Source of the DNA: Centroscyllium fabricii
Taxonomy: Eukaryota
NCBI GenBank assembly: GCA_051313645.2
Contig: JBNRSN020000009.1
Location: 36,084,001 to 36,148,000 of the forward strand
Direction of reading: 5' to 3'
DNA length: 64,000 nt
Of this stretch, positions 1 to 64,000 are shown piece after piece; positions within the stretch are counted from its first letter, which is position 1, and every line of letters begins with the position of its first letter. Both the position numbers and the translations under genes were made by a program. The notes beneath the pieces are model-generated. The model saw only the letters and a program-made list of their open reading frames with translations, had not been told where the DNA came from and ran no database searches.

Positions 1-3000
1 TTAGTGAGTGACGTCAGTGCTTGGTGAGTGATGTCAGTCCTTGGTGATTGACGTCAGAGCTTGGTGAGTGACGTCAGTGCTCGGTGAGTGATGTCAGTGC
101 TCAGTGAGTGACGTCAGTGCTCGGTGAGTGACGTCAGTGCTCAGTGAGTGATGTCAGTGCTCAGTGAGTGACGTCAGTGCTCGGTGAGTGATGTCAGTGC
201 TCGGTGAGTGACGTCAGTGCTCGGTGAATGACGTCTGTGCTCGGTGAGTGACGTCAGTGCTCGGTGATTTACGTCAGTGCTCGGTGAGTGATGTCAGTGC
301 TTGGTGAGTGATGTCAGTGCTCAGTGAGTGACGTCAGTGCTCGGTGAGTGACGTCAGTGCTCGGTGAGTGACGTCAGTGCTCAGTGAGTGATGATATTCC
401 TTGGTGAGTGACGTCTGTGCTCAGTGAGAGATGTAATTCCTTGGTGAATGACGTCGGTGCTTAGTGAGTGACGTCAGTGCTTGGTGAGTGACGTCAGTGC
501 TTGGTGAGTGATGTCAGTCCTTGGTGATTGACGTCAGAGCTTAGAGAGTGACGTCAGTGCTTGTTGAGTGATGTCAGTGCTCGGTGAGTGACGTCGGTGC
601 TCGGTGAGTGATGTCAGTGCTCGGTGAGTGATGTCAGTGCTCGGTGAGTGATGTCAGTGCTCGGTGAGTGATGTCAGTGCTCGGTGAGTGATGTCAGTGC
701 TTGGTGAGTGATGTCAGTGCTTGGTGAGTGATGTCAGTGCTCGGTGAGTGATGTCAGTGCTTAGTGACTGATGTAAGTGCTTAGTGACTGATGTCAGTGC
801 TCGGTGAGTGATGTCAGTGCTCAGTAAGTGATGTAATTCCTTGGTGAGTGACGTCGGTGCTTAGTGAGTGACGTCAGTGCTTGGTGAGTGATGTCAGTGC
901 TTGGTGAGTGATGCCAGTCCTTGGTGATTGACGTCAGAGCTTGGTGAGTGACGTCAGTGCTCGGTGAGTGATGTCAGTGCTCGGTGAGTGACGTCAGTGC
1001 TCGGTGAGTGACGTCAGTGCTCAGTGAGTGATGTCAGTGCTCAGTGAGTGACGTCAGTGCTCGGTGAGTGATGTCAGTGCTCGGTGAGTGACGTCAGTGC
1101 TCGGTGAATGACGTCTGTGCTCGGTGAGTGACGTCAGTGCTCGGTGAATTACGTCAGTGCTCGGTGAGTGATGTCATTGCTTGGTGAGTGATGTCAGTGC
1201 TCAGTGAGTGACGTCAGTGCTCGGTGAGAGACGTCAGTGCTCAGTGAGTGATGTAATTCCTTGGTGAGTGACGTCTGTGCTCAGTGAGTGATGTAATTCC
1301 TTGGTGAATGACGTCGATGCTTAGTGAGTGACGTCAGTGCTTGGTGAGTGACGTCAGTGCTTGGTGAGTGATGTCAGTCCTTGGTGATTGACGTCAGAGC
1401 TTAGTGAGTGACGTCAGTGCTTGTTGAGTGATGTCAGTGCTCGGTGAGTGACGTCGGTGCTTGGTGAGTGATGTCAGTGCTCGGTGAGTGACGTCAGTGC
1501 TCGGTGAGTGATGTCAGTGCTCGGTGAGTGATGTCAGTGCTCGGTGAGTGATGTCAGTGCTCGGTGAGTGATGTCATTGCTCGGTGAGTGACGTCGGTGC
1601 TCGGTGAGTGACATCAGTGCTCGGTGAGTGATGTCAGTGCTCGGTGAGTGATGTCAGTGCTAGGTGAGTGATGTCAGTGCTAGGTGAGTGATGTCAGTGC
1701 TCGGTGAGTGATGTCAGTGCTCAGTGAGTGGCGTTAGTGCTCGGTGAGTGATGTCAGTGCTCAGTGAGTGATGTCAGTGCCGGGTGAGTGACGTCAGTGC
1801 TCAGTGAGTGATGTCAGTGCTCGGTGAGTGACGTTAGTGTTCGGTGAGTGATGTTAGTGCTCGGTGAGTGACGTCAGTGCTCGGTGAGTGATGTCAGTGC
1901 TCGGTGAGTGATGTCAGTGCTGGGTGAGTGACGTCAGTGCTCGGTGAGTGATGTCAGTGCTCGGTGAGTGATGTCAGTGCTCGGTGAGTGATGTCAGTGC
2001 TCGGTGAGTGATGTCAGTGCTCGGTGAGTGATGTCAGTGCTCGGTGAGTGATGTCAGTGCTCAGTGAGTGGCGTTAGTGCTGGGTGAGTGACGTCAGTGC
2101 TTGGTGAGTGATGTCAGTTCTTGGTGAGTGATGTCAGTGCTCGGTGAGTGATGTCAGTGCTCGGTGAGTGATGTCAGTGCTCGGTGAGTGATGTCAGTGC
2201 TCGGTGAGTGATGTCAGTGCTCGGTGAGTGATGTCAGTGCTCGGTGAGTGATGTCAGTGCTCGGTGAGTGATGTCAGTGCTGGGTGAGTGACGTCAGTGC
2301 TCGGTGAGTGATGTCAGTGCTCGGTGAGTGACGTCAGTGCTCGGTGAGTGACGTCAGTGCTCAGTGAGTGATGTAATTCCTTGGTGAGTGACGTCTGTGC
2401 TCAGTGAGTGATGTAATTCCTTGGTGAGTGACGTCGGTGCTTAGTGAGTGACGTCAGTGCTTGGTGAGTGATGTCAGTGCTCGCTGAATGACGTCAGTGC
2501 TCAGTGAGTGATGTAATTCCTTGGTGAGTGACGTCTGTGCTCAGTGAGTGATGTAATTCCTTGGTGAGTGACGTCGGTGCTTAGTGAGTGACGTCAGTGC
2601 TTGGTGAGTGACGTCAGTGCTTGGAGAGTGATGTCAGTCCTTGGTGATTGACGTCAGAGCTTAGTGAGTGACGTCAGTGCTTGGTGAGTGATGTCAGTCC
2701 TTGGTGATTGACGTCAGAGCTTGGTGAGTGACGTCAGTGCTCGGTGAGTGATGTCAGTGCTCAGTGAGTGACGTCAGTGCTCGGTGAGTGACGTCAGTGC
2801 TCAGTGAGTGATGTCAGTGCTCAGTGAGTGACGTCAGTGCTCGGTGAGTGATGTCAGTGCTCGGTGAGTGACGTCAGTGCTCGGTGAATGACGTCTGTGC
2901 TCGGTGAGTGATGTCAGTGCTCGGTGAATTACATCAGTGCTCGGTGAGTGATGTCAGTGCTTGGTGAGTGATGTCAGTGCTCAGTGAGTGACGTCAGTGC

Positions 3001-4539
3001 TCGGTGAGTGACGTCAGTGCTCAGTGAGTGATGTAATTCCTTGGTGAGTGACGTCTGTGCTCAGTGAGTGATGTAATTCCTTGGTGAGTGATGTCGGTGC
3101 TTAGTGAGTGACGTCAGTGCTTGGTGAGTGATGTCAGTGCTCGGTGAGTGAAGTCAGTGCTTAGTGACTGATGTCAGTGCTCGGTGAGTGACGTCAGTGC
3201 TCAGTGAGTGATGTAATTCCTTGGTGAATGACGTCGGTGCTTACTGAGTGACGTCAGTGCTTGGTGAGTGACGTCAGTGCTTGGTGAGTGATGTCAGTGC
3301 TTGGTGAGTGATGTCAGTGCTTAGTGACTGATGTGAGTGATGTCAGTGCTCAGTGAGTGATGTAATTCCTTGGTGAGTGACGTCGGTGCTTAGTGAGTGA
3401 CGTCAGTGCTTAGTGAGTGATGTCAGTGCTTGGTGAGTGATGTCAGTGCTTGGTGAGTGATGTCAGTCCTTGGTGATTGACGTCAGAGCTTAGTGAGTGA
3501 CGTCAGTGCTTGTTGAGTGATGTCAGTGCTCGGTGAGTGACGTCGGTGCTTGGTGAGTGATGTCAGTGCTCGGTGAGTGACGTCAGTGCTCGGTGAGTGA
3601 TGTCAGTGCTCGGTGAGTGATGTCAGTGCTCGGTGAGTGATGTCAGTGCTCGGTGAGTGATGTCATTGCTCGGTGAGTGACGTCGGTGCTCGGTGAGTGA
3701 CATCAGTGCTCGGTGAGTGATGTCAGTGCTCGGTGAGTGATGTCAGTGCTAGGTGAGTGATGTCAGTGCTAGGTGAGTGATGTCAGTGCTCGGTGAGTGA
3801 TGTCAGTGCTCAGTGAGTGGCGTTAGTGCTCGGTGAGTGATGTCAGTGCTCAGTGAGTGATGTAATTCCTTGGTGAGTGACGTCTGTGCTCAGTGAGTGA
3901 TGTAATTCCTTGGTGAGTGATGTCGGTGCTTAGTGAGTGACGTCAGTGCTTGGTGAGTGATGTCAGTGCTCGGTGAGTGAAGTCAGTGCTTAGTGACTGA
4001 TGTCAGTGCTCGGTGAGTGACGTCAGTGCTCAGTGAGTGATGTAATTCCTTGGTGAATGACGTCGGTGCTTACTGAGTGACGTCAGTGCTTGGTGAGTGA
4101 CGTCAGTGCTTGGTGAGTGATGTCAGTGCTTGGTGAGTGATGTCAGTGCTTAGTGACTGATGTGAGTGATGTCAGTGCTCAGTGAGTGATGTAATTCCTT
4201 GGTGAGTGACGTCGGTGCTTAGTGAGTGACGTCAGTGCTTAGTGAGTGATGTCAGTGCTTGGTGAGTGATGTCAGTGCTTGGTGAGTGATGTCAGTGCTC
4301 GGTGAGTGATGTCAGTGCTTAGTGACTGATGTAAGTGCTTAGTGACTGATGTCAGTGCTCGGTGAGTGATGTCAGTGCTCAGTAAGTGATGTAATTCCTT
4401 GGTGAGTGACGTCGGTGCTTAGTGAGTGACGTCAGTGCTTGGTGAGTGATGTCAGTGCTTGGTGAGTGATGCCAGTCCTTGGTGATTGACGTCAGAGCTT
4501 GGTGAGTGACGTCAGTGCTCGGTGAGTGATGTCAGTGCT

Positions 4540-7500
4540 CGGTGAGTGACGTCAGTGCTCGGTGAGTGACGTCAGTGCTCAGTGAGTGATGTCAGTGCTC
4601 AGTGAGTGACGTCAGTGCTCGGTGAGTGATGTCAGTGCTCGGTGAGTGACGTCAGTGCTCGGTGAATGACGTCTGTGCTCGGTGAGTGACGTCAGTGCTC
4701 GGTGAATTACGTCAGTGCTCGGTGAGTGATGTCAGTGCTTGGTGAGTGATGTCAGTGCTCAGTGAGTGACGTCAGTGCTCGGTGAGTGACGTCAGTGCTC
4801 AGTGAGTGATGTAATTCCTTGGTGAGTGACGTCTGTGCTCAGTGAGTGATGTAATTCCTTGGTGAATGACGTCGATGCTTAGTGAGTGACGTCAGTGCTT
4901 GGTGAGTGACGTCAGTGCTTGGTGAGTGATGTCAGTCCTTGGTGATTGACGTCAGAGCTTAGTGAGTGACGTCAGTGCTTGTTGAGTGATGTCAGTGCTC
5001 GGTGAGTGACGTCGGTGCTTGGTGAGTGATGTCAGTGCTCGGTGAGTGACGTCAGTGCTCGGTGAGTGATGTCAGTGCTCGGTGAGTGATGTCAGTGCTC
5101 GATGAGTGATGTCAGTGCTCGGTGAGTGATGTCATTGCTCGGTGAGTGACGTCGGTGCTCGGTGAGTGACATCAGTGCTCGGTGAGTGATGTCAGTGCTC
5201 GGTGAGTGATGTCAGTGCTAGGTGAGTGATGTCAGTGCTAGGTGAGTGATGTCAGTGCTCGGTGAGTGATGTCAGTGCTCAGTGAGTGGCGTTAGTGCTC
5301 GGTGAGTGATGTCAGTGCTCAGTGAGTGATGTCAGTGCTGGGTGAGTGACGTCAGTGCTCAGTGAGTGATGTCAGTGCTCGGTGAGTGACGTTAGTGTTC
5401 GGTGAGTGATGTTAGTGCTCGGTGAGTGACGTCAGTGCTCGGTGAGTGATGTCAGTGCTCGGTGAGTGATGTCAGTGCTGGGTGAGTGACGTCAGTACTC
5501 GGTGAGTGATGTCAGTGCTCGGTGAGTGATGTCAGTGCTCGGTGAGTGATGTCAGTGCTCGGTGAGTGATGTCAGTGCTCGGTGAGTGATGTCAGTGCTC
5601 GGTGAGTGATGTCAGTGCTCAGTGAGTGGCGTTAGTGCTGGGTGAGTGACGTCAGTGCTTGGTGAGTGATGTCAGTTCTTGGTGAGTGATGTCAGTGCTC
5701 GGTGAGTGATGTCAGTGCTGGTTGAGTGACGTCAGTGCTCGGTGAGTGATGTTAGTGCTCGGTGAGTGATGTCAGTGCTCGGTGAGTGATGTCAGTGCTC
5801 GGTGAGTGATGTCAGTGCTCGGTGAGTGATGTCAGTGCTCGGTGAGTGATGTCAGTGCTCAGTGAGTGGCGTTAGTGCTGGGTGAGTGACGTCAGTGCTT
5901 GGTGAGTGATGTCAGTGCTTGGTGAGTGATGTCAGTGCTCGGTGAGTGATGTCAGTGCTTGGTGAGTGATGTCAGTGCTCGGTGAGTGATGTCAGTGCTT
6001 AGTGACTGATGTCAGTGCTTAGTGACTGATGTCAGTGCTCGGTGAGTGATGTCAGTGCTCAGTAAGTGATGTAATTCCTTGGTGAGTGACGTCAGTGCTT
6101 AGTGAGTGACGTCAGTGCTTGGTGAGTGACGTCAGTGCTTGGTGAGTGATGTCAGTCCTTGGTGATTGACGTCAGAGCTTGGTGAGTGACGTCAGTGCTT
6201 CGTGAGTGATGTCAGTGCTCGGTGAGTGACGTCAGTGCTCGGTGAGTGACGTCAGTGCTCAGTGAGTGATGTCAGTGCTCAGTGAGTGACGTCAGTGCTC
6301 GGTGAGTGATGTCAGTGCTCAGTGAGTGATGTCAGTGCTCGGTGAATGACGTCTGTGCTCGGTGAGTGATGTCAGTGCTCGGTGAATTACATCAGTGCTC
6401 GGTGAGTGATGTCAGTACTTGGTGAGTGATGTCAGTGCTCAGTGAGTGACGTCAGTGCTCGGTGAGTGACGTCAGTGCTCAGTGAGTGATGTAATTCCTT
6501 GTTGAGTGACGTCTGTGCTCAGTGAGTGATGTAATTCCTTGGTGAGTGACGTCAGTGCTTAGTGAGTGACGTCAGTGCTTGGTGAGTGATGTCAGTGCTC
6601 GGTGAGTGAAGTCAGTGCTTAGTGACTGATGTCAGTGCTCGGTGAGTGACGTCAGTGCTCAGTGAGTGATGTCAGTCCTTGTTGATTGACGTCAGAGCTT
6701 AGTGAGTGACATCAGTGCTTGGTGAGTGACGTCAGTGCTCGGTAAATGACGTCTGTGCTCGGTGAGTGACGTCAGTGCTCGGTGAATTACGTCAGTGCTC
6801 GGTGAGTGATGTCAGTGCTTGGTGAGTGATGTCAGTGGTCAGTGAGTGACGTCAGTGCTCGGTGAGTGACGTCAGTGCTCAGTGAGTGATGTAATTCCTT
6901 GGTGAGTGACGTCTGTGCTCAGTGAGTGATGTAATTCCTTGGTGAGTGACGTCGGTGCTTAGTGAGTGACGTCAGTGCTTGGTGAGTGATGTCAGTGCTC
7001 GCTGAATGACGTCAGTGCTCAGTGAGTGATGTAATTCCTTGGTGAGTGACGTCTGTGCTCAGTGAGTGATGTAATTCCTTGGTGAGTGACGTCGGTGCTT
7101 AGTGAGTGACGTCAGTGCTTGGTGAGTGACGTCAGTGCTTGGAGAGTGATGTCAGTCCTTGGTGATTGACGTCAGAGCTTAGTGAGTGACGTCAGTGCTT
7201 GGTGAGTGATGTCTGTCCTTGGTGATTGACGTCAGAGCTTGGTGAGTGACGTCAGTGCTCGGTGAGTGATGTCAGTGCTCGGTGAATGACGTCAGTGCTC
7301 GGTGAGTGACGTCAGTGCTCAGTGAGTGATGTCAGTGCTCAGTGAGTGACGTCAGTGCTCGGTGAGTGATGTCAGTGCTCGGTGAGTGACGTCAGTGCTC
7401 GGTGAATGACGTCTGTGCTCGGTGAGTGACGTCAGTGCTCGGTGAATTACGTCAGTGCTCGGTGAGTGATGTCAGTGCTTGGTGAGTGATGTCAGTGCTC

Positions 7501-10500
7501 AGTGAGTGACGTCAGTGCTCGGTGAGTGACGTCAGTGCTCAGTGAGTGATGTAATTCCTTGGTGAGTGACGTCTGTGCTCGGTGAGTGATGTAATTCCTT
7601 GGTGAATGACGTCGGTGCTTATTGAGTGACGTCAGTGCTTGGTGAGTGACGTCAGTGCTTGGTGAGTGATGTCAGTCCTTGGTGATTGACGTCAGAGCTT
7701 AGTGAGTGACGTCAGTGCTTGTTGAGTGATGTCAGTGCTCGGTCAGTGACGTCGTTGCTTGGTGAGTGATGTCAGTGCTCGGTGAGTGACGTCAGTGCTC
7801 GGTGAGTGACGTCAGTGCTCGGTGAGTGATGTCAGTGCTCGGTGAGTGATGTCAGTGCTCGGTGAGTGATGTCATTGCTCGGTGAGTGACGTCGGTGCTC
7901 GGTGAGTGACATCAGTGCTCGGTGAGTGATGTCAGTGCTCGGTGAGTGATGTCAGTGCTAGGTGAGTGATGTCAGTGCTAGGTGAGTGATGTCAGTGCTC
8001 GGTGAGTGATGTCAGTGCTCAGTGAGTGGCGTTAGTGCTCGGTGAGTGATGTCAGTGCTCAGTGAGTGATGTCAGTGCTGGGTGAGTGACGTCAGTGCTC
8101 GGTGAGTGATGTCAGTGCTCGGTGAGTGACGTTAGTGCTCGGTGAGTGATGTTAGTGCTCGGTGAGTGACGTCAGTGCTCGGTGAGTGATGTCAGTGCTC
8201 GGTGAGTGATGTCAGTGCTGGGTGAGTGACGTCAGTGCTCGGTGAGTGATGTCAGTGCTCGGTGAGTGACGTCAGTGCTTGGTGAGTGATGTCAGTCCTT
8301 GGTGAGTGATGTCAGTGCTCGGTGAGTGATGTCAGTGCTCGGTGAGTGATGTCAGTGCTCGGTGAGTGATGTCAGTGCTTAGTGACTGATGTCAGTGCTT
8401 AGTGACTGATATCAGTGCTCGGTGAGTGATGTCAGTGCTCATTAAGTGATGTAATTCCTTGGTGAGTGACGTCGGTGCTTTGTGAGTGACGTCAGTGCTT
8501 GGTGAGTGACGTCAGTGCTTGGTGAGTGATGTCAGTCCTTGGTGATTGATGTCAGAGCTTGGTGAGTGACGGCAGTGCTCGGTGAGTGACGTCAGTGCTC
8601 GGTGAGTGACGTCAGTGCTCGGTGAGTGATGTCAGTGCTCGGTGAGTGATGTCAGTGCTCAGTGAGTGACGTCAGTGCTCGGTGAGTGATGTCAGTGCTC
8701 GGTGAGTGACGTCAGTGCTCGGTGAATGACGTCTGTGCTCGGTGAGTGAAGTCAGTGCTCGGTGAATTACGTCAGTGCTCGGTGAGTGATGTCAGTGCTT
8801 GGTGAGTGATGTCAGTGCTCAGTGAGTGACGTCAGTGCTCGGTGAGTGATGTCAGTGCTCAGTGAGTGATGTAATTCCTTGGTGAGTGACGTCTGTGCTC
8901 AGTGAGTGATGTAATTCCTTGGTGAGTGACGTCGGTCCCTAGTGAGTGACGTCAGTGCTTGGTGAGTGATGTCAGTGCTCGATGAATGAAGTCAGTGCTT
9001 AGTGACTGATGTCAGTCCTCGGTGAGTGATATCAGTGCTCAGTGAGTGATGTAATTCCTTCGTGAGTGACGTCGGTGCTTACTGAGTGACGTCAGTGCTT
9101 GGTGAGTGACATCAGTGCTTGGAGAGTGATGTCAGTCCTTGGTGATTGATGTCAGAGCTTAGTGAGTGACGTCAGTGCTTGTTGAGTGATGTCAGTGCTC
9201 AGTGAGTGACGTCGGTGCTTGGTGAGTGACGTCAGTGCTCGGTGAATGACGTCTGTGCTCGGTGAGTGACGTCAGTGCTCGGTGAATTACGTCAGTGCTC
9301 GGTGAGTGATGTCAGTGCTTGGTGAGTGATGTCAGTGCTCAGTGAGTGATGTCAGTGCTCGGTGAGTGACGTCAGTGCTCAGTGAGTGATGTAATTCCTT
9401 GGTGAGTGACGTCTGTGCTCAGTGAGTGATGTAATTCCTTGGTGAGTGACGTCGGTGCTTAGTGAGTGACGTCAGTCCTTGGTGAGTGATATCAGTGCTC
9501 GGTGAGTGACGTCAGTGCTCAGTGAGTGATGTAATTCCTTGGTGAGTGACGTCTGTGCTCAGTGAGTGATGTAATTCCTTGGTGAGTGACGTCGGTGCTT
9601 AGTGAGTGACGTCAGTGCTTGGTGAGTGACGGCAGTGCTTGGTGAGTGATGTCAGTCCTTGGTGATTGACGTCAGAGCTTAGTGAGTGACGTCAGTGCTG
9701 GTTGAGTGATGCCAGTGCTCGGTGAGTGACGTCGGTGCTTGGTGAGTGATGTCAGTGCTCGGTGAGTGATGTCAGTGCTCGGTGAGTGATGTCAGTGGTC
9801 GGTGAGTGATGTCAGTGCTCGGTGAGTGATGTCATTGCTCGGTGAGTGACGTCGGTGCTCGGTGAGTGACATCAGTGCTCGGTGAGTGATGTCAGTGCTC
9901 GGTGAGTGATGTCAGTGCTAGGTGAGTGATGTCAGTGCTAGGTGAGTGATGTCAGTGCTCGGTGAGTGATGTCAGTGCTCAGTGAGTGGCGTTAGTGCTC
10001 GGTGAGTGATGTCAGTGCTCAGTGAGTGATGTCAGTGCTGGGTGAGTGACGTCAGTTCTCGGTGAGTGATGTCAGTGCTCGGTGAGTGACGTCAGTGCTC
10101 GGTGAGTGATGTTAGTGCTCGGTGAGTGACGTCAGTGCTCGGTGAGTGATGTCAGTGCTCGGTGAGTGATGTCAGTGCTGGGTGAGTGACGTCAGTGCTC
10201 GGTGAGTGATGTCAGTGCTCGGTGAGTGACGTCAGTGCTCGGTGAGTGATGTCAGTGCTCGGTGAGTGATGTCAGTGCTCGGTGAGTGATGTCAGTGCTT
10301 GGTGAGTGATGTCAGTGCTCGGTGAGTGATGTCAGTGCTCAGTGAGTGGCGTTAGTGCTGGGTGAGTGACGTCAGTGCTCAGTGAGTGATGTCAGTGCTC
10401 GGTGAGTGACGTCTGTGCTCAGTGAGTGGCGTTAGTGCTCGGTGAGTGATGTCAGTGCTCAGTAAGTGATGTCAGTGCTGGGTGAGTGACGTCAGTGCTC

Positions 10501-13500
10501 GGTGAGTGATGTCAGTGCTCGGTGAGTGATGTTAGTGCTCGGTGAGTGATGTCAGTGCTCGGTGAGTGACGTCAGTGCTCGGTGAGTGACGTCAGTGCTC
10601 GGTGAGTGATGTCAGTGCTGGGTGAGTGACGTCAGTGCTCGGTGAGTGATGTCAGTGCTCGGTGAGTGACGTCAGTGCTCGGTGAGTGATGTCAGTGCTC
10701 GATGAGTGATGTCAGTGCTCGGTGAGTGACGTCAGCGCTGGGTGAGTGACGTCAGTGCTCAGTGAGTGATGTCAGTGCTCGGTGAGTGACGTTAGTGCTC
10801 GGTGAGTGATGTCAGTGCTCGGTGAGTGACGTCAGTGCTGGGTGAGTGATGTCAGTGCTCAGTGAGTGGCGTTAGTGCTCGGTGAGTGATGTCAGTGCTC
10901 GGTGAGTGACGTCAGTGCTGGGTGAATGATGTCAGTGCTCAGTGAGTGATGTCAGTGCTCGGTGAGTGACGTCAGTGCTCAGTGAGTGATGTCAGTGCTC
11001 AGTGAGTGACGTCAGTGCTCGGTGAGTGATGTCAGTGCTCAGTGAGTGATGTCAGTGCTCGGTGAATGACGTCTGTGCTCGGTGAGTGACGTCAGTGCTC
11101 GGTGAATTACATCAGTGCTCGGTGAGTGATGTCAGTGCTTGGTGAGTGATGTCAGTGCTCAGTGAGTGACGTCAGTGCTCAGTGAGTGACGTCAGTGCTC
11201 AGTGAGTGATGTAATTCCTTGGTGAGTGACGTCTGTGCTCAGTGAGTGATGTAATTCCTTGGTGAGTGACGTCGGTGCTTAGTGAGTGACGTCAGTGCTT
11301 GGTGAGTGATGTCAGTGCTCGGTGAGTGAAGTCAGTGCTTAGTGACTGATGTCAGTGCTCGGTGAGTGACGTCAGTGCTCAGTGAGTGATGTAATTCCTT
11401 GGTGAGTGACGTCGGTGCTTACTGAGTGACGTCAGTGCTTGGTGAGTGACGTCAGTGCTTGGTGAGTGATGTCAGTCCTTGGTGATTGACGTCAGAGCTT
11501 AGTGAGTGACATCAGTGCTTGTTGAGTGATGTCAGTGCTCGGTGAGTGACGTCGGTGCTTGGTGAGTGACGTCAGTGCTCGGTAAATGACGTCTGTGCTC
11601 GGTGAGTGACGTCAGTGCTCGGTGAATTACGTCAGTGCTCGGTGAGTGATGTCAGTGCTTGGTGAGTGATGTCAGTGGTCAGTGAGTGACGTCAGTGCTC
11701 GGTGAGTGACGTCAGTGCTCAGTGAGTGATGTAATTCCTTGGTGAGTGACGTCTGTGCTCAGTGAGTGATGTAATTCCTTGGTGAGTGACGTCGGTGCTT
11801 AGTGAGTGACGTCAGTGCTTGGTGAGTGATGTCAGTGCTCGCTGAATGACGTCAGTGCTCAGTGAGTGATGTAATTCCTTGGTGAGTGATGTCAGTGCTC
11901 AGTGAGTGATGTCAGTGCTCAGTGAGTGACGTCAGTGCTCGGTGAATGACGTCTGTGCTCGGTGAGTGACGTCAGTGCTCGGTGAATTACGTCAGTGCTC
12001 GGTGAGTGATGTCAGTGCTTGGTGAGTGATGTCAGTGCTCAGTGAGTGACGTCAGTGCTCGGTGAGTGACGTCAGTGCTCAGTGAGTGATGTAATTCCTT
12101 GGTGAGTGACGTCTGTGTTCAGTGAGTGATGTAATTCCTTGGTGAATGACGTCGATGCTTAGTGAGTGACGTCAGTGCTTGGTGAGTGACGTCAGTGCTT
12201 GGTGAGTGATGTCAGTCCTTGGTGATTGACGTCAGAGCTTAGTGAGTGACGTCAGTGCTTGTTGAGTGATGTCAGTGCTCGGTGAGTGACGTCGGTGCTT
12301 GGTGAGTGATGTCAGTGCTCGGTGAGTGACGTCAGTGCTCGGTGAGTGATGTCAGTGCTCGGTGAGTGATGTCAGTGCTTGGTGAGTGATGTCAGTGCTC
12401 GGTGAGTGATGTCAGTGCTCGGTGAGTGATGTCATTGCTCGGTGAGTGACGTCGGTGCTCGGTGAGTGATGTCAGTGCTAGGTGAGTGATGTCAGTGCTA
12501 GGTGAGTGATGTCAGTGCTCGGTGAGTGATGTCAGTGCTCGGTGAGTGATGTCAGTGCTAGGTGAGTGATGTCAGTGCTAGGTGAGTGATGTCAGAGCTC
12601 GGTGAGTGATGTCAGTGCTCAGTGAGTGGCGTTAGTGCTCGGTGAGTGATGTCAGTGCTCAGTGAGTGATGTCAGTGCTGGGTGAGTGACGTCAGTGCTC
12701 AGTGAGTGATGTCAGTGCTCGGTGAGTGACGTTAGTGTTCGGTGAGTGATGTTAGTGCTCGGTGAGTGACGTCAGTGCTCGGTGAGTGATGTCAGTGCTC
12801 GGTGAGTGATGTCAGTGCTGGGTGAGTGACGTCAGTGCTCGGTGAGTGATGTCAGTGCTCGGTGAGTGATGTCAGTGCTCGGTGAGTGATGTCAGTGCTC
12901 GGTGAGTGATGTCAGTGCTCGGTGAGTGATGTCAGTGCTCGGTGAGTGATGTCAGTGCTCAGTGAGTGGCGTTAGTGCTGGGTGAGTGACGTCAGTGCTT
13001 GGTGAGTGATGTCAGTTCTTGGTGAGTGATGTCAGTGCTCGGTGAGTGATATCAGTGCTGGTTGAGTGACGTCAGTGCTCGGTGAGTGATGTCAGTGCTC
13101 GGTGAGTGATGTCAGTGCTCGGTGAGTGATGTCAGTGCTCGGTGAGTGATGTCAGTGCTCGGTGAGTGATGTCAGTGCTCGGTGAGTGATGTCAGTGCTC
13201 AGTGAGTGGCGTTAGTGCTGGGTGAGTGACGTCAGTGCTTGGTGAGTGATGTCAGTGCTTGGTGAGTGATGTCAGTGCTCGGTGAGTGATGTCAGTGCTT
13301 GGTGAGTGATGTCAGTGCTCGGTGAGTGATGTCAGTGCTTAGTGACTGATGTCAGTGCTTAGTGACTGATGTCAGTGCTCGGTGAGTGATGTCAGTGCTC
13401 AGTAAGTGATGTAATTCCTTGGTGAGTGACGTCAGTGCTTAGTGAGTGACGTCAGTGCTTGGTGAGTGACGTCAGTGCTTGGTGAGTGATGTCAGTCCTT

Positions 13501-16500
13501 GGTGATTGACGTCAGAGCTTGGTGAGTGACGTCAGTGCTTGGTGAGTGATGTCAGTGCTCGGTGAGTGACGTCAGTGCTCGGTGAGTGACGTCAGTGCTC
13601 AGTGAGTGATGTCAGTGCTCAGTGAGTGACGTCAGTGCTCGGTGAGTGATGTCAGTGCTCAGTGAGTGATGTCAGTGCTCGGTGAATGACGTCTGTGCTC
13701 GGTGAGTGATGTCAGTGCTCGGTGAATTACATCAGTGCTCGGTGAGTGATGTCAGTGCTTGGTGAGTGATGTCAGTGCTCAGTGAGTGACGTCAGTGCTC
13801 GGTGAGTGACGTCAGTGCTCAGTGAGTGATGTAATTCCTTGTTGAGTGACGTCTGTGCTCAGTGAGTGATGTAATTCCTTGGTGAGTGACGTCGGTGCTT
13901 AGTGAGTGACGTCAGTGCTTGGTGAGTGATGTCAGTGCTCGGTGAGTGAAGTCAGTGCTTAGTGACTGATGTCAGTGCTCGGTGAGTGACGTCAGTGCTC
14001 AGTGAGTGATGTCAGTCCTTGGTGATTGACGTCAGAGCTTAGTGAGTGACATCAGTGCTTGGTGAGTGACGTCAGTGCTCGGTAAATGACGTCTGTGCTC
14101 GGTGAGTGACGTCAGTGCTCGGTGAATTACGTCAGTGCTCGGTGAGTGATGTCAGTGCTTGGTGAGTGATGTCAGTGGTCAGTGAGTGACGTCAGTGCTC
14201 GGTGAGTGACGTCAGTGCTCAGTGAGTGATGTAATTCCTTGGTGAGTGACGTCTGTGCTCAGTGAGTGATGTAATTCCTTGGTGAGTGACGTCGGTGCTT
14301 AGTGAGTGACGTCAGTGCTTGGTGAGTGATGTCAGTGCTCGCTGAATGACGTCAGTGCTCAGTGAGTGATGTAATTCCTTGGTGAGTGACGTCTGTGCTC
14401 AGTGAGTGATGTAATTCCTTGGTGAGTGACGTCGGTGCTTAGTGAGTGACGTCAGTGCTTGGTGAGTGACGTCAGTGCTTGGAGAGTGATGTCAGTCCTT
14501 GGTGATTGACGTCAGAGCTTAGTGAGTGACGTCAGTGCTTGGTGAGTGATGTCTGTCCTTGGTGATTGACGTCAGAGCTTGGTGAGTGACGTCAGTGCTC
14601 GGTGAGTGATGTCAGTGCTCGGTGAATGACGTCAGTGCTCGGTGAGTGACGTCAGTGCTCAGTGAGTGATGTCAGTGCTCAGTGAGTGACGTCAGTGCTC
14701 GGTGAGTGACGTCAGTGCTCGGTGAGTGACGTCAGTGCTCGGTGAATGACGTCTGTGCTCGGTGAGTGATGTCAGTGCTCGGTGAATTACGTCAGTGCTC
14801 GGTGAGTGATGTCAGTGCTTGGTGAGTGATGTCAGTGCTCAGTGAGTGACGTCAGTGCTCGGTGAGTGACGTCAGTGCTCAGTGAGTGATGTAATTCCTT
14901 GGTGAGTGACGTCTGTGCTCGGTGAGTGATGTAATTCCTTGGTGAATGACGTCGGTGCTTATTGAGTGACGTCAGTGCTTGGTGAGTGACGTCAGTGCTT
15001 GGTGAGTGATGTCAGTCCTTGGTGATTGACGTCAAAGCTTAGTGAGTGACGTCAGTGCTTGTTGAGTGATGTCAGTGCTCGGTCAGTGACGTCGTTGCTT
15101 GGTGAGTGATGTCAGTGCTCGGTGAGTGACGTCAGTGCTCGGTGAGTGACGTCAGTGCTCGGTGAGTGATGTCAGTGCTCGGTGAGTGATGTCAGTGCTC
15201 GGTGAGTGATGTCATTGCTCGGTGAGTGACGTCGGTGCTCGGTGAGTGACATCAGTGCTCGGTGAGTGATGTCAGTGCTCGGTGAGTGATGTCAGTGCTA
15301 GGTGAGTGATGTCAGTGCTAGGTGAGTGATGTCAGTGCTCGGTGAGTGATGTCAGTGCTCAGTGAGTGGCGTTAGTGCTCGGTGAGTGATGTCAGTGCTC
15401 AGTGAGTGATGTCAGTGCTGGGTGAGTGACGTCAGTGCTCGGTGAGTGATGTCAGTGCTCGGTGAGTGACGTTAGTGCTCGGTGAGTGATGTTAGTGCTC
15501 GGTGAGTGACGTCAGTGCTCGGTGAGTGATGTCAGTGCTCGGTGAGTGATGTCAGTGCTGGGTGAGTGACGTCAGTGCTCGGTGAGTGATGTCAGTGCTT
15601 GGTGAGTGACGTCAGTGCTTGGTGAGTGATGTCAGTCCTTGGTGAGTGATGTCAGTGCTCGGTGAGTGATGTCAGTGCTCGGTGAGTGATGTCAGTGCTC
15701 GGTGAGTGATGTCAGTGCTTAGTGACTGATGTCAGTGCTTAGTGACTGATATCAGTGCTCGGTGAGTGATGTCAGTGCTCAGTAAGTGATGTAATTCCTT
15801 GGTGAGTGACGTCGGTGCTTTGTGAGTGACGTCAGTGCTTGGTGAGTGACGTCAGTGCTTGGTGAGTGATGTCAGTCCTTGGTGATTGATGTCAGAGCTT
15901 GGTGAGTGACGTCAGTGCTCGGTGAGTGACGTCAGTGCTCGGTGAGTGACGTCAGTGCTCGGCGAGTGATGTCAGTGCTCGGTGAGTGATGTCAGTGCTC
16001 AGTGAGTGACGTCAGTGCTCGGTGAGTGATGTCAGTGCTCGGTGAGTGACGTCAGTGCTCGGTGAATGACGTCTGTGCTCGGTGAGTGAAGTCAGTGCTC
16101 GGTGAATTACGTCAGTGCTCGGTGAGTGATGTCAGTGCTTGGTGAGTGATGTCAGTGCTCAGTGAGTGACGTCAGTGCTCGGTGAGTGACGTCAGTGCTC
16201 AGTGAGTGATGTAATTCCTTGGTGAGTGACGTCTGTGCTCAGTGAGTGATGTAATTCCTTGGTGAGTGACGTTGGTCCTTAGTGAGTGACGTCAGTGCTT
16301 GGTGAGTGATGTCAGTGCTCGATGAATGAAGTCAGTGCTTAGTGACTGATGTCAGTCCTCGGTGAGTGATATCAGTGCTCAGTGAGTGATGTAATTCCTT
16401 GGTGAGTGACGTCGGTGCTTACTGAGTGACGTCAGTGCTTGGTGAGTGACATCAGTGCTTGGAGAGTGATGTCAGTCCTTGGTGATTGATGTCAGAGCTT

Positions 16501-19220
16501 AGTGAGTGACGTCAGTGCTTGTTGAGTGATGTCAGTGCTCAGTGAGTGACGTCGGTGCTTGGTGAGTGACGTCAGTGCTCGGTGAATGACGTCTGTGCTC
16601 GGTGAGTGACGTCAGTGCTCGGTGAATTACGTCAGTGCTCGGTGAGTGATGTCAGTGCTTGGTGAGTGATGTCAGTGCTCAGTGAGTGATGTCAGTGCTC
16701 GGTGAGTGACGTCAGTGCTCAGTGAGTGATGTAATTCCTTGGTGAGTGACGTCTGTGCTCAGTGAGTGATGTAATTCCTTGGTGAGTGACGTCGGTGCTT
16801 AGTGAGTGACGTCAGTGCTTGTTGAGTGATATCAGTGCTCGGTGAGTGACGTCAGTGCTCAGTGAGTGATGTAATTCCTTGGTGAGTGACGTCTGTGCTC
16901 AGTGAGTGATGTAATTCCTTGGTGAGTGACGTCGGTGCTTAGTGAGTGACGTCAGTGCTTGGTGAGTGACGGCAGTGCTTGGTGAGTGATGTCAGTCCTT
17001 GGTGATTGACGTCAGAGCTTAGTGAGTGACGTCAGTGCTGGTTGAGTGATGTCAGTGCTCGGTGAGTGACGTCGGTGCTTGGTGAGTGATGTCAGTGCTC
17101 GGTGAGTGTTGTCAGTGCTCGGTGAGTGATGTCAGTGCTCGGTGAGTGGTGTCAGTGGTCGGTGAGTGATGTCAGTGCTCGGTGAGTGATGTCATTGCTC
17201 GGTGAGTGACGTCGGTGCTCGGTGAGTGACATCAGTGCTCGGTGAGTGATGTCAGTGCTCGGTGAGTGATGTCAGTGCTAGGTGAGTGATGTCAGTGCTA
17301 GGTGAGTGATGTCAGTGCTCGGTGAGTGATGTCAGTGCTCAGTGAGTGGCGTTAGTGCTCGGTGAGTGATGTCAGTGCTCAGTGAGTGATGTCAGTGCTG
17401 GGTGAGTGACGTCAGTTCTCGGTGAGTGATGTCAGTGCTCGGTGAGTGACGTCAGTGCTCGGTGAGTGATGTTAGTGCTCGGTGAGTGACGTCAGTGCTC
17501 GGTGAGTGATGTCAGTGCTCGGTGAGTGATGTCAGTGCTGGGTGAGTGACGTCAGTGCTCGGTGAGTGATGTCAGTGCTCGGTGAGTGATGTCAGTGCTC
17601 GGTGAGTGATGTCAGTGCTCGGTGAGTGATGTCAGTGCTTGGTGAGTGATGTCAGTGCTCGGTGAGTGATGTCAGTGCTCAGTGAGTGGCGTTAGTGCTG
17701 GGTGAGTGACGTCAGTGCTCAGTGAGTGATGTCAGTGCTCGGTGAGTGACGTCTGTGCTCAGTGAGTGGCGTTAGTGCTCGGTGAGTGATGTCAGTGCTC
17801 AGTAAGTGATGTCAGTGCTGGGTGAGTGACGTCAGTGCTCGGTGAGTGATGTCAGTGCTCGGTGAGTGACGTTAGTGCTCGGTGAGTGATGTCAGTGCTC
17901 GGTGAGTGACGTCAGTGCTCGGTGAGTGACGTCAGTGCTCGGTGAGTGATGTCAGTGCTGGGTGAGTGACGTCAGTGCTCGGTGAGTGATGTCAGTGCTC
18001 GGTGAGTGACGTCAGTGCTCGGTGAGTGATGTCAGTGCTCGATGAGTGATGTCAGTGCTCGGTGAGTGACGTCAGCGCTGGGTGAGTGACGTCAGTGCTC
18101 AGTGAGTGATGTCAGCGCTCGGTGAGTGACGTTAGTGCTCGGTGAGTGATGTCAGTGCTCGGTGAGTGACGTCAGTGCTGGGTGAGTGATGTCAGTGCTC
18201 AGTGAGTGGCGTTAGTGCTCGGTGAGTGATGTCAGTGCTCGGTGAGTGACGTCAGTGCTGGGTGAATGATGTCAGTGCTCAGTGAGTGATGTCAGTGCTC
18301 GGTGAGTGACGTCAGTGCTCAGTGAGTGATGTCAGTGCTCAGTGAGTGACGTCAGTGCTCGGTGAGTGATGTCAGTGCTCAGTGAGTGATGTCAGTGCTC
18401 GGTGAATGACGTCTGTGCTCGGTGAGTGACGTCAGTGCTCGGTGAATTACATCAGTGCTCGGTGAGTGATGTCAGTGCTTGGTGAGTGATGTCAGTGCTC
18501 AGTGAGTGACGTCAGTGCTCGGTGAGTGACGTCAGTGCTCAGTGAGTGACGTAATTCCTTGGTGAGTGACGTCTGTGCTCAGTGAGTGATGTAATTCCTT
18601 GGTGAGTGACGTCGGTGCTTAGTGAGTGACGTCAGTGCTTGGTGAGTGATGTCAGTGCTCGGTGAGTGAAGTCAGTGCTTAGTGACTGATGTCAGTGCTC
18701 GGTGAGTGACGTCAGTGCTCAGTGAGTGATGTAATTCCTTGGTGAGTGACGTCGGTGCTTACTGAGTGACGTCAGTGCTTGGTGAGTGACGTCAGTGCTT
18801 GGTGAGTGATGTCAGTCCTTGGTGATTGACGTCAGAGCTTAGTGAGTGACATCAGTGCTTGTTGAGTGATGTCAGTGCTCGGTGAGTGACGTCGGTGCTT
18901 GGTGAGTGACGTCAGTGCTCGGTAAATGACGTCTGTGCTCGGTGAGTGACATCAGTGCTCGGTGAATTACGTCAGTGCTCGGTGAGTGATGTCAGTGCTT
19001 GGTGAGTGATGTCAGTGGTCAGTGAGTGACGTCAGTGCTCGGTGAGTGACGTCAGTGCTCAGTGAGTGATGTAATTCCTTGGTGAGTGACGTCTGTGCTC
19101 AGTGAGTGATGTAATTCCTTGGTGAGTGACGTCGGTGCTTAGTGAGTGACGTCAGTGCTTGGTGAGTGATGTCAGTGCTCGCTGAATGACGTCAGTGCTC
19201 AGTGAGTGATGTAATTCCTT
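4540..19220 (+). repeat. Higher-order tandem duplication of ~7.3 kb within the satellite (boundaries approximate)
   Basis: Rare variants recur at a 7340-bp offset: ggtcagtgacgtcgttg 7741/15081, gtcagcgctg 10731/18071, gttagtgttc 5391/12731. The match breaks near 11880/19220. Confidence 0.85.
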
Positions 19221-20399
19221 GGTGAGTGACGTCTGTGCTCAGTGAGTGATGTAATTCCTTGGTGAGTGACGTCGGTGCTTAGTGAGTGACGTCAGTGCTT
19301 GGTGAGTGACGTCAGTGCTTGGAGAGTGATTTCAGTCCTTGGTGATTGATGTCAGAGCTTAGTGAGTGACGTCAGTGCTTGGTGAGTGATGTCAGTCCTT
19401 GGTGATTGACGTCAGAGCTTGGTGAGTGACGTCAGTGCTCGGTGAGTGATGTCAGTGCTCGGTGAGTGACGTCAGTGCTCGGTGTGTGACGTCAGTGCTC
19501 AGTGAGTGATGTCAGTGCTCAGTGAGTGACGTCAGTGCTCGGTGAGTGACGTCAGTGCTCGGTGAGTGACGTCAGTGCTCGGTGAATGACGTCTGTGCTC
19601 GGTGAGTGACGTCAGTGCTCGGTGATTTACGTCAGTGCTCGGTGAGTGATGTCAGTGCTTGGTGAGTGATGTCAGTGCTCAGTGAGTGACGTCAGTGCTC
19701 GGTGAGTGACGTCAGTGCTCAGTGAGTGATGATATTCCTTGGTGAGTGACGTCTGTGCTCAGTGAGTGATGTAATTCCTTGGTGAATGACGTCGGTGCTT
19801 AGTGAGTGACGTCAGTGCTTGGTGAGTGACGTCAGTGCTTGGTGAGTGATGTCAGTCCTTGGTGATTGACGTCAGAGCTTAGTGAGTGACGTCAGTGCTT
19901 GTTGAGTGATGTCAGTGCTCGGTGAGTGACGTCGGTGCTTGGTGAGTGATGTCAGTGCTCGGTGAGTGATGTCAGTGCTCGGTGAGTGATGTCAGTGCTC
20001 GGTGAGTGATGTCAGTGCTCGGTGAGTGATGTCAGTGCTCGGTGAGTGATGTCAGTGCTCGGTGAGTGATGTCATTGCTCGGTGAGTGACGTCGGTGCTC
20101 GGTGAGTGACATCAGTGCTCGGTGAGTGATGTCAGTGCTCGGTGAGTGATGTCAGTGCTAGGTGAGTGATGTCAGTGCTAGGTGAGTGATGTCAGTGCTT
20201 GGTGAGTGATGTCAGTGCTCAGTGAGTGGCGTTAGTGCTCGGTGAGTGATGTCAGTGCTCAGTGAGTGATGTCAGTGCTGGGTGAGTGACGTCAGTGCTC
20301 AGTGAGTGATGTCAGTGCTCGGTGAGTGACGTTAGTGCTCGGTGAGTGATGTTAGTGCTCGGTGAGTGACGTCAGTGCTCGGTGAGTGACGTCAGTGCT

Positions 20400-23300
20400 C
20401 GGTGAGTGATGTCAGTGCTCGGTGAGTGATGTCAGTGCTCGGTGAGTGATGTCAGTGCTCGGTGAGTGATGTCAGTGCTCGGTGAGTGATGTCAGTGCTC
20501 AGTGAGTGGCGTTAGTGCTGGGTGAGTGACGTCAGTGCTTGGTGAGTGATGTCAGTGCTTGGTGAGTGATGTCAGTGCTCGGTGAGTGATGTCAGTGCTT
20601 GGTGAGTGATGTCAGTGCTCGGTGAGTGATGTCAGTGCTTAGTGACTGATGTCAGTGCTTAGTGACTGATGTCAGTGCTCGGTGAGTGATGTCAGTGCTC
20701 AGTAAGTGATGTAATTCCTTGGTGAGTGACGTCAGTGCTTAGTGAGTGACGTCAGTGCTTGGTGAGTGACGTCAGTGCTTGGTGAGTGATGTCAGTCCTT
20801 GGTGATTGACGTCAGAGCTTGGTGAGTGACGTCAGTGCTCAGTGAGTGATGTCAGTGCTCAGTGAGTGACGTTAGTGCTCGGTGAGTGATGTCAGTGCTC
20901 GGTGAGTGACGTCAGTGCTCGGTGAATGACGTCTGTGCTCGGTGAGTGATGTCAGTGCTCGGTGAATTACATCAGTGCTCGGTGAGTGATGTCAGTGCTT
21001 GGTGAGTGATGTCAGTGCTCAGTGAGTGACGTCAGTGCTCGGAGAGTGACGTCAGTGCTCAGTGAGTGATGTAATTCCTTGGTGAGTGACGTCTGTGCTC
21101 AGTGAGTGATGTAATTCCTTGGTGAGTGACGTCGGTGCTTAGTGAGTGACGTCAGTGCTTGGTGAGTGATGTCAGTGCTCGGTGAGTGAAGTCAGTGCTT
21201 AGTGACTGATGTCAGTGCTCGGTGAGTGACGTCAGTGCTCAGTGAGTGATGTAATTCCTTGGTGAGTGACGTCGGTGCTTACTGAGTGACGTCAGTGCTT
21301 GGTGAGTGACGTCAGTGCTTGGTGAGTGATGTCAGTGCTTGGTGAGTGATGTCAGTGCTTAGTGACTGATGTGAGTGATGTCAGTGCTCAGTGAGTGATG
21401 TAATTCCTTGGTGAGTGACGTCGGTGCTTAGTGAGTGACGTCAGTGCTTAGTGAGTGACGTCAGTGCTTGGTGAGTGATGTCAGTGCTTGGTGAGTGATG
21501 TCAGTGCTCGGTGAGTGATGTCAGTGCTTAGTGACTGATGTAAGTGCTTAGTGACTGATGTCAGTGCTCGGTGAGTGATGTCAGTGCTCAGTAAGTGATG
21601 TAATTCCTTGGTGAGTGATGTCGGTGCTTAGTGAGTGACGTCAGTGCTTGGTGAGTGATGACAGTGCTTGGTGAGTGATGTCAGTCCTTGGTGATTGACG
21701 TCAGAGCTGGGTGAGTGACGTCAGTGCTCGGTGAGTGATGTCAGTGCTCGGTGAGTGACGTCAGTGCTCGGTGAGTGACGTCAGTGCTCAGTGAGTGATG
21801 TCAGTGCTCAGTGAGTGACGTCAGTGCTCGGTGAGTGATGTCAGTGCTCGGTGAGTGACGTCAGTGCTCGGTGAATGACGTCTGTGCTCGGTGAGTGACG
21901 TCAGTGCTCGGTGAATTACGTCAGTGCTCGGTGAGTGATGTCAGTGCTTGGTGAGTGATGTCAGTGCTCAGTGAGTGACGTCAGTGCTCGGTGAGTGACG
22001 TCAGTGCTCAGTGAGTGATGTAATTCCTTGGTGAGTGACGTCTGTGCTCAGTGAGTGATGTAATTCCTTGGTGAATGACGTCGGTGCTTAGTGAGTGACG
22101 TCAGTGCTTGGTGAGTGACGTCAGTGCTTGGTGAGTGATGTCAGTCCTTGGTGATTGACGTCAGAGCTTAGTGAGTGACGTCAGTGCTTGTTGAGTGATG
22201 TCAGTGCTCGGTGAGTGACGTCGGTGCTTGGTGAGTGATGTCAGTGCTCGGTGAGTGACGTCAGTGCTCGGTGAGTGATGTCAGTGCTCGGAGAGTGATG
22301 TCAGTGCTCGGTGAGTGATGTCAGTGCTCGGTGAGTGATGTCATTGCTCGGTGAGTGACGTCGGTGCTCGGTGAGTGACATCAGTGCTCGGTGAGTGATG
22401 TCAGTGCTCGGTGAGTGATGTCAGTGCTAGGTGAGTGATGTCAGTGCTAGGTGAGTGATGTCAGTGCTCGGTGAGTGATGTCAGTGCTCAGTGAGTGGCG
22501 TTAGTGCTCGGTGAGTGATGTCAGTGCTCAGTGAGTGATGTCAGTGCTGGGTGAGTGACGTCAGTGCTCAGTGAGTGATGTCAGTGCTCGGTGAGTGACG
22601 TTTGTGTTCGGTGAGTGATGTTAGTGCTCGGTGAGTGACGTCAGTGCTCGGTGAGTGATGTCAGTGCTCGGTGAGTGATGTCAGTGCTGGGTGAGTGACG
22701 TCAGTGCTCGGTGAGTGATGTCAGTGCTCGGTGAGTGATGTCAGTGCTCGGTGAGTGATGTCAGTGCTCGGTGAGTGATGTCAGTGCTCGGTGAGTGATG
22801 TCAGTGCTCGGTGAGTGATGTCAGTGCTCAGTGAGTGGCATTAGTGCTGGGTGAGTGACGTCAGTGCTTGGTGAGTGATGTCAGTTCTTGGTGAGTGATG
22901 TCAGTGCTCGGTGAGTGATGTCAGTGCTGGTTGAGTGATGTCAGTGCTCGGTGAGTGATGTCAGTTCTCGGTGAGTGATGTCAGTGCTCGGTGAGTGATG
23001 TCAGTGCTCGGTGAGTGATGTCAGTGCTCAGTGAGTGGCGTTAGTGCTGGGTGAGTGACGTCAGTGCTTGGTGAGTGATGTCAGTGCTTGGTGAGTGATG
23101 TCAGTGCTCGGTGAGTGATGTCAGTGCTTGGTGAGTGATGTCAGTGCTCGGTGAGTGATGTCAGTGCTCAGTGAGTGGCGTTAGTGCTGGGTGAGTGACG
23201 TCAGTGCTTGGTGAGTGATGTCAGTGCTTGGTGAGTGATGTCAGTGCTCGGTGAGTGATGTCAGTGCTTGGTGAGTGATGTCAGTGCTCGGTGAGTGATG

Positions 23301-26300
23301 TCAGTGCTTAGTGACTGATGTCAGTGCTTAGTGACTGATGTCAGTGCTCGGTGAGTGATGTCAGTGCTCAGTAAGTGATGTAATTCCTTGGTGAGTGACG
23401 TCAGTGCTTAGTGAGTGATGTCAGTGCTTGGTGAGTGATGTCAGTCCTTGGTGATTGACGTCAGAGCTTGGTGAGTGACGTCAGTGCTTGGTGAGTGATG
23501 TCAGTGCTCGGTGAGTGACGTCAGTGCTCGGTGAGTGACGTCAGTGCTCAGTGAGTGATGTCAGTGCTCAGTGAGTGACGTCAGTGCTCGGTGAGTGATG
23601 TCAGTGCTCAGTGAGTGATGTCAGTGCTCGGTGAATGACGTCTGTGCTCGGTGAGTGACGTCAGTGCTCGGTGAATTACATCAGTGCTCGGTGAGTGATG
23701 TCAGTGCTTGGTGAGTGATGTCAGTGCTCAGTGAGTGACGTCAGTGCTCGGTGAGTGACGTCAGTGCTCAGTGAGTGATGTAATTCCTTGGTGAGTGACG
23801 TCTGTGCTCAGTGAGTGATGTAATTCCTTGGTGAGTGACGTCGGTGCTTAGTGAGTGACGTCAGTGCTTGGTGAGTGATGTCAGTGCTCGGTGAGTGAAG
23901 TCAGTGCTTAGTGACTGATGTCAGTGCTCGGTGAGTGACGTCAGTGCTCTGTGAGTGATGTAATTACTTGGTGAGTGACGTTGGTGCTTACTGAGTGACG
24001 TCAGTGCTTGCTGAGTGACGTCAGTGCTTGGTGAGTGATGTCAGTCCTTGGTGATTGACGTCAGAGCTTAGTGAGTGACATCAGTGCTTGTTGAGTGATG
24101 TCAGTGCTCGGTGAGTGACGTCGGTGCTTGGTGAGTGACGTCAGTGCTCGGTAAATGACGTCTGTGCTCGGTGAGTGATGTCAGTGCTCGGTGAATTACG
24201 TCAGTGCTCGGTGAGTGATGTCAGTGCTTGGTGAGTGATGTCAGTGGTCAGTGAGTGACGTCAGTGCTCGGTGAGTGACGTCAGTGCTCAGTGGGTGATG
24301 TATTTCCTTGGTGAGTGACGTCTGTGCTCAGTGAGTGATGTAATTCCTTGGTGAGTGACGTCGGTGCTTAGTGAGTGACGTCAGTGCTTGGTGAGTGATG
24401 TCAGTGCTCGCTGAATGACGTCAGTGCTCAGTGAGTGATGTAATTGCTTGGTGAGTGACGTCTGTGCTCAGTGAGTGATGTAATTCCTTGGTGAGTGACG
24501 TCGGTGCTTAGTGAGTGACGTCAGTGCTTGGTGAGTGACGTCAGTGCTTGGAGAGTGATGTCAGTCCTTGGTGATTGACGTCAGAGCTTAGTGAGTGACG
24601 TCAGTGCTTGGTGAGTGATGTCTGTCCTTGGTGATTAACGTCAGAGCTTGGTGAGTGACGTCAGTGCTCGGTGAGTGATGTCAGTGCTCGGTGAGTGATG
24701 TCAGTGCTCGGTGAGTGATGTCAGTGCTCGGTGAGTGATGTCAGTGCTCGGTGAGTGATGTCAGTGCTCAGTGAGTGGCGTTAGTGCTGGGTGAGTGACG
24801 TCAGTGCTTGGTGAGTGATGTCAGTGCTTGGTGAGTGATGTCAGTGCTCGGTGAGTGATGTCAGTGCTTGGTGAGTGATGTCAGTGCTCGGTGAGTGATG
24901 TCAGTGCTTAGTGACTGATGTCAGTGCTTAGTGACTGATGTCAGTGCTCGGTGAGTGATGTCAGTGCTCAGTAAGTGATGTAATTCCTTGGTGAGTGACG
25001 TCAGTGCTTAGTGAGTGACGTCAGTGCTTGGTGAGTGACGTCAGTGCTTGGTGAGTGATGTCAGTCCTTGGTGATTGACGTCAGAGCTTGGTGAGTGACG
25101 TCAGTGCTCAGTGAGTGATGTCAGTGCTCAGTGAGTGACGTTAGTGCTCGGTGAGTGATGTCAGTGCTCGGTGAGTGACGTCAGTGCTCGGTGAATGACG
25201 TCTGTGCTCGGTGAGTGATGTCAGTGCTCGGTGAATTACATCAGTGCTCGGTGAGTGATGTCAGTGCTTGGTGAGTGATGTCAGTGCTCAGTGAGTGACG
25301 TCAGTGCTCGGAGAGTGACGTCAGTGCTCAGTGAGTGATGTAATTCCTTGGTGAGTGACGTCTGTGCTCAGTGAGTGATGTAATTCCTTGGTGAGTGACG
25401 TCGGTGCTTAGTGAGTGACGTCAGTGCTTGGTGAGTGATGTCAGTGCTCGGTGAGTGAAGTCAGTGCTTAGTGACTGATGTCAGTGCTCGGTGAGTGACG
25501 TCAGTGCTCAGTGAGTGATGTAATTCCTTGGTGAGTGACGTCGGTGCTTACTGAGTGACGTCAGTGCTTGGTGAGTGACGTCAGTGCTTGGTGAGTGATG
25601 TCAGTGCTTGGTGAGTGATGTCAGTGCTTAGTGACTGATGTGAGTGATGTCAGTGCTCAGTGAGTGATGTAATTCCTTGGTGAGTGACGTCGGTGCTTAG
25701 TGAGTGACGTCAGTGCTTAGTGAGTGACGTCAGTGCTTGGTGAGTGATGTCAGTGCTTGGTGAGTGATGTCAGTGCTCGGTGAGTGATGTCAGTGCTTAG
25801 TGACTGATGTAAGTGCTTAGTGACTGATGTCAGTGCTCGGTGAGTGATGTCAGTGCTCAGTAAGTGATGTAATTCCTTGGTGAGTGACGTCGGTGCTTAG
25901 TGAGTGACGTCAGTGCTTGGTGAGTGATGTCAGTGCTTGGTGAGTGATGTCAGTCCTTGGTGATTGACGTCAGAGCTGGGTGAGTGACGTCAGTGCTCGG
26001 TGAGTGATGTCAGTGCTCGGTGAGTGACGTCAGTGCTCGGTGAGTGACGTCAGTGCTCAGTGAGTGATGTCAGTGCTCAGTGAGTGACGTCAGTGCTCGG
26101 TGAGTGATGTCAGTGCTCGGTGAGTGACGTCAGTGCTCGGTGAATGACGTCTGTGCTCGGTGAGTGACGTCAGTGCTCGGTGAATTACGTCAGTGCTCGG
26201 TGAGTGATGTCAGTGCTTGGTGAGTGATGTCAGTGCTCAGTGAGTGACGTCAGTGCTCGGTGAGTGACGTCAGTGCTCAGTGAGTGATGTAATTCCTTGG

Positions 26301-28950
26301 TGAGTGACGTCTGTGCTCAGTGAGTGATGTAATTCCTTGGTGAATGACGTCGGTGCTTAGTGAGTGACGTCAGTGCTTGGTGAGTGACGTCAGTGCTTGG
26401 TGAGTGATGTCAGTCCTTGGTGATTGACGTCAGAGCTTAGTGAGTGACGTCAGTGCTTGTTGAGTGATGTCAGTGCTCGGTGAGTGACGTCGGTGCTTGG
26501 TGAGTGATGTCAGTGCTCGGTGAGTGACGTCAGTGCTCGGTGAGTGATGTCAGTGCTCGGAGAGTGATGTCAGTGCTCGGTGAGTGATGTCAGTGCTCGG
26601 TGAGTGATGTCATTGCTCGGTGAGTGACGTCGGTGCTCGGTGAGTGACATCAGTGCTCGGTGAGTGATGTCAGTGCTCGGTGAGTGATGTCAGTGCTAGG
26701 TGAGTGATGTCAGTGCTAGGTGAGTGATGTCAGTGCTCGGTGAGTGATGTCAGTGCTCAGTGAGTGGCGTTAGTGCTCGGTGAGTGATGTCAGTGCTCAG
26801 TGAGTGATGTCAGTGCTGGGTGAGTGACGTCAGTGCTCAGTGAGTGATGTCAGTGCTCAGTGAGTGACGTTTGTGTTCGGTGAGTGATGTTAGTGCTCGG
26901 TGAGTGACGTCAGTGCTCGGTGAGTGATGTCAGTGCTCGGTGAGTGATGTCAGTGCTGGGTGAGTGACGTCAGTGCTCGGTGAGTGATGTCAGTGCTCGG
27001 TGAGTGATGTCAGTGCTCGGTGAGTGATGTCAGTGCTCGGTGAGTGATGTCAGTGCTCGGTGAGTGATGTCAGTGCTCGGTGAGTGATGTCAGTGCTCAG
27101 TGAGTGGCATTAGTGCTGGGTGAGTGACGTCAGTGCTTGGTGAGTGATGTCAGTTCTTGGTGAGTGATGTCAGTGCTCGGTGAGTGATGTCAGTGCTGGT
27201 TGAGTGATGTCAGTGCTCGGTGAGTGATGTCAGTTCTCGGTGAGTGATGTCAGTGCTCGGTGAGTGATGTCAGTGCTCGGTGAGTGATGTCAGTGCTCAG
27301 TGAGTGGCGTTAGTGCTGGGTGAGTGACGTCAGTGCTTGGTGAGTGATGTCAGTGCTTGGTGAGTGATGTCAGTGCTCGGTGAGTGATGTCAGTGCTTGG
27401 TGAGTGATGTCAGTGCTCGGTGAGTGATGTCAGTGCTCAGTGAGTGGCGTTAGTGCTGGGTGAGTGACGTCAGTGCTTGGTGAGTGATGTCAGTGCTTGG
27501 TGAGTGATGTCAGTGCTCGGTGAGTGATGTCAGTGCTTGGTGAGTGATGTCAGTGCTCGGTGAGTGATGTCAGTGCTTAGTGACTGATGTCAGTGCTTAG
27601 TGACTGATGTCAGTGCTCGGTGAGTGATGTCAGTGCTCAGTAAGTGATGTAATTCCTTGGTGAGTGACGTCAGTGCTTAGTGAGTGATGTCAGTGCTTGG
27701 TGAGTGATGTCAGTCCTTGGTGATTGACGTCAGAGCTTGGTGAGTGACGTCAGTGCTTGGTGAGTGATGTCAGTGCTCGGTGAGTGACGTCAGTGCTCGG
27801 TGAGTGACGTCAGTGCTCAGTGAGTGATGTCAGTGCTCAGTGAGTGACGTCAGTGCTCGGTGAGTGATGTCAGTGCTCAGTGAGTGATGTCAGTGCTCGG
27901 TGAATGACGTCTGTGCTCGGTGAGTGACGTCAGTGCTCGGTGAATTACATCAGTGCTCGGTGAGTGATGTCAGTGCTTGGTGAGTGATGTCAGTGCTCAG
28001 TGAGTGACGTCAGTGCTCGGTGAGTGACGTCAGTGCTCAGTGAGTGATGTAATTCCTTGGTGAGTGACGTCTGTGCTCAGTGAGTGATGTAATTCCTTGG
28101 TGAGTGACGTCGGTGCTTAGTGAGTGACGCCAGTGCTTGGTGAGTGATGTCAGTGCTCGGTGAGTGAAGTCAGTGCTTAGTGACTGATGTCAGTGCTCGG
28201 TGAGTGACGTCAGTGCTCTGTGAGTGATGTAATTACTTGGTGAGTGACGTCGGTGCTTACTGAGTGACGTCAGTGCTTGCTGAGTGACGTCAGTGCTTGG
28301 TGAGTGATGTCAGTCCTTGGTGATTGACGTCAGAGCTTAGTGAGTGACATCAGTGCTTGTTGAGTGATGTCAGTGCTCGGTGAGTGACGTCGGTGCTTGG
28401 TGAGTGACGTCAGTGCTCGGTAAATGACGTCTGTGCTCGGTGAGTGATGTCAGTGCTCGGTGAATTACGTCAGTGCTCGGTGAGTGATGTCAGTGCTTGG
28501 TGAGTGATGTCAGTGGTCAGTGAGTGACGTCAGTGCTCGGTGAGTGACGTCAGTGCTCAGTGGGTGATGTATTTCCTTGGTGAGTGACGTCTGTGCTCAG
28601 TGAGTGATGTAATTCCTTGGTGAGTGACGTCGGTGCTTAGTGAGTGACGTCAGTGCTTGGTGAGTGATGTCAGTGCTCGCTGAATGACGTCAGTGCTCAG
28701 TGAGTGATGTAATTGCTTGGTGAGTGACGTCTGTGCTCAGTGAGTGATGTAATTCCTTGGTGAGTGACGTCGGTGCTTAGTGAGTGACGTCAGTGCTTGG
28801 TGAGTGACGTCAGTGCTTGGAGAGTGATGTCAGTCCTTGGTGATTGACGTCAGAGCTTAGTGAGTGACGTCAGTGCTTGGTGAGTGATGTCTGTCCTTGG
28901 TGATTAACGTCAGAGCTTGGTGAGTGACGTCAGTGCTCGGTGAGTGATGT
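20400..28950 (+). repeat. Higher-order tandem duplication of 4269 bp within the satellite (boundaries approximate)
   Basis: Rare variants recur at a 4269-bp offset: register slip 21371/25640, tttgtgttcg 22601/26870, tatttcctt 24301/28570, gattaacg 24633/28902. Confidence 0.88.
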
Positions 28951-31900
28951 CAGTGCTCGGTGAGTGACGTCAGTGCTCGGTGAGTGACGTCAGTGCTCAG
29001 TGAGTGATGTCAGTGCTCAGTGAGTGACGTCAGTGCTCGGTGAGTGATGTCAGTGCTCGGTGAGTGACGTCAGTGCTCGGTGAATGACGTCTGTGCTCGG
29101 TGAGTGACGTCAGTGCTCGGTGAATTACGTCAGTGCTCGGTGAGTGATGTCAGTGCTTGGTGAGTGATGTCAGTGCTCAGTGAGTGACGTCAGTGCTCGG
29201 TGAGTGACGTCAGTGCTCAGTGAGTGATGTAATTCCTTGGTGAGTGACGTCTGTGCTCAGTGAGTGATGTAATTCCTTGGTGAATGACGTCGGTGCTTAG
29301 TGAGTGACGTCAGTGCTTGGTGAGTGACGTCAGTGCTTGGTGAGTGATGTCAGTCCTTGGTGATTGACGTCAGAGCTTAGTGAGTGACATCAGTGCTTGT
29401 TGAGTGATGTCAGTGCTCGGTGAGTGACGTCATTGCTTGGTGAGTGATGTCAGTGCTCGGTGAGTGACGTCAGTGCTCGGTGAGTGATGTCAGTGCTCGG
29501 TGAGTGATGTCAGTGCTCGGTGAGTGATGTCAGTGCTCGGTGAGTGATGTCATTGCTCGGTGAGTGACGTCGGTGCTCGTTGAGTGACATCAGTGCTCGG
29601 TGAGTGATGTCAGTGCTCGGTGAGTGATGTCAGTGCTAGGTGAGTGATGTCAGTGCTAGGTGAGTGATGTCAGTGCTCGGTGAGTGATGTCAGTGCTCAG
29701 TGAGTGGCGTTAGTGCTCGGTGAGTGATGTCAGTGCTCAGTGAGTGATGTCAGTGCTGGGTGAGTGACGTCAGTGCTCGGTGAGTGATGTCAGTGCTCGG
29801 TGAGTGACGTTAGTGCTCGGTGAGTGATGTTAGTGCTCGGTGAGTGACGTCAGTGCTCGGTGAGTGATGTCAGTGCTCGGTGAGTGATGTCAGTGCTGGG
29901 TGAGTGACGTCAGTGCTCGGTGAGTGATGTCAGTGCTCGGTGAGTGACGTCAGTGCTCGGTGAGTGATGTCAGTGCTCGGTGAGTGATGTCAGTGCTCGG
30001 TGAGTGATGTCAGTGCTCGGTGAGTGATGTCAGTGCTTGGTGAGTGATGTCAGTGCTTGGTGAGTGATGTCAGTGCTTAGTGACTGATGTCAGTGCTTAG
30101 TGACTGATGTCAGTGCTCGGTGAGTGATGTCAGTGCTCAGTAAGTGATGTAATTCCTTGGTGAGTGACGTCGGTGCTTTGTGAGTGACGTCAGTGCTTGG
30201 TGAGTGACGTCAGTGCTTGGTGAGTGATGTCAGTCCTTGGTGATTGATGTCAGAGCTTGGTGAGTGACGTCAGTGCTCGGTGAGTGACGTCAGTGCTCGG
30301 TGAGTGACGTCAGTACTCGGTGAGTGATGTCAGTGCTCGGTGAGTGATGTCAGTGCTCAGTGAGTGACGTCAGTGCTCGGTGAGTGATGTCAGTGCTCGG
30401 TGAGTGACGTCAGTGTTCGGTGAATGACGTCTGTGCTCGGTGAGTGAAGTCAGTGCTCGGTGAATTACGTCAGTGCTCGGTGAGTGATGTCAGTGCTTGG
30501 TGAGTGATGTCAGTGCTCAGTGAGTGACGTCAGTGCTCAGTGAGTGACGTCAGTGCTCAGTGAGTGATGTAATTCCTTGGTGAGTGACGTCTGTGCTCAG
30601 TGAGTGATGTAATTCCTTGGTGAGTGACGTCGGTCCTTAGTGAGTGACGTCAGTGCTTGGTGAGTGATGTCAGTGCTCGATGAGTGAAGTCAGTGCTTAG
30701 TGACTGATGTCAGTCCTCGGTGAGTGATATCAGTGCTCAGTGAGTGATGTAATTCCTTGGTGAGTGACGTCGGTGCTTACTGAGTGACGTCAGTGCTTGG
30801 TGAGTGACGTCAGTGCTTGGAGAGTGATGTCAGTCCTTGGTGATTGACGTCAGAGCTTAGTGAGTGACGTCAGTGCTTGTTGAGTGATGTCAGTGCTCGG
30901 TGAGTGACGTCGGTGCTTGGTGAGTGACGTCAGTGCTCGGTGAATGACGTCTGTGCTCGGTGAGTGACGTCAGTGCTCGGTGAATTACGTCAGTGCTCGG
31001 TGAGTGATGTCAGTGCTTGGTGAGTGATGTCAGTGCTCAGTGAGTGATGTCAGTGCTCAGTGAGTGACGTCAGTGCTCAGTGAGTGATGTAATTCCTTGG
31101 TGAGTGACGTCGGTGCTTAGTGAGTGACGTCAGTGCTTGGTGAGTGATGTCAGTACTCGGTGAGTGACGTCAGTGCTCAGTGAGTGATGTAATTCCTTGG
31201 TGAGTGACGTCTGTGCTCAGTGAGTGATGTAATTCCTTGGTGAGTGACGTCGGTGCTTAGTGAGTGACGTCAGTGCTTGGTGAGTGACGGCAGTGCTTGG
31301 TGAGTGATGTCAGTCCTTGGTGATTGACGTCAGAGCTTAGTGAGTGACGTCAGTGCTGGTTGAGTGATGTCAGTGCTCGGTGAGTGACGTCGGTGCTTGG
31401 TGAGTGATGTCAGTGCTCGGTGAGTGATGTCAGTGCTCGGTGAGTGATGTCAGTGCTCGGTGAGTGATGTCAGTGGTCGGTGAGTGATGTCAGTGCTCGG
31501 TGAGTGATGTCATTGCTCAGTGAGTGACGTCGGTGCTCGGTGAGTGACATCAGTGCTCGGTGAGTGATGTCAGTGCTCGGTGAGTGATGTCAGTGCTAGG
31601 TGAGTGATGTCAGTGCTAGGTGAGTGATGTCAGTGCTCGGTGAGTGATGTCAATGCTCAGTGAGTGGCGTTAGTGCTCGGTGAGTGATGTCAGTGCTCAG
31701 TGAGTGATGTCAGTGCTGGGTGAGTGACGTCAGTTCTCGGTGAGTGATGTCAGTGCTCGGTGAGTGACGTCAGTGCTCGGTGAGTGATGTTAGTGCTCGG
31801 TGAGTGACGTCAGTGCTTGGTGAGTGATGTCAGTGCTCGGTGAGTGATGTCAGTGCTGGGTGAGTGACGTCAGTGCTCGGTGAGTGATGTCAGTGCTCGG

Positions 31901-32103
31901 TGAGTGACGTCAGTGCTCGGTGTGTGATGTCAGTGCTCGGTGAGTGATGTCAGTGCTCGGTGAGTGATGTCAGTGCTAGGTGAGTGATGTCAGTGCTCGG
32001 TGAGTGATGTCAGTGCTCAGTGAGTGGCGTTAGTGCTGGGTGAGTGACATCAGTGCTCAGTGAGTGATGTCAGTGCTCGGTGAGTGACGTCTGTGCTCAG
32101 TGA

Positions 32104-32253
32104 ATGTATTATTCTTATGTATGTTAACCTAAGTCCAGTTAAATGTTATACTTATTTTGTTTGTATTGTTATTGATGTACCATTTTTGTAATGCTTTGGC
32201 AACAACGGTTGATACCATTCATGCCAATAAAGCTATTTGAAAGTGAAAGTGAA
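32104..32253 (+). mobile_element. 5'-truncated LINE 3' end (RTE-X-like family) inserted in the satellite
   Basis: 32102-32258 is the reverse complement of 51535-51691 with no mismatch seen. It has AATAAA followed by an (AAGTGA)n tail and an AGTGA duplication at 32099-32103/32254-32258. Confidence 0.95.
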
Positions 32254-35151
32254 AGTGAGTGGCATTAGTGCTCGGTGAGTGATGTCAGTGCTCAGTAAGT
32301 GATGTCAGTGCTGGGTGAGTGACGTCAGTGCTCGGTGAGTGATGTCAGTGCTCGGTGAGTGACGTTAGTGCTCGGTGAGTGATGTTAGTGCTCGGTGAGT
32401 GACGTCAGTGCTCGGTGAGTGACGTCAGTGCTCGGTGAGTGATGTCAGTGCTGGGTGAGTGACGTCAGTGCTCGGTGAGTGATGTCAGTGCTCGGTGAGT
32501 GACGTCAGTGCTCGGTGAGTGATGTCAGTGCTCGATGAGTGATGTCAGTGCTCGGTGAGTGACGTCAGCGCTGGGTGAGTGACGTCAGTGCTCAGTGAGT
32601 GATGTCAGTGCTCGGTGAGTGACGTTAGTGCTCGGTGAGTGATATCAGTGCTCGGTGAGTGACGTCAGTGCTGGGTGAGTGATGTCAGTGCTCAGTGAGT
32701 GGCGTTAGTGCTCGGTGAGTGATGTCAGTGCTCGGTGAGTGACGTCAGTGCTGGGTGAATGATGTCAGTGCTCAGTGAGTGACGTCAGTGCTCGGTGAGT
32801 GACGTTAGTGCTCGGTGAGTGACGTCAGTGCTCGGTGAGTGATGTCAGTGCACGGTGAGTGATGTCAGTGCTCGGTGAGTGGCGTCAGTCCTTGGTGACT
32901 GATGTAATTTCTTGGTGACTGATGCCAGTGCTTGGTGACTGGTGTAATTCCTTGGTGAGTTATGTCAGTCCTTGGACATGGAACATATTCCCACTTTTGC
33001 ACCGAATGTTAGGCTCAAGTGCTACAAGGAGAGATACTGCTTGAGTTAATAATTTGCTACTGCAGTTCTTAATCAGCCAATATTGATCAATTATAGATTC
33101 TTATCTGGAGATTCTTGATATAACAATCAGTTACCACGATTAGTTGATCTCTTGACCCATAGTAAGTCACTATAAGCAATTTGTTCCTACCAGTGGTGGC
33201 ATTGGATTCTGATTTCTGTTGTCAAGCCAACAAGCTGCCCTATCACATAGCATAGTGGTTGGTAGGGTTTCACTTTGTAGTAGGTAAATGATACACCATA
33301 GCAAAACAATGTTTATGTGTACAATAGCATTGCCACTGTAATGTAAGGTAGCATTTCACACCCATAGCTATCCCACCTAGTTTATTTCTGATCGCAGTCA
33401 AGCCACCTGGGTTCTTAGGCTGAATTATCAAGCTCTAAGAACATAAGAACGTAGGAAATAAGAGCTGGAGTCGGCCATTTGGCCGTTCGAGCCCCTTCAA
33501 CAAGATCATGGCTGATCTTCTACCTCAACTCCACATTCCCGCACTATCTCCATATCCCTTAATTCCCTTAGTTCCCAAAAATGTATTGATCTCCGCCTTG
33601 AATACACTCAATGACTGAGCCTCCATAGCCCTCTGGGGTAGAGAATTCCAAAGATTCACCACCCTCTGAGAGAAGAAATTTCTCCTCATCTCAGTCCGAA
33701 ATGGCCGACCCCTTATTCGGAGACTGTGGCTGCATGTTCGAGATTCGCCAGCCACGGGAAACATTTTCTCGGCATTAACCTGGCCAAGCCCCTTAAGAAT
33801 CTTATATGTTTCAATTAGATCACCTCACATTCTTCTAAACTGTAGGGAATATTGGCCTAGTCTATTCAATCTCTCCTCATTGGACAATCCCCTCATCCCA
33901 GGAACCAGTCTAGTGAACCTTCGTTGCACTCCCTCTATGGCAAGTATATCCTTCCTTAGGTAAGGAGACCAGAATTGTACTCAGTACTCCAGGTGTGGCC
34001 TCACCAATGCCCTGTATAATTGTAGTAAAACTTCTTTACTCTTATACCCTAATCCCTTTATAACAAGAGCTAACATGTAGGGGGTGGCGTTTCGGAAGGT
34101 CAAGGTTAACTGCCTGATCACTGTGTCTTCGATGGTCAGCGGATTCCTGGGGTCAATTCACAGCTCGGCTTTGGTTCTGACCTGTGGCAAGCTGTTCGCC
34201 ACCAGGCAGCGGAGCCAGTGGACCAGCTGATCATGGGTCAGGGAATCCCAGTCGGGTGCCCCACTACAGGCACTCCGGTACACCGGCCACAACCTGTCCG
34301 CGAAAGCCTGCGGGATTTCCCCTGCGAGCTGCACTGTCCTCTCGACCTGGGAGAAGGGACTTGCCTCATTTATACCCATGGCCTCGAGGATGTCCTCCTT
34401 GAGCTCCGCTTACCCACGCTGTCCCTCCTTAGCCTGGTCAGGGAGGCACTGGTATAGCTTGCTGTCTAGGGAGAAGAGCAGCATTTTGGCCTTTTCGGCA
34501 TTATCAATGCCGGCCGCCTGCTCTACCTCCCTGAAGTGGACCAAGGGGTCTCCACTGGCTGAAGGCTTGGGTATGTGATTTACCATACCCCTAAGCAGCT
34601 GGGTGCCGTGGGGCGCTCTGAAATGGTTTTGGAGGGGACCCGTGTCCCTGTTAGCAGCGGGTGGCCCAAACCTTTGCTGCCGGACCGGGTACATCGGCCC
34701 CGATCCCCATCGCTCCTGCAGGGGTTGTTCCACCTCTGCCACTACACTTGGTTCCACCCTGCCTTGCTGCCAAACCTCACTGAAGCTGGGCACTGCGGGT
34801 GGTGGTCGGGAGTCCTCTTGCTCCTCAACCAGGTCGTCCTCTGGCACTATCACTGGGGCTTCTACTGATTTCCCCGGGTTCTCGGTGAAATCTATCTGGG
34901 CGGCGCTTGGTTTTATAAGGCACACCATGCCCTTTGCCTTTCTGAGAGCAAGGCTTAGCACCTCAATTTGTCTCTGACAGGGGCCATGATCTGCATCTTT
35001 GAACCCCTGTGTGCTCGCTATTTTATAAGCGGTCCGTAAACCCTTCACTTGCTCCTCCTGCACTGTCACTTGCCTCGCCAAACGAGTATTCTTCTCTGCA
35101 ATCTCAGCTCATTGTTCTTTGCCTCAGTTACCTGACACTGCAGGTACTTCA

Positions 35152-35731
35152 TGATGCCTAATCAATAACTTCAAAAGACTAGAAGTTGAGTAGTGAACTG
35201 TAGGCTTTTATTAACTAAGACATGAGCATACCCATGTGGTAAACCACTCTGTAATATATATATGTATATATCGCTGTAACCATCTGTAACCATGTTGTAC
35301 ATAGTTCACTGTGTATTGTTACCTGGACATGCCCATGCTGGCCCCGCCTGTGACCCCTCCTCCCCAGGACCAGGTACATAAGCGGCCGTCTCCCTTCCCC
35401 CAGCCATTCCTGGGGACGGTCGACTAGCTGGTGCATGTCCACCTTTAGCTAATAAAAGCCGATTGTTTCACCTCTTAATATCTCGTCTCCGAGGTCGTTA
35501 ATTCGGTAACAACCCATGCTAGTCGACCGATCCCAGAATGAATGGGGGAGGGAAAGCAGTTACCTTTATACCTGGGTCCGAGGAGGAGGAGCCGCAGGCG
35601 GGGTCAGCATGGGCATGCCCGGACAAGCTACACACAGGTGAACTATACACAGTGGAAAGGGCTATGTACAGTACAGCAGAGGTTAAACACAATGCAGGTG
35701 ATTATATACATATATACAGTGGTTTACCACA
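35152..35731 (-). mobile_element. Solo LTR (TGTGGTAAAC family) containing a second nested solo LTR
   Basis: Minus strand TGTGGTAAAC...GCATCA with TATAAA and AATAAA. TSD CTTCA/CTCCA (1 mismatch). Confidence 0.9.
35235..35511 (+). mobile_element. Solo LTR (TGTGGTAAAC family), 277 bp
   Basis: TG...CA, AATAAAAGCC, perfect 5-bp TSD ACCCA (35230-35234/35512-35516). Confidence 0.93.
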
Positions 35732-36123
35732 CTCCAGCCTGGCCTTATGTTCCCCCAATAACTGTCCCCATTCCTGGCTCAGAGCCTGTAGCCCTATCAA
35801 TAACATTTCTCCCGCCATAGCCTTCGTTTGGGTTTCCATGGCTGCCTCTCTTATCTCGGCTTCCTGCGCTTCAACGATGCTGTCCAAACACTGGACCTGC
35901 TTCTTAACACACATCAGCCAGACTGCCTTCTCTTTTGATTTCTTGTGCCCTTTGCTTTCAGTCCACTTACCTGCAGCATCCACTGGGCGCGCAGCCTTAA
36001 GCAGATTGGTGATCCACTTTTTGCTGACATTCACCTTACTAAAAACATAGTCTGAAATCTTCTCCTCCATCACAGTTTGCTCCCCTGAGTCTGTTTCCAT
36101 GGTATCGCATTCCTGCTGCCAGT

Positions 36124-36141
36124 GTCCTGCCGCGGTCGTCA
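36124..36141 (-). promoter_or_regulatory. Primer-binding site complementary to tRNA-Arg(TCG)
   Basis: The + strand reads GTCCTGCCGCGGTCGTCA versus the vertebrate tRNA-Arg-TCG 3' end GTCCTGCCGCGGTCGCCA as I recall it (17/18). It lies 5 nt from the LTR end. Confidence 0.8.
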
Positions 36142-38257
36142 TTATCGGTAGGGGGTGGCCTTGTGGGGGGTCAGCTTTGCCTCTGACTTCCTTGAGCAGT
36201 TCGAAACGCTCCCACGCCCCTGAGGTTCTAGACACTGGACTTAGGTGCAGGTTTGCGATACACAAATGGAACGGACAACAGGTTCAGTGCAAGAAATCAG
36301 CTTTTATTACAAAAAATTACCACAAAACTTTATGACAGAGAAAATTATGATACGTTAACATGCAGGACTAAACTTTATAAAACAAAATACAATAACTGGG
36401 AATGAGGAAATATACGGCACATCGAGGGAAAAATCACAATTACATTTACACCCCTTATCTGGTCCCACCCCTATTACCTAGCTAGATTTTACTATGAGAA
36501 CTCAGGGATTCATGCTCACCAAGCCAAAGTTTTGCCACTGCAGTTGTGAGTTTGGAGTTTGCTTCTTCTTATCCCTAGGGGTCTGCCGCAGTCACGTGGT
36601 TGCTCTCCCTCAGGAACTGCGCGACACCTATAGCTGATCAATTTCTCTGTGCTGTTCTGCTCTGAGAGAGTACTGTCTTTTACCTAGCCCCCTTAAACTT
36701 CGTACATGGACTTCGGGTTTCATTTCCTGGTCTTCTTAGTAGTTGGTACTGCTTGTCCTCCTGCCCAGATGCGTCGCCGACTTCTCATTGTGTTCTGCCT
36801 TCTTGTGTTATGAATCTCCTGTCTGTGCCTTCATTTGGCATGGATAATTATACAGGTTGTGCACCCATTATCTTACCGCCAAATCAAGCAAAAACTATTG
36901 TCCCAATTTTGGCAGGCTTGCAGAGGCAGCTATGGCCATTCATTTTAATGAGGTTCGGGATGATGGTCCCCTCCCTTAATGGCCCTGTCATTTAAGGTGC
37001 TTTGTTCTGGGAGGTGTCAACTGTCCAGTATCGATGTTTGATTGTTCTGAAGTTTGGAAGTTTCAGTTATGCACAAGTTCGAGTGACTGGTTTCTGCCTT
37101 AATGGCTGAGTTAAAAAGGGGTGCTTATTTATGCATCACCCTTAATCGTTAACATGTTAACAAGATTGAATCATCTCTAGCTCCTATCTGTTTGGAAGTG
37201 GATTGTGCTGTCTGTCTGGTTTCAGGTAAGTCACATTCCATGCCCTTTGACCTTGGCCATGGGCCTGTTGTCTGTTTTAAGCGTGCAGCCTTTTACTGGA
37301 AGTCCTCTTTACGTACGGTTTAATCATTTAATAACTGTGAGGGGTGTGGGAATTTTGAGAATACTGCAACATACCATTTGCTTTCCTAATTGCTTGCTGT
37401 ACCTGCATGTTAACTGTCTGTGATTCATGTACAAGGACACCCGGGTCCCTATGAATGCAAACAATTCCCAGTCTCTCTCGATTCAAAAAATATTCTGCTT
37501 TTTTGTTTTTCCTACCAAAGTGGATAACTTCACACTTCCCCACATTGTATTCCATTTGCCATGTTCTTGCCCACTCACCTAACCTCTCTATATCTCTCTG
37601 CAGCCCTCTTTGCGTCCTCCTCACAGCTTACTTTCCCACCTAACTTTGTACCATCAGCAAACTTGGATACGTTGCACTCAGTCCCTTCACCTAATTCACT
37701 ATTATAGATTGTAAATGGCTGAGGCCCAAGCACTGATCCTTGCGGTACCCTGCTAGTTACAGTCTGCCAACCCCCAAAAAAAACATTTATTCCTACTCTC
37801 TGTTTTCTGTCCATTAACCAATCCTCAATCCATGCTAATATATTACCCCCAATCCCATGAGTCCTAATTTTGTGCAATAACCTCTTATGTGGCACCTTAT
37901 CAAATGCTTTTTGAAAGTCCAAATACACTACATCCACTGGTTCCCCCTACTAGTTACATCTTCAAAAATCTTTAACAGGTTTGTCAAACACGATTTTCCT
38001 TTCATAAAATCATGTTGACTCTGCCTAATCATATTACGATTTTTTAGATGCCCTGTTACCCTGTCCCTAATAATAGATGCTAGCATTACTAGGTTGTAAT
38101 TAAATAATTGAGGAAAAACTCTGTCACACAAGCCTTATTTTGCAGCCGATTTACCTTGAGTGCAGCACTGAGAGAGAATTGCATTGTTGGAGGTGTGGTC
38201 ATTTAGATGAGACATTAATCCAAGGCTCGGTCTGCCCGTCAGGTGGATGTAAAAGAT

Positions 38258-38640
38258 GACAAACCTGACGGGTTTGGACAGGTTGGATGCGGGCAGAATG
38301 TTCCCAATGTTGGGGAAGTCCAGAACCAGGGGGCACAGACTAAGGATAAGGGGTAGGCCATTCAGGACTGAGATGAGGAGAAACTTCTTCACCCAGAGAG
38401 TGGTGAACCTGTGGAATTCTCTAACACAGAAAGTTGTTGAGGCCAGTTCACTAAATATATTCAAAAGGGAGTTAGATGTAATACTTACAACTAGGGGGAT
38501 CAAGGGATATGGCGAGAAAGCAGGAATGGGGTACTGATGTAGCATGTTCAGCCATGAACGTGTTGAAAGGCAGTGCAGGCTCGAAGGGCTGAATGGTCTA
38601 CTCCTGCACCTATTTTCTATGTATCTATGTATCTATGTAT
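38258..38640 (+). mobile_element. CR1 LINE 3' fragment
   Basis: Encodes GLDRLDAGRMFP...RRNFFTQRVVNLWNSL...GIKGYG and ends in a (tatgtatc)n tail. Confidence 0.92.
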
Positions 38641-38849
38641 CCCATGGCATTATTCAAAGAAGAACAGGGAGTTCTCCCTCAACCAATACATCAAAACAGA
38701 TGAACTGGTCATTTACCTCACTGCTGTCTGTGGGGATTTGTTGTGCACAAAGGCACTGCCATGATTCCCTACACAACAGTGGCCACATTTCAACAGTAAT
38801 CACTGACTATGGAGAGCTTTGGGTTATCCTGAGGACATGAACGGTGTTG

Positions 38850-39205
38850 CAGGTTGTGCACCGGTAATCCGGCACCCTCGGGACCAGGCCGGTGCCGGAC
38901 CATTGAAAATTCTGAACCACTGAAGGTTCGGGGGGGGGGGGGGAGCGCGCGGGTAGAACACTCCCCGGAGCCCGGAGCGCGCGGGTAGAATGCTCCCCGG
39001 GAGGGAGCCCGGGGATAGAACACTCAGAAGACCTAAAATAACAGCAACCCAAACGCCCGACACCTTCGGCGCTCGCCCACCCTTCGCGGGAAACGGTAGC
39101 GCTGCCGAGTGGCTGCTCCGCAAATTGAAGAGCGCCGGTTTCCATTCGTGCCAGACCACTGAAGGTGCCGGACCATCGGGTGCCGGATTACCGGTGCGCA
39201 ACCTG
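38850..39205. mobile_element. MITE, pogo/Tigger-like non-autonomous DNA transposon
   Basis: 27-bp TIRs CAGGTTGTGCACCGGTAATCCGGCACC / GGTGCCGGATTACCGGTGCGCAACCTG (1 mismatch), TG on both flanks, and internal GC-rich short repeats. Confidence 0.88.
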
Positions 39206-39724
39206 TGTTTAAGTGCAAGATATTGGCTTAATCTTCGGCTCAGTCAGATAAACTCAGCTTTCATTGTGGACTCAAATTTCTGCCCATATGAGCAGATTAT
39301 ATTACTGTAAAAAGAACTACAGAAGTGTAGACAATTAAAATAAAATGATGAAAACCCATCACATAAAGCAGTTGTGTCCAAGCTTTTTCTCTCCTTTTGG
39401 GCTGCATAAGTGTGTATCTCAGGATGACATACAAGCTCTCCTATTAGCTTACATGCATTTCAACTTGTTTACACTGGCATGTCTGGGTGTTTCTGATTCA
39501 AGATTTATCCGCTCGTTAAGCAGCAACACCCAGAACAGCCTTTTCCAAACCTCCAGGCCAACAAAATTCAAACCGGGCAGAGTAGTTAGTATGAAATATA
39601 TAGGCATATTTAGCACTGAGTAGTCTGAGCTTCACAAACCAGATCGCCAGGGTTTGAGGGCTGCATTGGACCCATGGGTTTAACATACCAAGATAACGTT
39701 CTCCACTGTGTCCAGCATAGGCTC

Positions 39725-40230
39725 CTTCTTTTGTACTGTAGTAGCAAAGCAAATCAAAGATCAATATCTAAGTCAGATATCTAGGCCAAACAGTCCAGTG
39801 TAACAGTGTGGATATCTTGTAGGCTGCCTGCGAATTTCCTCCGAGGGCAGTGCTCAATGATGTGCTCCCGGGTCTGATCAGGAGCTCTGCTGTCGCATGA
39901 CAGGGATGCTTTAGGAGAAGGTGGCAGCATTTACCTGTTGCTGGGGCAGTTGATGGTTGTCCACTGTTTGCGAGGAAGGTGTGACCCTTCAGGTTGTACT
40001 GTGGGGTCCTCTATAAGGAATCCATTCCGTATGTCGCAGTTCTTCCAAGCATTTCAACGTCGGTCATCAAGGTTGAGGGGAGATCGCTGAAGGGCTTCGA
40101 CAACGCTCCAAAATGGCCTTCTAGATTTGAGACGGGTTGGTGGTAGGTTGTTCAAGTCGGCCCAGATTGGCAAGTCTTTGCTGGTGTAGCGGTTGTATTC
40201 TCTGAAGACTGCATATTCGTGGGGCTTGTG
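39725..40230 (-). mobile_element. Decayed Vingi/Ingi-like LINE 3' fragment
   Basis: Minus-strand translation gives PPTRLKSRRPFW...PEGSHLPRKQWTTIN...DQTREHIIEHCPRRKF, the same C-terminal architecture as 61936-62672. It has an aaagaag-type tail. Confidence 0.75.
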
Positions 40231-40480
40231 GTTAGTTACGTCCCACCTCCAAGTTGCCTCTGCTAACTCACACCTTTAGCTAGTGTGCCACTGCAGATTG
40301 AAGTATCAACACAGTTTCACTTGGCTGTAGTCATCATTTTAGCTGCTATCATGCCTGAGGAATGCCCAGGAAAGATTTGGCCCTTACCAGTGGATGAGTA
40401 AAACTTCTGGGTTGGAGCTGTGTTAATTGCTACTGATGGCGATAAGCGATGGCACACAGCAAAGTCCCAGCTTGTATCTC

Positions 40481-40776
40481 TGATGCACAATCAATTACTA
40501 CCAGTCGATGGTTCGATGCAACTGAGGCTTTTATTAACTTAGAACTGGACACAGGTCTGGCGATCTTCCGAGTCAAAGTGAAAGCACTCAGGTGTGCTGG
40601 CACTTTTATACCCTGTGGGCGGAGCCTGGAGGAAGCCAAGGAGCTGGGTCCTCCCAGATGAGTCCTCCCAGACAAGAAGGCAAGGAGTCACAATCACACA
40701 TACAGTACAGTAATTACAAGGAGGGGACACAAGGGGGAGACACTATACAATATATACAAGATGATGGTTTACCACA
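40481..40776 (-). mobile_element. Solo LTR (TGTGGTAAAC family), 296 bp
   Basis: Minus strand TGTGGTAAAC...TATAAAAG...AATAAAAGCC...GCATCA with perfect TSD ATCTC. Confidence 0.93.
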
Positions 40777-41938
40777 ATCTCTGCTGATGTTAATTCAGTT
40801 TCCTCACGCTGTTGGGCTCAATAATTTATCGCAGCCTGGAGCGAAGGCGTCAGTAGCAGTGGCAACCGCTGCTTAAGTCATTGAAACTTTGCTGCCAATC
40901 AGCACTGCAGTGAGCTGTAATGGGCCCTTACGAGGTGGGTGTGTGGAAATCATTGCAGTCTTCACCCCACTTGTAGAACAGAAACAAGTAAAGACGCAAG
41001 AGCTCCGGGGGGAATTGTAAGATCAGGTATGGTACCTCACATGGTGTCTACCATCTGTCAATGCTGTTGAAGATTCCTGATGGCAATCGTGCTTCCTCTT
41101 AGAGCCTCCAGAAGCTGTCATCCTGTGAGCTATTTTTGCAACTTTAAAATGCCACTTTCTCACATTCTCCTCAGCTGAACAAAGCCAGGCTTTTGAATTT
41201 GACAATGCATTGAGTGCGTGACAACCTGCTAATGGGGATTAGATGCTATCGTGAAAGTCCTGTCACTTGAATGTTAATTGGGAGAGAGGGCTGGCACTGA
41301 AAGAAGATCTTTTCTGCGGTGTAACTCCAATTGCATTGTTCATCAGCCCGTTTACACGCAGCGCTGAATGCACACACAAGTTGGATGACATGCTGAAAGC
41401 ATCATGGTTGAATTTTTAGACTATGTTTAAACATTGCATTTTGACTGGATTGTTCACCTTGGGCAGGGACAGAGCTGTTGTGCCAACATAACGGGAGCCC
41501 AATTGGTGGAACTCATCAACGTTGCAAACATTTTGCGACAACTCGCTTTTATATGGCACCTTTTTAACGTGGATAAATGTCCCAAGAGGAGGAGAAGGAG
41601 CAGACGCTGATCCTTTGTGGGTGAGATAGGAGAAGTGACCAAAAGCTGGACGCAATGCCATTTGAGCAGGCTTTAAAGGCGGGTAGAGGCAGTGGTTTCG
41701 ATTACACTGTGGACAGTGCTCTGACTTGGCCTTAAACTGGAAGCATTCCACCACAACAAATTAAGTATGGGGCTAAAATGCCTATATTGTGCACTACAAG
41801 TGTCAGCTTGGCTCAGTGGTAGCACTTGTACTTCTAAGTCAGAAGGTCCCAGGTTCAAGCCCCACTCCAGGACATTACTGCAGTGAAATATCATGTGGTC
41901 ATGAAGGAGTGCTGCACTGTTGGAGGTACAGGTTGTGC

Positions 41939-42792
41939 CGATGCGCTCCACTCTATCAGATCACTCCTTTGTACTGCCACCAACGCTACTCCTCACGAAA
42001 AACTGTTTGTCTTCCCTCGGAAGTCCGCTTCAGGGACCTCGCTACCATCATGGCTGACGCCCCCCAGGGCCCGTCCTACTCCGGAAGCATGTGAGGAGCC
42101 ATAAGTCGGACCCCCTGGTCGAAAGGGTCCATCTCCTCCACGCCAACCCCCAATACGCCTATGTTGCGTACCCTGACGGGCGGGAGGACACGGTCTCCAT
42201 TAGAGACCTAGCACCCTCAGGAGCCCCTGAGACCACCGCGACCCACCACCCCGCACCTTTATCCCCCACCGTTACCCACGATGCACCAGTGCCATGGCAT
42301 GTTCTCCCAGCCCCTGTGGACGGCACGCCAGGGCCCCAGGATCCATCGCCACACACCCGCCAACTCAACGCAGCTGAGGACAACACACCAGTGCTCCAAA
42401 CCGCCCAGAATTCGGCACCGGAACCTACACCACGGCCGGTACTATGACAGTCACAGCGGCGGACCAGACCACCCGAAAGACTTAATTTACAGTGAATGTT
42501 AATCCACCTCACCCCGCCGGACTCTTTTTTAAACAGGGGGTGAATGTGGTAAACTACCGTTATTGTATTATCGTTCACTCTTACCTGATGTATGTAACCT
42601 AGCTGGACATGCCCCTGCTGACTCTGCCTGTGGCTCCTCCCCCAGACCCAGGTATAAAGGTGACTGTTTCCCAACCCCCCTTCAGTCCCGGACCAGTCGA
42701 TCAGCAGAGGCATGCTCTCATTCTTTAGTGAATAAAAGCCTATTTGTTACTTGTATAACTTCTAGTCTTTTGGAGTTATTGATAGCGCATCA
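41939..42792 (+). mobile_element. 3' fragment of a Ty3/Gypsy element: integrase C-terminus, PPT and 3' LTR (42545-42792, TGTGGTAAAC family)
   Basis: Encodes DALHSIRSLLCTATNATPHE...VERVHLLHANPQYAYVAYPDGREDTVSIRDLAP. The purine tract aaacagggggtgaa precedes TGTGGTAAAC...GCATCA. Confidence 0.9.
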
Positions 42793-42902
42793 CACCGTTA
42801 ATCTGGGACCCGATGGTCCGGCAGCTTCAGTGGTCTGGCATGAATCTGTCTGGCCAGCCCACGTGATCCCAGGGACGCTCGCGATGCGCGGGCCTCTCCC
42901 CA

Positions 42903-43070
42903 ACTGGTCTGTGCATGCACAGCAGCCATTTTGAATGGTCTGCGCAGCGGCCATTTCAAATGGGCTGCGTATGCACGGTGGCCATATTGAATGACTTGCG
43001 CATGCGCGGTGGCCATTTTGAATGGTCTGCACATGCGTGGAAGCCATTTTGAATGGTCTGCGCATGCGCT
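42903..43070 (+). repeat. ~31-bp tandem repeat (gcgcatgcgcggtggccattttgaatggtct), about 5 copies, inside the MITE
   Basis: Repeated gccattttgaatggtctgc / gcatgcgc motifs are directly visible. Confidence 0.9.
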
Positions 43071-43307
43071 CCCCGAACCTTCAGCGGTTTGGATTTTTCA
43101 GTGGCCCAGCACCGGCCTGGTCCCGACGGTGCCGGATTAATGGTGCCGGACCTGTGTTGCCTTTTGGATGAGATGTTAAACTGAGGTCCTATGCAAGTGA
43201 ATGCAAAAGATCCTGTGGCACTATTTTGAAGAAGAACAGGAGTTATCCCTGGGGTCCTGGGCCAACTTTAATCCCTCAACCAACATCACTAAAATAGATT
43301 AACTGGT

Positions 43308-43602
43308 GATCAGCCCTGTTCCTGGGACTAGGGACAGGGTCACTGGCAAGGCTTGCGAAGCTAAGCTAGAACCAGGCCTGGTTAGTACTTGGATGGGTGA
43401 CCTCCAGGGAATACCAGGTGCAGAAGGTCACGAAAGGAGCCCCAGGGAGGGGTGGTTGGCTGAAGATTGCCGGAAAGATGGAAAGATGGAAAGATGGAAT
43501 GGTGGCGCACACAGACGCAGCGGTTTTGCTGGACTATTGGGAGCTTGCAAGATCAGATTTCGTCATTGTATAATGACAATAAAGTTGTCTTATTATTATT
43601 AT
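43308..43602 (+). mobile_element. 5S rRNA-containing SINE-like insertion with a Rex1/Babar-like 3' end
   Basis: 43357-43427 matches the 3' half of 5S rRNA (gaagctaagc...ggcctggttagtacttggatggg...gggaatacc.ggtgc). It ends gtcattgtataatgacaataaag followed by (tta)n and interrupts the host SINE. Confidence 0.72.
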
Positions 43603-43829
43603 TTAGCTCATTGCTATTTTGGGACCTTTCTGTGCACGAATTGGCTCCTGTTGTTGCTACAAAGCAACACTGACTACAGCTGAAAAGTAATTAACTGGCT
43701 GTGTAGCACTTTGGCACCATATAATTACAAGTCATTTTTTCTTATGATAGCAAAATAGCCCTCCGGACTCAATATCGAGTTCAACAATTTCAGACCATAA
43801 CTTCGGCCCCCATCATATTTTTACCTATT

Positions 43830-44150
43830 TTTATCCACACCTTTTATTTGGCCTTTTTTCCTTCTCTCTCTCATAGCAGCCGCCTCCCATTCTGCCAGTG
43901 CTTTTCACACCTAATCTACAGCTGTCTCCTGTCCACAGCCCCATCAGCATTGAATACCTCTTAACATCTTTTCGCTTTGTTCTCTCTTCTCTTTTGTTTT
44001 CTGTTCCCTCCCAGCCCCCCGGCCTTCCTACCTCTTTCATTTCCTGGCTTTAGTCTTGACAAAGGGTCAAAACCCGAAACATCGACTCTATATTTCTCTC
44101 CACAGATGTTGCCTGACCTGCTGAATTTTTCCAGCATTTTCTGTTGTTAT
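43830..44150 (+). mobile_element. Penelope-like element terminal fragment (decayed)
   Basis: A pyrimidine-rich tract is followed by cttgacaaagggtcaaaacccgaaac...cacagatgttgcctgacctgctga, similar to the arms of 51256-51435. Confidence 0.55.
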
Positions 44151-44900
44151 TTAATTTTTTCTTACATTGTTTAAGAGCACAGGAGTACCTTGAGATTTAT
44201 AAAACGCGCACGCATCACGTCAACTCATACAAGTTAATTCTGGACAAATATTTCTGAAATCCTGAGCACAATGCCAAGCTGAGCAGAAACCATCACCGTG
44301 GCACGTTGACCTTGGGGCGTGCCATCTTATTTTCAATTATTTTGCAACGTTAATAGTTTTTTAAATTAAATGCCTCACAAAGTCTGATGGAGCTATAGTA
44401 CGAATCATGTGTACTGCGACATATTTTAGTCAAGAACCTTTACTTATGTGAGTTTGAATTTTGTGGGGGGCGCAGTGAGGGAGTGAATGTTGTAGTTATC
44501 ATGATGTGGGATCGAACAATATCTTCCTTTTAGAGCCCAGTGCTAGTATCAAGCTAGGCTACGTGTGGCCTAGGTTAGATGCAAAGTAGAATCTTTTTAC
44601 TCTACGTCCAGCAACAGAGAGATTTCCTGCTGTCCACTATCTGTCATCAAATAATGATCGCAAGTATAAAGAATGCTTCGCAATTTGGTTACAGACAGAA
44701 ACATAGAAGATAAGAGCAGGAGTAGGCCATTCGGCCTTTCGAGACTGCTCCACCATTCAATGAGATCATGGCTGATCACCCAAACCCAGCACCCCGCCCC
44801 TGCCCTCTCCCCATACCCCCCAATCCCTATCGAGCCTACACCGACACATATCCCACCCTATCCCCGTAACCCCACATATTGAATCACCCTAACACTAAGG

Positions 44901-47900
44901 TGTAGCGCCGGCAGGGCCTAGGAACCACACGTGAGCCAGAGCTAGAGAAAACACAGCTTTAATAACTAAACAAAACAAGAAAGAGAGTAAACCACTCGCA
45001 ACGAGCGTATTTAAACAGTCCCGCAGTTGGTGACATCATCGCGTCACCCGGATGAGCGGGGCTTTGCTCTGCGGAGTTCCCGTGGCGGATTCGATGTCTC
45101 AGTGGGCGTGCCGCCACACAGCTCCCCCCAGAATCCGTCCGGGAGGAATAGTTACAGAGTCTATGTGTGCCGTTGGGGTGGCCGGGTGATGCGGCCGGAC
45201 CGTGTTGTCTGTTGCTCCTGGTTCTGCGGTGGAGTGTGGGTGGGTTTTGTTGCGGGAGGGCGACCGCGTTGTGGTGGTTGTGCGGGGACCGTTGTCTCAC
45301 CCGCTATAACGTGCGCCGGCTTGAGCCGGTCTATTGTCACAGTGTCAGTCCTGTTGCCCATTTGTAATTCAAAAGCTTTAGCTCCCGCCCGAAGCACTCT
45401 GTAGGGGCCATCGTACGGTGGCTGTAGTGGAGATCGGTGTCCGTCGCGCCGGACGAACACAAATTTAGCTTTTTTAATGTCGTCCGGCACCCGAGCTGCC
45501 GGCTCTCCGTGCCGGGCCACTGGTAGTGGCTGGAAAGCTCGTGCCGGGTTGGCGAAGTCTTTTAAATACTGGTCGGCTGACCAGGGAGCGTTGGGCTCAG
45601 CCAGGAACTCGCCCGGCACCGTTAAAATTTGGCCGTAGACGAGCTCTGCTGCCGAGGCGTTTAGGTCTTCCTTGACTGCCGAGCGCAGCCCGAGGAGAAC
45701 CCATGGAAGGCGGTCGGTCCACGATGCGTCCTTTAGTGTGGCTCGTAGTGATGCCTTCATTGAGCGGTGGAACCGTTCGCATAGGCCGTTCGCCTGTGGG
45801 TGGTATGCGGTGGTTCGATGTAGTGTCACCCCAAGGTCGCGGGCGATGGCCGCCCATAATGCCGACGTAAACTGTGGTCCTCTGTCGGAGGTGATGTCTG
45901 TGGGCACGCCGAAGCGGGCGACCCAGGTGGCGATGAACGCCCTGGCCAAGTCCGTGGTGCCAGTGGCAGTGAGGGGAATTGCTTCTGGCCAGCGAGTGTT
46001 GCGGTCGACCATGGTCATTAGGTGCGTGTGGCCCCGGGATGGCGGTAGTGGCCCGACGAGATCGATATGGATGTGGTCAAAGCGTCTGGCCGGCACTTTA
46101 AAAGTTTCCAGTGGTGCCCTGATGTGCTTATGCACTTTGGAGCGCTGGCAGGCTATGCAGGAGCTGGCCCAGGCGCGGACGTCCTTGCGCAGGCCGCGCC
46201 ATACGAATCGGGCCGAGATTAATTTGATGGACGCGCAGGCGCCGGGGTGGGACAGGTCATGGAGGGTCCTAAATATGTGTCGCCTCCAAGCGTGGGGTAC
46301 GACTGGCCTGGGTTGCGGCAAGGATACGTCGCAGCAGACGACGGTGGCAGCGGGGCCGTGCGCGATATTGGCCAAGTGGAGGCCCGGAAGATTAGCTGCT
46401 GCGTTGAGCAGGTCGGGGTCGGCCAGCTGGTCCGCGGCCAGCTGGGCGTAATCGACCGCCATTTGGGCGGCGTTAATGGTGGGGCGTGAGAGGCAGTCAG
46501 CGACCACGTTGTCGCGGCCGGAAATGTGCTAGATGTCGGTTGTAAATTCCGACACGGCCGCGAGTTGGCGCTGCTGCCTGGCCGACCAGGGTTCGGTGAC
46601 CTTAGCCATCGCAAACGTGAGTGGCTTATGGTCGCTGAAGGCTGTGAAGTGGCGGCCCTCCAAGAGGAAACGAAAGTGTCGCACTGCCAGATGGAGAGCG
46701 AGTAGCTCCCTATCGAAGGCGCTGTATTTAACCTCTGGGGGCCGGAGTTACCGGCTGAAAAAGGCCAGGGGCTGCCACGAGTTGCCGATCCACTGCTCAA
46801 ATACGGCCCCGACCGCATGGTCGGAGGCGTCGGTGGTGAGGGCTACTCTGGCGTTGGGCCTAGGGTGGGCTAGGAGGGTGGCGTTTGCCAGGGCGGTTTT
46901 AGTTGCGGTGAAGGCGGTGGCGGCGTCGGCCGTCCACTCGACCGCAGCCTTGTTGGACTGCCCGCGGGTGGCCTGGTATAAGGGGGCCATGAGAGCGGCT
47001 GCTCCCGGGATAAAGCGGTTATAAAAATTAACCATGCCTAAGAATTCCTGCAGCCCTTTAATGGAGTGCGGGTGGGGGAATTCCTGTACCGCCTGCACCT
47101 TGGAGGGCAGGGGTATGGCGCCTGTTTGGGAAATGCGGTGGCCGAGGAAGTCAATAGTCTCGAGGTCGAATTTGCACTTGGTGGGGCTTAAGATAAGGCC
47201 GTGTTCGGTAAGGCGCTGGAACAGGGTCCTGAGGTGCAGGAGGTGTTCCTGGGGGGAGGTGCTGGCCACGAGGATGTCGTCTAAATAGACGAAAATGAAC
47301 TTCAAGTCCCGTAGGACTGAGTCCATGAGGCGCTGGAAGGCCTGGGCCGCGTTTTTAAGGCCGAAGGGCATCCTAAGGAACTCGAAGAGCCCAAAGGGGG
47401 TAATAACGGCCGCTTTAGGAATGTCCGTCGGGTGTACCGGCACCTGGTAGTAGCCACGCACCAGGTCGATCTTGGAAAAGATCGTACAGCCCGCTAATCT
47501 GGCGGAAAAATCCTGGATGTTGGGTACGGGGTACCTATCCGGGGTGGTGGCGTTGTTTAGGCGGCGGTAGTCGCCGCAGGGGCGCCAACCTCCGTCGGGC
47601 TTGGGGGCTATGTGGAGCGGGGAGGCCCAGGGGCTGTTGGAGCGGCGGATAATGCCGAGTTGCTCCATGGTGCGGAACTCGGTGCGCGCTATCTCCTGCT
47701 TGGCCGGGTCGAGCCTACGGGCGTGAGCATGGACGGGAGGGCCTGTGGTCGTTATAAAATGCTCCACCCCGTGTTTGGCCTGGCGGGCGGTGAACGTGGG
47801 GTTGGTTAGGGTGGGGAACTCTGCCAGGAGTGTGCCGTAGGCATCGGAGTCCCGGGAGCGGCATTGGGCTGCCGCGTGGGCCAGGAGTGCGGGCCCTGTG

Positions 47901-49323
47901 GAGCATGGGATGGTCGTCATAGTATTTATGTTGACCAAGCGGCGCCGGTTTACGTCGACCAGTAGGCCGTAGGCGCAGAGGAAATCTGCCCCGAGGAGGG
48001 GCGATGTGACCTGGGCCGTTACGAAATCCCAGGTGTACGCGTGGCTTGCAAGGGTAATTGTAAGCTTGCGGGTGCCGTACGTTTTTATACTGGAGCCGTT
48101 GGCCGCCGCTAGTGGCGGGCCCCGGGTGCCTTGTTTGGTTTCTGCAGGGGAGGCTGGCACGATGCTGTGCTGCACGCCTGTGTCGCAGAGGAACCTGAGG
48201 CATGTGCCGCTGTCTGTGGCAAAGAGCAGTGCTCCTGTGTGGCTTACAGACATGGTGGGGGCTGAGTTGGGCCGTGGCTTGAACGCGCATGGCTGGACGC
48301 AGCGGTGCGCTTTATGATCGAACCGCGTGTGGTAGTAGCACCAGCCGGTGCTAGAGGGACGCGGTTGCCTAGGTGGGCGCGGGGCCCTCGGTTCAGGCGT
48401 AAAGTTATGCCTGGGGGGTGATTGGCTGCGCTCTACCGATGCGGAGTTAGGGTCGCACGTGGTTGAGCGGGTGCCCTGCGCCTCCATGAGCCTGTCGGCT
48501 TCCTCTCCGAGCTCGTCACCGCTCCGCTGGCCAAGGGCCGCCAAGGCCGGTCTGATGGCGCGGGGCAGTTTAAGGAGGAAGACGGTGCGGAAGAAGGAGG
48601 CCGGGTTGGGTGTGAGCGCTTGCATCTGACCTAAGAGGTCCGATGGGTCTGCGTCCCCGAGTTCGGGGAGGTCGAGGAGCTGGCAGTCGCGCTCAAATTG
48701 AGAGGGGGTAAAAAAAATTATAAGCGCGGCCTTGAGTGATTCATACCTGCCTGCGGTGGGCACACGCTGTATTTTTGACCACATCCGATCGATCGTCGTC
48801 TGTGGTAGGGCTGAGAACACCAGGTCGTAGCGGTCGTCCCCCTGGATGCCATGTGTGCGGCAGCTGGTCTCGATGCACATAAACCAGGCCGCTGGCCGTT
48901 GCTCCCAGAACTCGGGTAGAGTTAGTCCACGTCCGACGTTCTGGCCAAGTCCTTGCGTTCATGGAGCTTGGTTCCTTGGGTTTACCATGTTTTCTTATTT
49001 AAAAATTTCTTTGGCTGGTGGTCCCAGATCCTGCGGCAGCTTTTCTTCTCTGGAAGTCGTACCAGTTCGGGGTCACCACTGTAGCGCCGGCAGGGCCTAG
49101 GAACCACACGTGAGCCAGAGCTAGAGAAAACACAGCTTTAATAACTAAACAAAACAAGAAAGAGAGTGAACCATTCGCAACGAGCGTATTTAAACAGTCC
49201 CGCGGTTGGTGACGCCATCGCGTCGGCCGACGTGGTGACGTCGTCGCGTCACCCGGATGAGCGGGGCTTTGCTCCGCGGAGTTCCCGTGGCGGATTCGAT
49301 GTCTCAGTGGGCGTGCCACCACA
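44901..49323 (-). mobile_element. Full-length Ty3/Gypsy LTR retrotransposon (CsRn1-like lineage)
   Basis: LTRs 44901-45118 and 49080-49323 (TGTAGCG...CCACA). PBS TGGTGACCCCGA (tRNA-Trp) at 49067-49078, PPT next to the left LTR, TSD AAGG/CAGG. Confidence 0.96.
45161..48988 (-). pseudogene. gag-pol: Single-frame gag-pol (Gag, protease, RT, RNase H, integrase) with three premature stops
   Basis: LPEFWEQRPAAWF; Cys/His CYYHTRF..KAHRC; LCDTG; RPCGDYRRLN, YLDD; TDASD; HDLSH..C..C, TSDRGPQF, GPY. The ORF pieces share one frame, with stops at ~48960, 46748 and ~46530. Confidence 0.95.
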
Positions 49324-49892
49324 CAGGGTCAATTTATCCTGGCCAATCAACCTAACCCGCACATCTTTGGACTGTGGGAGGAAACCGGAGCACCCGGAGG
49401 AAACCCACGCTAGACACGGGGAGAATGTGCAAACTCCACACAGATAGTCACCCGAGGCTGGATTTGAACCCCGGGTCTCCAGTGCTGTGAGGCAACAGTG
49501 CTAACCACTATGCCACCGTGCCACCTTGAAGAAACCTTGTCCCCAATGTGCCATCACCCCCACCCTCAGACAAGAACCCACTACTGCATCCACTCTTGTA
49601 ACCTTTCTCAGCCAGACTGACAATTTAGAACCACTTTGTGACAAATATTGGCAGTCTGGAGAAAGGCTAAGTGGAGACTTTTATTCACATGATCGAAAAC
49701 TCAACTGCAACCCAGCTCTGAGGTGAAAGGTTTGTTGTTCTAACCCTCTGCTCCACCCAATTCCTTTTCACAAGACAGGTTTGGACGAGGAAGGCTTTTG
49801 ATCTCGACCTTCGAGAATACCAACCCAACTTTTCCCCTTCTGTAACTACCAGCGTGCACTTGAATGTGCAAATAGAACCTTTAATAACTCAT

Positions 49893-50296
49893 CGGCATGG
49901 TGGCATAGTGGTTAGCACTGTTGCCTCACAGCACTGGAGACCCGGGTTCAAATCCAGCCTCGGGTACTATCTGTGTGGAGTTTGCACATTCTCCCCGTGT
50001 CTGCGTGGGTTTCCTCCGGGTGCTCCGGTTTCCTCCCACAGTCCAAAGATGTGCGGGTTAGGTTGCTTGGCCATGATAAATTGACCCTTCGTGTTAGGGG
50101 GATTGAATATGTGGGGTTACGGGGATAGGGTGGGATATGTGTCGGTGCAGGCTCGATAGAGATCGAGGGATATGGGGATAGGGCAGGGACAGGGTGCTGG
50201 GTTTGGATGATCAGCCATGATCTCATTGAATGGCGGAGCAGGCTCGAAGGGCCGAATGGCCTACTCCTGCTCCTATCTTCCATGTTTCTATGTTTC
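49893..50296 (+). mobile_element. HE1-type SINE, intact
   Basis: Head ggcatggtggcatagtggttagcac...ggttcaaatcc, V-domain, and CR1-derived tail gggccgaatggcctactcctgctcc followed by (tatgtttc)n. Confidence 0.92.
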
Positions 50297-50304
50297 ATCG
50301 CAAA

Positions 50305-50433
50305 GTGTACCTTCAACAATACAGCAATCCCACCGTATTACATCAGAGTGACAATTCAGATTATGTGTTCAAATTGGGTGTACAACCTTCTGACTCAGAT
50401 GTGAGAGTGCGACCAACTGAGCCAAGCTGACAC
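50305..50433 (-). mobile_element. Deu-type SINE 5' (tRNA head) fragment
   Basis: The reverse complement gtgtcagcttggctcagttggt...ctgagtcagaaggttg matches the head at 41800. Confidence 0.7.
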
Positions 50434-50489
50434 ATGGACCATCAACTGAACCAATGTGCAAAGAGCAGATAAAGTAAAGACATTGCATT

Positions 50490-51240
50490 GGCCCAGAAAT
50501 TCGGGTCCCAACGCGTGAGTACGCGCTGGGTACTCACCCGTAGGCCCATCCAAAGTGCCGGTTTTGTGCATGCACAGCGCATGTGCGCGAAACCGGCGCT
50601 TCCAATCCCCTGACAGAAGGGTTCAGAGGTCGGAATGCGTGTGTGGGAGCATCAGCGTGTGCGTAATGCACTTCAAATTTTTTAATAAGATTCTGTGTCC
50701 GGGTAAGTCTGAAAAAGTTACGGCTGATATTTTAATGTGTAAAGACTGGTTTTAACAAGATAAGTGGTGAATTAATTCAAATTAAAAAAAAAATTCCACA
50801 GGTTTATTATTTTTAAATACTTTAAAGAAAGGAAAGTTTATTTTTAGCCCCGTCAGAAAAAAGAATAAATTTTTTCAAAAATTTAAATTCTTGTTTAAAA
50901 TAGTTATTTAATGTAATTGATAGTTATTTTTAAAAATGTGATTTTTTTTATTTGTATGAAGTTTCAGTGATGTTTTGGGGCTTGAAGTTTTCATACTTTT
51001 GACAGCTCTTCCTGTCAAACTTATGAATGGAGCATTCTGTGCTCCGATTGGCTCTCCGTGGCCCACGTGATCCCTCGCACTATCTTCGCCGCTGGGATAC
51101 GTGAGCACAGCGCGCCAACAGTTGAAGCAAACCCCGCATCGGAATTTCACGTGGGCCCACACATCAACGGCCGGCGTGCTAGGTAAGTGCAGATTGGAGG
51201 TTTGCACCCGCGGCAAGCCTCCAACCCAAATTTCTGGGCC
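50490..51240. mobile_element. Non-autonomous TIR element (Harbinger-like MITE), ~750 bp
   Basis: TIRs GGCCCAGAAATTCGGGT / ACCCAAATTTCTGGGCC. CpG-rich arms with small palindromes flank an AT-rich core. Confidence 0.82.
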
Positions 51241-51255
51241 AATGAGATTTATTGT

Positions 51256-51435
51256 AGAAAATGCTGGAAATACTCATGCAGGTCAGGCAGCATATGTGGA
51301 GAAAGAAACAGAGTTAACGTTTCAGGTCGGTGACCTTTTGTCCAGTTCTTAGCAAAGGACTTCCACCTGAAAGGTTAACCCTGTTTCTCTCTCCACAGAT
51401 GCTGCCTGACCCGCTGAGTATTCCCAGCAATTCTG
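51256..51435. repeat. Long imperfect palindrome, probably Penelope-derived
   Basis: agaaaatgctggaaatactca...ggtcaggcagcat.tgtggaga.agaaacag..ttaac.tttcaggt pairs with acctgaaaggttaac.ctgtttctctctccacagatgctgcctgacc.gctgagtatt.ccagca.ttct. Confidence 0.8.
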
Positions 51436-51538
51436 TTTTTATTTCAGATTTCCAGCATCCGCATTATTTTCGCTTTTGCGATTTATTGTAGGATGTATGA
51501 AATCTGAGTTGAGTTCATGCCCCGCTTTCCATATTCAC

Positions 51539-53610
51539 TTTCACTTTCACTTTCAAATAGCTTTATTGGCATGAATGGTATCAACCGTTGTTGCCAAAGC
51601 ATTACAAAAATGGTACATCAATAACAATACAAACAAAATAAGTATAACATTTAACTGGACTTAGGTTAACATACATAAGAATAATACATTCGTAGACGTA
51701 CTACATAGAATAATACATTAGTAGAATTATTGACACCCGTACATTAGTTACGTACACATGTACGTTTATACCCGCATATAGAGCTTGTATGCTCATCCTA
51801 GCTTCAATGTCAATGTTCACTGGTTGTCCCTCTGCTTATGGCAAGCTGTGACGTAGTTTGCCGCAAGTTTTATACATTCCTTCTGTTCCCCTAGTAGGTA
51901 TGGGAGTTTCTGGTGGTCGGTCAAATTTTTGAATTCAGGGCATGCTGTTGCGAATTTTGGGAAGAAATTTCCCCTTATTCCCTGATAGTTTTCGCAGGTT
52001 GTGAGGAAGTGCAGCTCTGTCTCCACCACTCCCTGACTGCAGTGGGAGCACAGCCTTTCCTCTCTGGGCAGCCAAGTCTTTCTGTGTCTGCCTTTTTCGA
52101 TGGCTAGGCTGTGCTCGCAAAGTCTGTACATTGTCAGCGTTTTTCTCAGTTTTCTATCTTTCACCATGGACAGGTAGTCCGCCATGGTGTACTGTCTGTT
52201 TAGGGCCAAGTAGCAATCTAGTTTGATTTGGGTTTTTGTCGTTTCTGTCCAGTAGTTCAGGTATTTTTCTTTTTGTTGAGTAATAATTGTGTTGGGTCGG
52301 ATTCTGAGTGCTAGGGCGTCACTGTCCAGGGGCTGGTTGTTACCAATAGTGTTAGTGGTTTTTCCGCTAAGTTGGTTGTTAACAGTAGTGTTATTAGTAA
52401 CTTCGCTAAGTCCTAGGACTAGTTGGTTGATGGGACTTCTTTTTATGTTCGCTTCTTGGCATTTCAGGGCTTTGTAGTGGTAACTGTGAGGGTTGCTCAG
52501 TTTTAGGTGTTTCCAGAATTTGATTGCTCTTTTTTGGATTTTAAATAGTAGTGGATATTGGCCTAACTCTGCCCTGCATGCATTGTTTGTGGTTTTCCTC
52601 TGAGTCCGAAGGATACTCTTACAGAACTCAGCATGCAGGGTCTCAATTGGGTGTTTGTCCCATTTTGCAAAATCTTGGTGTGATAGCAGACCCCACACCT
52701 CGCTGCCATAAAGTGCAATTGGTTCAATTACAGAGTTAAAGATTTTGATCCAAATGCCCGGTGGAATGTCTATTTGGATTGTCTTCTTAATGGCATAGAA
52801 TGCCCTTCTCGCTTTCTCTTTCAGTTCGTTCACGGCCAAGTGAAAATTTCCCGTGGAGCTGATTTTTAACCCTAAGTATGTGTAGTTTGTAGTTTGTTCA
52901 ATTAGTGTTGCTCCTAGTGTGTAGTTTGTTTTGGTTCCCTGATGTTTGGTTCTTTGCTGGAATACAAGAACCTTGTATTTTTTGGGGTTTATTTTCAATG
53001 CCCAATTCTGGCAGAATGACTCTAACCGATCGAGGTTCTGTTGTAGACCCTCCTCTGTCGGTGACAGTAGGACTAGATCATCTGCATACAGGAGGAATTT
53101 GACCTCGGAGTCATGTAGGTCGAGGCCTGGTGCTGTAGATTGTTCCAGTGTTTTTGCCAGTTCATTTATATAGATGTTAAAAAGAGTTGGTGAGATAGAG
53201 GAGCCCTGTGCCACGCCACGTCCCTGAGGGAAGTATTTTGTTTGTTTATCTCCGATTTTAACTGCACATTTGTTTCCTGTGTACATTGATTTAATTACGT
53301 CATACGTTTTTCCCCCTATCCCTCCTTCGATGAGTTTTAGGAATAGACCATCGTGCCAAATAGAGTCGAAAGCCTTTTGGAAATCTATAAAGCAGGCAAA
53401 AATTTTGCTTTTATTTTGGTGGACGTGTTTGTCTATTAGGGTGTGGAGGGTGAAAATATGGTCAGAGGTTCTATAGTTTGGTAGGAATCCAATTTGGCTG
53501 TTACTCAAGACATTGTGCTCCGTGAGAAAGCTTGTGAGTCTTTTGTTAATGATATTCAACAAGTTTTCAATCTCAGCCGAGGTATTTGGAGGAAGCTCTC
53601 GGAGGAGGCT
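51539..53610 (-). mobile_element. Young 5'-truncated LINE, RTE-X-like, with (AAGTGA)n tail
   Basis: RT ORF, 3' UTR, AATAAA and tail, with a TTCAC duplication at 51534-51538/53611-53615. Confidence 0.9.
51817..53610 (-). CDS. LINE ORF2 fragment: reverse transcriptase plus C-terminal CCHC motif, uninterrupted, no native start
   Basis: QIGF, CFIDFQKAFDSIWH, GVAQGSSISPTLFNIYI, LLYADD, YTYLG, LYGSEVWG, CSHC...ETELHFLTTC. The ORF-track start at 53634 lies in flanking sequence. Confidence 0.9.
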   Translation of the reverse strand, partial: SLLRELPPNTSAEIENLLNIINKRLTSFLTEHNVLSNSQIGFLPNYRTSDHIFTLHTLIDKHVHQNKSKIFACFIDFQKAFDSIWHDGLFLKLIEGGIGGKTYDVIKSMYTGNKCAVKIGDKQTKYFPQGRGVAQGSSISPTLFNIYINELAKTLEQSTAPGLDLHDSEVKFLLYADDLVLLSPTEEGLQQNLDRLESFCQNWALKINPKKYKVLVFQQRTKHQGTKTNYTLGATLIEQTTNYTYLGLKISSTGNFHLAVNELKEKARRAFYAIKKTIQIDIPPGIWIKIFNSVIEPIALYGSEVWGLLSHQDFAKWDKHPIETLHAEFCKSILRTQRKTTNNACRAELGQYPLLFKIQKRAIKFWKHLKLSNPHSYHYKALKCQEANIKRSPINQLVLGLSEVTNNTTVNNQLSGKTTNTIGNNQPLDSDALALRIRPNTIITQQKEKYLNYWTETTKTQIKLDCYLALNRQYTMADYLSMVKDRKLRKTLTMYRLCEHSLAIEKGRHRKTWLPREERLCSHCSQGVVETELHFLTTCENYQGIRGNFFPKFATACPEFKNLTDHQKLPYLLGEQKECIKLAANYVTACHKQRDNQ

Positions 53611-53688
53611 TTCACCAACAACAACAACTTGCATTTATATAGGGGGAAAAATTCAGTTGGTTGTGCCTCCCATTAGCGCCTTAGGAGG

Positions 53689-53981
53689 TGTGGTAATCAT
53701 ATTACCAGTGTATATAGTTGGATTGTGGTTGTACTGCACCACATGACCCATGTGTATAGTTGCTTGGTGCATTGGATGTATTGTGTGTAGAACACGGTTG
53801 TAAGGCCAGGTTAGCCACACCTCTAACTCCTCCCCTCAGGTGGGAGGCTTATAGGTGAGGTCTGCCCTGCCCCCAGTCATTCTGTGCCTGATGTTCAACT
53901 GGAGACTAGCTCCATCTTTAAGTTAATAAAAGCCTGTAGTTAAGGTCACTACTCATCTTTTGCCTTATTGACGATACGTCA
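53689..53981 (+). mobile_element. Solo LTR (TGTGGTAA family), 293 bp, inside the Harbinger
   Basis: TG...CA, AATAAAAGCC, perfect TSD GGAGG. Confidence 0.92.
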
Positions 53982-54311
53982 GGAGGGCGCTAATGGGGGC
54001 GCAAAGCAACTGGCACCCGGGCGCGGCGAGTTTAGCGCCGCTTGGGAAATTGGCGAGGTATTTTGCGGCGACGCCAAACAATACTGCCACGATCTCCTGC
54101 GCACGTAGATCTTGTCATCATTCAAGAGTGCAACGCCTTTGGGGCGCCCCGGACTGGAAATTGAGTGGCACCCCCCTCCTTTCTGCCTCGTGCTACCAAT
54201 GACAGGTACAGTGGAACGCATCCCAAATGCTGTGGGGCTGGGGGGGGTTGCTATTTAAAGGGGGCCTCTTCCTGGATTTTATGTGGTAGCCATTTTTGCG
54301 CCACTCGTTCT

Positions 54312-54357
54312 GAGAGAGAGAGAGAGATTTGGAGAGAGACAAAGAGAGAAAGAGAGA
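54312..54357 (+). repeat. (GA)n-rich microsatellite
   Basis: gagagagagagagag...gagagacaaagagagaaagagaga. Confidence 0.85.
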
Positions 54358-54461
54358 CTTCTACTTTGAGTCAACGCTGTCTGAGGTAGTTTTGGCTTCT
54401 GCCCATAACTTTGTAGGTAATTTTGGTTTTTGACCTTCAAAACTTTGATTGCCTTGATACT

Positions 54462-55519
54462 ATGGGGGCTGCAATGGATGGGGGCGTCGTCCTGCTCAAT
54501 CACATTCGGAGGGCACAGAGACGCCGAGAGAGAGAGTGGCAATCATGGCCAGACGGAGGAGGGCCAACAGGCCTCTGTACAGGAGACCTTACCCTCCCAG
54601 GGTATTTCACCAACAGTTCTCCAACATAAATATGTCTGAGGAGCAGTGTTTGCAAAGGCTGCGCTTCAGCAATGAGGTGGTCACTGAGCTCTGCCACCTG
54701 CTTCAGCCAGATCTGCAGCCTCAACTGAGGAGCAGGATGTCTCAGTTGGTGGCAGTGAAGATAACAGTGGCTCTCAACTTCTATGCCACCGACTCATTTC
54801 AATCAGCTACTGGGGACATCGCCAATATCTCCCAGTTCGTGGTGCATTGCTGCATCCATCAGGTCACAAATGCCCTCTTTAAAAGGAGATGAGAGTACAT
54901 CTCTTTCCCCATGACCCTGGACAAGCAGCAAGAACGCAAAATGGGCTTTGTCAGGATAGCGGGCTTCCCCATGGTGCAGGGCGCCATTGACTGCACGCAC
55001 GTGGCTTTGCGTGCGCCGCATGAGAATACTGAGGATTTCCGCAACCGAAAGGGCTTCCGTTCCCGAAACATTCAGTTGGTGTGTGACCACAGACAGCTGA
55101 TACTCGCTATCAATGCCCACTATCCAGGCAGCAACCACGATGCCTTCATCCTGTGCCAAACCTCTGTGGCAGACCTTTTCCAGCCACCGTATCACCCAGG
55201 TTGTTGGCTTCTCGGGGACAAGGGATATCCTCTGAGCACCTGGTTGATCACACCACTCCGTACGCCCAACACCCCTGCTGAGCTGTGATACAACGAGAGT
55301 CATCAAGCTACCAGGAACATCATTGAGCACACAATCGGCGTGCTGAAGCAACGGTTCCGCTGTCTGGACCATTCTGGAGGAGCCCTGCAGTACTCACCTG
55401 AGTGAGTCTCCCACTTCGTGGTTGTGTGGGGCATACTGCATAACATTGCAATCCTCGGGACCCAGCCAATGACACCAGGCATTGCAGCACCACCAGAGGA
55501 GGATCTGTATCTGAAATGA
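54462..55519 (+). pseudogene. Harbinger transposase (HARBI1-like DDE nuclease), inactivated
   Basis: RLRFS, ALNFYATDSFQ, GAIDCTHV, NRKG, YPGSNHD, LLGDKGY, RNIIEHTIGVLKQRFRCL. In-frame TGA stops at 54890, 55286 and 55403, and a probable N-terminal frameshift. Confidence 0.93.
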
Positions 55520-55545
55520 CAGATGAACAAAAGTGGCTTTAGCTT

Positions 55546-55690
55546 CAGGACAAGGTGGCCGCGTGAGGACAAGGTGGGCACATGAGGACAAGGTGGCGGT
55601 GTGAGGACAAGGTGGCCGTGTGAGGACAAGGTGGCCGCATGAGGACAAGGTGGCTGCATGAGGACAAGGTGGCTGCATGAGGACAAGGTG
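55546..55690 (+). repeat. 19-bp minisatellite (gaggacaaggtggccgcat), about 8 copies
   Basis: Tandem gaggacaaggtgg units are directly visible. Confidence 0.95.
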
Positions 55691-55807
55691 CCAAGGGAGC
55701 TATGATGGAATGAGTGCAGGCACCGACTTGTTTGGATGGATCGTGCCAAAGGCAGCTGTTGTGAGGAGCAAGAGGAAGGAGAGAGGAGAGGATGGTGATG
55801 AACTCAC

Positions 55808-56614
55808 CACTGCTGCCCACAACAGGGTCGGCATCTCCTGTGGCCACAGGACCACTCACACAGTTGCCCATTATCGTCTGGACCTGCTCCTCTATTTCTG
55901 TGAGGTCCTCCAGATTAGCAGGACCGCCACCTGTTAGATGCAGGAGATGCTTCTGTGATAGTAGATTGGTTGTTAGGATCAGATCAGCCATGATCTTATT
56001 GAATGGCGGGTCGGGCTCGAAGGGCCGATTGGCCTACTCCTGCTCCTATTTCTTATGTTCTTATGTTCACCTGTGTGGTCCTGCTTGCGCCGGTTGCGCG
56101 CAAGCTTCCCCTGCAAGGAAAAGGACAGAGTCTGAGTTAGAGGAGAGCAAGTATTGCATCTGAAATGCATAGCATGGCTGAACAACCCTTACTGCATGCA
56201 AGTGTCTTACAGGACAAGGCTATGGAGAACCCTGCAGCACCAGGCTGCTGAAGGACACAGACCATGAGGGCCATTAGGTTCTGACTCAGTGCTCTGCATT
56301 GGGGGTTTAGGACCCCGTGGCCATACAGTTTGGATGAGATGGAGAGATGGACAGATAAACAGAAATGCACTCACCCTGAGAGCCCTGCACAGGTCATTGA
56401 ATTTCTTCCTGCATTGGAAGAGGGTCCTCGACAACAGGCTGTGGCTGCTCACATGGCGAGCAACATGCGTCCACAAATCCCTGGCTTCCTGAGGTGCAGG
56501 GTTCCTGCCACTCCTGGGGAACAGTGCTTCTCTGCATTCCTCAACAGCATTAAGGAAGGCATTCAGGGCCCTCTCACTGAACGTCTCAGCCCTCTCCCTG
56601 GGTATCTTGGGCAT
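55808..56614 (-). pseudogene. Harbinger Myb/SANT-like DNA-binding protein; exon 1 56614-56375, exon 2 56110-55808 (interrupted)
   Basis: RAETFSERALNAFLNAV...W..VA..V...S...RT..QCRKKFNDL. GTGAGT donors and a ccttgcag acceptor. Removing the insertion restores KLARNRRKQDHTGGGPANLEDLTEIEE. Confidence 0.85.
55935..56067 (+). mobile_element. Short CR1-tail retroposon fragment inserted in Myb exon 2
   Basis: gatcagccatgatcttattgaatggcgg...ctactcctgctcc with a (tcttatgt)n tail and a 7-bp TSD CACCTGT (55928-55934/56068-56074). Confidence 0.9.
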
Positions 56615-56962
56615 GGTGCCAGTGTTGGATGCACAGGTGTGGCCAGAGAAGCACTGAGTAGAGGAAGTCAGCAGGGAGTGGCTGCAATGGGAGGAAGTCC
56701 CTCCCTCTTTAAGAGCTGACCAGCACCAGCGTTGCTGGGAAGGTCAGGAGTGGCAGATGGAGCGCTCCACCCGCACTCGCCACGAGCGCCTGAAAATTCG
56801 CCGTTTGCACCTTGGCAACACCTGATTTAGTGCTGCAATCTGCAACATGGGTGCTAAAGTGAATATCGCGAGTTCGAGTGCTAACTTGCGCCCGGCGCTA
56901 ATTTTAGCGCAGCGCCCACTGCAACACCCAAAAACATGCACTGATAAATTTATCCCCCATTG

Positions 56963-57452
56963 AGTCATGTTTTACAGCACAGAAAGAGGCCCTTCGGCCC
57001 ATCGTGTCTGTGCCGGCCATCAAGCACTGTCTATTCTAATCCCATTTTCCTGCATTTGGTCCGTAGCCTTGTATGCTATGGCATTTCAAGTGCTCATCCA
57101 AATGCTCCTTGAACGTTGTGAGGGTTCCTGCCTCTACCACCCTTTCAGGCAGTGAGTTCCAGATTCCAACCACCCTCTGGGTGAAAAAGTTCTTCCTCAA
57201 ATCCCCTCTAAACCTCCTGCCCCTTACCTTGAAACTATGCCCCCTTGTTATTGACCCCACTACTAAGGGAAAAAGTTCCTTTCTATCTATCCTATCTATG
57301 CCCCTCATAATTTTGTACACCTCAATCAGGCCTCCCCTCAGCCTTCTCTGCCCCAACCTGTCCAGTCTTTCTTCATAGCTGAAGCGCTCCAGCCCAGGTA
57401 ACATCCTAGAGAATCTCCTCTGCACCCTCTCCAAAGCAATCACATCCTTCTT
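56963..57452 (-). mobile_element. CR1 LINE 3' fragment (second subfamily)
   Basis: ALERVQRRFSRMLPGL..SYEERLDRLG..RGGLIEVYKIMRG..KNFFTQRVVGIWNSLP. Confidence 0.92.
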
Positions 57453-57864
57453 AGGGAGGGAATTCAAGAGTTTGGGGCCTAGGCAGTATCATGTTCATAT
57501 TAAAGTTTAGACATATAGATTATGAACAGCTAGCTTCAAACTAGTCAATTTATTTACAGATGATACAGAACTCACAATTCACATTGTTGTAGACTGGCAT
57601 CCATGTTTTAACAACAAGTCCAGTGCCATAAACAAGAGAAGCACTCTATAGCTTTAGTTCACTATTTACATGCAACTCCATCTAGTGGACAATTCTAGAA
57701 TGACATGTTTTTATATATCACTACATCCCCCTTCCTTTGAGGTTAAACAAAAATCAATATCAATCAACTTTCAAGATAATAATATCAGTAACACATTTGT
57801 TAGTAAACATTTTTTTAACATCTTCACAACAGTTAACACATCTTCAAAGCTTTATTTTATGAAC

Positions 57865-60800
57865 TCAAAGATTAAGTCTATCAGGCTTTTTTACTTCACG
57901 TGTGGATCTTCTCAACACAGGTAAGTCTGATGTGTTTGTATGAGATTGTTCTGGTGGTGATTGACAAGATTCAGTTGCGGCATCATCATCGATTTTCTCT
58001 TGGAATGTTTCTTGTGTTTTCAGGAGGGAACGGCGGTTTCTCCTGAGAATTTGTCCTTCCTCAGTTCTAACAGTGTATGACCTTGGTCCCACTTCATCAA
58101 GAACTGTAGCGTTCCTATTCCATGCATTTGGATTTTCAACCCTGACAACATCATCCCTTGTCAATGGTTTCATAGCTTTTGATGACTTGCCATAGTATGA
58201 TTTCTGTTTCAGCTTTAACAGTTGATATCTCTGTCTCAGATCCTTGCTCTGCTTTTCTTTTGCATAGCAGGGTAGCATGGTGCATAACTTGCGATTCATT
58301 AGTAGTTCAGCAGGTGAAGAACCACATTCCAAAGGTGAGGCTCAGTAACTCAACAGAGCGAGATAAGGATCAGACTTGCTGTCTGTTGCTTTCTTCAGTA
58401 GCTGTTTGAGTATTTAAACACCTTTCTCTGCCTTACAATTCGACTGAGCATACAGAGAACTTGATGTGATATGCTGAAAGTCATAATGTGCTGCAAACTG
58501 TTGCCACTCCTTACAGTTGAAGCACGGACCATTGTCGCTAATGACAATCCTTGGAATCCCATGTCTGGCAAAGATGGATTTGACATGTATTATGACACTG
58601 CTTGCTGATGTGCTTGAGAGCAGCGCCATCTCAGGATAGTTGGAATAGTAGTCAATCACTATTAAATATTCTTTACCATTTAAATGAAACAGGTCCATAC
58701 CAACCTTTTGCCATGGTGCTGTTGGCAAGTCAGCTATTATCATTGGTTCCTTTGTTTGTTTGTTTTGGTGTTTCTGACATGTCTCACATTTGCCTATCAT
58801 GTTCTCAATGTTCTTATTTATGCCAGGCCAATAAACAGTGTCTCTTGCTCTCCTTATGCATTTTTCAATTCCGAGGTATCCCTCATGAATCCTTTTGAGC
58901 ATGTCTTGACGTTGAGCCTGTGGAATGACTATTCTGTTCTGTCTTAGTAATAGTCCATTTGTGACACTCAACTCTGACCTTATGTGATAGTATTTTGGGC
59001 AGGAACCTTTTGGCCAACCATGATGAATGTTCTCTATCACTGTTTGTAATATTGTGTCTTTTACTGTTTCTTCTGCTATTTGCTTTGATTTTGTGTCTGA
59101 CACAGGCAGTGCAGCAGTGACCATACTCACATGAACATCCACATCTTCTTCAGTAGAGCTCACATGACTCACTGTGGGTGCTCGGGATAGTGCATCTGCT
59201 AACACTATGTGTTTGCCTGGTGTGTAGATCAGTTCAAAGTCATATCTTTGCAGTTTCATCATGAGTCGTTGAATCCTTGGAGACATCTCATTCAAGATTT
59301 TCTTTATGATGGCAACCAGTGGGTGGTGGTCTGTCTCAACTGTGAAGGTAGGAAGTTCATATATGTAGCCATGGAACTTTTCTAGTCTAACTACCAAGGT
59401 TAGACATTCCTTTTCAATCTGGGCATATCGACACTCAGATTCAGTCATAGACCTGGAGGCACAGGCAACAGGCTTCCAGTTGTCACCCTCTGCTTGTAGC
59501 AAGACCTTTCCTAAGCCATCTTTTGATGCATCCATTGATACTTTGATTCTCTTTGTTGGGTCAAAGAAAGAGAGTACAGGTGTGGTTGTCAGCGCTGTTT
59601 TGAGGTTCATCCACTCTTGTTCATGTTTTTCTGTCCATGCAAACTCATTTGTCTTGTGTAGCAGGTCTCGCAGACAGGCTGTCTTGGTTGACAAGTTAGG
59701 AATGAACTTTCCAATGAAGTTTATCATCCCCATGATGTGTAGTACTCCTTTTTTGTCACTGGGTCAGGGCATGTTGAGTATGGCGTTTACTTTTTCCATA
59801 TCTGGTTCTATTCCTTTACCAGATAGATTATCTCCTAGGAAAGTGACTTCCTGGACGCCAAACTGACACTTGGCTTTGTTGAGCTTCAGTCCATTCCGGC
59901 ATATGCTCTGTAGCACTTTAGTCAGTCTCTCATTGTGTTCTTTCAGTGTGGAGCCCCAGATGATGATGTCATCAACATAGACCCGAACTCCTTCCAAACC
60001 TTCAATTATGTGTTCCATTGCTCTATGGAAGATTTCAGATGCAGATATTACCCCGAAAGGCATTCTTAGGAAACAATACCTGCCGAATTGTGTGTTGAAG
60101 GTACAGTATTTGGTGCTCTCTTCATCTAGTTTTAGTTGCCAAAATCCTTGTGAGACATCGAGCTTTGTGAAGTATCTTGCACCTGACATTTCACTGGTGA
60201 TTTCTTCTTGCTTGGGAATCTGGTAGTGTTCACATTTTATGTTTGCATTTAAGTCCTTTGGATCCATGCAAATTCTTAGATCATTGTTCTTTTTCTTTAC
60301 ATATACCATGGAGTGGACCCAATCTGTTGGCTCTTCGACTTTCCTGATGACTCCTAGTGTGGTCATTCTGTCCAGTTCTTTCTTGAGCCGGTCACGCAGG
60401 GGCGCTGGAACTCTCTGTGGAGCATGTACCACTGGTTGAGCATCCTCTATTAGCTGGATCTTGTATGTAAATGGTAGAACTCCAAATCCTTTGAACACAT
60501 CCTGGAAATTACTCACTACAGAATCCACTGAGTCATCTGGTCTGCTTATGGCACAGTTTATACGGTAGACTCTCTTGACCAGTTCTAAGTCCTCACAAGC
60601 TTTGTCACCTAATAGTGAATCAAGTCCTTCAGCCACAACAGAAAACATGAGATGATGCACTTTGTCTTTGACTGTGACTTTAAGTCTGCATACACCTAAG
60701 CTATCTATTTTCTGTCCAGTATAATTCTTCAGCAGTACTGACTTTTTCAGTATTTTGGCCTTTTCCTTCATATTTTTGATGTCACTCATACTGATTAAGT

Positions 60801-61728
60801 TTGCTTTTGCCCCAGTATCTAGTTTCAATGTAACTAATGCTCCATTTACCTGCAGTGGGATCATCCATTTGTCCTCTTTTACTGCATTTATTTTATGTTC
60901 AGCATTGTCCATTTCTGAGGGCTGCACATTTTCAGTATTCTTTTCTGTATTGTCACATGACTCCATTCTTACAAAAAATGTCTCACTTAAATCAGTGTCC
61001 TCACTCACATTGACTTGTTGCCCTTTCTTTGTTTTTACTTTTGAGAAGCATTGTTTGGCAAAGTGATTCTTTCCATTACATTTTGTGCACATTTCCCCAA
61101 ATGCTGAACATTTTCTTGGCTCATGCTTATAACCACATCTTTTACAATTAAAAGTTCCATCTTCCATTTGCTTTGCATTCCAGTTCTGTATTTTTTTCTT
61201 CTCTTTGTAGGACACTGCACTGATAGCACTGTCATTCACTAACGTTGAACCATTATTTATTCCACTGAAAGTGATTGTGTGTTGTTGAGCTAGCTCACTG
61301 GCTTGGCATATTTTCAACGCATTTTCCAATGTTAGTTCGGTTTCTCGCAACAGACGATCCCTGACCTTTGTATCTCCAATACCAAACACAATCTGGTCAC
61401 GAATCATTGATGATTTCAGCTCAGAGAAATTACAAGTCTGTGCTTTCAGTTTCAGATCGGTCACAAAGCTATCAAAAGTCTCATTTTGCTTCTGAGTCCT
61501 TGAACGGAACACATACCTCTCATAGGTCACGTTCTTTTTGGGAGAACAATGTGCATCAAATGTCTTCAGCACCTCATCTATTTTGCCTTTGTCCTCCTCT
61601 TGAGTAAATGTAAACATATTAAATAGCTCTATTGCCTGCGGGCCTGCAATCGTCAGCAGCAATGCTATTTTTCATGCACCTGGCTTCGTGTCTAATCCTA
61701 TGGCTGCAATGTATATCAGAGATTCCAT
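57865..61728 (-). pseudogene. gag-pol: gag-pol polyprotein with stops
   Basis: YERYVFRSRTQ, MIRDQIVFG, two zinc knuckles (CKRC..HEPRKC, CTKC..KNHFAKQC), KLDTGA, YVDD, DASKDG, ADALSR, IDYYS, SDNGP. Stops at ~61674, 59764, 58414 and others. Confidence 0.93.
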
Positions 61729-61935
61729 GTCGCATTTCACAATTTTTTTTTAGCAGGTCTCACTACTTTTAAAAAAAATATTCACTGGATTTCACTTCTG
61801 ATCCACCTCCTGGTACCATATCATGTTCGTATTAATGTTTAGGCATATAGATTATGAACAGCTAGCTTCAAACTAGTCAATTGATTTACAGATGATACAG
61901 AACTCACAATTCACATTGTTGTAGACCGGCATCCA

Positions 61936-62672
61936 CCAGATGGGGTGCAAGTCCCAAGACACTACGTGCCACAGCCCTTGCCCTCAGCTTCTCTACTGCA
62001 GAATATGCCAGCCCAGCGTGGGAAAGATCCACCCATGCTAAAAAACTGGACCCCGCTCTTAACGAGAGCTGCAGATGTATCACTGGGTGCCTGAAGCCCA
62101 CTAACACCAACGACCTGTACATCCTGGCAGGTATCGCCCCTCCAGACATCAGAAGAGCGGTAGCCAGCAGGACAGAGCGGCGCAGGCAAACCACAGATGA
62201 GAGGCACCCCCTACATGGCCATGTACCTGCCCCCAGCCGACTAAAATCACGGAGAAGCTTCCTGACCAGCACTGCTCCACTGGAGACAACACCATCTGAA
62301 GCCCGCCTTAAAATGTGGAAGGAAAAGCTGTCCAAACACCCACACAGCTCGACTATGCTCATCCCCCCTGCCGAAACCCTCCCACCAGGAGATAACAACT
62401 GGGCAAAATGGAAGTGCTTGAACCGACTCCGCTCAGGTGTTGGCCGTTCCAGGGAAGCCCTAAGCAGGTGGGGTTATCTTAGTGGCCCAACCACATGCGA
62501 CTGTGGCACAGAACCCCAGACCATGGAGCACCTCCTTCGATGTCCTCTGTTAGGTGGACCCTGCACAGCAAAGGACCTAGCACTCTACAACATCAAGGGA
62601 CAGCAATGTACCAAGCACTGGTTGGACGTTATATAAGCTGAATAGCTTTGTATATGGACACGAAGAAGAAGA
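61936..62672 (+). mobile_element. Young 5'-truncated Vingi/Ingi-like LINE inserted in the Gypsy 5' LTR
   Basis: Open frame 61941-62636: WGASPKTLRATALAL..AEYASPAW..LAGIAPPDIRR..RLKSR..LNRLRSGVGR..CDCG..QTMEHLLRCP. It has a (GAA)n tail and TSD ATCCA, and the other LTR shows the empty site. Confidence 0.88.
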
Positions 62673-62935
62673 ATCCATGTTTTAACAACAAGTCCAGTGC
62701 CTTAAACAAGAGAAGCACTCTATAGCTTTAGTTCACTATTTACATGCAACTCAATCTAGTGGACAATTCTAGAATAACATGTTTTTTATATATCACTGCA
62801 GGCAGCAGAAGGCACGGCCACCGATGGTGGGGCAATTAAAACCAGGGATGCGCAAGTTGCCAGAATTGGGAGACTGCATAGATCTCAAAGGCTTTTAGGG
62901 ATGGAGGAGGTTACAGAACTAGGGTGGGGCGAGGT

Positions 62936-64000
62936 TGTGGTAATACAGAACAGCTTCTATCTGCTTACATCACTTCCGGGGACCTATGAACTTTTGTATG
63001 ATGTCACTTCCTGTAACTAGCCCAGTATAAATACTGGGCTACTCACTATGATTTAGTAAGAGGCATAGTGAAGACCTCTTTTGTATGTAGCACCTTTATA
63101 AGTTGATTAAAGCTTACCTTAAGTTCCTATCGTGTAAGTTTCATTCTTACAACAATTTAATCAACTTTGCAAAACCTCTCACTCAACTCGAACTTTTGGA
63201 CAAAACTCGGAGCTGAGGATCCAGGGAAGCCACCAGCATGGAGAACCTCCTTAGACCGACTCGTCTCGATTTGGACCCAAACACCTCAGCAGCTGATAAA
63301 GTCTGGAAACACTGGTATCACGCTTTTGAAAATTTTCTTGTATATTGTGAAGCTGATGATGACATGAAGCTCAAGTTACTAATCAACTATGTCACCCCAA
63401 GGGTATATGAATGTGTGGATCATTGGACTAATTTTGATGAGGCAATTCGGACACTTCAGAGACTATATACTAAGACACCTAATGAGATCTATGCTAGACA
63501 TCTACTAGCTACAGCCCGACAAGGGCCAGAGGTATCAATTGATAAATTCCTTCATGAGCTTCGCAGGCTTAGCATGAATTGTAACTTTCAGGCGGCTTCA
63601 GCTGAGCTGTACTGTGAAGAGATGATTCGTGATGCCTTCATCTGCGGGCTTGCCTCCCCATTTATTCGCCAGCGTCTACTCGAAAGTAAGACACTGGAAC
63701 TACAAAAAGCTTATGACTTGGCTTGTTCTCTGGATTTGGCAAAAAGAAATGCAGACCTTTATGAAGTACCTAGACCTCGAACTGCTGCTTTAACCACAAC
63801 CAGACAATTTAAGCGGCCACAGGTGAACTCTATTAGGGAGGACTTTTATTCTGATGATCAATCTGAGGACTTCACTGATGAAGAAGATAATGACCCCACT
63901 CTGGCAGCCTCTTGGCGATCTAAGAAATGCTTTTTTTGTGGTGATGAGTTTCATCCTAGGAAATTCTGCCCTGCTCGCAATGCGATTTGCAGTCATTGTG
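62936..64000 (+). mobile_element. 5' end of a Ty3/Gypsy element (LTR 62936-63154, TGTGGTAA start), running off the window
   Basis: TG...CA LTR with TATAAATA (~63027) and ATTAAA (63106), followed by an open gag. Confidence 0.88.
63238..64000 (+). CDS. gag: Gag, open to the window end (absent from the ORF track because there is no stop)
   Basis: MENLLRPTRLDLDP..WKHWYHAFENFL..NEIYARHLLATARQ..MIRDAFICGL..IRQRLLE..CFFCGDEFHPRKFCPARNAICSHC zinc knuckles. Confidence 0.9.
   Translation, partial: MENLLRPTRLDLDPNTSAADKVWKHWYHAFENFLVYCEADDDMKLKLLINYVTPRVYECVDHWTNFDEAIRTLQRLYTKTPNEIYARHLLATARQGPEVSIDKFLHELRRLSMNCNFQAASAELYCEEMIRDAFICGLASPFIRQRLLESKTLELQKAYDLACSLDLAKRNADLYEVPRPRTAALTTTRQFKRPQVNSIREDFYSDDQSEDFTDEEDNDPTLAASWRSKKCFFCGDEFHPRKFCPARNAICSHC

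Follow-up and report, generated by a model that had tools for sequence, protein, structure and literature searches.

A covarying LTR fold-back points to tRNA-independent self-priming in an animal Gypsy clade outside the chromoviruses

Priming by a tRNA is the rule for LTR elements, and some Gypsy families are called self-primed in Repbase entries, where prior notice of the feature described here is possible. In the literature searched, whose scope left aside Repbase, GyDB and most subscription papers, no published case of self-priming was found for an animal Gypsy clade outside the chromoviruses. The closest described systems are Tf1 and the sushi group, in which, according to the accessible parts of the reports, a cut in the RNA yields the primer and the bases directly behind the LTR can pair with part of it (PMC7175516, PMC4600332); in Tf1 the cut is made by RNase H between bases 11 and 12 (PMC7175516). 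The Gypsy element considered here resembles Tf1 and Tf2 of Schizosaccharomyces pombe, Tj1 and the Tf1/sushi chromoviruses in having no tRNA site and in carrying LTR-complementary bases directly behind the LTR. It differs from Tf1 in that the complementary LTR stretch (the arm) lies, in this element and its relatives with a TATAAA, 53-98 nt after the TATA box and 37-67 nt before the LTR end, and closes in a poly(A)-like hexamer; it differs from the Tf1/sushi chromoviruses in lacking a chromodomain or SH3_Tf2-1 match and in having an RT on a separate branch. An LTR-complementary site has also been predicted from sequence for the plant elements Tcn1 (gypsy) and TAR/Houba/Osr-1 (copia), the available part of that report giving no cut-site evidence for any of them (PMC6317226); these predictions indicate that self-priming recurs outside Tf1. 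Unlike the clade described below, they come from plant hosts, Tcn1 being a chromovirus and TAR a copia element. Skipper and the bivalve TRIMs, as far as the accessible portions of the reports go, have neither a tRNA site nor a clear primer, and hairpin priming has been proposed, in the part of the source at hand, to have preceded tRNA priming (PMC3601003).

The window analysed is a stretch of 64,000 nucleotides from Centroscyllium fabricii (assembly GCA_051313645.2, contig JBNRSN020000009.1, positions 36,084,001 to 36,148,000), and the focal element begins close to its right-hand end (Table 1). When the sequence beyond the window is included, the 3' LTR is found 4.3 kb downstream (219 bp, 100% identical), together with a purine tract and the second copy of the GAGGT duplication. 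Protease, RT, RNase H and integrase are all recognised by Pfam in the one 1327-aa ORF; the TG..CA LTRs, target-site duplication, purine tract and PR-RT-RH-IN order are those of a Ty3/gypsy element. In the 7.2-Gb genome all 150 Gag matches that were scored show 98-100% identity, and pattern searches recovered at least 1,767 exact focal LTR-site junctions and 2,729 exact arm sites; among the first 100 LTR sites listed, at least 72 are in pairs. The focal element is a young, high-copy, single-ORF Gypsy element. Its TATA box is situated inside a 24-bp imperfect palindrome (63018-63041). Elsewhere in the window, positions 1 to about 33000 are occupied by a satellite array with a 20-bp period, copies about 85% alike and a strong GC skew. 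Two Gypsy elements with TGG sites are present on the minus strand at 45161-48958 and 58414-61671, the first with a DUF7041 Gag; the first-pass annotation had credited the other three LTR elements of the window with Trp, Leu or Arg primer-binding sites, and we see TGG-initiated sites in these two.

Table 1. Features of the focal element within the window (position 1 is the first base of the window)
Feature	Position	Strand	Basis
Target-site duplication GAGGT, left copy, 5 bp	62931..62935	+	identical 5-mer directly 3' of 3' LTR
LTR, 5' copy, 219 bp, TG...CA	62936..63154	+	100% identical to L001:4440-4658
TATA box TATAAATA, presumed function	63026..63033	+	sequence; sister families keep the motif
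Initiator-like TTAGT, predicted start about 63055 (TATA+29)	63053..63057	+	sequence and general TATA-to-start rule
LTR arm AAGTTGATTAAA, putative 3' end of self-primer	63100..63111	+	sequence, covariation; misfired insertions join it to the start of the cDNA
Poly(A)-like hexamer ATTAAA, closing the arm	63106-63111	+	sequence
Putative RNA cut / template end, between 63110 and 63111 or between 63111 and 63112	63110..63112	+	33/34 snap-backs
Predicted hairpin GCUUA/UAAGU, begins at first base past arm	63112..63124	+	folding
Spacer A, one base	63155..63155	+	A in 114/118 paired junctions
Primer-binding position TTTAATCAACTT, no TGG, complementary to LTR arm	63156..63167	+	sequence, covariation
Single 1327-aa Gag-PR-RT-RH-IN ORF, start; continues beyond window	63238..64000	+	ORF, Pfam

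The starting observation of the first-pass annotation, an exact fold-back behind the LTR with no TGG, agrees with the sequence: after the terminal CA (63154) and the spacer A, TTTAATCAACTT (63156-63167) is the exact reverse complement of AAGTTGATTAAA (63100-63111), and no TGG-initiated tRNA-type site is present at this junction. Among 20,000 shuffled LTRs, only one gave a 12-mer complement to the 15 bases that follow the LTR. The segment 63090-63175 folds with a z-score of -3.88 (none of 200 shuffles being equally stable), and the helix is retained in the longer segment 63055-63240, but there the overall stability is ordinary (z 0.20). The 12 bp are perfect in 26 of 30 focal copies, and the paired length is restricted to 11-18 bp. 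A second hairpin begins directly behind the arm; across 21 families the first base past the arm is paired at p>0.5 in 17 (mean 0.65 vs 0.29-0.31 in shuffled sequences), and this hairpin is missing in the other four.

That the pairing should recur and covary in other family members, as the first-pass annotation anticipated, is borne out. The scored set comprises 143 gag starts of the clade with 200 nt upstream, of which 111 are from the same genome (29 of them near-identical focal copies) and 32 from metagenome contigs; sister families were fetched with two foreign Gag queries, and the metagenome stretches are the best 80 of 421 by alignment. At least 11 of 12 Watson-Crick pairs are formed in 118 of the 143 starts (93/111 in the genome itself, 25/32 in the metagenome contigs), compared with 2 of 710 shuffles, and the set holds 26 distinct perfect arm/site pairs. 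Among the 25 junctions below 11/12, several show clear damage or truncation. In 104 of the 118 paired junctions the bases next to the arm are GCCT, GCTT, GCCA or ACCT. The sister LTRs with GTGAATAAAA, GCTAATAAAA and GTTAATAAAA had been predicted to precede matching complements, and they are indeed followed by TTTTATTCAC, TTTTATTAGC and TTTTATTAAC. A 25-mer of the sister LTR at 42.7 kb has 3,245 exact matches in the genome; among the first 30, eight are 5' junctions opening with the complement, one with a compensated variant. LTRs with arms ending in AATAAAAGCC occur in the window at about 35250-35515, 42540-42795 and 53730-53985 on the plus strand and at about 35145-35260 and 40470-40730 on the minus strand; the three plus-strand LTRs match families whose 5' junctions fold back likewise.

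In a comparison of 21 families selected for possessing the helix, a family's own arm and site form on average 11.9 of 12 pairs vs 7.7 for cross-family combinations. Positions 4-12 in these helix-selected families each show two to four types of Watson-Crick pair, and even the near-invariant AAA/TTT has one compensated change. Since CpG decay is able to mimic a pairing change at one position, we rely on the remaining positions. L091, which is 98-99% identical to its siblings, carries one arm change in both LTRs together with the matching site change, and in L253, from another family, an arm change is likewise matched in the site. The focal copies contain three single mismatches, all uncompensated, which fits changes arising after insertion. 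Because the site changes with the arm in so many forms, a single tRNA could not follow it. The clade is widespread: at least 120 protein relatives align at 45-64% identity, and the hosts named among them are crustaceans and cnidarians as well as a tunicate, a fluke and a nematode; our scans found no relatives in viral contigs.

In this genome, the position of the arm relative to the presumed promoter would set the clade apart from Tf1. The first-pass annotation placed the TATA box about 70 nt before the partner sequence and judged that sequence not to be obviously at the cap site; TATAAATA starts at 63026, 74 nt upstream of the arm, and the arm is far from the predicted cap site (about 63055), in keeping with both statements. 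TATAAA stands 53-98 nt before the arm in 64 of the 93 own-genome paired junctions, none being seen in the remaining 29, and TATAAATA never occurs at about 30 nt before the arm in the own-genome families. No TATAAA was found upstream of the arm in the 25 paired metagenome junctions, so that support for a long-leader geometry is confined to this genome. For comparison, 12 chromovirus loci (PF24626) of the same genome were taken, seven of which have an LTR pair; in five of these seven the arm lies 29-30 nt after a TATA-like box. The contrast between 53-98 nt and 29-30 nt suggests that in this genome the arm of the focal clade is probably internal to the transcript and that the primer would be a longer capped leader; the TATA spacing would speak against a primer consisting of the 5'-terminal 11 nt or so of the transcript. 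The sushi-like chromoviruses L221, L222, L226, L227 and L228 have a fold-back of their own, in the classic Tf1 geometry. In L100, L120, L135 and L140 there is no TATAAA, and a pyrimidine tract with CAG, resembling a splice acceptor, stands shortly before the arm; spliced-leader addition is a possibility in these LTRs.

The first-pass annotation held that the family does not look like a chromovirus, and this is upheld. No chromodomain or SH3_Tf2-1 was found in the focal ORF (Pfam, E<=0.1), whereas a chromodomain-like motif is present in the PF24626 loci of this genome, to which the focal RT is only 27-32% identical. An RT tree of 43 rows (midpoint-rooted, with a long-branch warning and without Tf1, sushi or other named reference rows) splits a 35-row clade containing the query at 99/99 from six chromovirus rows and two TGG-site elements; L102, L112, L148 and L163, with short RT matches, were left out. 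The RT motif of the focal ORF is YLDN, and YxDN in place of YxDD is found in most rows of the clade (L001:438-4421 and relatives). The closest PDB match is Ty3 RT, which is uninformative on the clade, and RT/RH is about 25% identical to that of a Mag-like, TGG-primed element in the window. The layout of the Gag zinc knuckles resembles that of the Mag lineage. Seven of the eight positions of AYANAACA, the 3' motif of Mag C as given in the accessible part of its description, are matched by the end of the focal LTR (PMC3601003); Mag C membership, our first guess, is neither upheld nor excluded by these data. The clade could already have a name, whether as Cigr-1, among the MolGy clades or as a relative of Mag. 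It shares short LTRs, a single ORF and a wide spread among aquatic animals with those animal Gypsy clades that have been named (Mag A/B/C, Cigr-1, MolGy1-16 and the LGF families); the available parts of the reports on such clades do not discuss priming (PMC6238403, PMC8220671).

Further information on the putative primer junction comes from misfired insertions. The search pattern was an LTR end with its site, followed by more LTR complement from the region before the arm, and it left the switch point free. It has 46 matches, 9 of them in the focal family and the others in sister families (30 and 7), and none in reversed controls. By-eye sorting of the 46 gave 34 snap-backs, eight loci with LTR and site followed by an inverted LTR, and four normal junctions. 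In a snap-back, the LTR is first present in reverse complement, running from the LTR end as far as the base directly past the arm; a jump follows, after which the start of that strand, the spacer, the arm and the remaining LTR are copied. In 33 of the 34 the switch point lies 0-2 nt from the arm edge (between 63111 and 63112, or the sister equivalent). At most one arm base could have been copied before the switch in 14 cases and at most two in 19, while one case allows ten; L180 can be read as extending 10 nt into the arm. All 33 are compatible with a template end 0-1 base inside the arm, with junctions blurred by the 3-6 nt microhomologies that snap-backs use. The landing sites fall at seven different distances, and, as snap-backs sharing a junction are perhaps not independent, seven landing classes are the cautious count. 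Perfect 5-bp target-site duplications flank 18 of the 34 by automatic parsing. No internal sequence of the family was found within 1.5 kb of the six focal snap-backs, even though LTR sites are mostly paired in the count given above; this counts against the reading that follows.

In these genomic products the cDNA stops at the arm edge and is joined to the arm. The layout suggests a first cDNA whose template ended at the arm edge and which then folded back and copied through its own start into the attached arm, and this pattern is what a cut at AAA/GC with the arm as primer predicts. The loci with LTR, site and inverted LTR (L165, L168, L171, L179, L185, L195, L199 and L207; in L168 and L171 the inverted part continues past the purine tract into the internal region) probably derive from plus-strand strong-stop DNA that had annealed to the arm by its end. 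Together with the covariation and the RT tree, the misfired insertions back the earlier suggestion of tRNA-independent priming outside the Tf1/sushi group.

Other explanations differ in where the RNA begins and in what serves as primer. Self-priming might proceed from a transcript that starts at the arm, with a 12-15-mer primer as in Tf1 and the upstream TATA serving another start. Tf1 (PMC7175516, in the accessible part) and the chromoviruses of this genome have such a geometry, and the restriction of the pairing to 11-18 bp and the metagenome LTRs without upstream TATAAA would suit it; the retention of TATAAATA 53-98 nt upstream in own-genome families, never at about 30 nt, and the initiator-like TTAGT at TATA+29 of the focal LTR speak against it, and we consider it unlikely. 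A template end at AAA/GC would equally be expected if the RNA began just past the arm and the primer were the arm of the 3' LTR, on the same or a second RNA, freed at AAA/GC so that the RNA primes from its own 3' end. The fold-back products that run unbroken to LTR base 1, and those in L168 and L171 that pass the purine tract, lend this some weight. However, no promoter motif is present 30 nt before the site, the conserved TATA is left without a role, and a cut in the 3' arm would remove the repeat needed for the first strand transfer, which makes this arrangement quite improbable in our view.

The helix might instead merely mask the poly(A) signal of the 5' LTR, the primer being an unrecognised tRNA fragment or another host RNA. 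Perfect own-genome arms contain AATAAA or ATTAAA, and our tRNA screen was limited to 33 distinct Cys and Lys genes, the only isotypes recovered, to which the focal site matches over 5 nt at most. Against this stand the arms TAGCTAGTTAAA, AAGCTGTTAAAA, GAGTCGTTTAAA and TTGTTTGTTAAA, which have no canonical hexamer, the 26 site sequences that always track the LTR, and the snap-backs, which copy LTR sequence rather than foreign RNA and end at the arm edge; a role in masking alone is very unlikely. As several metagenome arms are without AATAAA or ATTAAA, masking of the 5' LTR signal, which the first-pass annotation had raised, would be at most a side effect. Its related statement that the hairpin can form only at the 5' LTR needs qualifying: since the RNA carries the arm in its 3' LTR too, pairing is not strictly limited to the 5' LTR. 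The fold-back insertions could also be dismissed as DNA-level template switching at an inverted repeat, uninformative on priming: microhomologies occur at most junctions, and the eight products with LTR, site and inverted LTR could come from a DNA hairpin. Yet the 34 snap-backs require two switches each and recur across subfamilies with differing landing sites, many have a target-site duplication of their own, and the covariation would be left unexplained, so that we give this explanation hardly any credence.

We return to self-priming from the LTR arm and regard it as likely that the element primes without a tRNA, cleaving its own RNA at the arm's 3' edge and extending the piece upstream of the cut. 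The feature is real and clade-wide; the sequence evidence for self-priming is strong and would place the cut site to about one base. In the proposed mechanism the leader folds on itself, bringing the 12 bases behind the 5' LTR into a helix with the LTR stretch that closes in the poly(A)-like AAA. If transcription begins, as predicted, at about TATA+29, the capped leader serving as primer would measure about 55-60 nt, with pairing confined to its last 12-18 nt; this long-leader variant is plausible. The RNA would be cut at AAA/GC, a place that the hairpin starting from the first base past the cut may mark by stacking on the helix; the analogy of Tf1 suggests that the cut is probably made by the RNase H of the element itself, a domain present in the ORF. 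Extension of the arm by RT, over the spacer and about 43 nt of LTR, would then give the first cDNA, which may jump to the 3' LTR by means of the short segment that separates the poly(A) site from the cut. The binding site would be rewritten whenever the plus strand copied the primer. Such rewriting would explain the fast covariation, since a single mutation could turn into a compensated pair within two cycles.

The focal clade thus appears to work like Tf1 while standing outside Tf1/sushi, as a variant of Tf1-type self-priming. Evenly balanced, to our mind, is the full proposition that a pan-animal Gypsy clade acquired self-priming independently of chromoviruses and carries it out differently, with an internal cut at a conserved AAA/GC helix junction freeing a long capped leader, the helix hiding the 5' poly(A) signal, the primer rewriting its site each cycle and the snap-backs recording the cut to within one base. 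With snap-back insertions, primer junctions can be mapped from genome sequence by itself. Self-priming is established for Tf1, with predictions extending to chromoviruses and to some copia lineages of plants; if the present reading is true, a large non-chromovirus animal clade would represent a further origin of self-priming or a relic of it, which bears on the proposal, in the portion of the source available, that hairpins primed before tRNAs did (PMC3601003). Such elements would, we suggest, escape control by tRNA fragments, and element finders that require a tRNA site would miss or misfile them.
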